A DNA stretch of 64,000 nucleotides from Oikopleura dioica. Lineage: Eukaryota > Animalia > Chordata. Made by a program: the position numbers and the translations under genes. The stretch is taken from assembly GCA_907165135.1 (NCBI GenBank), contig OU015567.1, forward strand, positions 11,904,001-11,968,000. The letters are read 5' to 3'. Below the pieces are notes generated by a model. That model searched no databases. It worked only from the letters and a program-made list of their open reading frames with translations, and was not told the origin of the DNA. Below, piece after piece: positions 1 to 64,000 of this stretch. Positions within the stretch are counted from its first letter, which is position 1; the number at the start of each line of letters is the position of its first letter.

Positions 1-260
1 GAAAGCTGAGAAAATTCTCTACAAATCCCACCTAGTGTGCAATTTTATGTCAATACTGATTGTAATCAGGAAGCGATTCTTGGAAGTACTTAGCGCGCGC
101 TCAGTGGGAATCCCTCGCAAATAAGCCTTTTGAGCGCTGCGTGACACGCTGCGCGCGCTAAATTTGGTTCATTTACATGGTTATCAGTTTCTGTACGCCA
201 TATATGAGGACAAGAAAATTGCACACTAGGTGGGATTTGTAGAAAATTTTCTCAGCTTTC
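1..260. mobile_element. Foldback/MITE-like palindromic element, probably cut by the window start
   Basis: 1-46 (gaaagctgag...gtgcaatttt) is the reverse complement of 215-260 at 45/46 identity. An inner pair tagcgcgcgc (91-100) / gcgcgcgcta (151-160) is also inverted. The left boundary and any TSD lie outside the window. Confidence 0.75.
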
Positions 261-640
261 AGCCAGTAGTAATTTTGATTGGTAAAAATGAGAACTGTAG
301 GACAAGATAGCTTTTGAAACTAGTGAACTTCATTCAGTTCTAGCGACCAAACTTTAGGTCGTATAAAAATTCTGAGAATTGGAAATGAAAGCTGAGAGTC
401 TGAGGATATAATTTGCAGAAAAAAGATTGAAAAAATCTTGACAACTGATCATCAGGTGAGCGCCTGAATTCGCGCCTGAATCTACCTAACTGGGTCCCTT
501 AAACGGGGTTTCATTAGGCCGGCAGGCCTTAAACACCCTTAAAATTTAATTTGAAAAAAATTTTCTAAGATCACTTTTCCGATTACTAGTCGTCCGTGCT
601 TAAAAGTTCCTTTTTTTCGCTTAACTTTTTAGGAAAATCC

Positions 641-880
641 TTTTACTACTCGTCCACCCTTAAAAGTTCCGATTACTACTCGTCCACCCTTAAAAGTTCC
701 GATTACTACTCGTCCACCCTTAAAAGTTCCGATTACTACTCGTCCACCCTTAAAAGTTCCGATTACTACTTGTCCACCCTTAAAAGTTCCGATTACTACT
801 CATCCACCCTTAAAAGTTCCGATTACTCCTCGTCCACACTTAAAAGTTCCGATTACTCATCGTCCAAGCCCAAAAGTTCC
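641..880. repeat. 30-bp minisatellite, about 8 tandem copies (unit taaaagttccgattactactcgtccaccct), plus a degenerate copy at ~579-610
   Basis: Read directly: units start at 661, 691, 721, 751, 781, 811 and 841, with few substitutions that accumulate at the right end. Confidence 0.95.
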
Positions 881-1142
881 AAAAATTGTATAATGCCCAT
901 TTTTTATACAGAACCTAAATTTGTACTTTTATGCTGTAAATTTTTCGTTTTCGTTTCTTTTTTTTGGCTAGTTAGATGTTGACGCTTTAGAAGTTGGCTT
1001 TCGGACCGACTTTTCGGTCTTTCGTTTTTTTGCAGTGGAAGGAGGTATTATTGCTGAACTGAACTGAGCACGCAGGATGGGAGTCAAGGATGAGTACGTT
1101 TGTAGAAGTTGGGTATCGTTTTTTTTGTCTTTGAGTATTTGG

Positions 1143-4100
1143 CTATTTACACTCTCCAAGCCCGCTTGTTGGAGCTTCTATCAGGTTAAGGCGTAGATCT
1201 AACTCCCGTTTGTTCAGGTACACGTCCGAAATGCATCCATGGAAGCCTTCTATTGAGTCACCGAATTCGTTTTTCATTCCACCAATAAACGCAAAACCGT
1301 CCGCGGCGAAATCGACAGTAGTTAGTGCAAGGTCGGAGTCGGCATAAGAACCATTGTCGATGAGAAGATTGAGGGTTCGGAAACCGACGTCCTTTTCTTT
1401 TTTGTAGACGACCTAAATAACAGTAATAACAGAAACAATAAGATTCTGTCTCGAAGAAAAGTATTTGTAAATTTACGATATTTTCATCAATGAAAAACAT
1501 TAATCAATTTTAGAACAATCAGAACAGGGCTCCGAATCGCGGGGGCGCGCGCCGTGAGCGCCAGAGGTTGAACTCAAGCGCGAACGAGAATCTCGGGAGC
1601 AAGCGGCGCCCTCCCGAGCAAGTTGGGGAGCAAAATTTCAAAATGAAAGCGCCGGCGGGTCCGAGTTTGCGCCTATTTTCTCGGTTTATAATCGATCAGC
1701 TTGTGAAAATTGAATGAAAGAATCTTCCCCTGAAGAATATCTTTCAAAATTATGATGAATTATCTTCATTATGAATTTTGACATGAGCTATTTTCAAAAA
1801 TTCGTTTTTGCATATATACTTTATATACACTCTTCTTTCTATTGTCGTTTTAAGTTTTTCTCTATCGTTCTTAATTCAGTCGCTATCGACGAAAGAAAAG
1901 TTTAACTTCAAATGGATTCAGCACTTTCAATTTTGAAAATATGAAATTATATAAAATTGCTTCCACCGGAAAGCCCAAAAAATTCTGATCAAAAGTTATG
2001 TAATGAGGTGTTATGAAAATCATCAAAGTAGTAATAAGAATCTATAATCCATACTATGGAGTTTAAGTAGTCTAAGAGTAGTCTAAGACTATGGTCCATA
2101 GTTATTAGCGCATACTTTGCGGGAATCAAGCGCAAACAAGCCAAAATATTAACGCGAATGACCGCTGTGGAACCGATCCACTCCGGAAAAGCTCACCTTC
2201 CACTCGGCAGGTGATTGTTATCATAACCCCATTAGGTAACTTTAGTACAGAATTTTTTCTTCTTTTCGGTGAATCAAATTTCGTTGAGAACAAATAAAGT
2301 TTGCAGGAGTTTATGCCTTTTGAAGTTGAATTTCTCTTTTTTACTCTAACTCAAGAATTAATTGTGATAATGAAAATCTGAAAGTGGGAGGTGAAGGCTG
2401 AGAGAATGTAGATAAGTTTAACAGAAAAAATTTCGAAAAAGCTTTTCTGAAAAATCAATGACGACCGCGTGAAGAACGTGAAGACCGCGTTACTCGCGCG
2501 GGTACTCCTATACATCGGCGCGGCGCTGCTAGCTCGATCCGCGCTCCGCCAGAACCTAGGCGCGATCGAGCCCTTGGTTCGCGAACGAGAGGCTCGGGCG
2601 CGCCCGGAACTCGCCGTGAGCGCTGAAAAATGTTGCTCCCGAATTTTTTCGGGAGGGCGCACCTCGCGCCCAAGAGTTTTGTTCGCGCGCGCGGTTTGAC
2701 TTTGCCGCTCCCGGCGCACGCCCCCGCGATTTAGAGCCCTGAATCAGAATGCTTTATTTAGTTACCTCAATATCGGTCCATTCATCTCTGTCGATTCTAT
2801 AAAGTGACTCCAATTCAAGAAGAACATCGTTTCCGTCTTTTATGTCTTCGATCTCAAGTCGCACAACCAAGTAACCGGATCGGACATGGATTTTCAACGA
2901 GCTTGTTCCCAATTCATTGCTGCTGTAGTAAATTGTTTCCCTTTCTGTGTTCTCGGGAACTTTGATTTTCATCTGCACCCTAACTTCATCCTGAAAGAAG
3001 ACGATTATGCAGATTCTGAGAGGAGTGGCATATAGTTTTACGACTGAAATTATCTTACCATCATCATAAGTGGCTCAGTGACGAAATTGAAATACTTGGC
3101 TGCATTGTTAAACTTGACGGGCCCAACTTTACGGCTGAAAGGAATTGCTGGCTCATATGCAGGCGCGACCATTCTTCAAATTACTAATTAAAATCATTCT
3201 CAAAAATAGTCAATTACCTTCTCAAATCGGCGTCCTGCCACAGGGCCAACTGTTCATCGTTGAGTTTCAAGGACCGGAAGACGCCGTGGAAGCCGACCAG
3301 CTGCTGGAAATAGCCGGACAAATGAGAGAATGTTGAAGGATGGATTTGACCGATGACAAGACGACCCTCGATTCTGTTTTTTCGGCGATTGTAGGTTTTT
3401 GTTTGACTTTAATTGATAAATAAGTAAGGAAGCGTTATTCGTTGCGATGTGTGCTAAGATATGAAGATTTCTTTTCGAAACTTTCGAAACAATTAAGGGG
3501 GTAGAAACAGCTTTCTCGATTTTGGACTGCAGCTACATAAAAGAAAGTAAAAGATTTATTTATGTTCACGGAATTTCCTCATAAATGCTCCTAGAAAAAG
3601 GGTTGAGCTTCACAAAAATATGAATGAAATTTGTTTAACCATCAGAGGACTCGAGATAGACGTGTTTAAAAATTTGCGAAAATCAAGAATTTCGGAGAGA
3701 TAAGCTGCTTCTGAGCCCGCTTACTCAAAAATTTGATGACTAAAACGAATTTCGAGAAAGATGTTCCTAGATCTAAGATGTTTCTATCTAAACCCAAAGA
3801 GAAAATTTTAAAATGAAAGATTTTCTTGTCTGTACCGCCGGTCAAAAATCGCCTTTTTCGGAGAAAAGCTGTTTCTACCCCCTTAACTTCAAATTTCAAC
3901 AATTAGTTAAGCAGTTATGGTTTTATCGTTCCTGTGATAGCTTCTACATTTATCCTGGCACATTTTCATCTCCACTTTCCCAGGTTTGAATTCAAGCCGG
4001 ACTTTCGTATTGACGCCATCTTCAAGCGGAAATTGGTCCTCAAGAATTTGCTAAAATATCATTTTCGCTATTGTTTAAAATTTTGGCGCACTACCATTCC

Positions 4101-7100
4101 GGCGGTGTCGGTGCCGTGGAGACTCAGATCGAGCCGCAGACGACGCTCGTCGACAGAGAGGACAACAGTTTTGGCGATGTGCAGCAGACCGTAACTGGCC
4201 TTTCCCGGTGTGGATTCGAACTCAATCTCGATTGAGCTGATCCGCTTTGGCTCTTCCGAATCGAACATGAGAATGCTGAAGAGATTTTTATTCAAGAACG
4301 GAATATTAGCAAAACCTTGATCCGTTCATCTTGACTCCTTGCGATCGATGAGGTCCCTTTGAAGCTTCACAAAATCTAAGACCGTCCCATTCGACACAAG
4401 AATCGTCTTTTTCACACTCATTCAAACTATTTTGACATGGTGATCTTCCATCGCATTTCTCAGTTCCATAACTGTAAACCGATTTGACCGGGTAGTGAGC
4501 GTTTTCGTAAACTCCCGATTTTACCGCCGAGCCGCTTATCATCTGGAAGCAGCCGGTAAGACCCTTGTTGATTCCGAGCCTTGAGAGGATATCCAGCTCT
4601 TCGTCTTTTGGAATTCCACCAATGTAGATATTGGACAAGTCCAGTTCTCGCGAATCCTTCTTTCCGGCAGCGATGTATTCCTGAAGATTTCCCGTAAGCG
4701 AAAAATAATTTCTCATAAGCCTAGGCTTTATCTTGAACATGAGTACACAAAGCACTGACTTTCAAGTTTTTCTTTTCAGAATCAATTTAGTCAGCTTTTC
4801 AAGCTTATCCGAGCATTGCGTACTTTTATCGAAACATGAAACTTAAGATGCCAGATGTTTACTTTTAATTCTTGGCCTGTTTCCGATTTGAAATAAACAT
4901 TTCATTACAAACATGGCAATTTAATATCATCTCAAGACAACGTGTTAGTTTAGTACTACTTACGGGGCGGGGAACATGGTCCAAGATCAAAGTGATCCCA
5001 CCGCGGTTGAATTTGAGCTCGACAGTGTGCCACACATTATCGTTGACCGCTTTCTTGTACCGATAAGGTTCGTTTTCTGCGAATGAAAGTTCCAGTTTCG
5101 AATCTTTTATCTTCAACGCCAAGGTCTTATCCAGCGCGAACGGGTTGCCCGCCCAAAAAATGACACCATTAGGATCGCGCGTTCGGAACTTGAATTTGAT
5201 CTCGAACTCGTAAGTTGTATCACAGCGCTCGAAAGAGTATCGCTCAAAGGACTCTCCGCCAAACCACTGACCATGGAGAATGTTGAATTGGGTGATTGAA
5301 CTTCGACCTGAAAAAGAAGTTGAGAATTGAGTGAAGATTTATTCGAAGATACCGAGGTTTTCTTGAAGGTATGTGTTGATCTTTGATTCGAGGTAGGGTT
5401 TATCTGGTGAAATTTCAATGTGAACTGTGGCGGATTTTTCCTCGACTGAATCAATACTGGCAGATTTCTAAAGAGAAAGATTAACATTAAAAACTTTAGT
5501 TTAGCCAACCAATTTGATATCCCTGAGTTCGGCGGCGAAAACTTCACTCAGGTCTTTTTCAATTCTTGCTTTGTCATTCCAGTCCATCTTTTTGGCTAAA
5601 GTTAGAATCACATCGTATCCCATGCTGTCAAAATCGATGGAGCTATCCTGTGGCAGTTTCGCTTCCGATAATGAAATTGAATTATTTTCGCATTCTTCGT
5701 CGTCGCAGGTCAAAATTTGTGGATCTATGTATCCCCCGGAACCTTCTTCGTCTGCATTTTCCGTCGGCTCTGGCGCTGGTGGCAAAATTGGCGGCATAAT
5801 TATCTCCTCCATGATTTCCGATTCCTCCGATGACTCATCCTCACTGTCAATCTCTATCTGTGGATATCCGCTGAAAAGACATTGCTTGAAGTATTTGACA
5901 GCTTCCGGCTGGTTTTCTGGCTTTTTATTGCAATGTAGCCGGCGCATGCCACACAGACTTCCATAAATGCGATGATCGTCTCCGCAGACAGCTCCGGATT
6001 CGACTTCCGCCAAAGTGCAGCCTTGGCACTCGTCTGGTTGCACGTCGATTTTTATGTCGCATTTTTGTCCAATGAAGCCTGCTTTGCAAAAACACTGTCC
6101 ATTTTCATCACAAAGTGCGCCTCTACTTCCCTGCTGAGAGCAAGAACATTGAACACAGAGGCCATTTAATTGATAGTAGTTCAGCTCGCAAATATCACAG
6201 TGTCTTCCTTTGTAGCCTGGTTTACAAAGACAACCTTCTTCGTGATCACAAGGTCCTTCAGGATTGTAAGCGCCAGGATGGTTACAATTGCAGTTGCTCT
6301 TGGTAATGACCAGTTCTCGCTGATTTTTACAGTTTCCATCTCTGTAGTATTTACACAAGTTGTCAAAAACAACGCCTTCTGCAACGACTTGAGATCCGAA
6401 ATCCGGACAATGCCAGTTACAGCGGCAGTAAATTTGATTTGAGAATTCTTCATCATCGTCGAATCTGTCTGAAACATCGACTCCGCCAAATTTACACACT
6501 TCTCCGCCTCCAGAACCTTCTACCTCTACGCCGCAATGTTCCAGCGGTACTTCGTAGAGCTCCTGGTTGAAGTGACAGGCCTGGCTTCTGAGCTCGCAGC
6601 GCGAGTCGTAAAGAATTCCGTCTGAACCACAGACGGCAGAATCGCCAAATTGGTGCTCACATTCGGGGCAGCGGCACTCTACTCCATCAACGGTTCGCTC
6701 GACACCAGCAGTGTAGATTGGACAATTGCTCTCGTCATTATCGTCTGAATTTTTTAGATTAAGGTGTCATCGAAAATCAAAAACCACATCGCTTGAATTT
6801 TAGTTTATAAATTGCAAACAAAAACAGATGATAAAAAAAATTTAAAGCTCTCTGATATTCCTTCCCAAAATATCTAAAGAGGTCACAGGAAATTTGTTTA
6901 ATTGCATTTAAGACATCCTTGAAGCTTTTGAAAACGGCGCTAATTGCGCATGCAATTCCGAAACGCGACGCTTTTAAGCCGATCCAAGATGATTATTGTC
7001 TACTCTGTGCAAGTCCGTTGATTTCATGGTCAGTTGACTTTTGTCCCCGAGATCCGCACAAAATGTACTCGAAAATTAGAATTGGCATTTCAGCTGCCTT

Positions 7101-10100
7101 CCGGATGAAAATGTTAGAAAAGAAGACGGAATGATAAATTATGTAGCGAGGGGTAATTGAGCGGGGCGTACCTGGACAATGGCCATCCTTGGCAATGTGG
7201 ACGGGTTGCTGGATTTCGCATTCGAATTGTCTGAAAGAAAATTAATTTGATGAAAAAAAATCACGGTAAAAAACCGGAAAAATCTTACCTAAGAGCACAC
7301 TCGTTCTTGAACTCAATATGGTTATCACTGCAGACTGGTCTATCGATATTTTTGCAATTGAAATCGCACTTGCACCGTCCTCTCTCACAATATGCGCCAA
7401 AATAGCACTCATTCTTGCACGTTTCCTCTGTTTCTTCTCTTTCCGGGCATTTACCAGAACTGACGAATTCGACTCCCGAGCCAAACTCGCAGTTTGTCCG
7501 TTTCAGGACACAAAGAGATTGATAAGTGACCCCATCTGATCCGCAAACAGGATGGTTCTCCGCTGGGCAAAGCGGGCAATTGCACTTCCATTCCGTCCCG
7601 AATAATTTGCATTCCTTATCTTTACACTCTTCACAAGGCGGTTCATAGCAACTCCCGATTTTCAAGTCAATATCTACGCCCATCGTACACTTGGCAAGAC
7701 ACTCTGATCCAAAGACTCTTCTAAAACTTCCCTTTGTCGCGCAAACAGTAGACGAAAATATCGTCGGCTCATTTTCGCAATCCAGGCAACTGCCTTCGCA
7801 GTACCGCGAGTTTTTTGTCGGCGCGCCGTCCCAGTAAATTGGATTACATACTCGACAGATTCCTTCGTGCTCGACGGCCAACGAGTGGATGTTTTCCTGT
7901 AAGTCAGGGATGAGAGGAGATAGAGTCTTATCGAGTTTGTTATGGAGTGTTAGACTAAACAAAGACCTCAAAATTGAGTTTATTTTTCAAAATTTCGGTC
8001 TATCAAAAACTCGTTTTCTCATCCCGCTCCTTGCATTTTCTTCTATTCAGATCACACTCTGATCTGTACGTATTGCCGTCATTACCACAGACATCAGCAG
8101 GTATATTGTCATCGCAGGCCGGGCACCTGCAAATGCCAACATTACAGATCGATCCGTTGTGACACTCATCGTCTTGGCGACATTCAATTTCTGACATTTG
8201 GACATCGCGACAAAGGCCGTGGTACTGGATGGAGATGAATTTCTGATCGCGACATTGTGCCGCGTTCAATTCGCATTCGTTCAAATATGTGACTCCATCG
8301 GAGCCACAGACAGCTGCTACTTCTTCTCTCTCACAGCGCATGTCCACGCATTGACATAGTCCAGATGTCGGGTCACAAACAGCTCCAAATGAGCACGAAG
8401 TTCTAGCACATTTATCTTCCACGAGCTCACCTAATGAACACTTGAGTATAATTCTTTACATAAGTTATACCATTAAAATGCCAAGATTCATTTTCTTGAC
8501 CAATAAAAAGCTCGGTTCAAAAATCTTTAATTTCTTATTGGTCCAGAAAAAGATAGGGCTTAAAATACATATTTCACAAAAATACATGCTCAAAAAGTTG
8601 AATGTGCTGAAGCATGCTGACATTTACTAAATGCTTTAACAACCGGCTCATAACCAGTAATTATTTCATTTCTCTTCTCATAAATGCAAAAGTTGGTGCA
8701 CGAAGCAGTGCATTTACTGCTAAAAACAAAGCAATTTAGCCCTCAGCCATCTTATTAATTACAAAAAAGATAAGATTGATCAACTTTGAAAATCGCAAAA
8801 ATTCACCGGATCAAGGGTGCTTTTTTCAGGAATTTTTAATTTCGCGCAAAAATTGTTTTGTTGTGGCGGGGCTTGGCGGTTTGGGCTTTCCAAGGGCAGT
8901 GAATCTTTTTATGTGGCTCCCGGAACCGCCATGGGACTGTTTATAATAAAAGTTTGTTTTCGCTTTGTTTGTTATCAGTTTTGGCCTCATACGGTACCTT
9001 TGGATAGAGCTTCTACTTTCTCCAAATTTCCATGCGAAATCGAAAGCGGACTACTCGCGAGCGTCAAAATCGTGCCTTCCCGATCTGTCTTGGCAAAGAT
9101 GATTTTCGTCTCTCCCTGCCGAATCTTGGACTTGCATATTGCTTTATCACCAAAGCCGTAAATCGGCAGCGTGATGTCTTCGCCGTATTCTGTCAGCGTC
9201 TGAAGATGAAAAGTTAATTTTTATTTTACGCGCAAATTGAGCTTTAAAAATAATATGAAAGACAAGAATCATATTCCGAATTCAGAATTGTTATTGGCTT
9301 CTTTTTTTCTGACACTTGTCATTTTAATTGCATTCCAGTTAAATTTATTCAGAACTATGAAAACGAAAATGACGAGAAATTAGTCAAATTAATATTCGTT
9401 TTGAAAATGAAACTCTTTATAAGATTCTCATAAAGGATTCTTAAATTTCTACAAATTGCCTTTCTTATATCTTCATTCAAATAGCCATAAAGATCTGGAT
9501 CCGCATAGACTCGCTGGCAATCCTAGAAAACGGGGGAGTACTCAAACGTATCAATAAAACATCGGACTTCCGGAGTCACTAATGCCCATAAGTAGCGATG
9601 AAAAGAGCGCTCATTTTTTTGGACTGGCCTAGATCCAAGAAACTGAAAAAAAGCTGACAGGTGAGAGTGAAAAAATTGCGCTTTTGTAACTACTAATGAT
9701 CGCCAAGCGTAATTACTCTTGCTTGGACTCGAGTTTTTATCCGTGAGATTGACAAAACTGAAAATTTATTGCATTTGGTCGTAATGCTCAATTTACGTAA
9801 TGGCGAGTAAATCAAAAATTTGATTATGGACGGATGAAAGAGCAAGTTCAATTTTGTGGGCGTCGGTATTTAATTAACCCAACTCGGATTAGCGCTCAAA
9901 TGAATTCAATTCAAATTGAAAGGAATTAATTATCCTCAATGTGGGTATACAATGCCGCATATCTTCAGAAGAAGGTTCTCCCGAGCGAAAAATTTGTAAA
10001 AGATTTTGTAATAACTGGAAACCCCCAAATCACTAACTGTTGTTTTTTGTTAACTTCCGTTTTCATTAATTCCTCGAAAGAGCGAAAACAACCGCTCCCT

Positions 10101-10666
10101 GGTTTTCCGGCCCCGCATCAGAGAGATTATTTTGGCCCGGTGGACTTGTAAAAAATAAATTTCTCGATGGGATAAGCTTTTTGATATGGTCGGGCGGATC
10201 AAAGTCCCCGTCTGTGATTCCTTTCGCACCAAGCTTGACCGCGGAGGATGGTCTCGATAAGCCCACTTGCATTTTTCCCAACTTCCGGGTTTATTTCCGA
10301 CAAGGGTTCAAAAACATCGCTGGAAAAAGCAACATAGATGACAACGAAACAAAATTTGTGTTTTGTTGAATCATCTTATAAGTAAAAATCATGTGATTAA
10401 AGCTTTAAATGCCTTAGAAAATAATTTATTTCCGATTCAAAGTCTATGAATCAATTTGACAAGATGATAAAAGTATCTTTTTCTTTGAAAAAATTGCAAC
10501 TTCCGCCCCCTACTTCCGCCGGAGTTACGGGACCAGGCCAGGGGAAGTGAAGAGCAGTAGTTTTAGGCTTACCGTTGATTTGCCGTGAACTTTTTCGAGG
10601 TGGTGGGAGCCTTTCATGATGCGCCAGACTTTCGCTTGCAGACAAATTCCAGTTTGGGACTCGTAT
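1143..10666 (-). CDS. AGRN: Agrin (NtA, Kazal/follistatin repeats, 2 laminin-EGF, Kazal, acidic/SEA-like segment, LamG domains, EGF); multi-exon
   Basis: NtA exons 10666-10573 (AKVWRIMKG) and 9199-8998 (IYGFGDKAICKSKIRQGETKIIF...SSPLSISHGNLEKVE) resemble vertebrate NtA. Kazal motifs VCGSDGVTYxNEC at 8430-6500; laminin-EGF pair in ORF 5501-6499; LamG exons 5310-1143. Last exon 1412-1143 (FIGG...GFHGCISDVYLN...GLGECK*), stop TAG at 1145-1143. Confidence 0.92.
1525..2741. mobile_element. Non-autonomous hAT-type DNA transposon (1217 bp) in the last agrin intron
   Basis: TIRs begin CAGGG: cagggctccgaatcgcggggg versus the reverse complement of 2721-2741 (19/21, about 33/38 extended). Perfect 8-bp TSD AATCAGAA at 1517-1524 and 2742-2749. 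No transposase ORF inside. Confidence 0.92.
3497..3882. mobile_element. MITE (386 bp) with GGGGGTAGAAACAGCTTT TIRs flanked by TTAA, in an agrin intron; Kolobok-like (purine termini plus TTAA) or TA-targeting
   Basis: TTAA 3493-3496 + gggggtagaaacagctttctc; gagaaaagctgtttctaccccc 3861-3882 + TTAA 3883-3886. TIRs match exactly for 18 nt. Confidence 0.85.
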
Positions 10667-11518
10667 CTTCCAGGAGATATTCAAAAAGTTTTAAAGAGGG
10701 AGTAAAATGAGGACGGGCGATTGATACCGTCCATATGCAGTCTCATCTGCCTGGCCTAGAAATTGATTTTGCGAAAAAAAATCATATTTAGGACAAATTA
10801 ACGAAAAACTCTTTTATGAGAAAATTTGTATCTCCTTTCCTTTCGCATGTCGCACTGAGAATGACCTCTGCCTCAGAAGATCTACAGTTTCCGGTTGAAA
10901 GTCAAAGTCGAAGTTTCCGGTCATTAAGAATTAACTGATAATTATGCGACGCAGTTTCGAATAAGTGAGATCAAGTGAGAGCGATTACGTTAAATTTGAG
11001 TTTCTTTCAGAAGGGGAAATTGCTCTTTTGAGACCTTTTTTTTCAGAATTTCAACCGTTCCTGGATTCGACTGGATCTGGTTTGCAGCGCGGCCGAAATG
11101 CATTTAGGGCTTATTTGAGTGAATAAATTTTTCCCAAGAAATTTTTAATGATCATTTTTGAAGGAAAAACTTCAAAATTCCTGCTAAAAACGCCAAGTTC
11201 TTTGTTGAAGTGCTTTGAACTGAGAATCAGAGAGCTTCCGTAGGATTAATTTCTCATTTTTTCCCTGGCCAAGTGCAGTTTATAAAAACAAAACTAAGGA
11301 TTACTCGTTGATGCCTTTCGAAGGTTCTCTCGCGCCTCGGGCAAGTCCACAGCTAATCTCCCCAATCAAAACAGTTTTGACAGGCAAGTGCACTCAGCGC
11401 AAGTGTAACAGAAACTTTTTCAAACTCTTGAGAGCCGGCTTGACTGTTTCGAATACTTTCAATGTCAAGGGTCAATTAGAGGACTTAGCCAAAAAATAGT
11501 GTGGCGGTAAAATCCTAC

Positions 11519-12766
11519 CTAGCTCCGGTATACAGCTCTTCTATCAAATATCTTTGGCGGTTACTTTTCCGGAGAGTCTCGAAGACTATTATCCCAGGTT
11601 GATCTTGAGAAAATGAGAATCCCGGGGTTTTCAAATGAAAGAAAAATTATGTATGGCACAGGATTTGATCTCGTGACCTCTCTGTTCAATGATTTTTAAT
11701 GATATAAGTTTCAGTTTGTTCTAAAGTTTATCTTATTCAAAACTAACCGATTTACGAGATAATTGACTCTCCGGAAGCGTGTTTTTTATATAAACGTTTT
11801 TTGAATGGGTCATTTTTTTGGTTCAATATTTGGCCGCAGCAAAGGCCAAGTCCTCCAGTTTTCATTGTAAATTGGCGGACAAGCGGAAGGGTGTTATTTG
11901 TTCTGCACTCGGTGAGGGTTTAGGAGCTCACTTAGCCTCTTACACTCTTCATCTTGTGTGCTTTTTGCTTTGGCTTTGATCGACGGGCTCTTCAGAATTT
12001 GGATTAGAAATTTTGCTTTTCAAAAAATTGCATGGTACACAAAAATGGTAAGAAAATATCTCATATATCGGTTAGTTTTGAAAAGGAAAGGTACTATCGA
12101 AGGTTTGCTTTATTTTGAAATAGAAAGATGATATTTCAAGCGCGAAGGTCGGCTTATTGATAAATCGCAAAAGTTTGTAAATGGGATATTTAGGGTTCAA
12201 GGTTCAAAATCTCGCACTTTCTGTTTGTTGACCAAATTTTACGCTGGCATCAATTACAAAAAAGTGGATGTTCAAGAATCAAGTGATAAAGCGAGCTCTC
12301 AGATGGTAGCGATTTCAATGTCGTAAAACACGATTTTTGATATCATAAAACTTGAGTCTGACATTGACACGCCAAATCCGACTGACTTCCTCCATTTTTC
12401 ATAAAGCTTTTTTGTTTCTACGCTGAGGTCACGTGTAAAGAAAGAAGGTTTATGAAAAAGTCATCGTTTTTTTCCGAATTTATCAATAAATCATAATATT
12501 GCTGATTAATCATTCACGGAATTTTTGCCAAAGATTGATTAACCGTCAGTTTTTCCCTCCTCGTGGTAGAATTCTAGTCAGATATAAATCACAAAAACAT
12601 AAAAAAAGCATGATTATTCACCAGAAAGACCCTTTTTCTCTCTAATCATTTGTATTACGGAAAAACAATTCATGAAATTGACTATTTTGAAGCCACTATG
12701 AGTTGTTTCTTCGTACTTTTATTCACCCGTCCCTTGAAAACACAAAGCCAACACCGAGATCTTCAT
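11519..12766 (-). CDS. Tentative 5' exons of agrin (12766-12727 MKISVLALCFQGT signal-like; 11603-11519)
   Basis: Both have GT/AG boundaries and their phases (1, then 2) join in frame to the NtA exon at 10666. Similarity of the middle exon to known NtA is weak. Confidence 0.35.
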
Positions 12767-12954
12767 CCTCTTATTTGACTTGCTTCTTGTCGTTTCGAAT
12801 CTCTTATCTTTCCGAAATTTTATAACCAGCACATAATTTTTCGCCTCTTTTATGCCTTCAAAAATTGTTAAATTTAACAAAAATACAAAAGATCTTTTAG
12901 TTGTATTATACAACTTGTATACAGAGTTTAAAACTTTAGTTGACGGGTATTTGG

Positions 12955-13030
12955 CGGTGACCTGGTGCGCGCGCGGCGCTCCAACTCATGAGCGCCATCT
13001 CCTGGTGATAGGAGCGTGCGCGCACGCGCA
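12955..13030. promoter_or_regulatory. GC-rich island between divergent agrin and EFHC1, candidate bidirectional promoter element
   Basis: gcgcgcgcggcgc...gcgtgcgcgcacgcgc in otherwise AT-rich DNA. Similar CG-rich patches lie upstream of other gene starts (~18810, ~25495, ~58640-58700). Confidence 0.35.
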
Positions 13031-13438
13031 AAGGCTTTTATTCTTGAGTTATGAAGCTTTTACACTTGATTTTCTTAACCACGGTCATATCATAATTAAA
13101 TGAAATTTTTGGTACTAAATTTTCCTATTCTTATCAATGTTATCTACCTATATTTCTGCCACCTAGGGCAATCTAGGGACTAAGAACCCTAACGGAGCTT
13201 ATCTCATACCCTTGAATTATGGGCAATTGGCCGTTTCCTTATCACCTGTTTAGGTTTAGCGCATCGTCGGACAAAGTGTCCGGCTTCTTTACACAAAACA
13301 AACGCCGGAAAAATGTTATCACTTTTGCCTCCCACCGAGCCAGATTCAAGTACAGGTTGAATTACCATCATGTTGCGAGATTTTTAATTGGGAACAGAGC
13401 CTTTTTCACTTTTACTTATTTCCACTTGTCGAATATGT

Positions 13439-13452
13439 ATCGCCATAGAAAC
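13439..13452 (+). promoter_or_regulatory. RFX X-box upstream of the ciliary gene EFHC1
   Basis: ATCGCC-AT-AGAAAC fits RTHNYY-WT-RRNRAC at every position and ends about 76 bp before the ATG at 13528. Confidence 0.6.
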
Positions 13453-13527
13453 CGTGTCTGCTTTCTCCCCAAACATTCAGAACGCTTGGGATTTTCTTAT
13501 TTTTTCCCTATTTTTTTCGGAGGAAAA

Positions 13528-15824
13528 ATGAATCGGCATCAGGATTTTCCTCCAGTTGGCCTGCCCTTTTTGCCAGGTAGAGAAAAGCATACCAGTAGAG
13601 AAAGAAGAAGTTCTTTTAAATTCCAAGAGGTGTCGAAGCGCATGTTTGAAAATATTTTTTAGGAAACAGTCTTGTTGACCCGACGAAACAGCGATTTCAC
13701 CTCTCCCAGTCGCTTGTTTATGATAAGGGATACGCGTTGAAGAACCAGCCTCAGTACAAAATTGGAGGAGGGAAGATTGAGCTGTCGAAAATTGACCCAG
13801 CAGAAGTTCAATGCCTTGATAAAGAGTTTGCGGCGCTTCAGGTATTTTTTTTTGTAAAAATATAACATTTGAAGCTGCTCTTGAGCGTGAACTTTTTATT
13901 AAAATTTTTTTCAATTTTCAATTAATCCTGAAAGCAGCGTACTTTGTTCAGTTCTCGGACGTTACTCGATGTGAGGACCCGGGCTTCATCCCGGCGCACG
14001 TGGCGCTCGACAAAAAGGTGCTCCACTTCAAAGGCTACTTTTCCGAAGAAATCATCGACTCGCCGGTCGAGAGCGAGCGGGTTCGATTCCTCGACATTTT
14101 CTACTATCTGGTGGACGATTCCGTCGCTATGTCTGAACCGCAACAGGAAAACTCAGGGATTGTCCAGGGGAAGTTTTTGACGCGCCAACGACTTCCCCTT
14201 GGCCAAGGTGATCGATTACTTTCTTGGAAGCATTTGAATACTGCCATGGATCTGATGGTCTACTCAAAGGTACCCGTTTTGTTGAGTTTCTATTCAGTTA
14301 AGAAAGTTAATTTTGTGGCACCAATTTATCTAAATACTAACTTCCTCTTATTATTAAATCACCCTATGTGGTCTCAAAAGTTCACTCTCCGGATTAAAAA
14401 TATGATTTCTACTTCCGCAACCTAATAAAAGATTACCGATCTATTTGTTCAGAAAGTCCGTCTTTACTGGTGCGATGCTTTTACGCGAGAGTGGCTCACC
14501 TCGGAAGGTATCGAAGTGAATGCAAATGAGTCGTCTCCTGGTGATCGGTACATTTCTTCACGAGAACAACCTGATAGATCTTACGTCTCGCCTTCGGAAG
14601 TTGATTCACTGCATAAATTCTTGACTCTGGATCGAGTTGTGCTGAGATTTTTTGCAATTTGGGATGAGCGAGATCAGCTTTTTGGCGAAGTTCGAAAGGT
14701 AAATACACTTGTTCTAAGACTTGTTCTAAATTTGAATATTGAATGTGGCCTTGAAAGAGAAAATTAGCATATCTCGAGTGTTTCAATTTTTAGTTCATTG
14801 TGCACTTTTACATGGCTGACGATACGCTGGAGATACGGGAAGTGCACCAGGCGAACAACGGGCGCGATCCCTTTCCCATTTTGGTCTCGCGACAACGCAT
14901 GCCAAGACATTTGGTGGCGAAGACTTATCCTTCCGTCGAAAAGGATATCGTCTCTGGTAGGCGTTCTCAGCAATGTCAAGGATTCTACTTGTTTTAAGAG
15001 TCGGTTGGATTCTTCGAGGCCACGGATCTGAGGGTTGGAGAGAGCATCTTTGTGAATAACAGAAACATGCTGTTGTATGATTGTGATGGAGCTACTCGAC
15101 AGTTCTCCCAAAGTAACAGTCAACTGCGACAATTCTTAATTTACTTCAGCAAAACTTGGAATCGTCCAGCCAGAAGCAGTGAGCATCGATCAGTACTTCA
15201 AACACCCCGATCCCCCAGTAGCTGCTGTCCCCGACTGGAATGGTTTTGGATCGCTAGAAGATTCAGAAGAGAATTGCAAGAGAATCGTACCAGACCGACC
15301 GAGAAAGAATTACTTGAAAATGCTCCTCGCTGGAAATGAGAAGCTCAGATTCAAGGCTAAAATGGTAGAATATCGCTAGTTGATAAATGAATGTTATTTA
15401 AGATTTTTAGGTCGGAAGGAATGAAATGGATGATATGAGAGTGTTTGTCTTTGAAATTCGTCTAGCTGACGATTTGATTTGTATGATATATATTATTTTA
15501 CTGATGTTAATGTTTTCTCTAGCTATCTTCGAAACAACCCCTAGAAACTCAGGAATGCGAAGTGGTCGATTCCTAGAGCCATCAAGAATAGCCAAGCCAA
15601 ACTCAGATCCAAACTACCCAGAATACTACGCTATTCCCGACTTTTGTATTGGTGCCGAACTAACAGGTAAAGCTTCAGCTTCGAAGTAAAGAAAATAAGT
15701 TTCTTTTTTAGTTTTTGCAAATCGATTTGTCATCACCGAAGCTGATTTACACGTGAAAAATTGGGTGACGGAAAACGCCGCGTCGCTTCCATCTTCATTT
15801 GTTGAAAACATTCAAGCTTCATAG
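13528..15824 (+). CDS. EFHC1: EFHC1/RIB72 microtubule inner protein, three DM10 domains, no C-terminal EF-hand
   Basis: MNRHQDFPPVGLPFLPG; FIPAHVALDKKVLHFKGYF...SEPQQENSGIVQGKF; VLRFFAIWD...HFYMADDTLEIREVHQANNGRDPFP; WNGFGSLEDSEENC; IFETTPRNSGMRSGRFL...YYAIPDFCIGA. About 9 exons; stop TAG 15822-15824. Confidence 0.93.
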
Positions 15825-18370
15825 AACTTTTTTATAAACACTGTATTGAAGAAAATAAAATATATTTTTGTAAGAATCATATTCAATAGTAGTTCATAAA
15901 ATTGAACAAAAAATCTCAACATTCAAAAATTTCATGTTTTCTCAAAGTCCATCCTCAAACATCTGGCGCTACCGCAAACATAGTAAAATGGTAAAACTAA
16001 CGTAAACATCTTCTGTGATTGTGGTCGCGTGGTTTTGACTTGACATTGAAGACTTGCACAAATCCTCACAACAGCCAACCACAAACACACCTGTCTTGAA
16101 TTGCTCCAAAATTAACGCGATCTCATTCTTGCAAAAATGCTTGAAACCGGCAAAATATAGATCATATCCCACGTTTTCGTGTTCTACTTCGTATCTTGTG
16201 ACCTTTTGATTAATTCACCCTAAGTTGTTTCTTCTTGCTGTCGAAAGTGCATTTCCATTTGCGCCTTATCTTACAATCTGCCCGTGAGGCCTACATACTA
16301 GGTAGTACCTTTCTCAATCGATCGATAAATAATTTCTCGATATAAAAAATAAAAGACATCCTCTTTAATACTTTTCCTAGACACAAATATCCAGATACAG
16401 AGAAAGAATTAACAGAAGTAAGCATTTCCGGGCATTTTGTTCAGTGTAGGACTCATATATTTTTAAACCGATTGGTTGTACAGAAATATAAGGCATTTTC
16501 CTGTTCACATTTTGTGATTTGTAGACGCCTGAAGCAAAGATGAATATTCAATAGCTCTTGAAAAATTGATCCCTGTTCTTTTCCCCGCATCTCCAAGAGA
16601 AAGGGCTAAATATCTATGCAAAATCGACAAGAGAGGATAAATGATACCGAAAACATGCCCGACAAAAAGGAACCGTTCTCTATTTTACCATTTTCCAATT
16701 CTTCAGTACATTTTCTTAAAAATGATCGCACGAGTAATTAAGTCAAGAGTATACATAATTGAGTTAGAACAAAACTGTGTGCCACGGGACGAAATCTGTT
16801 AGTTAGCTCCTGAACTCTCGAGATGAGTGTTTAACACTTGCTTTAGAGCCCTAGCATATTTCTAGCTTTTTTTTCTGGGCATGGAATCAACAACGAGAAC
16901 GCGAAATGAGCCGCCGATTTATAATCAGCTTTTGCTTTACTTTGGCATTTTTAGGCAGAGATAGAAATCAAAGAGAAAGTTAAAAAAAGAATCAACGAAA
17001 AAAATCGTCCAAGAAGCAACCTTATCTATCTCTTTTTCTAAAGCACATTTGTTTTCATCGTCGTCTTCGTGTACTTACTGACCCCAGGACTGACAGACCC
17101 ATTTGAAGATGAAGTCCCTTCAACCTCGAGTACCTTTAATTCTGTAATCAAGGAAAGAGTTCCATCCAATCAATCACTCTTGACCACAAATGTGGTCAGT
17201 AGAACTAAAATGAACAACAGTTACTCTTCGTTGTTTTTCTTTTTGGAATTCAAAATAGAAATCGAATGCTTGGCTTGGACTGGGAATGCTTTTGCTTGTT
17301 CATGTGATGGTGATGATTTTCATTTTTTGCTCGGGATATCTAGGAATGGAATCGAATGACAATTTTCGCCCATAATGTCGATGGATAAAAATTCCACCGA
17401 AGCTTCACTACGCAATTCTGCAAAATCAAACGGGGCGAAGAATGTTATTTCATATACGGCCGGTCGCCGCTGGTCCCAATTTTCATCGCGATTTCCTTCT
17501 TCCTTTCTGAGTCGCTGCCACTCTTCTACATCGCAATATAATGTTTAGATATAGCTTGTACTTTTTTATTTTGCCAATAAAGACCCGTTTTTCCAGTACT
17601 TCAAATCGAGAAACGAAACAAAGGAAGATATTTATTCAGATTGTTTTAGCGGGCTTTTCGCTCTTCTCGTTTAATTATTTATTAAAAAACCTTGTGCAGA
17701 CTCTATAAAGTCAGCAAAATAAACTGCCAGAACATACAGCAGCACTCATCTTCAATTGGAAATTCAAAATATCTCTTGATGGCTGAGTAGTAGAGTTCAC
17801 TGAGTGAACTTATAGCATCGAGTCTTTGCATAAATAATTTGAAGGTAGACTTCCGCTGACGACTTTCTCAATAGAGCAACCTTGAAGACTGAATTCAGAA
17901 GGTAAACTTGACAATTGTCTCTTTTGAAGAATCTTGCGGAGATGAGTTTACTGGCATTGGATTAACTCGCTCTTTCTCAAACGTTCAAGGGCACTTTTTG
18001 TACTAATCAGCTGCTCATCACTCCTAAGCGCTTTGATTTTTGACCTTTCAAATCTTAATTTACCCATGGGCTCGCAGTAGTTTCGCAATCAAAGACCACC
18101 CAGGTTTGGCTGCTTGGAGTCCTGTTCTTTCCAGTTTTCATTGATTCTAATACCAATTAGACTAATTATATGGATAGAAAAAAGAATAAAAAACATCTAG
18201 CTGACATAGTAGATTAATGTCCTTTCTATGTCATTTTGACCTCCAAAAGCTTCGCACAAAGCTCTACTTTCTTCGGGATTCAACGAAGATTTTGAATGAA
18301 GCGTGGTTTTTATGTAAATAAGCAGCGTTTATTGATGATATCATTTATATGTACAGTATTTTTGGAGCAG

Positions 18371-18710
18371 TCAAAACGAAATCGCTTTCACAAGTTTATC
18401 ATTTTTTCTCTTCTTCATCATTCGATCTAGCGTTTCAGGGAGAAACATGTAGTACTGGTTGTTCTGTAGGCTTTTTGGGTGCACTTGCATCTCGCTTAAT
18501 TTGAAGTAGTTGAGTTCCAGTCGGATTTCAAGTTTTTGTTCTGGTGTCAGTTTCGCCCATTTTTGCTGAAATAATAGATAAATATCGGTTTTCATAAAGT
18601 TGATTGGCAGAAAAATTTTCTAAAGAAGAAGTTCTTACCTTGCCCTTTCGGTCGTAATACGGGGCTTCGGAAATGTCGAGTTCAGATTTGAAAGTCACTG
18701 GCTTCTTCAT
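18371..18710 (-). CDS. 88-aa protein consisting only of a PHACTR-type C-terminal PP1-binding domain
   Basis: Exons 18710-18639 and 18565-18371 (73-nt GT-AG intron, phase 0) give MKKPVTFKSELDISEAPYYDRKGKQKWAKLTPEQKLEIRLELNYFKLSEMQVHPKSLQNNQYYMFLP..., aligning with the PHACTR C-terminus ([49 protein letters not shown], from memory). Confidence 0.85.
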
Positions 18711-19930
18711 GCGATCTCGTGTAAAAATTTTGTTGTCTATTTTTTATTAGAAAATTCTGCTGAAAAAATCCGAGAACTTAATTTTATACTAATGCTAGAC
18801 AACTAGATGTCGCGAGCGCGAGGGCGCCGGAGACCACTCCTAGAGAAGACTTTACTCTGGCTTACGGCGTGAAGGGCAAATAAAACCTGTTTCTACTGGG
18901 TCTTCAAATACAGAAATCTTTCATGGTAATAAACTGTATTCAGCAATATTAAAATAGTTATTATGATAGTCTTTCATTATTAAAATGCAACTGAAAAGGA
19001 CTGTTTTAAATGGTCTATTACCTTTGACCGTGAGAATATTTGTCCTCGCTAAACTTGCAATGACTCCAGGAGTCCTGATAGAAAGGAGAATATAAACTTG
19101 AGATTCGCATGAAACTCATGTGAAAAACACTAACCGTACTTGACGAACACAGTACACATTGTGTACTACACAACTTTAGTAACCCTGAAGAGATGGCGAA
19201 AAGCTTCTCTTGATGTTACATCAATGCAAATAAAAACATAAAATATTCATGGCTGCAATTCAATATCGTTTATTGCTTCTCCTACGATCTGATGCTTTTG
19301 ACGCAAATTTGACTCGTTTTTAACACGTTGCTATTTAATAAAGAGCTATTTAATAATATTATCATGAAAATTTTATTTAGCCAAATCTTTTTCATGAGTG
19401 AAACTTGAAATTTGTGTTCGATAAAGAGGGGAATTTCTGCATGAAAGAAACAGTACAAATAAGATAACCCTTTGAGCAAATATTTTCAAAAACTCTAGTT
19501 CAAACTTTTTGGGTCAAACATTCAAAGAAAGTTAACCCTAATCTTGTTTGTTGCGAATTGAAATTATGCATCATTTTTCGATTGACAGTACATAAGAACA
19601 CAAATACGCATGTACCTTGGATAGCCAGAGCGCTTCGGTAGAACACATGATTCATGCGCTCTTTTTGTAAATACATTTGTTAGTATTTACGCAAAAGCAT
19701 GAATCCGAACAAGATTCTCCTCCTTTTTGAAATAGAGTCTCTATGGATACAATCCTTGGACTTTAGTTTGAGCTTGATTTTCGAAATCAATGATGAAATC
19801 AATCAGAATTACGAAAAATTAGTTTCTAAGTGTTGCACCAAAATGAGACATCAATATGGTTCGACAACGGAACAAATATGAAAGAGAGAGACTTTATTAC
19901 TGAGGCAACACAGTTTTTTTTTTCGAAATC

Positions 19931-22800
19931 TTATTTCCCAAGAACATATTTTGCCACTTCGATGAGGCCAGCCTTGACTTCGTCCCAAACTGGCATGATT
20001 TGGTCAGCTTAATAAGGGCCCATTTGCATTTTCTTTGAACCAGATCATATATCTACAGAGTTGACCCTTTTAACAGATTGTTTATCTAATCTAACACTGT
20101 ATGTTTTCAAAGTACAATTTTTTTCGACTGTAAGAAACAGCCTTTGTCATCTGACTCCCGAATGAAAATGGACCCTTTCATGGAAGCAAGAAACCATACT
20201 CGCCAGTATCGCGCAGCTCCCAAGTCCAGGACAATGGCACCTCGTGAGGATTTTTGACTTTGGAGGGCGTTGGAATGAAATAACTGTATTGTGGCATTAT
20301 TAAAAACGATAAGACGCGTGATCTTGATGCATTAGCGCTTGCATTAGAGTTCACGTGACTAGTTTGAGTGACTTTGTGTTGAATATTTAGCAATTTGAAT
20401 TTCAAATAAATTAGTGAAGGTGTAGTTTCGAAATAGATAAAGAATACTTTCTAATCATTGTTTTGTGGCCTCAAAAGTGATAATGATGGCTCATAAACTA
20501 AGAACAGGAATAGTAAGCTACTAGTGTGAACTTTATGTGACTACTGCATGCGTTGCAATAACACCCTCAACTTGAGGGCCTCAAGTTTAAAAACCCGCCT
20601 CAAGCACATCCATCGCATAATCTTTGCTCGTGCCAGAAGAGGGGTACAGACTATCTCTGATATATGGGTGACAACTGGTACATTAAAATTGAAACTTAAC
20701 GCCTAATGAACGAACTCTAACAGTTTCATGTTTTCTATATCACGAGGATTTCGCAGCTTTCATTCATCTAAAGAAGCATTAGCCTGGTAAAACACCGCGC
20801 AAGTAATCGAGGCCTAAGTGCCTCTCATGAAATTCATAAAAGGAAGCCGTAGAAATTCTCATGCTCGGTCTAGCACCTTCTATCCCATTGTCGATCTCTG
20901 TCGACACTTTATTATTACCCGTCCTAGATTGACCGTAGAGGTAGGTTTCGCCATGCTGTTCTGTCATGGCCTTTTAGAGATCAGTGTATATTCGAGATGG
21001 TATAAAATAATTAGGAGCGGATCGGAATGATCCGCGATTCCAAATGTCAATAGCGAAAAAAATCGTCATTCTAATTCAGTCATTTTTGAACATTCAGTTA
21101 TACATAAAAGGTGAGATGTTCCTTTGTTATATGTACGATAATACTGTGTTTAGTACAGAATAGACTGTATACTCCGCCTGGTGGGCTCGAGACTTTTTTG
21201 GCCTAGCAGTCATGGAAGATCTCTTCCTGAGACGCAGCTGCTCCAGCTGCCTGGAGTTCCTCAAGAGTTGGTGGCTCGTCTGCTATGATAGAAAAGTCCA
21301 CTGCCCAGCTCGACAGAAGTTTCTGAGCGTACGCATGGAAACTGATATAGACTTCGATTTTTCCTTGTTCATGAATTGAGCCAATGGTCGTGTTCCAGGC
21401 AGCCATTTCTGATTCAGTTTGATCACGGAAAAATAGCCGGGCATCTATTTTAAGGAAAGAACGTCATGAAAAATGTCGACTCAACTCCCTTCCTATCCGT
21501 GGAAAATAATCTTTGAAGAATGAAAAGTAGTGAGTCTCAAACTGTTCCTGGTTCAGAAAATGGTCCAGTTCCGTAGTAAGTATTCGAACAAGGCTCACCC
21601 GATGCTCCTACAGTAGACCAGGCAATATCCGAATTCCTGTTCAAATCAACGCCCTTGCAAATACTGTCAGACGGAGCTTGAGAAACTGTCAAACTAGAGA
21701 GACGACGTAATCATTAAAATCTTGAGTCTCAATACGTGCAAACAAACGTACTAGAGCGTATTCAAATGATCGTGAGAAAGAAAATTCCATGAATTTTTCT
21801 CAATATAAACTTGTTGTATCTTTTTATCACGTTTTCGCTCAATAAGCTCCTTTCCTTCCTTGCGTAGGAGTTCTATTCTTTCTCCACATTCTGTCAGTTG
21901 TCCAGTTGTATTCGTAGCCATCCGGGTTAAGATTTGGCATGATATACCAGTTGAACTCGTAGAAATTCGAGAACTCAGTATCGCAGGATGCATCGTTTGC
22001 CGCGCATTCCGCCAGGTTGATCAGCAAGTTCCGGCAAGTTGCATGAGAAATGAATTCTCGGGAGTGAATCCCACAATCAATCACAATCCATGGGAGGTCT
22101 TTGGATGGGTTCCGCAAGCTAAAGCCTTTCATTGCTCGATTTTCGTAAGAGCGGCCGATTTCCTCCTGGCGTAGGACAAATCCGTTGTCCAAATCGGAAA
22201 AACTGATTGCTAGCCAGTCAAACCATTCGTCGAGCTTTTCTTTGATTCTCGAATAGATAAAAAAATCAAATAACAATTGTATTTCCGGTTATGATAATCA
22301 GTTCCTGATCGTTAGTTAGATACTGATCATATTCCTCCAAATAAAGCCCAGTCGGTACATCTGGCTCCGGAATCGAGAATCTTGATGATTTCACTGACTC
22401 GATATCATGGAAGAAATCATCCATTGCTTTTCTTGAGTCATCAAAAACATTGCTTTTAATAAAGAAAAAAACTGAGCGACTTTTCCTGTAAGGAGAACAT
22501 GATGGTCATCTTGGCTAACGATAAATTCAACTCGCTGCTGGTCAAGCTGCCATTCATCTGATTTTCGGGTTAATATGCTAATTTAGCCAAAAAACAATCA
22601 AGGACAGTCCCGAAAAAGAAGGTGTGATCACCGCTGAATCAACACACATGGGATTCATTACCATAGGATGGTAGCGTTTCGAGATAGCTAACAATTTTCC
22701 TGCCGACATCAGCGCTCTTGAAATCGATCGAAATCTTCTGGTATCCTGAATAGTCCTTCCAGCAGGATGCCAGACCGAGCAAAGATGGAAACGGTTTCAT
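19931..22800 (-). CDS. M14A zinc metallocarboxypeptidase (CPA/CPB/CPO subfamily) with signal peptide and prodomain
   Basis: DCGIHSREFIS (HxxE), NLNPDGYEY...DRMWRKNR, GVDLNRN, PFSEP, ISFHAYAQ, LYPSSGTSKDY, WELRDTGEYGFLLP, final exon DQIMPVWDEVKAGLIEVAKYVLGK* (20007-19931). Confidence 0.92.
20008..20179 (-). other. Non-canonical GA-AG intron (172 nt) in the carboxypeptidase gene
   Basis: Unspliced reading stops at GFLLP*. Splicing CCA T|gaaagg...ttaag|CT GAC CAA restores GFLLPSDQIMP, matching the conserved GFLLPASQIIP. Confidence 0.8.
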
Positions 22801-22989
22801 TTTCTCTCTTGCGAGTGAGACACATTCCTCTCTGAATCTACCGGTCTAACATCTGCTCGACTCTCATGTTTTTGGTGCGCGTATGATAAATGTTGCTTTT
22901 CCAGAGCGCATTCTTCACAAATAGTTATTTGGAATTTTGAAGAATATTTATTGAAAGGCACTTTGGAAAGAAAATCGTACAGAAAAATA

Positions 22990-25116
22990 TCAAACCCAAA
23001 CTTTGACAGTTTGATCTACAGACCCGCTGAAAACTCTTCCTCTCGAAACAGCAAGCGAGGTTACATTCCCTTGATGTCGGTCGAGAATCTGAAAATCATT
23101 ATTGATTGCTGAACGAAGTAAATTATTCTTTACCTGAGCGCAGAGCTTGTTCTCCATGCTCCAGACTCGTAGACTTCTGTCTGCTGAAGCTGAAAACACA
23201 CGCTCACTTTCGCCTATTCTCAGACTTCGTATCGAATGGATGGTGCCAGCATGGCCACGTAGCCGGCAGAGAACTTCCATATCTTCATCGTTGTTCCACA
23301 CATGAACGATTTTTTCATCCGTACCAGCAAAAATGTATTCTTTCGTTATATGAAGCGAATAGACTTCGCCTTTTTGAGGATCAAAATTTGAAATCAAGGA
23401 AGACTAATGATCTTTTGAAATCCAAGCCTTGCATCGTTACTTGCTTTAGTAACTTGAAGCTATCAATATCCCAAATCGTTATCAGCTTCGTAGAACCGCC
23501 ATAAAGTTTCTTATCCGAAACTGCTAGTGATCGAACATAGTTTGAAACATCCTTCAACTCTTGTAAATATTCGATGGGCGCTGAAATGCTCCCGTCATCG
23601 GAAATTCAAAATAATGGAAGCCAACCTTTTGAGTCATTTGCTATTGGGAGATCTTGAATCTTCCAAACTTTAACACTGTTTAATGATCCAGTAAACAGGT
23701 ATTTCGATGTAGCTGCTATTGAGCAAACAGCCTTGTCGTGCGCCTTGTCGATTCTATGGACAAAACTGAGCTTTGTGACGTTCCAAAGAAGAATTGATTG
23801 ATCCAAGCCAGTTGAGTAAAGCTGCTGATTTTGAACAACCATCGCTAGAATCGGCTTGGTATGACCTTCGAGGGTTTTCTGGCATCTGAAAGTCTGCGTC
23901 GTATCCCAGCATTTGATATCAGCATCCCCACCCCCAGAGAAGAGAACATCTCCGGTCATCGCCAGACACCAAACTTGGCCTTGATGACCAACAAACGTTC
24001 CCTTGACTTTGAAGATTTTCCCTTGTGGCTCATGAGTCGCGAGTATTCCAGCGTTGAATTTTGCTGTCAGGTCATTAAGTTGATTCGATAGAAGACTGAC
24101 TTCACTTCGAAGATCACGCAGCTCTAGAAAATGTTGAAATCAGTGTTAGTAAAATTTAAAAAACCGGATTCGAATCTCGTGACAAGATTCGATGAAGAGG
24201 TATTTTGCTGAAGATCGAGTGAAAGCTTTTTGGTTCATTTCCAATTGTTACTCAGTTTTCGTCAATAAAAATCAAAATGAACTTCCTTCCTGACTAATCC
24301 GATCGTCCAATCTTTTGATGCTCGGGATAATTACTTTGTCATCTCTTTCCTTGATCTTGTTGTCTATTGCCTGGCTGAGGGAATCTCCCATGAGTGCAAA
24401 GATGCATCCATTTTCATGCTCTTCTATTGTATCCTTCTCGCCTATTTTCGGACATCCGCTTTTGTTAAAGCTGCATCGTCTGATTGTGCACTCTTCAAGG
24501 TGCTTTGCTAGCTGGTGTTTTCGGAGACCGGTGCAATTTGGTGAGTTGGGACAATTAGCCGGCGCGTAAACACATTCTTCACGATGTCTTTTTCTTTCAG
24601 AAAGCTTGAGAACCTCTGGGCATCCGTCTGGATCTTGTGTACCTTCTTCCGAAATCCCAAAGTCGCAGTAAATATCCAACTGGCCAATTTGCTCCGCCAA
24701 TGAAAGATTCTCGACGACCATCCTCATTTCAGCCCCGCATTGACTGCATCCTCCAGTTTGATGGGTACAAGCCCGGCAAACTGTATGACCGCAAGTGAGC
24801 ACCACGGGAGTTCTGAAAACTCCCTCGCAAAGTTTGCATTTGAGAAAATCTGGCGGAGGCTCGACAAACCAGTAATCTTCATCTTCGTCGTCGACGAGAT
24901 CGGAATATCGCTCGGATGCTATTGGTCTTCTTTATTTATTTGAAAATATATTTTACATGAAGGTTTATATAAATAACTAAATCCACAAAAGTACTCTGCA
25001 ATTTTTATAGAGAATGTACCTATAGTTCTGCTCGATTTGATAGAAGTCTTGTTCACCGGCGATCCCAAATTCGACCTCAGCGAAGTAATCGAAGCAAGGC
25101 TCGTTCTGTTCGACAT
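22990..25116 (-). CDS. TRAF7: TRAF7-like E3 ligase (RING, TRAF-type zinc finger, coiled coil, WD40 repeats)
   Basis: WFVEPPPDFLKCKLCEGVFRTPVVLTCGHTVCRAC (RING); ENLSLAEQIGQLDIYC; CVYAPANCPNSPNC; WD40s FVGHQGQVWCL, LFSGGGDADIKCWD, FSGSVDQTVKVWV*. Confidence 0.93.
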
Positions 25117-25769
25117 TCTTGAAATTCTCTTTTTTCGCGATTCAAACGTTGCGCAACTTTCATTGCCCAGCTCAGCCCCGCCAATTGAATTCACGCGCTC
25201 GTGAAGCTATTTTCTCAGCTCTGGCTTTGCTTTTTCGTGGATGATTAGGCCTGGTTTTTAAAGGACGTTTTAGCGAAGATTTACAAAAAAAATAGATAAT
25301 TTATTAATGAAATTTAATTGAATAAATCCTTTTCTCCTTAAAATAATCTACAACTCAATTACTTTTATCATCCTCGCGGATTCTACTTAAATAGGCGGTT
25401 GAAAGTAAATAAATTACCGACAAGAAGTATTATTTCCGGATGCTTCTCTGAGGTTGCGTTTTCTTCCGAGCGGTCTTCCAGCTCGGAAAATAGCGCCCCC
25501 GCGCCCCTTCTCCCGGAGGACCTATCTTCGGAGGCTTCAAAAATCTGGAACGGGCCGTGACATTGGCACAAGGCCAACAGCCCTTCATCCCGTTTCTGTC
25601 TTTTCTGAAGCGAGAATTTTAAAAATTCCACGGCGGGCAAAAAGCAGAGAAAAAGAGAAGAAAATGAAGTAAATAAGTCGAGGAGTGGAAAAAAGAAGCC
25701 GAAAATCAATGAAAGAATTGAAAGAGAGAAGCGATGAAATATGAAGAGACTCTAGTGGAACAGAAGAAA

Positions 25770-27179
25770 ATGTCACGAAAATTGAGCCCCGACGATTTGA
25801 CTCTACGCTGCCCGATTTGTAGGGACGCCAGACCTACGGAAGGTGCCCTAAGATATCATCTCAGACAGCAGCACAGGAAAAAACGAAGTGGTGAGTTATC
25901 GATTTAGGTCGAGCTACAAATGAAATAAGGATTTGATTAGAGAATTGCCCATTCTGAGTTGCGTTTTGTTTAGCAATATTACACATGAATTGCTTTTGAG
26001 ACCTTCTTTTTCAGAAGTGGAGAATCTCGTCGGAATCGGAAAAGATGAGCTCGACAAAAAGCGTCCTCGACTTTCAACTCCTCCTCGCCACATCACTGAA
26101 AACGAAATCAAAGCACCGATCATTCCCTCCAGCCTGACCGAAGATGATTCTCACTTCCTGCTTTCCAGAGTGCTTTCCAAAACAGGAACTTCGCCAAAAC
26201 GCGAAACGGAGGTGAAAATTGAAAGCGAAGAATCGCTTCAAGAACCTTCAAAGGCGACGGGAATTAGAATCTCCTCAGAGCTGCTTGTTTTAAGATTTAC
26301 CCCTCTTTGTCAATCAGTAATAGCATGAGAATGACATCGTTTTTGCATGTTAAAATCCCGAACACAGAATTACGTCTGCCAATGCGGAAAGCGCTTCGAA
26401 TCTTCCATGTCCCTGTCCGTCCACTGCTCGCTCGTGGGGCACAAGTTCGCCGAGCATTTCAATACTAACCAGCATCGAAAAACGCGCGAGCCAAGTGACC
26501 GAAAGAAAATACTAACGCAAACACTTCCGGTGTGTATCTCCCTCCACTTCTTTCATTTTCTAACATATCAGATCTACTGCTACGCTTGTCCTCGCGCATC
26601 GAAACATACAGACCTCGCAGAATTTACGACTCATGTGATTGAGAAACATCTATCGATACGAGAGAAGGAGAAGAAAGGAGCGGTATGAAATTTGAATATC
26701 TATCCCATCTGAAATGGTTGTCAACTGGATTCTTTAGAATGGAAATCAAGTGACAGAATCAGACCTTCGAAAAGCACTCCTTCGATTTCCCCCAACGATG
26801 ATGGAACCAGTCTCGAAATCTTGCCGCATGTGCTCTAAAGATCACAAATTCAAAAAGGCAAGACTTTCATTTTTCAAATCAACGCTAGAATGCTCTATTT
26901 AGATGGTAGATTTCCGCTTGCACATTCTGAGCCACACCGAAATCCCCAAGTATCGATGCAGATTCTGCCTCGACAAAAAGTTCACTGCCAACAAACGCGA
27001 AGAGATATTCCATGTAAAGGCGATTCTTCTAGAGCTATTCCCTTCATTTGTGATTCTAGCATATTCGAAATCGCCACGAGAAAGTCCTGACAAACGGCAC
27101 GACGGATCGAGCGGTTCTGGAGAGCTGCAAGGTCGACCCCAAACTACTGTGGCTCGCTTATGGCATCGACTACAACTAG
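25770..27179 (+). CDS. C2H2 zinc-finger protein with about 5 widely spaced fingers
   Basis: CPIC...HLRQQH, CQCGKRF...HCSLVGH, CYAC...HVIEKH, CRMC...HILSH, CRFC...HHIRNRH (last completed by splicing); stop TAG 27177-27179. Some internal donors are uncertain. Confidence 0.75.
26858..26902 (+). other. GC-AG intron (45 nt) in the zinc-finger gene
   Basis: AAA AAG|gcaaga...tttag|ATG GTA GAT TTC joins CRMC...KFKK to MVDFRLHILSH and completes a C2H2 finger. Confidence 0.7.
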
Positions 27180-27808
27180 TCAATCACTCATGATGATAAT
27201 CAAAGCTAGAATTATTAACAAGGTCCATTTTAAATCCGATTTTCTTCTTGTTTTCAGCTTCTAATCAACAATTTTCTTCACACCCAAGTTGTTCGAATTC
27301 AAAAACAAATGTTCGAGACCTTAAACTGTCTGTACGGCTTACAGACTTCTCTTGCTTATAAATACCAGTCAAAAAAAAAAACTAGAATTCATCCAACAGA
27401 CCTTCCTCATTTTTTACTGACCTCCGATTTGATTTCAACAGTCCTCACTTATATTATTTATTTAAAAATACTGACCTACCAACTCTCAATCCAGCTCACC
27501 TTTACTAGCTAATTACAGTAGTATCTGATCTCACGAGACTTTTAAATGTCAATCTTCTTCTTTTTTGATGTTGTGGTGCTTTCAATGTCCAACTTCTAGA
27601 CCTAAATCCTTACACAAATACTCTTCCTCATGATTTCTTAAAACCTTAAACTATTCAACATAAAAAAATCCCGTGTCAAAGTTCTGAATTACACGGTATT
27701 CGTATTTTCTCATAAGAACTTTTTTCAACTTCAACTTTTCATATTTTCCAAGAATATCCTTCTCCGTTTCACCTCAAAACCTCATCTTTTCTCGATTTCA
27801 GAGAGAAA

Positions 27809-28972
27809 ATGCTTCGAAGACTTGCTACATCGCAACTCGTTCGACTTTCCCGAACTGCTTCTGCAGAAAGTGAACTGATCCTCGAAAGGCTTTCGGGAGA
27901 TGACAAAGGAATCGCTGTGATTTCGTTCAATAGACCAAAGGCGATGAATTCTTTTTCGAAGAATATGGTCAAGTGTATGCGAGAAGCGATTGAAGGTAAC
28001 TCGATCTGGCTTAAAGACTTTTCTTGAATTCCCTCTTTTAGATGTCAAGTTCGACCAAGAACTCCGGGCGGTCGTTGTCCGAAGCACCTCAGCCAAAGCC
28101 TTTTGCACTGGTGCCGATTTGAAAGAACGCGCTGGCATGACTCCCGAAGAAGTAGGCCCATTCGTAGCCACTCTCCGCCGAATGGTACGAGATTTTTATG
28201 ACCTTCCCGTTCCTACTATCGCCGCCATCGATGGCTTTGCCCTTGGCGGCGGACTGGAATTTGCACTCAGTGCTGACATGAGGTATTTCTCGTTCCTAAC
28301 TTCAAAATATCAACTAAAAATATGCCAGAATTGCATCTTCTTCTGCCAAAATGGGACTAACAGAAACAAAACTGGCAATCATTCCTGGCGCCGGAGGAAC
28401 GCAAACGATTTCTCGAATCATCGGAGTGGCAAAAGCAAAGGAGCTTATCTTCACTGGAAGATTCGTTGGCTCTGTTGAAGCTGAAAGAATTGGCCTTGTA
28501 AATAGAGCAGGTAATCAAAGACAAATATAAGGAGATGATCCCGCGTGTGTCATTTTCCCTTTTTGATGAGCCAGAGGCACTTTCCAGTGCACGAAGTCGA
28601 TTTTATTATAGAGCCTTGCTGAATAGATTTTTAGTTGAGCAAAATGATGATTCAAATGCTGCTTACTTGGCCGCTCTTGACTTGGCCAGAGAGATAAAAC
28701 CTCAGGAACGGTTGAAAAGAAGAAAAAAATGAACTTCCTACCCCCAAATTGTGAGGCGTAAAAGAAGGAATATCTATTTTTAACCTCGAAAAAAGGGACC
28801 TGTTGCTCTTCGAATGGCAAAAATGGCGATCAACAACGGCTCCGAAGTCGATCTGAGCAGCGGCTTGGCTATCGAGCAAATGTGCTACGCGCAAGTCATC
28901 CCCACTCAGGATCGCCTTGAAGGTCTTCTCGCCTTCAAAGAGAAACGAAAACCAGTGTACAAAGGACACTAA
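27809..28972 (+). CDS. AUH: Methylglutaconyl-CoA hydratase (crotonase/enoyl-CoA hydratase family), mitochondrial
   Basis: Transit-like N-terminus; [103 protein letters not shown]. Confidence 0.93.
28706..28795 (+). other. Non-canonical GA-AG intron (90 nt) in AUH
   Basis: CCT CAG|gaacgg...aaaag|GGA CCT GTT gives [13 protein letters not shown], matching the conserved AUH motif PQGPVAMRVAK. Confidence 0.8.
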
Positions 28973-29108
28973 CTTTCTATTTCTGTATCTGTTTCAATCT
29001 CTAGGTACGTTTCTGTGCCCTTATTTATTGATTTGGTGCATTTCTTTCCAAATTTACAACATACTCGTACTACATCGATAGTTGGCGGTTGCTTGAAGTT
29101 GAATTCAG

Positions 29109-29729
29109 ATGTCGTCCGACGAGGAAAAACGACCGAAAAAGTTTTCTGAAAAGGATCGTTGTTATCGATGCGGATTACAAGGACATTACGGGTAAAAGTA
29201 ATATATACAAAGTGATTATTTTTATGAAGATGTTTTATAAATTCTGATTGTTAATTGAATTCGTTCAGTTACGATTGTGACCTCTACCATGGAAAATCTT
29301 TAAAATCCGAGAAAGTCCGAAAACATAAACGGTCCTTTAAAGAAGATGACAAATGCTACGAGTGCGGAAAAGAAGGGCATTACGGCTACGATTGCCCGGA
29401 TAGGATGCTCCGAGTTCGCGAGGGAGAGCTAGAATCGGTAAGTTGTCACCTTGCTATTTAAAATTGCATAATTTGTTTTTAGGTAAACAAGAAAATCAGT
29501 GGCAGGGCTTCGCCGAGATATGACGACTACAAAATCGGTAAATTTTTTCCACGTAGCTCGAAACTAACAATTAATTGTCACAGAATCACGTGATCGGAGT
29601 CGTAGTAGATCACCTGTGGCTGAAACACGCAGACCACGTCACAAATCAAGATCTGACAAAGACGAAAAAGTGATTGCTAATTCGAAGTCGAAGAACGTCA
29701 GGGACATCCGTAGTCTTTGGTCACTTTGA
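29109..29729 (+). CDS. Small protein with two CCHC zinc knuckles and an RS-like tail
   Basis: CYRCGLQGHYGYDC (split by an intron) and CYECGKEGHYGYDC; RDRSRSRSP. Four exons with GT-AG introns; ATG directly after ttcag. Confidence 0.8.
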
Positions 29730-29862
29730 TATTTAGAGCCTTAGAAAACTTTTTGATTACTGCCTGTGTACAAAACAAAAAATCTCCCTATCTCTGTGTC
29801 CATAAGAAACTGACCAAGCTTACACATTAATTTTTATTATTAGGGACAATCGTTCATGAACT

Positions 29863-30341
29863 ATGAGTGCCGAGAATATGGTAGAGATTCTTCGGGACCT
29901 GCACGCGCCTCGCACCAACACTGATGCAGATGAACCTCCTGATGAACAAGACTACCATAACCACGCCTTCGTCGAAAGAACGTGAGGTTACACAAATATC
30001 AATCAAATTCAATACAATATAAGCACCTACAATTGTACTGGATTTCCAGTCTTGGAAAACATAACGCCAGCAGAATACGCTGCTGCTACCGTTTTCGCAC
30101 GACTGGGTCTACTTCATCTTGAAATAACCATAGTCGACTGCATAAAAATATGCCCACACAACTGCAGACCTGACCGAGCTCCGACATGCCAACGTGAATG
30201 CGAAATTTGCAAAGCGACAACAGTGGAGCGGTAAGCGAAGGATACCTTTATCTTCCATGTAACTTCTTTGTTTTAATTTGGATACTTAGATTTTTGGTCA
30301 TCATCGAACCATCGAACACCATGATCAACATCCACGAATAG
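29863..30341 (+). CDS. Uncharacterised ~130-aa protein with a Cys cluster (CIKICPHNCRPDRAPTCQRECEICK)
   Basis: Three exons join in frame through two short GT-AG introns (gtgagg...ataag, gtaagc...cttag); ends ERFLVIIEPSNTMINIHE*. No homology recognised. Confidence 0.55.
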
Positions 30342-30683
30342 AATACCATTGCTCCAATTTAGGGTTCAACCCTAGTGAAACTGATTACGGACGATTGGCT
30401 ATCGTTACAGTTATATTTCCAGTCGCTTATATGATATAAGTTATATCTTAACAATATCTGTCGTCACCTCATCTAATTTAGATTCTAATCATCATCTTCT
30501 TCACAAACCTAGTAGGTTTGCTAATATCAACTTTTGAACTTAATTGTCCCAAGTTTCACTAATCATCACCATCATCTCATCTCCCATTATTAGTTTGCTT
30601 CAGTTTCTTCGTCTTCCGTCACTCGTCATTCTCTCATACCAAATTGTTTCAATATCGCGAAATTTAAAATGGACTCTTTCAGA

Positions 30684-31649
30684 ATGTCTGGCAGTGAAAA
30701 CTTCTACTGCTTTACGTGCAAGGCGAATCGAGATATTACCCCAGAATGGAAATGTAGATTCTGTAACTCTGGTTTTGTTGAACGCAGTGACCAAGCTCAC
30801 ATCCCTGATATTCCTGTTCCAGCCCCTCCTTGGGCCATCCCTAGTTACCAAAATCCCTCACCTTTAACAAATATTACCCCCACGCCGCAATTTCCGGCAC
30901 CCCTGCCTCACCCAAGTGTTCCAGCCGGTCCAGCCCTGAGCCAGCTTCACAATGCTCCGTCAAACTTCTACTCCGGAAATTCCCCTCGAGCAGCTGGGCC
31001 GAGCGAAAGAATGGATCGATCATCGGAAATTCGAGAAGCTCCCAGACGAGGAAGACGTCCTGTCTATCCGAATTTTTACCAACGGGCAAGGCCAAGTTTG
31101 CTTGTCGATCAAGACGGCAACTTGATCCCTTCTCAAAATAATCAAAGTATTCAAATGATCCCGGAAAACTCCAGAACTTTATACAATATTTGGCAAAGAG
31201 TCGGAAATAGAAGACGTAAGATAGAGACGTTTTAACTTTGGAATATACTGTTTTATAGCGAATTTTAATGTTAATCCGAATGATATAGCTTGGACAGAAG
31301 AAAGTCTGACGAATATTCTTGATAGGGTTTGTCGAAAATAAACTTTTGAATTTTACATAAATTTGCTGTAGCTTCGAGTGGAATCAGAGTCAACAGAAAG
31401 ACAAAATTCTGGTAGAAATTTAAGCCACCTGAAAGAGACGAGAGATCTACCAACTGATCATAAAAGCGTTAGAGCATTCATGACGTTCGTATAATCATAA
31501 TTTTCTAGTGCTGTATTTGCATGTCTGATTTCGAAGAAGGCGAAACCTTCATTCGACTTCCCTGTGGACACGTTTTTCATGCAGAAGAAATCCGAAACTG
31601 GCTGCAGCTCAATTCTCAATGTCCTGTTTGTAGAAAAGACGCAGTTTAA
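30684..31649 (+). CDS. RNF115/RNF126-like E3 ligase (N-terminal zinc ribbon, C-terminal RING-H2 variant)
   Basis: FYCFTC...WKCRFCNSGFVE; NPNDIAWTEESLTNILD (cf. NPxDYAWG); CCICMSDFEEGETFIRLPCGHVFHAEEIRNWLQLNSQCPVCR. Confidence 0.85.
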
Positions 31650-31680
31650 TTTTCTTTACTTTCCTTTCTATAATTCCAAA

Positions 31681-32275
31681 GACGTGCTTTTTTTAAGGTT
31701 CCTGCATTTAAAAGACCCACTTCCACCTTTTTATACCAGGAACATCATACAGATTTGGAATCAGCAGGAAATTCTAAGAACTTTGACCGTTTTAGTTTCC
31801 AAAATTTCCACTTCCGGTCCGATTCTAGAGCCGGAAGTTGACGAAATTTTTGAGTTTGGGCAACTTGTGACCTATCAAATTGATGCTCAGAAGATTTCCT
31901 ATCATCTGAGAGAAGAATCAATGCCGACCGCAGTCAAATCAACCGCTAAAAAATTAAAGAAAAAAACAAAAATTTATGCCTTTTTTCCAAGTTTTGCCGG
32001 TCGGTTTGACCGCGGTTGGGATGGTTTTTTTTGAATGATTTGTAGATGAGATGACTCGAAATCTTCTGAGCATCAATTTGATAGGTCACAAGTTGCCCAA
32101 ACTCAAAAATTTCGTCAACTTCCGGCTCTAGAATCGGACCGGAAGTGGAAATTTTGGAAACTAAAACGGTCAAAGTTCTTAGAATTTCCTGCTGATTCCA
32201 AATCTGTATGATGTTCCTGGTATAAAAAGGTGGAAGTGGGTCTTTTAAATACAGGAACCTTAAAAAAAGCACGTC
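31681..32275. mobile_element. Foldback element: 218-bp near-perfect inverted arms around a 159-bp spacer
   Basis: 31681-31898 equals the reverse complement of 32058-32275 apart from one C/T. Internal TTAA-GGTTCC...GGAACC-TTAA junctions at 31693-31696 and 32260-32263. Confidence 0.93.
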
Positions 32276-32486
32276 AAATCATATAAAAAAAATCTCAGAC
32301 AACTCGCTCATCAATGTTTTTTGCAAGCTTGTACAGTTCCCTCTCGCGCATTTCACAATCATTTTTTGCATTCTCTCCTGCATTAACACTTCTTTCAGCC
32401 GTTTTCTTCAATATGTTGCTGTGCAATAAATGTATTTACGTTTTCATTTGGCCCTTTTGCATATTGATGAGTAATTTCAGGTAGGG

Positions 32487-35400
32487 ATGAAAAGTGAGAT
32501 TCGCAGTGAATCGGACGGAGAGTCAGAAGTCGAGGGAAAGGTCACGACATGCCAAAGACACGATTGCGATGTCAAACGAGTTAATTATGACGATGTAAGC
32601 TGCATCTGGAGAGATAGGCGATTATTTATGTTTTTAGTTTTTCGGAAAAGGCAAATATTTCTGCTGTCGAAATTGCGCCGTTGAGTACAGGTATTGAGCA
32701 TCAAATTGTGCTTTATTGCTTCATTTATTGATTATCAAGTGTCCTCGCGTCAACGGAGCAATTTATGAAGAACAGCGCTGACCAAGACAGGGCTGATCTT
32801 GAGGACAGATCTACGCTCCGCTTCAACGGCAAGAGTACTGTTATCGCCAAGTCTTTTCAAGGGAAGAAGAGAGACAAGAGGGAATCGCTCTTTTTGTGGA
32901 GTCGTTATTTGGCGGTACGTTCAATTCTAGCGTTTTATATGCAATTTTAGCAAACAATTTTAGCAAACAAAATCGCGGGCGGCTCCAGTCTGTGCCTTTC
33001 CGCACGCCATCCTCAGCGACGATTGGGATCTGATTCAACCTGGGATGAAGGTCGAAACGTACAATCTTGACTCACACAGTCCCTCCAAGCTCTTTTGGTT
33101 TGCGGAAGTCATTCGTATTGAAGGATACAAAGCGCTGTTGCGGTAAGTTGAAGACAACTCTTGTTGAATGGATTTTTTATTTGACCGATGATATATTTGT
33201 TTATACTGTGTTTTTCACTGAAAGGATTGAGATTTGAGAGTGTGGCTGAGACTTTGAAGAAGTTGAGGGCAGGAAAGAGAAAGTTGTTTGTTAGATTGAA
33301 GCTCTTCTTAGATACTTGACGGCGTCTTCTGATACTTCTTGAACTTTTCAGGATGCACAAAAGTAGTTTAATTGTAATTAACTTATCACGTGGTCTCTTT
33401 TGGGAATCCTTAACCCATAGCACCAGCGAACGACATAGCTCTCGCATCATCCTCACTTTGCTCAGCATTTTGTTTGACCTCAGTTTGGTTTTTCTTATCA
33501 AGGTTCATGGTTTAGCTCCTTCAGCACCTATAGTAGTACTAATGTACCTTAATTCCACGGGGTGTGGGATTATGAAAAGAGGGGCTAACTTGAACAACCT
33601 TATCCTGTTTTGCGGGTGCTAAACTGTTTTGGCTGTTGCTGGAATGGACACAGACTTTGTGGCCCGGCTCTAGCAGGACCATCGAAAGCAGTACGATGCT
33701 ATTTGAGTAGATATCGTCTGGGTCAGTGTGACGTGCTTCCGCAACTCGTAATTTATTCACTTCAATGGCCACTCCACATGCGTTTGCACGAGGAATTTCA
33801 CAACAGAAAACTTATAGCGGGTTTATTTTAGGTATTTCCGTTATTTTAGGTAATTATTGACGTTTCTTTTGAAACCCGGAAGCATAAACTCCTTTGACTT
33901 TAGCTGTGAAATAGCCAGTTTCTACATTGAAGCATCCACATGTTCGATCGTATAAACTCCGATCGAATTTAACCACCCCTTGCCCCTCAAATATTGCACT
34001 TCTCGTATATCTATTGCCGCGTTAATTGACAGCGGAGACATTTTGTTGCACTCACCGGAAACTGAAGGGATACTCACTGTTGCTAGTTTCTGATAGCAAG
34101 CAGTAAACTGTATTCTGTGCTGAGGGTTTATTTGATTTTTATTTATCTCAAGAAAATTAAAAGTTTATTTCATGCGAATGTAAAAATAGAAATACGCCTC
34201 GGTTCCTGAAGAGCAGCAGAAGCTGCCTTACCCGCTATCTCATTCTCCATATTTTTCCATAACTCTCTTTCCAATTCTCAAAGCAGCTAATCTCTTTCCC
34301 TAAGGTTGTTTAATGTCTGAATATATTTTTACTTTCGACAGCCTACGTAAATCTCGCAACTGTTGTGCTCTAGGAAGTTGAGCTTGTTGAGGAGGCTGAG
34401 ATTGACGAGGAGACACTCTTTAAATTGCGCGCATTCCAAACTAGCTAACTGACAAAATGTAACATGAAATGATAGGTATTTGGGTATGGAGAAAAATCTA
34501 ATGGACTTCTGGGTGTCACTATGCTCAACTGATGTGCATCCAGTCGGCTGGGCTGCTCGACAGGAGCTAACAATCTCACCGCCCAAATGCATCGAAAAAA
34601 CACAGGTTAATCAATTGTTTAATGATTATATTTTTTATTTTTATTGCAGCGCGACTGGAAGAGATACATCATCGAAAATCTCCAAGGAAGACCCACATAT
34701 CCCCGTGATTTCCAGAACACCACCGATGAGGAATTGAAAATCGAAGGCCTTAATAAAGGCATGTTCTTAGAAATCGTCGATCCAACTTGCATCAGGAAGA
34801 CAAGAGTTGCCTTCATTGAAAAACTAACTGGTGGTGGTCGAATTTCCCTCAAATTTTTTGTAAGCGAACTTACTCGCTATTTATTTCAATCATTTGATTT
34901 AAGGATGGCCAAGACGATGAAATTTTTGCCTGTCACATCAAATCGCCCGTGTGCCACCCTCTCGGCTGGAGCCAAGAAGTAGGCCACGATCGGAGAGACA
35001 TTCCAGATGATCTGTATGAAGACTTGAAGAATAACTGCATCCCCGCCGAGCTTTTCAATCAGGTACTTGACAAGATGCATGTTAGTTGCGACAATCTGTT
35101 ACTTTCTTAGGACGCTGAGCAAACGACTTTCGTACCTCAATTCGAGGAAGGGATGAAAGTTGAAGCCGTCAACGCCACGCGCGTTAATTCCATTTGCACG
35201 GCGACGATTAAAAAGATACTTGGCAAAGGATACCTAATGATAGGAATCGACGCATCATCGAATCCTGAATTTGCGAATCTCGTTTCTAGCGATGCGGATT
35301 TCTGGTAACCGCCAGCTATCTTTATATATTCAAAGCTTTGAAAACTATTTACTTCGCGAATCAATTTTAGGACTGTTTTGATTTTAGCTATCACTGGACC

Positions 35401-35910
35401 TCCTCGTGCCTTCAGTACACGGGCTTTGCACGTGACCACAACCTGACCTTGACAAACGCAGCTCTTGAGGAAGTCGAATGGGATGACGAGGACTATATGC
35501 CAGAGAAAATCGCTGATCAACTAAAAGAGCGCACAGCTGAGAAGACCAATCCCTTCAAAGTAGGATGGAAGCTAGAAGCTGTAGATCTGATGGATCCTAA
35601 GCTTATTTGCCCATCCACTGTCAAGGTAATTCCATCATAATGAGGAATATAATGACTTTCTTCTTCAAAAAGAATGTCTGCGCTGGTCTACTCCAAATCG
35701 GATTCGACGGATGGACAGATGAGTATGATCAATTCATCCCTTGGCGTTCTCCAGACATCTACCCAGCCGGTTGGTGTGAGCTTGTCAATCACCAACTTCA
35801 AGCGCCAAAAGAGTTCGTTCCAGATTCCAAGGCCGCGAAAAGGTAATTCGCTCTCCTCCTTGATTTTAACGCTAACAATCAATCCAAGACGACGTACTGG
35901 AAAAAGCTGA
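32487..35910 (+). CDS. MBTD1: MBTD1/L3MBTL2 (Sfmbt)-type Polycomb reader: FCS-like zinc finger plus 4 MBT repeats
   Basis: KYFCCRNC; FLWSRYL; AAPVCAFPHA...GMKVE...LFWFAEVIRIEGYKALLR|YLG...DFWVSLCSTDVHPVGW; GMFLEIVD; GMKVEAV; GWKLEAVDLMDPKLICPSTV...IGFDGW...DIYPAGWCELVNHQLQAP. Cannot separate MBTD1 from L3MBTL2. Confidence 0.85.
33291..34250 (-). CDS. Nested antisense mini-gene in the 1.3-kb MBT intron ending in an AKAP-like PKA-anchoring helix
   Basis: The exon ending at 33415 and exon 33343-33291 (71-nt GT-AG intron) give ...EQSEDDARAMSFAGAM-VQEVSEDAVKYLRRASI*. Candidate first exon ATG 34250 (MENEIA|gtaagg); AATAAA downstream near 33180. Middle exon structure unresolved. Confidence 0.55.
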
Positions 35911-36975
35911 CCCTGTCCCACTTTGCACCTTGACGATGAAGCTGTCCTGTATCGAAACAATTCCACTTTAGCACACGTTATCTTTCCTTTAGATTCATTT
36001 TTACTCACTTTTGACCTTCTCAGTTCTCTCTGAAAAAATGGAGCAGCTTATACCTTTGCTTAACAGTTCCATATCCGTTATTTATCTATTTTCCGCGTCT
36101 ATTTATTTATATATAATATGTTTTTGATATTATATATAATTTTAAAAGTCGGTTTTCTTATTTTACTAGCTTTTTTCTTATTTTTGCGCTACTGTTTCTT
36201 GAGAAACGGCAGTAACGAGCTTTGGTGTTTCCCCTTCTTTCCTTCACTGCCTTGCAAAAAAGTCCAAGCCCCACATTTTTAGTCCTGAAATAACTTTTTT
36301 TTGTCGATTACAAAGTCAACTACTATCTTAAAGTTCTGGAATCACGAAGTCTCATTTAGTGAGCTTCAGCTTTTATCGCCTAGGCTTCTATTTTTTCAAG
36401 CACCTACCATTTTCACAATACACACGTATTTTTCAAATTTTCTGTACATCGCTATCTCTAGACGCCGAACTATTGATATAAAAATAACAAACAAGAAACT
36501 TTCAAATCAGTCGATCATCTTATTCAGAGAACATCGAAATTCGGCTTAGAAGAAGAAAAATATACTCAAAAAGAAGAGAAAATGCTGAAAAATAAAGGTA
36601 TCTTTTAATTTTATTGTGTAAATATTGCTCTATTTTTTAAAAAATCGTCTTCACATGACTCTGTATTCTCAGCGTCTATGGACAAATGGGTCGTTTTTCC
36701 ATTTAATTCTTTTGCTTTTACGTTTTGAAAGCTCTCGTAAAAGAGAATTGCAAGGGATCCTGCATTCAAAAAAGCATTAGAATGAGTAATCCTTTCAGAG
36801 GCAATTCATTCAATAAATAACTGGCGCTGTTTGTCATTTTTCTAAATTTAGCCAAATCATTCGACCCTTGAGGGTAATCACTTGATCAGAAATAAATTGT
36901 CTCAGACGGATTTTTCCGAGCGTAAATTTATTTCTCCCTTCAGAGAATTAAAGAAACGCGAAACCGACAGTGAAT

Positions 36976-39900
36976 ATGTTGGAATCAATCGTCGGAAGCA
37001 TACTCAACCGCTTCCTCGGCGAGTACTTCGAGAACTTCTCCTCCGCAAATGTCAATGTCGGACTCTGGAATGGAGATGCAAAAGTAGAGAATCTCCGGAT
37101 GACGGAGAATGCGCTGAAGACGGCGCTGAATCTTCCCCTTGCCGTCAGAAATGGCCACTTACAGACGCTAGAACTAGCGATCCCATGGAAAAACCTGGGA
37201 GGAGAGCCGACCATTATGAAGCTCGACGGACTAAAAGTCGAGGCCATCGTCACTGACTCCGTCGAGCACTCGGCCGAGGACGAGCTTCGATCAAAGCAAA
37301 AACTCCTCGATTACATCGAAACGAAGCTCGACGCGGAAGCTGTTGTCGAGACGACATCATCAAACTCAGAAGCGTACACGAACAAAGTACTCAAGAATTT
37401 ACAAGTGGAAATACAAAATATCGAGATCAAAATAATCGACACACAATTGGGCTCTTCGATTGGACTCTATCTCGGCTCGTTAACGCTTAAAACGGCGGAT
37501 ACAGAATGGAGAGAAGTCGGCGTCATGGATCATATGGCTGAAGAAGCGAGAATGTTCAAAATCGCAAAACTCGAAAACCTAGGCCTCTTTATCAACTCCG
37601 ACACAGACACAGAACCTCAGTATATACTCGAACCACTCACAGTACTAGCACACTTGCAACATAATCTAAGACCAGACGACAACGAGCTCCGAGGCGACGC
37701 CTCCATCAATCTCCAATCAATAGGCTTGAGGCTTACTTCCTCGCAATTTCGCTTCATCACTTCTAGCATAGAAAAGCTAGAAAGAATACGCAGAAATGCA
37801 AAATTCCGGAAAGGGCGGCCGACCTTATCGACAAAAGAAGATCCGAAAGCGTGGTGGCGTTATGCGGGAAATACAGTTATACAGATGTACAATATCAAAG
37901 AAAAAGCGAAACTATTCAACAGAAAATATATTGCAGAATACTGCCAAAACAGGAAAACATACAGAGAAGTCTTCAAGCAAAAATTACAGGGGACCAGAAC
38001 CTCTCAGGTGAGCAGATTGAGTACGACAAGTTGAAAATTATTCTTTAGTCCGAAATCGACGCGCTAGAAAGCGCCCTCGACATACCAACAGTTATCGAGC
38101 TCCGCCAAAAAGCCAGATCCTTGGTAAAGAAGCAAACAAGTGCACAGCAGTCTTCATGGTTTGGCGGCTGGTTTGGAGCGGCTGCTCAAGACGATCAATC
38201 TGGAAATCTTGAAATCGACGAAAACGACAGGAGTAGAATCTCATCTATCCTAGACGGAGTCGATTTGACCAAATCGAAAGATCCCCCGGGAGTCACACGG
38301 TACCAGCTTCAAGTGTCTCTTCCCTTGCTAAAAATTCAATTGGGAGACATTCTTACCCTCTCGCTAGAAGAAGCCTTCTTCACATTTAGAACTACCCCTG
38401 GTTGCAAATCAGAAATGCTACAAGTCAAATTCAACCGCCTTCTTGTTGACTCGATCTTGACGAAATCACCTATTGTCACGACGAATACAGCTGATGGGGG
38501 AGAGTTTTTCTCGTTCACCTTCACGACGAATCCTTTTACAAAAGATACCTACGAGAAAATAGCTGATCGCTCGCTGGTCGTGAAATCATCAGGCATCGAA
38601 GTCAAGTATGATGATGATGCTGCGCGAGCACTTTCGTCCTTTTTCATGTTGGAGATCGAATGAACGAGGTCCGACAAGTCATCCAGGATGAATACATCCA
38701 GCGTTACGAGCAAAGCAGAGCCGGAATGTCTCACATAATCTCCACGAGAAAATTGTTTCTCATTGACATTGATTTGAAAGCACCGCGTGTTGAAATACCA
38801 GGGCCAGAAGGTCAATGCCTCGAGATGAATTTCGGAAGATTAGTTGTTAAATCCCGCCGTGCAAAAGTGACAAGTCTGAGCGAGTTCGATCAGTCCCGCT
38901 ACTCGATTGATCAATTGCAGGAAATGGTCTACGCGAGCTACGATGTGAAACTTGTTGATCTCAAAATTTCGGTTCAAAAGCGTAAAACTCTTGCAGATCA
39001 AGAACTTGCTCCAGTTCGTGAAATACTGTCGCCTCTTTCCATCAACTTCGAATTCCAGCGACTCGACTCCAAAGCGCAGGCGACAGTCGAACTTGCAAAG
39101 TTTAAGATAAAGGGGCAACTTGACATGCTGAAGTTGAACTTTTCCGATTACCGAATGGCACAAGTGTCGATCATCTTGAGTAACATCCGAAGAGCATGGA
39201 GAGCGCACAGGCGAATGCAAGAAGATATAATAGACTTTGAGCTACCTGATGCGCCGATCTACATTCCGAATGAAGAAACTCGTCCAGGGGTTGATGCTAT
39301 CGAGATCGCTGAATCATATAGCAACATTAAACTGACACCGATTGCTTCCACTACGAGCAACGAAGAGTTCTTTGATGCCAATGACGAGTCATTTACCACG
39401 CTCGATAGCCTTCCTATTTCCCACGCCTCGTCGTCACTGGCAGATTCTGCTGCCAAGTTGAAGCTTTCTTTCGCACTGAATATGATTCGCGTTCAGCTCG
39501 ATCGAGAAACGCCTTCGATTCTTATCGCAGATGGGCAGATTCGAAAAGTTGAATTTACTCTCAAGCAGACCAAGTTCACAACAGACATAGATGGTCAGTT
39601 CGAAGCGGTCAACCTTCTCTACAAGCCAGACAGCGAAGAAGAATCGCTCAATTTGATATCTTTGGGTGCCCCAAATCAGCCTGCAGTTGAGATGACCTAT
39701 GGCGAGAACCGACTTTTAACGATTCCCGAGACGGATGTTCGATTCGAAGCTGCTAGTGTCAGAGCCAGCATTGACCCACAAGCGATAAACGAAGTCTCAG
39801 GCTTTATTACTACAATTCTAAATGCGACAAATGGAACAGACTCGTCAATTGACACTAGGGGCAACTCGTTGCTTTCTCGCGAGTCAAGCAATACGCTTAC

Positions 39901-42900
39901 ATCAATGGATCTTCCTGAATTGAATGAATCGTCAGAGTCCGTAATGAACATCGTCATTTGTTCAAGGAAATTTGACATTGATCTCTTCTCCAAGCAGAAA
40001 CTAATTGCGCAGCTATATCTCAATAATGGTGAAGTCGGATTTGTCACGAGAGAGAATCAGACAGTCGTAAAAGTCATTGTCGGCGGTGTTAAGGTTGTCG
40101 ATCCAAATGCGCTGAATCCTCTTTACAGAAATGTGCTGACAGTTGTCGATAGTGCGTCGACTTTCTTTGATATGACAATCACCCTCTATGATGTCGATCT
40201 TAAAGAAGACGCGAACAACATTGAAGCAATTCAAGGTTCCATATATCTGAGAACTGGTTGCATCAAACTGATTTTCTTCCAAAAATGGATTGACTACTTG
40301 GCATTTTATTACCCTGACGAGTTTGCAACTGGACCAGTCGACTGGGACTTCATAAAATCCAAAGACGGCTCATTTCTCATGTCAAAATATCTCATGGATG
40401 TTGAGATAAAAGATCCAATCGTCATCATTCCAGCTTCGACGACGCACAATTTTGGGTTTCGTGGGGATGTCAGAAACATAAAAATTCGCAACGAGTTCAA
40501 AACAATCGCAACTACTGGCCACAAATTCCATCCTTTGTTCAACAAAATGACCATAGATATCGAAGATCTCTGCCTCTATAATATGCCGAATTACAACGCT
40601 AGTTCGACGAAGCTGTCCTCAATACCGATCTTGGACGAATCACTTACAATCTTTGTCGAATCAAGCGCAGGCTGGGAATTTTACAAAGAGGTTCCTGGTT
40701 TAATTATTGATATTGACATTGAAAATGCAACTGCTCATCTTAATCAAGAAGATATGGTTGCACTCTGGTGCGTCTTGAATGGAAACATCTGGATACGTTA
40801 CGATCCTAAGCTGGAGGAGCAGATTGAATTGAATACCAGACGAACAGGCAGATTTTTGTCCATGTTGCAGCCAGAAGAAACATCACTTGATGATTCTTCC
40901 TCTATCCAAGAAGACTCATTCGAGGAACAGGAAGTTCACATTGATATGATCGCTAATGTTAACATCAAAACACTTGCGGCGAAAGTCTATGTCAAAGAAG
41001 AACTCTACTCAAGCTTTATTGCTCAGGATATCAGCGTTGTTTTCACCTCGAAAACTAATCTCATAACATACCAAGACATAATCATCCAAGATATTCTCCT
41101 TTACGACGAGCGAGAAGAAAACAAGAATATAAGTGGCGAGTCGAACTGCCTTCTCCAGAAACAAGAAGATATTCCCGATCCTGTGATCACGCTCAAAGTC
41201 CAAAACTTTACAAAGCCAGCGAAGCAGATCACCGATATGGACGTAAAATCTATGCGAATGGTTTTGATCATGGACTTTATTCTCACGCTGAAAACAATCT
41301 TCGCCGACACAATATATGAGCCGGTCGTTATGGAATGCACGCCTAAGACACAGAACTTAGATGTGCACCAAATCCACGCTCATATGCAATTTCAAGCGAA
41401 GATGGATCGGCCGCATATTATTCTTATGTCTGATTTGAAAAATGCACAAGATTCTTCTTGTATTAAGATGAGCGCAGACTTGAGAGTCGTCTATATCGCC
41501 AGTTTGACCGAACAGAACTTGGACGTCTGTATTGACCAGCCGCAGATCTATTCAGTGTCCTTCAAGAACTCTTTTGGAAACGACGAGGTCTACTTTGGGC
41601 ATAAAATTCTGAACTCAGAGGTGAACATCGCTTTCAATCAACTGACATCCCCGAGATCGAACATGATAAACATCAAATGTCCAGAACTAGACATCACTTT
41701 CAATCCGGAAGCTGTCAATACCCTTTTTCTATCATATCAAGTTGCAATGGGCCCACAAGAAGAGCCCCCGGAACCTGAGAAGAAAAAGATCTGCCTGGAC
41801 GTCCAGCAAACTATAGATCCCAAGGAGCTTTGGTTTGTTCCGAATGCACTCGGAAGTGACGTCGATTCCGACCTTTCTCTTGAGATTGAACGAATGCGCA
41901 GAGAAGAAACTATTGACGAGATGTTCACTGTGGTCATCCCTGATCTTACCATTCGCCTTGAATCACTCATGAGCTCCTCCATGGGAGTCGCAGAGAGTCA
42001 AGTTGTCCCCTTGCTCGTTCTGAACTCGTCGCTCGACACCGAAATTCGCAATTGGAGCTCAGAAATGTTCGCTGATATTTCTATGAAACTTGATGCAGAA
42101 ATTTATCATGAGTCTCGCCCTGGTTACGAGCCATTTATTGAGCAAGCGGAGTCTAATTTAAACCTTCCAGATTCCAAACTTGTTCCGTTTGGTGTGAAGC
42201 TCAAGTACAAGACATCAACATCGTCTGAGCGAACTTACCTTCCCGACGATGATGATGGGTTTGCACATGTCGAAAATAATGCAAAACAGAAGCTCGTGAT
42301 CTCTTCCGACGTTCCCCTCAACATGAATGTCTCGTCAGAAGGAGTCGATGTACTAAACCATCTTGCCACTGTGTATGGCCACAGTCTCTCAGACGCAGCG
42401 AAAGGAACGTTAGCAGATGTACCGAAAAAGCGACGAACAAAGCTTCATAACTCGGAAGTAAAGGCCCCTATCATTGTAATCAACGAGACTGGAAATGATC
42501 TTATTTTATCGACGAAGGACTGGATTGAATTTGACCCAAATCAAGCAAAGACAGATATTCGACGCAACTCACTCACGCGAATAAAGGGAAAGAAACCGAC
42601 TGACATCAAGCTTCATCCTGTTCCTCGAGGATCTCCTCGACCGGAAATGATGAGTTTCAGCATCCCAAGCTCGACTCCACGATACTTTCAATTTGGAAGG
42701 CATATCCATGTTCGGTCTCTTTCCGCTTACATGATTGGATTGTCCCCAGTAGGCTTTTCTCATAGACAAATAGACGTTTCCTCGCTCCAGGAAAACGCAT
42801 ACATCTTTGTGGCCAACAACAACCCAGCTTTCAAGGTTATTTTGGTCGTGAAAGTAGAGGGCGTCACTGGTGCAAGGAAAATCACCATTCAGACCTCTGT

Positions 42901-45900
42901 TACCATCAGTAACGAGATTCCCTTTCCTTTGGAGCTTATAAATGGTGCACAAGCTCGGTGGCAAGTGAACGACGAGACAAGAAGTGCTCCAATGCCAATC
43001 CGAATGATGAACAGCGCATGCATTTTCGACGTGACATTCGCGGACCCAGATGTTAGCGTCGCCGACAATCCGATCGTCTACTCAACTAAAACTTCATTTT
43101 CTACTCGTCTACAACTGTCAGTAAAGCACGAATCAACAATCCATCACATGACAGCACAAGTAAAGATGATTCCCTACAAGCGATCATCTCTATACAAAGT
43201 TCACATCCGCTTCTGTCCGGTATTCTCTCTCACAAACTGGCTTCCTTATCCGATATCTTGTACGGTAAATTCTAAATTCCAAAAAGAAAAAAATGTTATC
43301 ATCGATTCTGGCCGGCTTATGCCATTCATGTCATGGAGCCAAGATTGCGCGATAGTGATAGAATTCGCTGTGCGAAACTCTGGAATCAAGTACACTTCAG
43401 AAAAATACGTCTTGCCGAGATCGATCGACAAACGAGAGACCTCTGTATTCAAGTTTAGCCGCTTAGATCCTTCAGGGACGACGAAAGAATGTTTGCTCAA
43501 GAAACAGATAACGATCGACGCTCATGAGCATAAAATGGAAGTTTTTGCGCCTTACTGGATAATCAACGCGACAGATTTGGATCTGGAACTTCGACCAGTA
43601 AATAATATCGGCAGAGATAGCGATGTTCTAAAGCAGCTTCATTGTGACCCGCTTATGATTCTCCCGACAAAGCATAACGAGATGAACATCTCTGTGTTGA
43701 AGTCTAACAAGTCTAATAAAACCCATATAAACACAATCGGTCACATGGGTACGGTTTTCTGTCCTCCTTCTAATCAGGACAGACAGAGTTATCTCCTTGG
43801 CATCAAAATCGAGCAGACCTCTTTCGCGCTCACTACCCTCGTCAAACTCACGCCCTTCTACTATCTTGTCAATCGAACAGATGAAGAATTGGAAGTGAGG
43901 GAGGTCTTTGAAGGCATGATTGAACTAGATCGCAAGTCTCAATGGATTCCGCTGGATCCTACGAGCAAAATTCCCTTCTGGCCTCTTGATTCTCGCTACT
44001 CAAAATTACTCGTTCGCAAAGCCAGGAGTCAGTTCATCTCTGAGAAGATATCTTACCACTCGCAAGACCAGGGTATTCTTCTCAACATGGGCGACGTAGA
44101 AGGCCTTTACTCAGAAGTGTCTCACAATGACAACGAATGTTTAATTACCTTCACTTCCTACTTCAAAGGTGCCGCTGCATTCGACATCATCAATCTAACC
44201 GGTTTCGCGATTCATTACAAGCAAGAAACTCCTTTGTCTAAATATGCCCATTTGTATCCTGCTCATCGCATACTTTACACCTGGAGATATCCAAGTGAAT
44301 CGAAGAGTCTTGAGCTACGGATCGATGGCAAAGAGGCAGCAAAATGCTCCATTCGAGAAACTGGTCAGGATGCAATGATAGTAAGAACGTTGCGCATTTC
44401 TGGCGCTCAAATCTTTGTCATCCCTGTATTCATTGGCACCCAAAGAACGGTTGTCATCACGCAAGATCAATTCCACAAAAATCGTCTGCTTCATGTTGAC
44501 AAGCAAGTAATCGAGAAAGAAAACCAAATTCAGCTTCGAGGTATTGGACTTTCTCTGGTCGATTCGATAAGACGAGAAGAAGTCGCTTTTATTTCGATAA
44601 AAGGCACAGGCGGTATTTGGTACCAGCAACGAGAGGGCTCGCGAAAGTGGAGAGAATGCTCTCCTGAGCTCACCTGGGAGCTTGAATCACGATGGCGCCA
44701 AAACTCGAAAACTCGGAGAAGCAATTCAAGATCGGACGGTTTTAGATGTGGAAACTACCAGGTAGATCTTGGACAACAAACGATGGTCTGCAATGGCAAA
44801 AACTGGACTCTCAATAGATCCGAACGGCAAGCCGTTGATATTCGATATTTAGAGACTGAGAGTTCTTCAAGTCTTGAACTATCGTTACAGGTACGTTCCC
44901 TTTAGAAAAAGCTTATCCTTATACTTTCTTTAGTCTGTCCAAATCGATAACACATCGCCAGCTCCGAAATGGCCAGTAGTCTTTGCTAGAGTCCCACCTA
45001 AACAAAGCGTTGCGGCAGTAGAAGTCGCCGATAATGTTGCTATGGTTTACGTAAGCATCGTCAAGGATAAATCACATGATTCCAACATCACAAAGTACAA
45101 GATGTTTCACGTTTTGCTCCAAGAATGTTTCCTACAGGTAACTTATAATTTCAAACTCTCGTATTTACTGCTTACCAAGGTGGAAGTCGACTTTGTCGCC
45201 AAAGTCCTCCAAGCTTTTGCAGAAAATTCCAAGCGCGGAAAGAAACGGAAAACGGAAAGTTTCCGTTTATTCATGGAAGACCTCGATTACGCTACGAATC
45301 CTGTTTCTGCAGAGAAGATCGTCGCTTCTTCTATTTCATTCTTCGAACACATGCATCTTTCTCCCATTCGAATGCATTTCCGATTCTCTCTCCAATACGG
45401 CGCTGAGGAAAACATCTTGGAAGATCTCAATTTGCTCCACAAACTGCAAAATCTTGGAGTCGGGCAAGTTGCAAAGGGAGATGTTTCCCTACAGCTGAGT
45501 TTCTTCCAGACTGAATATGAATACTTTTCCGATAACATTATCCGCGAACGCATCCTTGCTCACTATCGCTTTCAAATCATCCAGCAGCTCTACAAATTCC
45601 TTCTTGGCATTGAGCTTTTAGGAAATCCAGCCAAAGTCGCAGTTGACATGTTCTCAGGCGTCAAGGACTTCTTCTACGAGCCTTACCAAGGAATCACTCA
45701 ATCTGGAGAGGCATTTATCGAAGGTATCGGCTCAGGAACGTCAAAGCTGTTTTCTGGTGTCGTCGGCGGAGTTACTGGAGGCTTTAGTCGGCTTACTCAC
45801 AGCATTGGCTCTGTCTCAGCAGCCGTTACATTCGACAAAGAATATCAGAATAAAAGAACGGCCGATAATGTCAATAACGTCAAAGGTAAAAAGTACTTTT

Positions 45901-46591
45901 AGTTCAACGAAATCACAATTTAATCTTAGGCGTGAAAGAAGGCGTAGCAAGAGCTGGAGAAAAGTTTTTCGGAGGATTATTCGGTGGCATCGCCGGTGTT
46001 GTTGAGAAACCCATCTCTGGGGCTCGACAAGAAGGCGCTGCTGGCTTTTTCAAGGGCGTTGGTAAAGGTGTAACTGGCCTCGTCGCCAAGCCACTCACTG
46101 GAATTGTTGATGCAGCGTCTACCACCCTGGCCGGAGTCCATAGCCAGCTGGAGACCAAAGTCCAAGTCGACAGGATCCGATATCCACGAGTTGTCGATGA
46201 AGGAAGGCTTCAGCCTTATCGACGCAGATTAGCCTACGCCCAACACTGTCTACGCTCACTTCAAGATGAAGAAATTGCACTTGAAACTCCACTTGGCCTT
46301 GGTTACAGCGATAATGAACGAATAATTATTGTCGTTACGTCGAAATCGATTTGTGTGATTGACACAAGAACGACTACCGGACGATTGAAGGCTGAATTCA
46401 CCCAGGATGTCGCCAACGCTAATATTATCTACTCTGGAGATCGAGGACAAGCAATAATCCAGATTCGAGATCGTCAAGGGCAAATACGCATGATTAAAGT
46501 CAGGGCGCTTGCTGATCTTGAGCATTTAAAACGAGCCATTTCAAAGAACAAAGAGATTTCTGCCCGCCAAGAGTTCGACACGATGTTTTGA
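36976..46591 (+). CDS. VPS13: VPS13A/C-type bridge lipid-transfer protein, about 3150 aa, 5 exons, with an apparent 1-nt deletion at ~38640
   Basis: Chorein_N (MLESIVGSILNRFLGEYFEN...GLWNGD...LAIPWKNL); VAB repeats (FAPYWIINAT, PFYYLVNRT); WWE-like segment; ATG2_C helices (GARQEGAAGFFKGVGKG...AKPLTG); PH-like end. Exons 36976-38007, 38049-44890, 44934-45137, 45180-45885, 45930-46591. Confidence 0.95.
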
Positions 46592-46871
46592 GACAATCCT
46601 CCCGTCAAGTGCTAATATTAAAATCCCTCGTGAAAAGAGGACGTTCTGTTCAAAGGAGTTCAACCTACTAATGAGCTTACTGTACTACCTTCACTTTAAC
46701 TTTTTACCTATCACTGAAATACTCATGAAACATTACACTCATTCCATATTGAAAGAAAATTCACTGTTTATTCAATTATGCGACCATCTGTACAATAAAT
46801 CACGAATTTATTCAAGAGCACAATTTACAAGATATCGCGGTTGCTCTCCCCGGAATCTTTTTGAGGCCTTT

Positions 46872-48602
46872 TTATTCCCCTTGGTATCCTTCAGGGCAAT
46901 TCGTGTGTCGACGGGTTCTGTTGAGTGGATCGCAGAATTTCTTAGCAGGAGGATATTGATCATTGAGTCTGACCTTTTCCTAGAAAAAGATATAAACAGA
47001 CAATTAGCAGCAGACAAATACCTTCAGATCAAGACAAAATGGGGAGAGAAGAGTTTTTAGGTATGGATTCACAAATCCAAGAGCGCAATAGTTGAATGGG
47101 AACCAAGCATCAGGAACATCAAGAGGGTACTGCATATACACATGCTAAAATTTTATCATCAGCTAAGCTTCAACTAAAAAAAAATCAAACCTGTAATAGC
47201 TTGGCGAAGCTCTTTGGCCCCATAGTTTTTATTCCTTCGTTCTCCCCAAGTTTTCCTCTTTTTCGCAGATCAACTTCAAGCTTTTCAAAGAGCTCTTCAT
47301 GAGGGATGAATTCTTTATCTTCGATGTGCTTATCGAATTTTATTTTCTCGTCCTCAGAGCGGAAGCAAAGTGATCTCCAGACAAATGTTATTCTAAAGCA
47401 ATCATAATTATATCATTATCCAAATTTGAAGCGTACCTAAACTCCTCTGTTTTGAAAGTGTCCACAAGATCGTCATTTGCTAACAGGTACCAAGTGTCGT
47501 TTCCCTGATACTCGATTCTGTTGAAGTGGCCCTTAATCATATGGGCGGAGTGATAACCAGGTCCAGTTCGTTCAACTCCGTGGATCATTCGACCACCGTC
47601 CATCATAATTGCTTGTCCTCGTTTAGGAGGCAGACTCTTCGAGGGAGCTCCAGGTCCATTTGGGTAGAAAACGTATCTTCAAATAAGTAATCAATCAATT
47701 CTATTCTACTTGCTCTAACCGGCCGCCGTTGGTATAATACGGGTTTTCTTTGGTTCCATGAAGATATGCAACACCCTGCGCCTGTGGAATCATGATGTCA
47801 TCATAAAGCTCTGCCTCCTTGAGAACATGGAGGAACCAATCTGGGACGGTCATTTGGTTGATGCCCCAGAACCACTGATTATCCTGATGAAGCGCAAGGT
47901 CAAATCCTGGAGGAAGCATGACGATGTTGACTTGAGTTGGTCGAAAATACACTTCTCCGTCATGCGGTTTTCCCTGAATTTAGTTCGTACTTAATCAAAT
48001 AGAATGAAAACAAACCTGAGCGGCCCAACCGTCTCTGCAAATATTTCCGATCTTTTGCTTGTATTCCTCTGTTTCAAAGAGAGCCTTGATCTTTGGCTCG
48101 TTGACCTTGTCCATGTAGTAGTTGATAAAAGAGAAGACACGAGTTGTTAGTTGTTTGACGGTTTCTTTTGATCCGTGCCACCCGCCTGTGAGAAGAAGAT
48201 GTCTGAAGATGTCGTTTCTGCCAGTGAAATGACAAGTTTTGCCATCGCCAGTAGTGAATGAGAGCTCCTCACATGTTCCATCAGGGAGAATGGGTTCTTC
48301 TTCGCCGATTGTCATCACGCCACGGGCTGCAGCTTCGATTGCAGTTGTAAAACGGCGTTCATTGAGGATGAATTCTCGCAATTCTTAGAATAAGGAACTA
48401 AAGAGATGAAATAAGAGTGCTGAATATTACCTTGGATCATATCTTCACTAAGAAAATCATCAATAATCTCATACGGAATCGGTTTATCATAAACTCTCGT
48501 GTTCCCATAAAAAAGAGGAGGCAGCACTCTGAGAGCAACAGCGATAAAAATTGGAATGTAAAAAAGCTTGAGAAGCCATGAAGAACTCGATTTCTCGCCC
48601 AT
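46872..48602 (-). CDS. N-terminally anchored 2-oxoglutarate/Fe(II) dioxygenase-like protein of unknown substrate
   Basis: Hydrophobic anchor WLLKLFYIPIFIAVAL; HxD in LALHQDNQWFWG; distal His in RMIHGVE; putative 2OG-binding Arg in FRITFVW. About 7 exons splice in frame, ending NCPEGYQGE*. Confidence 0.75.
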
Positions 48603-48988
48603 TTTGCCGGTATGCAAGGCTTCCTTTGCTGAACGATTAGTTCTTCGGTCATATTTGCGGATTATGTTTGTTGTTTGGCTTTTTTGGAGGCCATTGGTCG
48701 GAATTTGTTCAAGGCCGTTTTTTGTTCAAGGACAGGGGTCGGATTATTTAATTTTCAAATTTTATATACACCTGTCTCCGAGACAAGAATACTCAATAAA
48801 AAGATCCTTGTAGTCTCTCTAGAGTCCCAAGAATATCATCAGTAAAAGAAGAGAATCATCCCCTTTCTTTGGAGTAAGAAATAATTTGCGAACGAAATCC
48901 GACGTGAGTCACTTGCTTTTCCCTTTCATGAAGTGATAAATCCGAGCTAGAAATGCTGTTTGCGGCTGAATTTTTCATTTCAGAGAAA

Positions 48989-50302
48989 ATGGATACAACT
49001 GAAGAGGTGAAAATAGAGCTGACTGACGACAACAGCGACGAGATCGACGATTTTCATCGAGAGATACGGACAGAGGTGATGGCGGAAGCGAAAAGAAATT
49101 TTGATATGCTTCTTGAATGTCGACCAACTGTTGATCGTAACACTGCCTACAAAATGTTCCAGGACTATAAGGTATGATAGGTTTTTTTTAATAAAACCAA
49201 ATCATCAATTTTTCAAGATCGATTTGGCTGAGAAGAAACGATACTACTTCCACGAACAATTCGAGAGCCTGATAAAACTCACCAAGGAGTACATAAAAAA
49301 TAATACTGAAGAAATTCACGTGGCTTCAATCAAACGGCCAGAGACGATTGCAACAAAAGGTTCCTAGCCGAACCTTTTAAATATCAGTTCTACTTGTATG
49401 TCTTTTAGCTTCCACTTCAAGAAGTATCTGCCCATTTCCGCACGACTCAAGCGTTGAAAACATAGAAAATATCTTGCAAATCACATTATATGCACCCGAA
49501 GTGCGCCTCGAATTCCCTTACGATCAGCCTCACATCGAAAGCTCGGTAGAATGGTCGCTTCATTGGGATCCCTGGGTTGCGAAGGTCAAGACCAAGGACG
49601 AAGCAGAAAGTATTTTCAACGAATTTTCTGAGCGAGAGGAAGATCACGAGACGTTCACAACTCGAAATCTCATACATTCTTGTTTTCAAGCAACGAAGAA
49701 ATTGCAACCTGCAAAAATAAAACCTCTCAATAGAAAATTGGCTGACAGTTATCGATCTTCTTCGCTTCAGAAAAAGATCTGTACTCGTTTTGTAAAAAGG
49801 TAAATCCCCTTTCTTTTCGTTTTTTTGACAATTTTTTAGTTCCAACAAGGAACCAATGCCTAAAGTTCCCTTGAAAATCATCAATAGAAACACAGAAAAA
49901 GGAATCTTCGCACGAAACAACGCCAAAGAGAAGGAGATAGATGATAGAATCAGAAAAGCAGTCAGACATCATGAAGTCTTCAATAAGTCTATTATTCCTG
50001 CCGGCAAAATTGCGGAGATGAAAGCATATTCTAAGAAATTCGCCCAAACGAATGAAAACGAAGTCATCAATAAAGCCATCACACTGTCCGACGTTTTCAC
50101 TAAACCTCCTATTCCACCCCCAAAGAGTGAGAAGACAAATGGTTGTGCGCCGAAACAAGCAGAGAAAAATGACAAGGTCAAGAATCAGGAGGCGCTCATC
50201 AAACCTGATGCTCCAACGACAAACGAAAAAATTAAGGAAATTGAGAATACGTTGAAAGAAAAGATGAAAGCTTTTGCTACAAAACTTGCCGAAAAGAAAT
50301 AA
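48989..50302 (+). CDS. Uncharacterised ~390-aa protein with a Lys-rich C-terminus
   Basis: Exons 48989-49171, 49218-49359, 49409-49799, 49840-50302 are all GT-AG and phase-consistent; ttcag acceptor just before the ATG. Confidence 0.7.
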
Positions 50303-50563
50303 TTAAAGCACTGACTCATTTCAAATAAGTTACACAGTTGTACTTGCCAATCATACCTTATTCTTTATCACTGAAAATACACTTATCAACATTTATTCCG
50401 CGTTGTCTAACATTTCACAGTAAATATCCCGCATTTCTGCCTCAATATCGAAATCTGTGCCAACCCAGTTGTGGATGATCTTCCGTAAAATTTCGTTTTC
50501 GAGTTCTTTTGGTACTTCAAGTTTCGCCTAAAATATGGGTTTTCCAGCTATCTCTCAAGAAGA

Positions 50564-51814
50564 TCAAACCTGACTGCCCCGAAGAATAAGGCGTATTCGA
50601 ACTGTAGCTCTGACCGTTTTGATCGCTTTCTTCCATCTTCTTCTTGCTTGAACCTTTCTCAGTTTCTGTCTAACTCCCACTAGAAGTTTGACTTTAGTAT
50701 GCTGTGATGATTTGCGCGCTTGAAAATTTGACATTTTTGAGATGACTCTATCGATCGTTTCCATGAGTTCATGCTTCGTAACATCGTCTTTCTTATCTCC
50801 ACTTTCGCCCTAAATACTCTTTGATGACTTCAATCGAAGCAATAATGCATACAGTTATCCAAGGATGAGCTAGAGCATCAGAAGCGGACATTCGTTGATC
50901 GGGATGCTTGACCAACAGCTCTTTTATAAAATTCTTTCCTTCATCAGTTATGTCATCGAAAGGATTCTCATCCCCAAGTTCAAACGTCCAGTCCATCTTT
51001 GTTACTTTTTGGACAAATTCTAGGTCGGTTTCGAACTCAAACGCCATGTATCCAGATAGCATTTCGTAGCTGCAATAAAGTTAATATTAAGAAAACACAT
51101 TTCGAATCTTACGTCAGGCATCCAACAGCCCACATGTCCGTCCGGTCTGAAATTCTATCAAAATTAAGCTGCTCGGGCGCCATGTAACCGCGCGTTCCAT
51201 TCATGCAGCAGAAATTCTCATCGGGCGCGATTTTCCGCGCCAGTCCAAAATCAATGATTTTGATTTCTTTGTAAACGCCGTCTTTTCCCGAGACGACCAG
51301 ATTTTCGGGCTTGAGATCCATGTGCACGATTGAATTGTTGTTCAAATACTCGAGCCCGAGACAGACTTGTCGGATGAAGCTACTATTCGTTTGGTTTTTA
51401 AAAAATCAAAGTCATTTTTAAGTTTCGAGTTCGGAACCAAAGCTTATGGCAATTTCAGTAATATTGACGAAGACTTCTTCATCGCACATGATGTCGAACA
51501 GTTCCCGACCCTGTATGTATTCCATCACCATGTAGAGTCGTTTGGGAACTCCTGACGTAAAGTGCTGATACAGACGGACGATGTTTTTATGGTCAAGTCC
51601 CATCATTAGTTTGGACTCATCTTCCGCGGCTTGAGTGGAATTAGCAATTATTTTGGCCTACTCGTTAAAGTTTCATACCTTTTAGAGCAGTTCTAGAGCG
51701 AGTCAAAGTCTCCTTGATCGCAACCTGTTGATCCCCTTTTTCTGCCAGTAAAACTCTTCCAAAAGCCCCTTGTCCGAGTTCTCTCAAAATCTGATATTCT
51801 CCGATAAACTTCAT
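50564..51814 (-). CDS. Compact MLCK-like Ser/Thr kinase (CAMK group) with a C-terminal calmodulin-binding helix
   Basis: LGQGAFG, VAIK, HMDLKPEN, IIDFGLAR, GTRGYMAPE, DMWAVG, RMSASDALAHPW; tail ARRRWKKAIKTVRATVRI. Confidence 0.9.
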
Positions 51815-52579
51815 TTCTTCCTTGTTCTCTCTGAAATCTCTTGTTCTTTTTTTTTGTTATTTATCCTCCGGCAAATAGGAAAAAAATATATCCGGAATTC
51901 GACACGAGGCAAATAAAAGATTTTGCACTTATTTTACGAGACCTCGTTTCATTGAGCAAATTTGAACTAAGATTCCAATAGCAAAAGGAAATTCCTCGAT
52001 CTACTGAATTACGGGTAAGAAATTAAATGCCTACCCTCGAGGTCAAATATTTGACAGTCTTTATTTTTTGAAATCCAGCAAAAAATCAATTTCAAAATTG
52101 GTACAGTTACGTTTACCTCATTTTTATCTTAAAAAAAGATAGTTTCCTTCCAGGGGAATTCGTCTTGCCCCCTGGCGCGTTTATATAGAATTTTTATGAA
52201 TCATTATATAAAAAATCATTTGCTAATTTAATTTATCGCGCGCTTATCTTACCCCATTTTTAATATTTCTCTGTTGCGTATCAAATGAATGTCGAAGAAA
52301 AAACGGAATGGCAAAGCAATAAAGTTCGTCAAATTTCTGACAGAGGAGGAGGTTCAAGAAAAACAAACCTGCAATTTCGCGATTTTATGTTTTACCGTTG
52401 TCTAGAAGTGCAGAAAATAAAAACTTCAGTTTTTAGATAAATTGTTATCTCTATAGACTTGATGGATGGGTGCTAATCACCTCAGTGCACTGAGAATAAT
52501 TTAGACTTTTTGACGAGACAAGTTTATATTCGAAGAAATTTATTATCCGTTTTTATACAAAGCGAGAAAAGCTAATTAT

Positions 52580-52930
52580 TTATAGTTCAGCCAGAAGAAT
52601 CGTATTTCTCATGATCTCTTGTCGTCGCAATTTTCTTCGTCGTGACGCTATTCTAGCTCGTCGAATGGTTTCGTGGTAGCTCATGTCGAAATCGACGGTG
52701 ACATCAAGAGTAACTTGCTCCGTCGTCATCGAGAAGTCGGACGAGCTTTTTCGCCTTCTGAAGGAAGATTGGACTCGTCGTCGAACTTGTGGCGTGGAGA
52801 ATTTCTTCTTCAGGGAGAGTTTTCGGGAGAGCTGAGGGGTGAAGAAGTTGCGGGAGAGTTTTTCGGTCTGGATGCTGAAGGTTCTGCCGGAGGTTCGAAA
52901 AAGAGCGAGGAGTTTTGTCAACTTTGGCAT
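52580..52930 (-). CDS. Single-exon 116-aa Arg/Lys/Ser-rich ORF
   Basis: ATG-initiated ORF with tataaaaa about 20 nt upstream; basic clusters (RRRKSSS, SRRRKLRR). No homology recognised. Confidence 0.4.
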   Translation of the reverse strand: MPKLTKLLALFRTSGRTFSIQTEKLSRNFFTPQLSRKLSLKKKFSTPQVRRRVQSSFRRRKSSSDFSMTTEQVTLDVTVDFDMSYHETIRRARIASRRRKLRRQEIMRNTILLAEL

Positions 52931-53322
52931 CTTTTCCTTTGTTGTTTTTTATAATTGCAATTTTTGTTTCTGTTTCCCAAAAGCTCTTGGTTCTTATTTA
53001 TATGAGTGTCAGCAGGTGACCTGAAACAACGCTACTGACCTCCAGCGACGGCGAGATTAGAGAAGCAACTGCGTGTGCGCCAGTCGCAGCGTGCGACCAG
53101 GTGAAACTCCTTCTTTTGCGATTGCGATCTTTAATGAGCCTGATTGCTTTGAGTACGGCTGGAGACTTCTCTTTCCCGACAAAGGCCGATAGAGTCAATT
53201 TGATATGGAAAAAAAAAGATGTTTCTTAGATGGCAAACTTTGAGAAGGCTTTTAGGTCAGAAGCTTTAGATTTGCTCAGAGCAGACTGTATTGCTTTATT
53301 TTTGTTGTTTTCCTTCTTGTTT

Positions 53323-53602
53323 TCATAATTTATTATCAAATGATGTGAATTCTAAGAAGTCTATTTCCGTCAAGGATTTCTATAAGCATTGTTCGACACA
53401 CCAGACATTTGGCTTACAATTGGCGTGAAGCACGGTAATCCACCAATTCTTCCTACTTTGAGCTATTTTGAAATATTTATATGCCATTAATTCACTATCA
53501 TTCTTGTACCTGCGTGTAATAAGCAGCAATGAGACCAACAAAAGTGCCGATGAAAAAAATTACGATGGCGGAAACACCGTAGCTAGTCAGTTCCTCTGAC
53601 AT
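53323..53602 (-). CDS. Putative 64-aa single-pass membrane microprotein
   Basis: Exons 53602-53510, 53462-53418, 53379-53323 (47- and 38-nt GT-AG introns, all phase 0) give MSEELTSYGVSAIVIFFIGTFVGLIAAYYTQLKVGRIGGLPCFTPIKSLTEIDFLEFTSFDNKL*. Confidence 0.5.
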
Positions 53603-53813
53603 ATTTTGCTGATCCTCTTTTCCGATTTTTTCGAATTTGCGATTGCCTTGAATTAGCGTATTTACGTTTCACACGCCTGCTTCAAGAATCAAACAAATTA
53701 AAGAGTTTTGCTCTAAAATGTTTTATTTACAAAAATGGAAGTTGGAATGCAAGCGCCTTTTCTGGCAAGTTTGGCAGTTAGAATAAGTTAAAGTTGGTCT
53801 TCAGTTGGAGATT

Positions 53814-56800
53814 TTAGTTGCTCAGATTACGACTGTCAGGTTTTTGGCCATTTTTCTTCTTTTGCGACTTTCGAAGAGTCCCTAGAGGAAAATAAGCAAT
53901 GGTCAAGAGTCACTTTACAAACCGTGGATGAATCGTTCATTCTCAGCAAAATCAAGTGTCACATCGGCCATGTGATTTGACATTTTCTGCACCTTCTCTG
54001 CCGCAATTTTCTTGATCGTTCCGTCGGGGAAAATCACCATCGCCGCACTCCTATCGTCCGACTGCACACTTTCTGGTCGACTGCTGCAAGACATGAAAGC
54101 CTCACTGTTATCCCTAAAATAAACAGTCATTGAAAGCAGTAGCTGTGATATTTGTATAGATTAGGATTTATTTGAAAATCAGGACAAAAACGCCTTTGTT
54201 TAGTGATATCCTGCCATTTCAAGTTTTTACTTTGGAGAGGCTTTTTATTAAAACAATTCTCCATCGATATATAATCTCTTCTATTTATTACCTGTCTGAG
54301 CGATTTTCTGATTGTCCATCAATCTGATCTCGTGACTGAATGAATTTATCCTCCTTTGCGCTGCTTGCGACGGAATCCGATTTTTTCAACAAGGCGATTT
54401 CGAATTCAGAACCAGAGTTGCTCTGCCCAGCTGGTGGTAAGCGTTGCTGGGAGCTCTTGGCAAGCTCAAGATTTTTGGCCATTTCTCGCTGCATTCTTCG
54501 ACGAAGACAGCAGCAACAGATCGGGATAGCGATTAGGAAGGGGATGAGGACACCGATGATGATCGATAGTGGAGATCCTGCGTTTGCTTGTGTTGGGAGC
54601 GAATCATCTGGTTTATCATCTTTCAATCCATTATCATTTGATGTGATGAAAAACGACGATTGAAAAACGACAAAACGACGGAATGAGAACTCGACGACAT
54701 ATTCTCCTGCATCTGGTCGGTCAAGAACGTTGAGAATAAGAAGACTTCGATCTTTGTGATGTTGTCCTGGGAAAAGACTGGGGTCGACCTTTTCCCCATC
54801 AGCGCGGATAACTTTGAACTCGTCGAAAATCTCAATTTCCGATGTGTTGATCCTGATGCTTTCCAAGGTGTCGGCCGAAAAGTCGTTCTTCGGTTGGACT
54901 GGAACAAGACGAATGTCACAAGTGTCACTCGACCCTCCAGGGGTACATCGTCCCACAGCCGCGTCCCAGCCGCAGTCAACATCACCAATAGCTACACATG
55001 TTCCACACGTTTTATACACTTCGCACGATCGGAAATCCATCTTCAACAATTCTTCCTCCCCGCGGAGGATCAAGCTGTTCTGTGTCACTTTGAGTTGATG
55101 GATTTTTTGAAGACCCTGGGAAAGTTGGACGCGGAAATTTGGACTGACGATTGGGCTATTTGCGGGCTGCAGTTTTACAGTCAATTTTGACACCGAAAAC
55201 TGTTCATTTGTCTCCATCAGGGCTTAAATAATGTTATTTATGGTGATCACTCAAAGTGAGAGAATAACAAAAGCTCTCCCCCGTAATGAAGGGGAGCCCT
55301 GATCAAGAGCTTTGAAATATTGAAGATAATGGGCTAATGAGCTTACCAACGCGGAGTGCGTCTTTTTTGACGTCTGCGTCGAATGATTGGGCTTTTGTCG
55401 TCAAAAGCGCTTCTGAGGTGTAGTCCATCGCAGGTCTGCTAGAAGAGCAGGAAGAGCCAAAGAACTTGGAAAGCTCGCTCGTTCGAAACATGCAAAGAGC
55501 GGACTCATCGTACTCTAAAATATTCATTCGAAATTCATCGTGGAAACTCATGATTATGAATGTTTATTTGATAACAAATGATTGTCAAATTAGAAGTGCG
55601 CTCTATAAATCCACTTTACTCATCAAAGCGTCAATTCTAGTCATAATTAGAGAATCCTGCTTGTCAACCTAATCATCCTGCTCTCCCTACTCAGCGCCTG
55701 AGGGCTGCTGTACTCACTGAGTTGTAAAATCCCAGATGTTTGAATGTTTTCGCAAATTCTCAATTCCCCTAATCTCTTAGAACTTCCCCCAGGAGCGAAG
55801 TATTCCAGCGAGCGGGAAAAGAGCTTGATAAAGTGAGGCTTATCTAGCGAAAATTGCCAGCTTATCTGTTCCTCTCCCAGGTTTTTTATAAGATAGAAAG
55901 TTCAAAAAAGGCGGAAGGATGGAAAAGTGCCAAATTCAGCGCGCGGTAGGGATTTTTGGTTGACAAGGGCGGATGTAATTTACGGATAAACGTACTTGGG
56001 TTCAGGTTTTTAAGAGATTAACGCCCACAATACATTACTGTTTTATGCCAAATAGGAAAGGCCTCGCTCAGTTTACCTTGACTTTGAAGGAGCACCAAAA
56101 GCAGCTCTTCTTCATTATTCAAACGGAGCGTGCTCGCTTGAATGGGCTTCGAAAATCGGCAGTTTCGCTCTTTATCGCAGCACCGCAAATTTGCGCGGAC
56201 GACACTCGACCAGCTTGTAGGACTTTCGATCACAGGGCCTGAATAAAACTTGAGTCTCGATTTTCGAATTCATTCGCGGCTCAATATCAATACTTCAAAT
56301 GAGCACTTAGGCTATCTTGTTTAGTTAGTGAAGCTTGAAAAATACGAGATTTTATTCTCATCTTCTAAGTTCAACATTCAAAATTGGACGGTTGACATTA
56401 AGAAGTGATAATTTATATGATGCGTGAAATTTCGGACATAAGTTTGGACAAATTCCCGGCAGCGGTTTTTTTACAAATTTCGCTGTCAAAAAGAACCCTT
56501 GAGATCTCTTTGCTCTAAACTTGAGAATTCTATTTGCTTCAATAATAATCGCTCAAAGGATTTTTCTCACTTCACGTAGCTTATTTATCAAACAACTGTA
56601 AAAGAACGCTCTAACCTTGTTCTACTGAGATATTTCTAAATATACACTTTCGACCCTACGATGCCCTGTTTTATAAACAACCGGTACAGCAATTGGTTTT
56701 GTTGATTTTCGCCAGTGTGTTTTCGCAACAGCCTAAATTGGTTCGCCCCTTGAAAACTCAACCCGGCGCGAAATTGAAAGTTTACCCAAAAACTGGACCG

Positions 56801-58413
56801 GAAGCACCGGTCCTAATCGGTAACCACCGGTGATAGAAGTCGCTATCGACTATTATCGATTAGGGCAAATAAAACAACCAACCGCTCAAATCGGGGGTTC
56901 AGGATCAAAGAAGGCGGTTAAGGTCGTTGTGGTTGATTCTTGAGTTGAAAATTAATCACGGAGAAGGTTTCATTTGCGATATAGATAGCCGCGTGCGGCT
57001 TCTTCAGTGATACATGTGTGAGAGCGAAATAAAGATACAAATTTCGACAATCGAGGCCATCGCGAAGCATCTCAAGAGGCACGGTTGTTGTTTCAGAACG
57101 CACAAAAGCTCGCTGATCCGGAAAAGCAACGCGTCTCACCTTGAAGTTTGTCGTTGTTTACGCAAAGTTTGGCGATGAATGGGGCTCCCAAGGGATTCTC
57201 AGTGCCCAGCAAATAGGTCACTTCCTGTTCGTTAGCAGCGGCGTAGAGCTGCACCTGTGCTGGGAAAATTTCATCCAAAGGCTTATCAGAAATCGAGTAC
57301 GGCTTATCGCCTGTATTGACGAGCTCGAAGAGTCCAGAGTGATGGCCACGTGACACCTCGGCAACGGCTTTATTGGGTTCATAAATTTTGCTCTGAAACT
57401 GAGCGGTTTCATCCCTTTTTTACGCCGCGGCAGGGCGATAAAAACAAAGGGACAATTATTGGGTTGAGTATTTTTGTGAGACTCGAGCGGGGGACAGGTG
57501 CATCTTTGCGGAGAATAGAAGTATTCGGGTTATGGCGGGGTAATTGCTTTTAACATGATTTCGACGTTTTTATTCAAGAAATTTTCTTTGAAATTTCCTC
57601 TCTGCGGTTTCGTTGATTCGGTTTCTTCAGATCAAAATTTCAGTAATTATTGTAAAATTCAAGCCTTGCGGCTTTCTTTCGAGATAAATTAGAAAGATGA
57701 TGGATGGAGCCTAAATCTAAATCCGCCGTAACGCGATAATGTCCGATATTTTGTCAATGATTTATGCCCGCGAAAGTTGTTTTCAATAAAAAGAACCCTC
57801 CCTAAGAAACTTGAATCGCGACCAAGCGTTTTCACAAATCCGTTCGTAGCGCCTGATCCGTCGGAGATGAAATTATGAGCTTCGAAATAAGTGTTTCTGT
57901 ACTCGCACTTCGGCTGGGCGTAGTACGAGCCGCAGATGAGTTGGTCAGAGCCGACGGTAGATATGTGATGAATGTAGTTGGAACAGGCTTGGAGCTTTGC
58001 TCGAAGACAGCTGTTTTCGGCGAGGGATGAGCCAGGGAAATTGACTTCATGGAGCCTACAAATTTGACCATCAGTTTTTCGAAAGAAAATAGAAATAATT
58101 ATGTCCGAAATCCGCTCTAACAGCCCCGTGCGGTCTTTTTAGGGGGTGAAACCTATCAAAAAAAGCCTAACAGGCTAAAAATTTGTAAAATAATTAATAA
58201 GTTAATACTTAATATTATTAGAAAATTGCGTTTGACCTTAATTATAAATTTGAAAACGAACCTTGGTTGTAGATTTTCGAAAGATACAAAAGCATTTTTT
58301 CCATAAAGATAAAGATCGTCGTGATCTTTTGCAAGTTTGTAAAATTCGTTTTCTCCAAATTTGAAGACGCTTTGCAATGTGGCCGTGATATTGATAAAAA
58401 TGTCCGGCTTCAT
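53814..58413 (-). CDS. Divergent transmembrane semaphorin (Sema-PSI-Ig-TM-tail, class-4-like architecture)
   Basis: Sema motifs DLYLYGKN, CSNYIH...LICGSYYAQPKC, IAKLCVNND...SWSSVVRANLRC, SALCMF; PSI SCEVYKTCGTCVAIGDVDCGWD; Ig LLILNV...DAGEY; TM IIIGVLIPFLIAIPICCCL. About 8 exons; start at 58413 is plausible but the signal peptide is weak. Confidence 0.82.
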
Positions 58414-58800
58414 TTTCTTTTCTTCTTTTTTTCTTTCTTGTTTCTCTCTGGCTTATTTACGTTGTTTTCTGTTTGTTTTCTATCTCTCCTTCATAATTAT
58501 TGTTTGTCTTCAAATAAAAAGCGGCGGTTGTTCAATTTTCTTATGAGTGTTTCCCGTTTTACGAGCGAAAAACAAAATGTCAGCCGAGCTCTTATTTTCC
58601 TCTAGTTTTAGCTTTTTGCTTTGGTCAATTCATGGACGCGCAAATTTTGCGTCGCGCGATCTCTAGCGCCCGAGTTTCCGCGCTTTTTTCGCGCGTGACT
58701 GTACTCTCGGAGCAGGTGCGCCGGGGTCAGATTTGAAACGACCTTGTTTAGCGTTCTCAGACGTTTAAAAATAGATGCTATTCTGATGAGACTCACTCTT

Positions 58801-58821
58801 TCAGTGATGACTCATCACTGA
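58801..58821. promoter_or_regulatory. Perfect 21-bp palindrome centred on an AP-1 site (TGACTCA), about 390 bp upstream of the semaphorin ATG
   Basis: tcagtgatga-c-tcatcactga read directly; function inferred only. Confidence 0.4.
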
Positions 58822-59971
58822 TGAGTACTGAAAGACTTTAACGATCAAGGCTAAAATAATAATTTATCAGTGATAATTTATAATTCCAAGTTAGTTTTCG
58901 CCCTTTCTACCAGAGTAAATGACTTTCAAGTTGAAAGTTTCAACTGTAAATTGTCAGTTGTACGGTCTGTATTTTTGATGCCATTTTTCCTAGCATTGGA
59001 GAATGACCTTGATAATTTCTTCGAAAATTGGCCGAGCCTTTGATGGCACCGCCGGCAATTATATTCTGGCAAACGCGGAGCCAAGTGATGAAAGCCCTGT
59101 CCTTGTAAAATAGGTATCCAGGATTTACTACATCCAGCAGCTAAGAATTTAAGCACTTTGACAAGAAGACAAGGTCACATTTTCATTTCTGAAGATTTAT
59201 CTTTTTCTTTTGAGTGACGGGAAAATTTATGGCTGCCGTGAAAAACTGAGCATATCGGTGATTTTGATAAGGATAAGCTTGGGTTTTATGGTACTTTCAA
59301 ATTTCACACTGATATTCAATGCTGCTTCGATAGTAATTTGTACAGGTGGATAATGCTAATTGGCAAATTTTATGGACACTGTAAGTGAGCCGGAAAGCTC
59401 AGATTCCTCGCACGGATGGGCAAATTTTCAGACTTCAAAATTTTCAAAAATATCTAAACGGCCGCTTTTTGAAAAGTGGAAATTCGACCAGTCTCCAAAA
59501 CCACGTTTCAAAATATCAAAGACCTATTCTTTATTATTACGGTTTGGCCATTGAATAAAGAGGAAATCCTCACAAAGAAAGTTCCGCGTGAAAAAGACCG
59601 ACCTTCGTTCCTTGCGTACGTCGCCAAGTGGAAATTTATTATGCTTGCGAAATAAAGAGAACTTGTTAATTATTAACCCCAGGCCACCCGGTCGATTGTT
59701 TAAACCAGCTTTCTTGGCTGCCGTGTTATTCAGCTGTGGATCATTATTTTGCATATTTAATTTTTTTCTTGTTTTCTTCGTTGATTTCAAAATAAGCTGG
59801 AATTATGAATGCTTGGTTAGCTTTATTGCTAAAGAAAACCTTTGGTTTGGTTTTGAACTGATGTACCAGTAGAAATACAGTGCTTCAAAGTAAAAAGGAG
59901 TAAAAAATGATCAATTTAGGGGGTTTTTGTCAGATTTTATGTACAGTACAAAGGACAGGTGTTTTTGTCAT

Positions 59972-62900
59972 TTAACCCTTGGTCTTCTTCTTCTTGTTTT
60001 GCTTGCCGGTTTCTGAGGGTAGGACGCAAACGTCAGCCTTGTGTTCCCACTTGCAGACATAGCCTGGAGCGCGATTTGGAGTTGGCTGACAGGAGCATGA
60101 GGCCTTTTGGCTGTTGGTCTAGAAACGAAGGTAGAACTCAAAGTTTGATCTACTGCTTTACCTTTTTGATGGATCCATCTTTTGAGATTCCGAGAACAAA
60201 TCCGGCATCACATTGAAGAGTACATTCGACCTTGGTCTTGGGAATAGCGACTCCAGTTGGGCAGCTCTTGAACTCCTTACCCCATCGAGCTTGAAGGATG
60301 GAGCCAGCCTGAGCGAGGGAAATTTCGCCATTGGAAAATTGTCGGGCACGCGCCATTTGTTTCTTTTCAGCCTTGCTTGTTGCAATGTACTGGCCATTCT
60401 TGACTGGTCGAAGTGGTGGACACATCATTCCTAAAACGCATGAATACTTGTTTCTGAGAAAATAACTTACTGTTGCAATGAGTCTTGATCTTGCCCTTCC
60501 ATGTGCACATTTTGGCGATCTGTCCGTTGACATCTTTACGCATTCGGCAGCCACATTCCAAATCGAAATCTGGGCTGACTTGCATAGCTCGGACGGCACT
60601 AGGTCCACAGATAGCGAAACAGCGAGTACCTTCGCTGACTCCATCACCTTGGCAGTTCCAGCCGACCTTGCCTGACTCGGTAAGTTTCTCTTTGCCTTGA
60701 TCATAGATTGGCGATTCTGGTAAGCAAGCTTGGACATTCTTTCCCTTGACTGGTGGACAGGTTCCATATCCCCAGCCGCAGTCAGGGTGATCCTTCTCAG
60801 AGTCGTCACCACCCTTCTTTTTCTTGTTCTTTTTGTCCTTCTTTTTCTTGTCCTTTTTAGCTTTCTTATCCTTCTTCTTTTTGTTCTTTTTGCCCTTTTC
60901 TCCTCGATCAGCAGACTCATCAAACTCGGATCGGTCTTCTTCAGGAGCAGCTTCAGTTGCGGCTTCAGTGGGCGCTTCAGTAGGAGCCTCAGTTGGAGCT
61001 TGAGTGGCTTCAACTTCAGCGACAGCTTCGGTAAGATCATCGGTTTCAGCTTTCCAGACGACTTCTTTAGGAGAAGTAATGACAACACTTCCGTCGTTTT
61101 CGAAGTTCTCTGGGACGCAAACACTGATTGGTTTGATCCAAGTCTTTGAGGATCGGTCGCACACGGCGTCCTTGGCACCATCAAGTGGTTCAAAGCCTGC
61201 AAAATTGTTAGATTTCATCCAAAAAGATTATGAAAGACATACCTGAGTCACACTTAAGCTTGCATTTTCTGACACACTCCTTTCCAAGAGTCTCGTCGAT
61301 ACAAGCAACACTCCAGTTGCAGATGTATTGACCATTCTTGACATTAGGTGTCTGGCAATCAGCTTGTCTCTCTGGAGCCTGAAGTTTTACGCACTGCGTT
61401 GGTGGACTGGTGACGACTCCATCCTTGCAAGCCCATTTTGCTTTGCCTTCTGGAACATGACCAGCCTTGCACTGAAGTCGGCACGTGATCTTGCCATCTT
61501 TCTCCTCGCAGTTCTTATACGCACCGTTCTTGACTTTACCAGGTTTTCGCTGGCACTGGTCGACGATTTCTTTCTTTGGTGGTTGTGGTGGTGGCTCAGG
61601 AACACTTAAATTGACATTATTAAAGATTTTTTTCATTCAATTTTACCATCGGTGGACGCTCTTCGAGTAAGGCTTGATCCATTCAGTATCTGTTTGTCGA
61701 CAGCCGATCTTGACAGAGTTCGCCTGTTTAGGAACAAATCCACTGTTACATTTCATCTGGCAGACGAGGTAAGTGGTCGACGCAAATCGAGCAAGTTGGT
61801 TACCCCACTGGGCATCGGTAGATCGTCGCTTTCTGCTTTCTTCATGATCAGGCACAATATCCCAAAGACCTCGCTCAGCAACTTGAGACATCGCCTTATC
61901 AAATTGTTAAAAAAGTAATTTTTCAAAGATTTCATACTTGTTTGTTGTAGTTGTTGAACTCTTCCTCCTCTTCCTCAGAAATCGAGACGAATTCTTCACC
62001 ACGCATAGCTGCTTCGTTAGTGGTAAGTTTACATTTCCATTTGCCGTTGTCAAGAGCTTGTGGAGCAACACAGCTGACAGTTTCGCGGCCACCATAAGTA
62101 GCCATGCAAGTTCCTGGGACGACTTCCCAAATTCCGCTGTCCATATTACAGATAGCCATTGTGGAACCCTTTTCAAAAGTTATTTCAGAGAAGAGATGCG
62201 TTTCATTTCTACCTGCATAACGTAACCATTGTTACAGGTGGCAGTACATCGCCTGAAACCGACAGAGTTGTAGTCCTCGTTCTTTTGGTTCTTTTTCTTC
62301 TTTCCGCGCTCTTCTTCAACAGATCGTCGCTCAACAGTCCTGAAAATAAATTTATTTTGATCAAGTCATTCTTATCTTACTTGAGAGCTCGCTCGAATTC
62401 TCCCTCTCGTCGTTCTCGGTTCTTTGGGTGATTGAAGCAAGCAATTCCATATTTCTCTGGATCACAAGGAGCTTCTTTGCACTTCATGTTCTTTTGAACT
62501 TGGAGTGGATTCTTTCGGTTGTAATAAACACCATCTCTGCAGATGATGATAAGCTCTCCGTGCCATGGACGGAAGTTTTCTGCGCACTTGATCATGCAAA
62601 GCACTTGGCCGCTTGAAGATTCTCGGCAATCCATAACACCACCCTTGACTTCATTGATAGCTGGAGAAAGCTCACAAGCGCCGGTAGCGCCGACAAGCGT
62701 TTTTGGATCAGGAGTTGGAACAGTAAACTTAGGATTAGCAGTTGTCTTGACTGCCTCAACTGGTGCCTTTTCTTCTTCGCTGTCGTCACTTTCGGACTTC
62801 ATGTAGTTAGTGTCGGCGGCGATGTAATCTTCGCATTCCACATTACCGTTGTCAAGAGAAGGAACATTCTGGCAAGTAGCGACTTCTGGGACACAGTTGG

Positions 62901-64000
62901 TTGCTGGAATCTGCCAGATACCGTTGTTCTGATCACATCGTGCTTCCCATCGTCCGTTAGCGGGTCTAAATATTTTTACCACAAAAAAAAACAAAGAAAA
63001 GTGTTACCTGTAACCAGGGTTGCATCGAAGATTACATCTGAGGAGGCCATAATGGACATTACCGTAGCCAGCGTATTGATCTTCATCGCAGATGTAGTAA
63101 CCATAGTTGACCTGAGGTCGGTAACAGTATTTGTTTGCTGGGGGCTGTTTGTTGCAGAATGCAGCGGGTGGCTGAAGCCATTGCCCAGTAGGAACTCGGC
63201 AGACAGCAATGTACGAGCCGGAGAATGCATATCCATTATCGCAGTTTGCGAGGCAGACGTAGTTCTGTGGCTTGCCGTAGTTGTAAGAGCGGCTCATTTG
63301 CTTCTTGGAAAGCTTAGTATGTTTGTTTTCGAGCTGATCGCCAATGACTTGAACTTCATCGCTGTAATAATCAGCACCACTGATTTCTCGTCGTCTTCGG
63401 CCAATCTTTTTAGCTCCCTTTCGAGGTGGTGCTGGATCAGTCTTGATAGAATCCCAGTCCTCAGTTCGTGTTGTTGAAGATGGGTAAGGGGCATCATAAT
63501 CTTGGAGATAGCACTTCCACTGTCCATATGGAATGGGGGCAGGCTCTTTGCAATATTCTGGGTATGATGGAAGAGTCTTCACCTTGCAGCCGATCGGTTG
63601 AGGAGTAAAAGCACCAGAAGCATAGTTGCACTGGTAAGTTGTTCGATAAGGATCTCGTGGGACGAATCCGTCATAGCAATGAAGCGTGCATGAGGTTGTG
63701 TAAGCAGTCCCTTGTTTCTTGTAACCGCAACTGAGGTAACCACCGTTCACATACTTCTGATTACACATGGGGTTGTAGTGAGATTTAGAGCAGTGAGTTG
63801 GTGGACTGAGCCACTTTCCGGATGTCTCATCGCACTTAGCAACCCATCGTCCATTTTGCGGGGTGTAGCCAGGTGAGCAGTTCAAGTCACAAACTAAATG
63901 GCTAGAACTGTATCGACCCATAACAGCATTTGGTTCGGACCATGTGCTTCCAAAGTCCCCTTGATCATCGTGAGCGTCACTTACAAGCTCAGTTGTCTCT
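59972..64000 (-). CDS. Large, probably secreted protein with about 11 six-Cys Sushi/CCP-like modules, acidic and Lys-rich linkers; 5' end outside the window
   Basis: Repeated C-x(8-14,NG)-C-[loop]-C-x3-C-x2-G[YF]...C...W...C modules across ORFs 63004-63921, 62377-62994, 61932-62159, 61643-61891, 61208-61636, 60367-61218, 60150-60430; last exon ends KQNKKKKTKG* at 59972; AATAAA at ~59822-59827. The frame stays open at 64000. Confidence 0.85.

What the first reader, a model, noticed from the sequence alone, without database searches (positions are those of the whole stretch)
18371..18710. Stand-alone 88-aa 'mini-PHACTR': a PP1-binding module with no RPEL or actin-binding part
Seen: a two-exon ORF whose whole length matches the PHACTR C-terminal domain: RVxF-like KPVTF, hydrophobic pair LDI, YDRK, the conserved Trp, and LT...K..IR.ELN.FK..EM.VH..S. 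The ATG follows a tttacacgag acceptor-like site and a CG-rich patch at ~18810, and no upstream RPEL exon is visible. Known: in PHACTRs this domain wraps PP1 and reshapes its substrate groove, and G-actin binding to RPEL motifs gates it. Inference: an actin-insensitive, constitutive PP1 specificity subunit or a competitor of full-length PHACTR.
Basis: partly seen in the sequence, partly recalled or inferred. Interest (0 to 1): 0.8.

Follow-up and report, generated by a model that had tools for sequence, protein, structure and literature searches.

The report
Stand-alone mini-PHACTR PP1-binding microprotein gene
A tiny two-exon gene of the planktonic tunicate Oikopleura dioica encodes an 88-residue protein that is only the PP1-phosphatase-binding end of the PHACTR family, without the actin-sensing RPEL part, and it belongs to a small, conserved and so far undescribed family of such mini proteins.

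Summary
On the minus strand, exon 1 (18710-18639), a 73-nt GT..AG intron and exon 2 (18565-18371) give an 88-aa protein. Its residues 5-58 match the Phactr1 peptide crystallised on PP1 (E 2e-8).

It is a gene of its own:
- A spliced metatranscriptome contig runs unspliced through the acceptor-like site to 18757, 31 nt downstream of a TATAAAA box.
- In-frame stops precede the ATG.
- No RPEL motif was found in the 64 kb.
- The public Oikopleura dioica OKI2018_I69 annotation calls exactly this 88-aa product (chr2 g7352).
- A paralog, g8258, has 70% identity, and the pair shows strong purifying selection (pN 0.19, pS 0.74).

About ten clusters of marine metagenome and metatranscriptome proteins form a separate 'mini' clade. 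One of them is a 5'-complete mRNA that encodes only 111 aa.

All the PP1-contact residues that could be mapped in the RVxF-phiphi-R-W string and the amphipathic helix are kept. The canonical ...TRFHRP end is replaced by a conserved NQYYxFxPE motif plus a basic extra helix.

Most likely this is a PP1 cofactor that actin cannot gate, with a changed substrate surface. An inhibitor role is the main rival. PP1 binding was not tested.

The scan noted a possible third copy elsewhere on the same chromosome (s1-393238); I did not check it. I rate this a new variant of a known kind.

The parts
18811..18833 (-). GC-rich upstream element (TCTCCGGCGCC followed by CTCGCGCTCGCG), probably part of the promoter
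   Evidence: The exact 11-mer TCTCCGRCGCC occurs once in the 64-kb window, here. It also occurs once upstream of the paralog and of the paralog's orthologs in other lineages, in the same orientation, 110-190 nt before the ATG.
18782..18788 (-). TATAAAA box
   Evidence: Read from the sequence. It lies 31 nt upstream of the 5' end (18757) of the spliced RNA contig.
18711..18757 (-). 5' UTR (minimum extent), with in-frame TAA TAA and the unused acceptor-like site
   Evidence: X1 contig piece 18639-18757 is colinear with the genome. The in-frame translation shows two stops 12-13 codons before the ATG.
18639..18710 (-). Coding exon 1: MKKPVTFKSELDISEAPYYDRKGK (RVxF-like VTF, phi-phi L11/I13, Y19 and R21)
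18566..18638 (-). 73-nt GT..AG intron
   Evidence: RNA joint 18565->18639 in the X1 contig. The paralog has an intron at the same codon boundary.
18371..18565 (-). Coding exon 2: W27, the amphipathic helix (LTPEQKLEIRLELNYFKLSEMQVH), the clade-specific NNQYYMFLPE motif, a basic C-terminal helix, and the stop codon
18327..18370 (-). 3' UTR (minimum extent), with AATAAA at 18333-18328
   Evidence: The X1 contig reaches 18327. The hexamer was read from the sequence. The true poly(A) site is not shown.

Best explanation
This is an independent, expressed gene: Oikopleura dioica OKI2018_I69 chr2 g7352, with a TATA promoter, about 358 nt of mature mRNA and one intron. Its 10.7-kDa basic product (pI 9.7) is a minimal PHACTR-type PP1 cofactor. 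Residues 5-27 would wrap PP1 through the RVxF-phiphi-R-W string. Helix 30-52 would lie on PP1's hydrophobic groove as Phactr1 545-565 does. There is no RPEL motif at all: the protein starts three residues before the RVxF place, where RPEL3 overlaps in Phactr1. G-actin therefore cannot compete with PP1, and binding should be constitutive. The canonical back-folding end (..LTRFHRP) is replaced by a clade-conserved NQYYxFxPE segment and an extra basic helix (67-87). The surface next to the catalytic site, and hence substrate choice, should therefore differ from PHACTR1-4. Shown here: gene structure, splicing, independence from upstream exons, homology, residue conservation, purifying selection, and the existence of a family. 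Inferred: PP1 binding, insensitivity to actin, and changed specificity.
For: Homology: PDB phmmer hits only Phactr1 chains, at E 2e-8. Foldseek with the AF2 model puts 6ZEE/6ZEG Phactr1 chains first, at probability 0.96-0.97. Residues: I520>V, F522, Y534, R536, W542, L545, K550, I553, R554, E556, L557, N558, F560, K561, E564 and H568 are identical or conservative. Their roles are taken from PMC7599070. Independence: the spliced contig X1 extends colinearly to 18757, stops precede the ATG, and a TATAAAA lies at -31. The public annotation gives the same 88 aa as a separate gene, 1.2 kb downstream of an M14 peptidase gene. No RPEL was found in 64 kb. Selection and family: the 89-aa paralog g8258 has the same intron position, with pN 0.19 and pS 0.74. 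The mini clade in the 1.84-billion-protein search shares VHPxSxxxNQYYxF. The P0008 mRNA contigs start with a template-switch adaptor, followed by an 18-nt UTR with a stop and then a 111-aa ORF without RPEL. Expression: six RNA runs from four studies hold parts of the stretch. Reads of the paralog type appear in bulk O. dioica RNA-seq.
Against: There is no biochemical evidence for PP1 binding. I could not run a complex prediction with PP1, because the tool folds single chains only. D539 and R544, the salt bridge that holds W542, are K and K here. The RVxF place reads K-P-V-T-F, and T-Q-I-S-F in the paralog, which is non-canonical, as is Phactr1's own LIRF. The tail residues that give 7- to 50-fold affinity effects in Phactr1 (L574, F577, H578) are N, Y and Y. 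RNA evidence for this exact copy is one low-depth contig (2.9x) from a plankton metatranscriptome. The raw-read runs labelled as the same species were too diverged to lay (0 reads at 99% or better). The contig's ends are not proven transcript ends.
Confidence: 0.68

Rival explanations
1. The gene and PP1 docking are the same, but the protein acts mainly as an inhibitor or competitor. It would occupy the RVxF pocket, the C-terminal groove and the hydrophobic groove of PP1. The conserved Tyr-Tyr segment and basic helix would then cover or plug the region next to the catalytic site. This would shut PP1 off or displace other RVxF cofactors, rather than creating a productive substrate pocket.
For: The substrate-pocket and basic-rim residues of the Phactr1 tail (R576, H578, R579, P580 carboxylate) are not kept. 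The replacing motif N60, Y62, Y63 is nearly invariant within the mini clade, so it is functional in its own right. From general knowledge, many small PP1 regulators of this size are inhibitors (Inhibitor-2, Inhibitor-3, DARPP-32), and Inhibitor-2 places a His-Tyr pair at the active site.
Against: The pocket-forming helix residues (W542, L545, K550, I553, R554, L557) are all conserved. Simple blocking would not require that. No sequence similarity to known inhibitors was found (Pfam).
Confidence: 0.24
2. The two exons are the 3' end of a longer, RPEL-containing PHACTR transcript whose upstream exons lie further 5' (above 18757). Alternatively, the mRNA is spliced at the acceptor-like site before the ATG.
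For: A pyrimidine-rich ..acgag site lies 5 nt before the ATG. If it were used, the frame would read ..R-M-K-K-P-V-T-F, which resembles ..R-K-I-I-K-F of canonical proteins. Contig ends do not prove transcript ends.
Against: The RNA contig runs through that site unspliced. There is no RPEL-like coding potential in the 1.2 kb up to the M14 peptidase gene, or anywhere in the 64 kb. A TATA box sits at -31 of the contig end. The public gene model is separate. The paralog has an A-rich, acceptor-free leader and a different upstream neighbour. A relative's mRNA is 5'-complete and short.
Confidence: 0.04
3. A decaying remnant of a lost PHACTR gene, or a spurious ORF, that is transcribed but has no function.
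For: Oikopleura is known for gene loss and gene shortening (general knowledge). Expression evidence for this copy is thin.
Against: Two paralogs differ at about 74% of synonymous sites (saturated) but at only 19% of non-synonymous sites. The motif set is conserved across about ten sequence clusters from many ocean samples.
Confidence: 0.03

Closest known systems
PHACTR1-4 (phosphatase and actin regulators; Phactr1/PP1 holoenzyme, PDB 6ZEE/6ZEF, eLife 2020, PMC7599070)
   Same: Homologous PP1-binding module: an RVxF-like site, phi-phi, Tyr/Arg motif, Trp motif and the five-turn amphipathic helix, with its PP1- and pocket-contact residues kept.
   Different: There are no RPEL motifs, either N-terminal or in the C-terminal cluster, so there is no G-actin gate. 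The protein is 88 aa instead of about 450-950 aa. The canonical end, which in complete PHACTRs lies exactly 19 residues after ELNxFK and reads ..TRFHRP, is replaced by NQYYxFxPE plus a basic helix of about 20 residues.
Yeast Bni4 C-terminal PP1 (Glc7)-binding domain
   Same: This is a precedent for a Phactr-related PP1-binding domain in a protein without RPEL motifs. The Phactr1 domain can substitute for it (statement in PMC7599070, citing Larson et al. 2008).
   Different: From general knowledge, Bni4 is a large scaffold that targets PP1 to the bud-neck septins, not a microprotein. No Bni4 sequence was compared here.
PPP1R15A/B (GADD34, CReP) and their minimal viral versions (ASFV DP71L, HSV ICP34.5; Pfam PF10488 PP1c_bdg)
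   Same: They bind PP1 through the same kind of RVxF-phiphi-R-W string. From general knowledge, the viral forms are short proteins reduced to the PP1-binding and substrate-recruiting part, which makes them the best functional analogue of a 'mini cofactor'. The ESM Atlas feature search put small viral proteins, one cluster of which carries PP1c_bdg, nearest to the query.
   Different: There is no detectable sequence homology: Pfam gave no PF10488 hit, and an IMG/VR scan with the mini-family alignment found no relative. The region after the Trp motif is different.
Unnamed RPEL-less PHACTR-like proteins of 140-236 aa ending ..TRLHRI, from metatranscriptomes (P0041, P0082, P0093, P0119, P0134, P0185)
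   Same: They carry the PHACTR PP1-binding module without a recognisable RPEL motif.
   Different: They keep the canonical 19-residue end and have 80-170 unrelated N-terminal residues. Their organism is unknown. They are not the same clade as the minis.

Membership tests
PHACTR (phosphatase and actin regulator) family | RPEL motifs (Pfam PF02755): one N-terminal and a C-terminal cluster, with RPEL3 overlapping the RVxF site | tested here: not met
   Pfam scan of the protein gave no RPEL. There was no RPxxxEL regex hit in or upstream of the gene. tblastn of 17 full-length PHACTRs against the window matched only their last ~55 residues, at 18449-18713. Only three residues precede the RVxF place.
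PHACTR (phosphatase and actin regulator) family | C-terminal PP1-binding string RVxF-phiphi-R-W | tested here: met
   V5-T-F7, L11/I13, Y19/R21 and W27 align with I520-R-F522, V526/V528, Y534/R536 and W542.
PHACTR (phosphatase and actin regulator) family | Amphipathic helix 545-565 with L545, K550, I553, R554, E556, L557, N558, F560, K561, E564 | tested here: met
   All ten residues are identical in P0001. E41, L42, N43, K46, E49, M50, V52, H53 and S56 are invariant across minis and canonical proteins. AF2 predicts helix 32-52.
PHACTR (phosphatase and actin regulator) family | The protein ends 19 residues after ELNxFK with ..S(R/K)xxTR(F/Y)H(R/K)P, the back-folding tail that forms the pocket and basic rim | tested here: not met
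   The tail reads SLQNNQYYMF followed by 23 more residues. L574>N, R576>Q, H578>Y, R579>M and P580>F; only F577>Y is conservative.
PHACTR (phosphatase and actin regulator) family | Binds PP1 with nanomolar affinity, and G-actin competes | not testable with these tools
PP1-interacting proteins with an RVxF-phiphi-R-W string (spinophilin, PNUTS, PPP1R15, Phactr) | Ordered string of the four short motifs with Phactr-like spacing | tested here: met
   The gap-free alignment to Phactr1 520-573 keeps all spacings.
Mini-PHACTR clade (proposed here) | Size of about 80-130 aa; starts 0-24 residues before the RVxF place; IRLELNxYK..EMxVHPxSxxxNQYYxFxPE followed by a basic tail | tested here: met
   P0001, P0002, P0003/P0188, P0004-P0010, P0047 and P0113 share the signature. 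P54, N60, Y62 and Y63 are invariant or nearly so.

The most novel reading that the evidence does not exclude
Appendicularians, and perhaps other plankton animals, carry a dedicated family of microprotein PP1 cofactors. These would have been cut out of PHACTR exactly at the RVxF site and refitted with a new, conserved Tyr-rich tail and basic helix. This would be a natural experiment in which the actin gate was removed and the specificity-determining surface of a PP1 holoenzyme was re-invented, possibly replacing the canonical PHACTR in Oikopleura. If so, PP1 specificity can evolve by swapping a ~10-residue cofactor tail, and the family gives a second, independent 'composite surface' to compare with Phactr1/PP1.
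Probability: 0.3. Interest if true: 0.72.

Novelty: new variant of a known kind. Interest (0 to 1): 0.6.

Why it matters
Phactr1/PP1 is the best-understood case of a cofactor giving PP1 sequence specificity. It does so with about 65 residues that nature normally embeds in a large, actin-gated protein. Here the same module occurs as a free-standing, conserved, duplicated gene, with the gate removed and the specificity-forming tail exchanged.

If the protein binds PP1, it is a ready-made natural minimal cofactor of 88 aa that is easy to synthesise. It could be used to test how the tail sets PP1 substrate choice and what unregulated PHACTR-type activity does in a chordate.

It also puts a name on an unnamed public gene model and its paralog, and on a set of orphan ocean-metagenome proteins.

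Tried and rejected
- **Pfam:** the scan of the 88-aa protein gave nothing useful, only DUF3242 at E 0.12. Pfam has no model for the PHACTR PP1-binding end.
- **Raw-read RNA runs:** the runs labelled with the same species (X10-X12) were laid, but they come from a diverged lineage (no read at 99% or better). They gave only 37-nt anchors, whose overhangs translate to the paralog type (KLSEMKVHPH....TLEKMMKKR). They show expression of the g8258-type gene, not the transcript ends of this copy.
- **Looking for a full-length O. dioica PHACTR:** I searched the named protein database with a canonical PHACTR (region 440-600). It returned 5459 hits, of which only the best 120 are listed, and none was a tunicate. 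The question stays open. Paper searches for Oikopleura with Phactr, RPEL or 'phosphatase and actin regulator' found nothing.
- **A possible RPEL at 49061-49168 (+):** tblastn E was about 0.6. It reads ..ECRPTVDRNTAY.., lies on the opposite strand 30 kb away, and is a chance match.
- **Giant-virus origin:** this was suggested by the ESM Atlas neighbours. An IMG/VR scan with the mini alignment found no relative, and the genomic contigs of the relatives carry introns and calponin/CH-domain exons.
- **Exon 1 of the Tara relative P0004:** not found in the 474 nt upstream on its contig.
- **Rfam:** no hit on 17000-21000.
- **Bacterial promoter/terminator scan:** not informative for a eukaryote.
- **Taxon of the non-Oikopleura minis (P0005-P0010, P0113):** could not be determined. 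All come from unnamed metagenome or metatranscriptome contigs.

Full report
**Observation**

On the minus strand an ATG at 18710 opens a 24-codon exon that ends at 18639 before gtaaga. After 73 nt, tttcag is followed by a 64-codon exon ending with TGA at 18373-18371. The spliced product is 88 aa (10.7 kDa, pI 9.7).

phmmer against all PDB chains finds only the Phactr1 peptides crystallised on PP1: 6ZEF_C at E 2.2e-8 and 6ZEE_W at 3e-8, plus the PP1-Phactr1 fusion 6ZEJ. Residues 5-58 align without gaps to Phactr1 520-573. Pfam has no model for this region and gave nothing.

**Is it a gene of its own?**

Several independent lines say yes.

- **RNA contig.** A 358-nt contig of a poly(A)-selected plankton metatranscriptome (X1, 95-99% identical) covers 18327-18565 and 18639-18757 with the intron removed. 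It continues colinearly through the acceptor-like ..acgag site that precedes the ATG.
- **Start codon.** Two in-frame TAA codons lie 12-13 codons upstream of the ATG.
- **Promoter.** A TATAAAA lies at 18788-18782, 31 nt upstream of the contig's 5' end. This is the canonical distance of a TATA box from a start site.
- **Shared upstream element.** This exact 11-mer (with R at position 7) occurs once in the window. It also occurs once, in the same orientation and a similar position, upstream of the paralog and of that paralog's orthologs in other lineages.
- **No RPEL.** None was found in the window by regex. tblastn with 17 full-length PHACTRs matched only their last ~55 residues. The one weak RPEL-region hit, at 49061-49168 on the other strand, is chance.
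- **Public annotation.** The exact 88-aa sequence is the public model Oidioi.mRNA.OKI2018_I69.chr2.g7352 of Oikopleura dioica, at OU015567.1:11,922,371-11,922,710. It lies 1.2 kb downstream of an M14 carboxypeptidase gene and converges on a DM10-domain gene.

Six RNA runs from four studies hold parts of the stretch.

**Limits of the RNA evidence**

The raw-read runs labelled with the same species are from a diverged lineage and could not define transcript ends. The X1 contig has a depth of only 2.9, and its ends are not proof of transcript ends.

**Family**

A paralog, g8258 (89 aa, 70% identity), lies 3.3 Mb away on chr2. It has an intron at the same codon boundary, an A-rich leader without an acceptor site, and different neighbours. 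Between the two copies, 74% of synonymous sites differ (saturated) against 19% of non-synonymous sites, a ratio of about 0.07. Both are therefore under strong purifying selection. The overhangs of O. dioica bulk RNA-seq reads translate to the g8258 type, so that copy is expressed too.

An exhaustive phmmer search of 1.84 billion representatives gave 303 hits. Sorting them shows a sharp split.

- **Canonical PHACTRs.** Complete ones carry 2-4 RPEL motifs and end exactly 19 residues after the ELNxFK core with ..TRFHRP.
- **The 'mini' group.** About ten clusters of 70-130-aa proteins lack RPEL and share IRLELNxYK..EMxVHPxSxxxNQYYxFxPE plus a basic tail. All but the two O. dioica proteins come from marine metagenomes or metatranscriptomes.

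For one of these, P0008 (111 aa), two Tara metatranscriptome contigs begin with the SMART template-switch adaptor. This is followed by 18 nt with an in-frame TAA and then the ATG. The mRNA is therefore 5'-complete and encodes only the mini protein. Its genomic contigs carry an intron at a different place and sit next to a calponin/CH-domain gene, so the source is a eukaryote. The organism is not identified. Other appendicularians are my guess.

The scan's own notes list another 'PHACTR PP1-binding-domain-only microprotein' 7.70 Mb earlier on the same chromosome (s1-393238). That location is neither g7352 nor g8258, so it may be a third copy. I could not check it.

**Anatomy against the Phactr1/PP1 structure**

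The eLife 2020 paper (PMC7599070) assigns the contacts as follows.

- RVxF: LIRF 519-522. F522A weakens binding about 650-fold.
- Phi-phi motif.
- Y534 and R536. R536P weakens binding more than 300-fold.
- W542. W542A weakens binding about 40-fold.
- Helix 545-565 on the hydrophobic groove: L545, I553, L557, F560, E556, E564, K561.
- Pocket residues: W542, L545, K550, I553, R554, L557, H578.
- The back-folded end: L574, R576, F577, H578, R579, P580.

With the gap-free register (query residue + 515), the mini protein keeps V/F at 520/522, L/I at the phi-phi place, and Y534, R536, W542, L545, K550, I553, R554, E556, L557, N558, F560, K561, E564 and H568.

It does not keep the D539-R544 salt bridge (K and K here) or the end: L574>N, R576>Q, F577>Y, H578>Y, R579>M, P580>F. 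It also adds 23 residues.

AF2, run on a 16-sequence alignment (mean pLDDT 73), predicts an extended N-terminus, helix 32-52, a short helix 54-59 and a new helix 67-87. Foldseek puts the Phactr1 chains of 6ZEE/6ZEG first, at probability 0.96-0.97. Within the mini clade, P54, N60, Y62 and Y63 are as conserved as the PP1-contact core. The new tail is therefore functional, not decay.

**Mechanism**

Most likely (about 0.68) this is a PP1 cofactor that docks like Phactr1. Because it begins three residues before the RVxF place, it has nothing for G-actin to bind, so it is not actin-gated. Its replaced tail and extra basic helix should give the holoenzyme a different surface next to the active site.

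The main rival (about 0.24) is that the same docking makes it an inhibitor or competitor, with the Tyr-Tyr segment and basic helix covering the catalytic region. The conservation of the pocket-lining helix residues argues mildly for a productive pocket.

A longer RPEL-containing transcript (about 0.04) and a dead remnant (about 0.03) are largely excluded by the evidence above.

**Comparison and novelty**

- **PHACTR family.** By descent the protein belongs with the PHACTR PP1-binding module. It fails two defining features of the PHACTR family: the RPEL motifs and the canonical terminal tail.
- **Precedents.** RPEL-less contexts exist: yeast Bni4 (from the paper, not tested here) and an unnamed ..TRLHRI group of 140-236-aa environmental proteins seen in passing.
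- **Functional analogue.** From general knowledge, the closest are the minimal viral versions of PPP1R15 (DP71L, ICP34.5). The Atlas feature search pointed to small viral proteins, including a PP1c_bdg cluster, but no homolog was found in IMG/VR.
- **Literature.** No paper in the library links Oikopleura with PHACTR or RPEL, and the public gene models are unnamed.

I rate it a new variant of a known kind. It is of solid interest to people working on PP1 specificity and on gene reduction in appendicularians.

Whether O. dioica still has a canonical PHACTR is the key open point. My one attempt to answer it was swamped by 5459 hits, of which only the best 120 were listed.

Noticed in passing
L001:5806-5905 (upstream of paralog g8258), aligned with L010 and L013: A ~100-nt block 95-195 nt upstream of the paralog's ATG is almost invariant between O. 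dioica lineages, while the flanks and even the coding sequence diverge. It contains the TCTCCGACGCC element shared with the window's gene and ends in CGTCAGATAAA. It may be a promoter or some other constrained element.
   Followed up: partly
Same chromosome, about 7.70 Mb before the window start (chr2 near 4.20 Mb); scan note s1-393238: An earlier first-stage note describes a nested antisense microprotein consisting only of the PHACTR PP1-binding domain. The position fits neither g7352 nor g8258, so it may be a third, unannotated copy.
   Followed up: no
Proteins P0041, P0082, P0093, P0096, P0119, P0134, P0185 (metatranscriptome contigs): A separate group of 140-236-aa proteins carries the PHACTR PP1-binding module with the canonical 19-residue end (..TRLHRI) but has no recognisable RPEL motif. 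The organism is unknown.
   Followed up: partly
Protein P0023 (273 aa, ENA metagenome): This protein carries two tandem copies of a PHACTR-like helix segment (..ELNDFKKEEMQVHEESHQYTHYH.. and ..ELNKFKKEMEVHDESRQNTHLH..) without RPEL.
   Followed up: no
window:19947-20658 (-), 3' exons of the M14 carboxypeptidase gene: Reads of the diverged-lineage RNA runs join 20242 to 20606 with five extra letters (TGAGT) between the sides, and join 20007 to 20180. The exon borders of this neighbouring gene differ between lineages.
   Followed up: no
window:18711-18722 (-): The acceptor-like site before the ATG is polymorphic: the plankton contig has TT for AC at 18722/18721, which lengthens the pyrimidine run. 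If spliced, the frame would read ..R-M-K-K-P-V-T-F, reminiscent of the canonical ..R-K-I-I-K-F. It may be a relic of the ancestral intron or an optional trans-splice site.
   Followed up: partly
ESM Atlas neighbours of P0001: The nearest feature-space clusters are 69-102-aa hypothetical proteins labelled Nucleocytoviricota, plus one viral cluster with PF10488 PP1c_bdg. No sequence relative was found in IMG/VR.
   Followed up: yes

Follow-up and report, generated by a model that had tools for sequence, protein, structure and literature searches.

The minus strand of a 64,000-nucleotide stretch of Oikopleura dioica DNA (contig OU015567.1, positions 11,904,001 to 11,968,000; "the window") carries part of a gene for a large, predicted secreted protein built of Sushi/CCP modules, many of them opened by a long loop that bears a single convertase-type motif and some apparently by a whole second module. 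We consider it reasonably probable that the gene model, the CCP array, the nesting, a single convertase nick per split module and the use of the resulting arms for matrix contacts are together correct; within this reading we infer that cleavage occurs, how the disulfides pair, what the arms do and where in tissue or house the protein lies.

A gene for an array of selectin-type CCP modules

The gene has 10 exons and runs on the minus strand from window position 59972 to about 70550, past the window end. The window holds its 3′ third, encoding the C-terminal third of a 3,387-aa protein. Nine GT-AG introns of 40–74 nt separate the exons, and the start ATG lies about 6.5 kb past the window end, reached through a 7.4-kb exon; this giant exon 2 stays open in one frame over 2,501 codons. 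All exon junctions align gap-free to ortholog proteins, and a transcript-like, intron-less Logan contig from a related lineage (L011) lacks exactly introns 2–8. The gene is single-copy and appears larvacean-restricted. The spliced protein model was used only to make counts and local alignments with retrieved proteins; searches used single exons, with intron-crossing units represented by the database ortholog P0002. A preliminary description had been made with only the 3′ third in view. Every element that it described was found in its place on the minus strand, and the coordinate at which it began, 59972, is that of the stop codon, while its interpretation as a whole is partly supported. The exons in the window are as follows.

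63008–64000, minus: exon 2, 3′ end (exon extends to ~70439, outside the window; open frame and exon model)
62381–62965, minus: exon 3 (exon model, gap-free ortholog junctions, intron absent in L011)
62213–62339, minus: exon 4 (exon model, ortholog junctions, L011)
61938–62168, minus: exon 5 (exon model, ortholog junctions, L011)
61647–61894, minus: exon 6 (C6 Cys codon of its module formed across the splice junction; ortholog junctions, L011)
61243–61604, minus: exon 7 (exon model, ortholog junctions, L011)
60471–61196, minus: exon 8 (exon model, ortholog junctions, L011)
60162–60430, minus: exon 9 (exon model, ortholog junctions, L011)
59972–60118, minus: exon 10 (TAA stop at 59972–59974, Lys-rich C-terminal tail; ortholog junctions)

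The encoded protein has a mass of ~373 kDa and contains 180 Cys. Its signal peptide of 13 residues lies in a conserved exon: the MKQLLTVFAAVYG exon is kept, with an identical donor position, both in CBY40984.1 of O. dioica and in an ortholog contig from TARA. The preliminary description had held that the lack of a signal peptide would count against its reading, and one is present in the retrieved 5′ end and conserved in orthologs. No TM-like segment was found in the predicted protein, which, as far as its sequence can tell, is secreted without a membrane anchor. An array of ~27 Sushi/CCP modules follows the signal peptide, ten of them compact and fourteen split by a long loop. Strictly regular six-Cys copies number 18 in the whole protein, and several modules break the regular pattern with an odd number of Cys; if nesting is permitted, each of the 180 Cys finds its place. 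The window contains the following modules and related features.

63790–63891, minus: host CCP C-half (C3–C6) of nested unit c, aa 2196–2229; its N-half, guest and RKRR lie just past the window end
63586–63765, minus: compact six-Cys CCP, aa 2238–2297
63154–63552, minus: split CCP with an 85-aa C2–C3 loop, aa 2309–2441
63388–63399, minus: RRRR convertase-type motif, Gly at P5, kept in three orthologs
62893–63126, minus: compact CCP with a 17-aa loop, aa 2451–2514, across intron 2
62833–62874, minus: unit d host CCP N-half (C1-x12-C2), the "outer" module of the preliminary description
62677–62832, minus: unit d host loop, first arm; acidic, no basic site, predicted disordered
62479–62676, minus: guest compact CCP inside the unit d host loop, aa 2587–2652
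62437–62466, minus: C-D-P-x-x-Y-G-x-x-C mini-hairpin accompanying the guest, aa 2657–2666
62407–62418, minus: RERR convertase-type motif of the unit d host loop (orthologs RERR, RAKR, RNRR)
62324–62335, minus: VERR dibasic motif, not conserved in close orthologs
62106–62248, minus: unit d host CCP C-half (C3–C6), aa 2716–2748, across intron 4
61604–62072, minus: split CCP with a 75-aa loop, aa 2760–2887, across introns 5 and 6
61823–61834, minus: RKRR convertase-type motif, conserved
61391–61555, minus: compact CCP, aa 2904–2958
61111–61357, minus: eight-Cys CCP variant with a double-stapled short loop, aa 2970–3034, across intron 7
60940–61011, minus: EAPT-type acidic Pro/Thr repeat
60814–60897, minus: poly-Lys block, 21 K in 30 residues
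59975–60780, minus: C-terminal Cys-rich region, 18 Cys, degenerate CCP-like modules; architecture kept in ortholog P0020, no Pfam match

The modules follow the pattern C-x7-16-C-[loop]-C-x3-C-x8-20-C-x8-20-C. In these modules of about 60 residues, with the framework C1, C4, C5 and C6, Cys and Gly are invariant (alignment A1), C-x-x-G-[YF] after the second framework Cys and G-x-W before the last are visible, and the module Trp is found in most host modules and often lost from guests. A profile of eight compact modules matched CCP1/2 of E-selectin (4c16) best (E 5.9e-6), followed by factor H and C4BP, and in the HMM alignment to E-selectin CCP1 and CCP2 all six Cys are in register. The Pfam Sushi profile (PF00084) reached 17.5 and 14.2 bits on window exons against a cut-off of 20.7 and gave no match on giant exon 2; on ortholog P0002 it scored 30.1 bits, above the cut-off. 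Pfam matches to CDC45 and AP3D1 on the Lys/Glu-rich linker were dismissed as spurious, low-complexity hits.

Structural alignment gave the same assignment. Two AF2 models (ma5575778bf3a and mc6c10116d188), of moderate confidence (mean pLDDT 59.5 and 65.9) and built on 9-sequence alignments, aligned with more than 50 solved CCPs at Z 5–6.6 and rmsd 1.9–3 Å over 55–59 residues, many of them at Z 6.0–6.6 and 2.0–2.6 Å. Foldseek alone returned marginal E-values (best 1.3e-3) because the models are two-domain with long loops, so that VIA-align was needed. In the models, the strand bearing C2 is matched to the one bearing C3. The modules are thus Sushi/CCP modules of the selectin type, with the extra pair C2/C3 at the base of a hypervariable loop. 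That Sushi modules here carry an extra Cys pair around a variable loop had been proposed before, and the profile match and the structural alignments bear this out; the pair is, however, that of the known selectin-type variant and defines no new module type. The loops, put at about 8 to about 190 aa in the preliminary description, measure 8 to 85 aa between C2 and C3 within the window, and ~181 aa in the nested unit.

One convertase-type motif per long loop

The motif R-x-[KR]-R occurs 15 times in the whole protein, compared with 0.85 ± 0.86 expected (2000 shuffles, maximum 5). Fourteen of the 15 are distributed one per long disordered loop over 14 split modules. Counted by gaps, 14 of the 20 long inter-Cys gaps contain exactly one motif, and the six motif-free gaps are the first arms of nested units, a linker and the C-terminal region. 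The inserts of the split modules range from 30 to more than 400 residues and are predicted to be disordered; the loops bearing motifs have pLDDT below 50 in the AF2 models. The motifs are aligned and kept in orthologs at 41% and 30% identity, in which loop identity is 41% and 30% and core identity 59% and 48%. Gly occupies P5 at 9 of 14 sites (p ~6e-6), and an acidic arm comes after every motif, with E at 19% and D at 13% over the next 20 residues. The N-side arm varies in composition, being Tyr/Gly/Pro in O. dioica, His/Gly in P0001 and acidic in P0003. Other six-Cys CCP genes of the Oikopleura genome have no long loops and no motifs. Judged by these comparisons, the convertase-type motifs are under constraint. 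Four processing-like basic sites had been listed in the preliminary description: RRRR, RERR and RKRR fit R-x-[KR]-R and are conserved, but VERR aligns to TV-RSV in orthologs of 85–87% identity and is probably not a real site.

We propose that, during passage through the secretory pathway, a furin-type proprotein convertase would make a single nick in each split module. If the Cys pair as they do in selectin CCPs, the C1–C5 and C2–C3 disulfides would span the cut, and the 15 resulting chains would stay joined head to tail via the split modules. Each nick would free two flexible arms, one on the N-side (Tyr/Gly/Pro-rich in O. dioica) and an acidic one on the C-side, and once freed these arms could engage other molecules in an extracellular matrix, for which the house is a plausible candidate.

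There are at least two other ways to read the basic motifs. They may stay uncleaved, the R-[KR]-[KR]-R clusters and acidic arms forming charge-patterned, disordered loops, for instance for binding of polyanions, cellulose or Ca2+ or for intramolecular latching, within a protein that stays a single chain. The strongly acidic arm after every motif could serve such electrostatic pairing, and the protein has other charge blocks in its poly-Lys block and EAPT repeat. However, conservation concerns not basicity in general but an exact convertase consensus of four residues, with one copy in each loop, and this consensus is preceded by an enriched Gly; the N-side arms range from basic to acidic among loops and species; and the motifs lie in loops of a secretory protein that are predicted to be disordered and accessible, in a genome with several convertase genes (matches to the proprotein-convertase P-domain, PF01483, exceed the cut-off at at least six loci). 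We regard the uncleaved state as rather unlikely. The protein might also be a prohormone-like polyprotein whose loops are cassettes releasing bioactive, possibly amidated peptides, given that the Gly before the basic cluster resembles an amidation signal and that the genome encodes copper monooxygenase (PHM/DBH-type) domains. With exactly one R-x-[KR]-R in each site-bearing loop, cutting would release nothing, and the only candidate for a second site is the non-conserved VERR; moreover, the loop sequences from the sites to the Cys anchors are poorly conserved and of low complexity, unlike peptide hormones. We rejected this reading, which is hardly credible with one site per loop and no paired sites flanking conserved peptides, and keep the single nick per split module as the preferred account.

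CCP modules within CCP modules

In three or four loops a guest CCP and the mini-hairpin are inserted upstream of the basic motif. With a whole guest inside the stapled loop, the host CCP becomes discontinuous. The 14-Cys nested unit that results occurs in three copies in the protein and seven in orthologs. Comparison with ortholog P0003 supports the nesting in two ways. The host module of unit c is contiguous and uninterrupted there, and when two P0003 units are compared, the guests are 85% and the hairpins 69% identical while the N-halves are 29% and the C-halves 27% identical, guest CCP and hairpin being duplicated together as one cassette, independently of the host halves. In the AF2 models, one of unit c and the other of the unit d ortholog, the N-half has pLDDT 71–84 and the C-half 75–86, and one solved CCP of ~60 residues aligns over model ranges 3–211 and 4–231, i.e. 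the N-half plus the C-half; the split-domain reading rests on these alignment ranges and on the strand patterns of the models. Sequence comparison and modeling thus support CCP-in-CCP nesting in three or four modules.

The preliminary description had noticed this arrangement once, as halves beginning CQNV..C and CTATC.. that enclose a complete module, and had named structure prediction as a check. The ortholog comparison, the cassette duplication and the two structure predictions, in which a single CCP spans N-half to C-half, agree with the enclosure; it occurs three to four times rather than once, and the guest is a CCP plus the C-D-P-x-x-Y-G-x-x-C hairpin.

The same Cys could be read as a sequential tandem array in which the hairpin is a shortened N-half for the next C3–C6 half and the upstream C1-x12-C2 is an orphan that closes on itself. 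A six-Cys regular expression does accept hairpin plus C-half at three places (aa 1498, 2132 and 2657), where the spacing is x8, and the Cys counts balance equally under both readings. Yet the hairpin duplicates with the guest and not with the C-half, P0003 joins the same N-half directly to the same C-half with neither guest nor hairpin between them, and both models place a single CCP across the two halves, the N-half forming a confident strand of 8–9 residues matched to the C3-bearing strand. A tandem array would also leave the motif-free long loops as exactly those after the "orphans". On the ortholog alignment, the cassette identities and the two structure predictions, we rejected a module made of hairpin and C-half with an orphan CQNV..C and consider it quite improbable, the nested topology being preferred.

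The nesting may extend further, and here we are in the realm of the doubtful. The protein would then be a matrix building block of a new kind, a string of CCP modules split on purpose by convertase nicks. A host0 module (aa 1188–1206 and 1640–1670) would enclose unit b, which itself encloses a guest, making modules nested three deep; the 15 chains would be held only through disulfide-stapled split domains; the 28 free arms would drive assembly, cross-linking or rapid swelling of the house; and the guest-hairpin cassette would be an intragenic mobile module hopping between loops. A narrow literature search found no description of CCP-in-CCP, and this way of building an extracellular protein is apparently undescribed.

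Relatives, matrix and meaning

A profile of the nested unit run against 1.84 billion representatives gave full-length matches only in fragments of the same family; ordinary CCP proteins match single halves of it, without R-x-[KR]-R motifs. On these searches the family appears confined to larvacean-like sequences. The preliminary description had pointed to the oikosins of the larvacean house, but no named oikosin is present in the 90% cluster or among homologs of the protein, and the Norwegian ortholog is annotated "unnamed protein product". The house paper (PMC3390340) makes no mention of furin or proteolytic processing, a 2026 single-cell preprint mentions neither furin/convertase processing nor Sushi/CCP proteins, and a search of the literature on Oikopleura and proprotein convertases found nothing relevant.

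With the same architecture and processing, the protein could belong to a secreted matrix outside the house, for example the mucus net of the pharynx or endostyle, the lining of the gut, the egg coat or a basal lamina, which we hold to be a substantial possibility that falls short of probable. In its favor, no named oikosin is among the relatives, and CCP modules occur in only a few oikosins, one or two in each (e.g. oik17a and oik23; PMC3390340). Against this, the oikosin list comes from one proteomic survey, which may miss a 373-kDa, heavily disulfide-bonded protein, and a larvacean-like restriction such as that of the present family is common among house proteins, many of which are larvacean-restricted according to PMC3390340. 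Oikosins are likewise secreted, Cys-rich, largely lineage-restricted proteins with short signal peptides from the same animal, but no sequence link from the CCP protein to any named one was found.

An EAPT repeat followed by a poly-Lys block had been described and both are there. The poly-Lys block is found in orthologs of 85–87% identity and is absent from the 41% ortholog; by sequence comparison, it and the Tyr-rich arms are lineage-specific. Since composition is not conserved, a conserved adhesive or polysaccharide-binding role of the N-arms and the poly-Lys block is doubtful, which weakens the earlier suggestion that charged blocks bind polysaccharide.

Few extracellular building blocks have been studied as well as CCP/Sushi modules, which are usually viewed as compact beads on a string. 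In selectin CCPs the Cys pair as C1–C5, C2–C3 and C4–C6, the extra pair stapling the hypervariable loop. The selectins (E-, P- and L-) and many SVEP1-like modules have the spacing C1-x12-C2-x8-12-C3-x3-C4-x13-C5-x12-C6 in common with the Oikopleura modules, whose sequence matches are headed by E-selectin CCP1/2, which also ranks among the closest in structure. Selectin loops, however, have ~12 residues, no convertase motif and no inserted domain, and the selectins sit in the membrane as receptors with lectin and EGF heads, neither of which is found in the Oikopleura protein. Factor H, CR1, CSMD/SVEP1-like proteins and the Oikopleura six-Cys CCP gene at C2:4.75 Mb are likewise secreted tandem arrays of 20–30 CCPs with a matching fold, but the ordinary long CCP proteins inspected have no long stapled loops, no loop R-x-[KR]-R and no module within a module.

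Furin-nicked, disulfide-held two-chain proteins include the insulin and Met receptors and some integrin alpha chains; AB toxins have furin-sensitive disulfide loops, and domain V of beta2-glycoprotein I is clipped by plasmin. The common principle is one cut in an exposed loop with its ends tied by a disulfide. Such proteins have one loop of this kind, whereas the Oikopleura protein has 14, each in a CCP and with its cut predicted. Domain insertions as such occur in ~20% of multidomain proteins according to PMC13114784. In contrast to domain insertions in general, host and guest here have the same ~60-residue disulfide-rich fold, and the guest enters a disulfide-stapled loop in which a protease motif lies as well.

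On this reading the stapled hypervariable loop of the selectin-type CCP accommodates insertions several hundred residues long, up to a complete second CCP, and shows protein engineers a place where a very small disulfide-rich domain naturally permits insertion. One convertase motif per insert is kept across larvacean lineages sharing only 30% identity. If the cuts are real, the product would be a multi-nicked, disulfide-chained protein of ~370 kDa, a design that to our knowledge has not been described for matrix proteins, and the gene would offer a concrete candidate, open to testing, for the way in which larvaceans bring a quickly deployed structure outside the cell to maturity.

The gene and its secreted product

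The coding region identified in the preliminary description has a real end, with a stop codon at window positions 59972-59974. Six-frame translation revealed, however, that this stretch covers no more than the 3' end of a far larger minus-strand gene that runs beyond the window (G000:C5:11904001-11968000 in a 64.3-Mb genome of 19 contigs). In the DNA past the window end, the open frame at position 63999 continues upstream as a single 2,501-codon open frame. Upstream of this frame lies a first exon of 37 nt, which starts with ATG and encodes MKQLLTVFAAVYG; a GT donor opens the 74-nt intron behind it. This exon carries the signal peptide that the preliminary description had proposed looking for at the 5' end. 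The signal peptide is identical at the start of CBY40984.1, and the small exon recurs in a TARA-metagenome contig with a 41%-identical ortholog, where it reads MKYLLAFFTAVFG and has its donor at an identical position.

The gene model, assembled from coordinates alone, comprises 10 exons separated by nine introns of 40-74 nt, all GT-AG. The product is a protein of 3,387 aa, about 370 kDa, with 180 Cys, in which no TM-like segment was found. All nine junctions are matched gap-free by the independently predicted proteins P0002, P0014 and P0008 (85-87% identity), the last being CBY40984.1 ("unnamed protein product, partial [Oikopleura dioica]"). Among named sequences, the gene's nearest relative is a protein of Oikopleura dioica. 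An unbroken frame of 1,942 residues is carried by Logan contig SRR28369050_136800 (locus L011), which aligns to the window at 75% nucleotide identity and is missing stretches of 38-46 nt within a few bases of introns 2-8; the contig thus looks like spliced RNA from a related lineage. In L011:1-435, a frame break near position 430 separates a 141-aa ORF from the 1,942-aa ORF; faulty assembly or sequencing of the repetitive giant exon is the probable cause. Two alternative-frame ORFs, of 350 aa (window 60150-61202, minus strand) and 418 aa (locus L002, 8722-9978, minus strand), overlap the true coding frame. These are by-products of biased, repeat-rich coding sequence and not genes; the 350-aa ORF is a frame-shifted reading of the poly-Lys/EAPT block.

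Word-based searches returned only metagenome-derived or unnamed proteins as relatives. The gene's exons served individually as queries, and ortholog P0002 stood in for units that cross introns.

Relatives of the protein, with percent identity
P0001 (TARA), 41%
P0002 cluster (O. dioica lineages), 85-89%
P0003, 30%
P0020-P0022

Selectin-type modules with motif-bearing loops

Across the whole protein, 18 module copies fit the pattern C-x7-16-C-[4-200]-C-x3-C-x8-20-C-x8-20-C. When a profile of eight compact copies (alignment A1) was compared with all solved-structure sequences, E-selectin (4c16) ranked first (E-value 5.9e-6), with all six Cys in register with its CCP1 and CCP2, followed by factor H, FHR and C4BP. 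The Pfam Sushi score falls slightly below threshold on the window's exons and above it on ortholog P0002. The modules had been described as Sushi domains with an extra Cys pair; the Sushi assignment holds, and the extra pair is, on the profile evidence, that of the known selectin-type variant. Selectin CCPs have canonical C1-C5 and C4-C6 bonds, and their additional C2-C3 pair staples the base of a hypervariable loop. If nesting is allowed, a manual tally from Cys maps accounts for 180 of 180 Cys: 14 split CCPs with a single motif apiece, 10 compact CCPs that lack it and, toward the C-terminus, about three degenerate modules.

Two adjoining modules past the window end (locus L005, aa 558-700 and ~702-950) have seven Cys each, as they do in orthologs, and this odd number hints at an inter-module disulfide. 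In an eight-Cys module at window 61111-61357, the stapled loop is 8 residues long here and ~55 in P0020, a 41% ortholog; loop length at these stapled positions is free to grow and shrink.

R-x-[KR]-R motifs occur 15 times in the protein, against 0.85 +/- 0.86 expected (maximum 5) from 2000 composition-preserving shuffles. Fourteen of them lie within inter-Cys gaps of at least 30 residues; the fifteenth, RCRR, includes a framework Cys and is probably due to chance. Among the 20 inter-Cys gaps of at least 26 residues, 14 contain exactly one motif, and the other six comprise the first arms (disordered loop parts) in nested units, the linker with EAPT and poly-Lys, and one C-terminal loop. In a four-way alignment, the motifs are kept at the same or adjacent columns in the 41% and 30% orthologs, where loop identity is 41% and 30% versus 59% and 48% for the module cores. 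The enrichment and conservation bear out the convertase-type motifs of the preliminary description as a class, with the exception of VERR, in place of which orthologs of 85-87% identity have TV-RSV.

The surroundings of the motifs are also biased. P5 is Gly at 9 of 14 sites (p about 6e-6; in the window, the Gly codon at 63400-63402 precedes RRRR), and Gly directly precedes the basic cluster at 5 of 10 sites in P0001 and 7 of 13 in P0003. Peptide-amidation signals likewise have Gly ahead of the basic residues. This genome has PHM/DBH-type copper monooxygenase domains at no fewer than three loci and convertase P-domains at six or more. Asp and Glu make up 32% of the 20 residues following the motif, and the acidic character of this C-side arm is kept, as is the motif, across this protein, P0001 and P0003. 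On the N-side, the arm is rich in Tyr, Gly, Ser and Pro in this protein and in His and Gly in P0001, and it is acidic in P0003. The poly-Lys block is limited to O. dioica lineages.

Other genes of this genome also hold six-Cys CCPs, with short loops and no basic motifs. Another giant exon lies at L009 (G000:C2:4751001-4761000, minus 1669-6888); its open frame of 1,740 codons has 108 Cys, and the compact six-Cys CCP repeats in it lack long loops and basic motifs. Its product is therefore a separate selectin/SVEP1-like CCP protein. At L010 (G000:C4:7140501-7145500, plus 1996-4599), an 868-codon open frame encodes one six-Cys CCP and then Cys-rich regions that resemble, by eye only, vWF-D/TIL domains (mucin- or vWF-like).

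Modules nested within modules

The nested units have 14 Cys each, in the order N-half (C1-C2, C-x11-12-C), arm, complete compact CCP (the guest), x4, hairpin (C-x8-C), motif-bearing arm and C-half (C3-C6, C-x3-C..C..C). The same arrangement was seen seven times in orthologs.

Nested units and candidate host halves (minus-strand gene)
aa 1355-1615, 14-Cys nested unit
aa 2026-2229, 14-Cys nested unit
aa 2521-2748, 14-Cys nested unit
about aa 700-950, fourth, more degenerate nested copy, from the Cys map
aa 1188-1206, L005:4359-4415 (minus), beyond the window end, C-x12-C-x4-C element
aa 1640-1670, L005:2967-3059 (minus), beyond the window end, C-x2-C-x3-C..C..C element

The preliminary description had proposed that the halves CQNV..C and CTATC.. 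enclose a complete module (unit d). We also considered a sequential reading, in which the CTATC.. half pairs with the preceding C-D-P-E-K-Y-G-I-A-C and CQNV..C is left an orphan. Four observations overturn it in favor of nesting. The arrangement recurs. In P0003, the counterpart of the unit c host is a split module of the usual type: N-half and C-half are the same two, and the loop between them retains a GRKRR motif and has neither guest nor hairpin; a guest sits instead in the neighboring module, which is plain in the O. dioica protein. Between two units within P0003, the guest is 85% and the hairpin region 69% identical, versus 29% for the N-half and 27% for the C-half. CCP and hairpin are thus one cassette, copied into another host loop.

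The fourth observation comes from AlphaFold2 models of unit c (window genome, 211 aa, L005:1281-1913, minus strand, alignment A2) and the unit d ortholog (P0002:824-1054, alignment A3), with mean pLDDT of 59.5 and 65.9. In both, the N-half folds as a confident strand of 8-9 residues at pLDDT 71-84, with values of 75-86 for the C-half and below 50 for either arm. Single solved CCPs (~60-residue chain ranges, e.g. E-selectin 158-219) superpose on unit c with 55-59 residues aligned (rmsd 1.9-2.6 A, Z 5.7-6.0) across model residues 3-211, and on the unit d ortholog with 54-60 (rmsd 2.0-3.0 A, Z 6.0-6.6) across residues 4-231, the alignments being read as residue ranges and not residue by residue. 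The only possible reading of such spans is that N-half and C-half form one domain around the insert. This predicted support for a split host, the structural check suggested in the preliminary description, is good but not conclusive.

A further level may exist. Between the elements at aa 1188-1206 and 1640-1670 lie 433 residues, in which unit b sits complete together with an arm bearing RKRR. Jointly the two elements have the eight-Cys signature that is contiguous in the modules at aa 213-378 and 2970-3034, and their spaced arrangement is kept in P0001, P0003 and P0026. The pair may form one split host around that arm and unit b, giving a three-level nest.

Predicted processing and distribution

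A nested-unit profile searched against 1.84 billion representatives matched at full length solely in fragments of this protein's own family (P0003, P0021, P0023, P0025, P0026 and others), all with R-[KR]-[KR]-R in long loops. In ordinary CCP-repeat proteins, it matched single halves only, and these loop motifs are absent. None of the relatives found bears the name oikosin, and the suggested comparison with oikosins gave no sequence link to a named one. The house-proteome paper (PMC3390340) reports a few CCP-containing oikosins (oik17a, oik23) and makes no mention of furin or proteolytic processing.

The architecture is the firmly supported part of our analysis; the original observation is confirmed and extended, and its interpretation is supported in part. 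Since each disordered, disulfide-bracketed loop of this secreted protein has a single copy of a strictly conserved convertase consensus, and the genome encodes several convertases, the most economical reading is that each split module would be nicked once. The C1-C5 and C2-C3 disulfides would bridge every cut, so 14 cleavages would yield 15 chains held together by the split modules, and each cut would free two arms. We consider this outcome fairly likely. A prohormone-like role is argued against, because such nicking would release nothing. Selectin-type CCP arrays, convertase-nicked disulfide loops and domain insertion are each of a known kind; we found no description of the combination that this sequence suggests. 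That the protein serves in a matrix or in the house is plausible given its giant size, secretion, richness in Cys and restriction to larvaceans, and we propose it tentatively.
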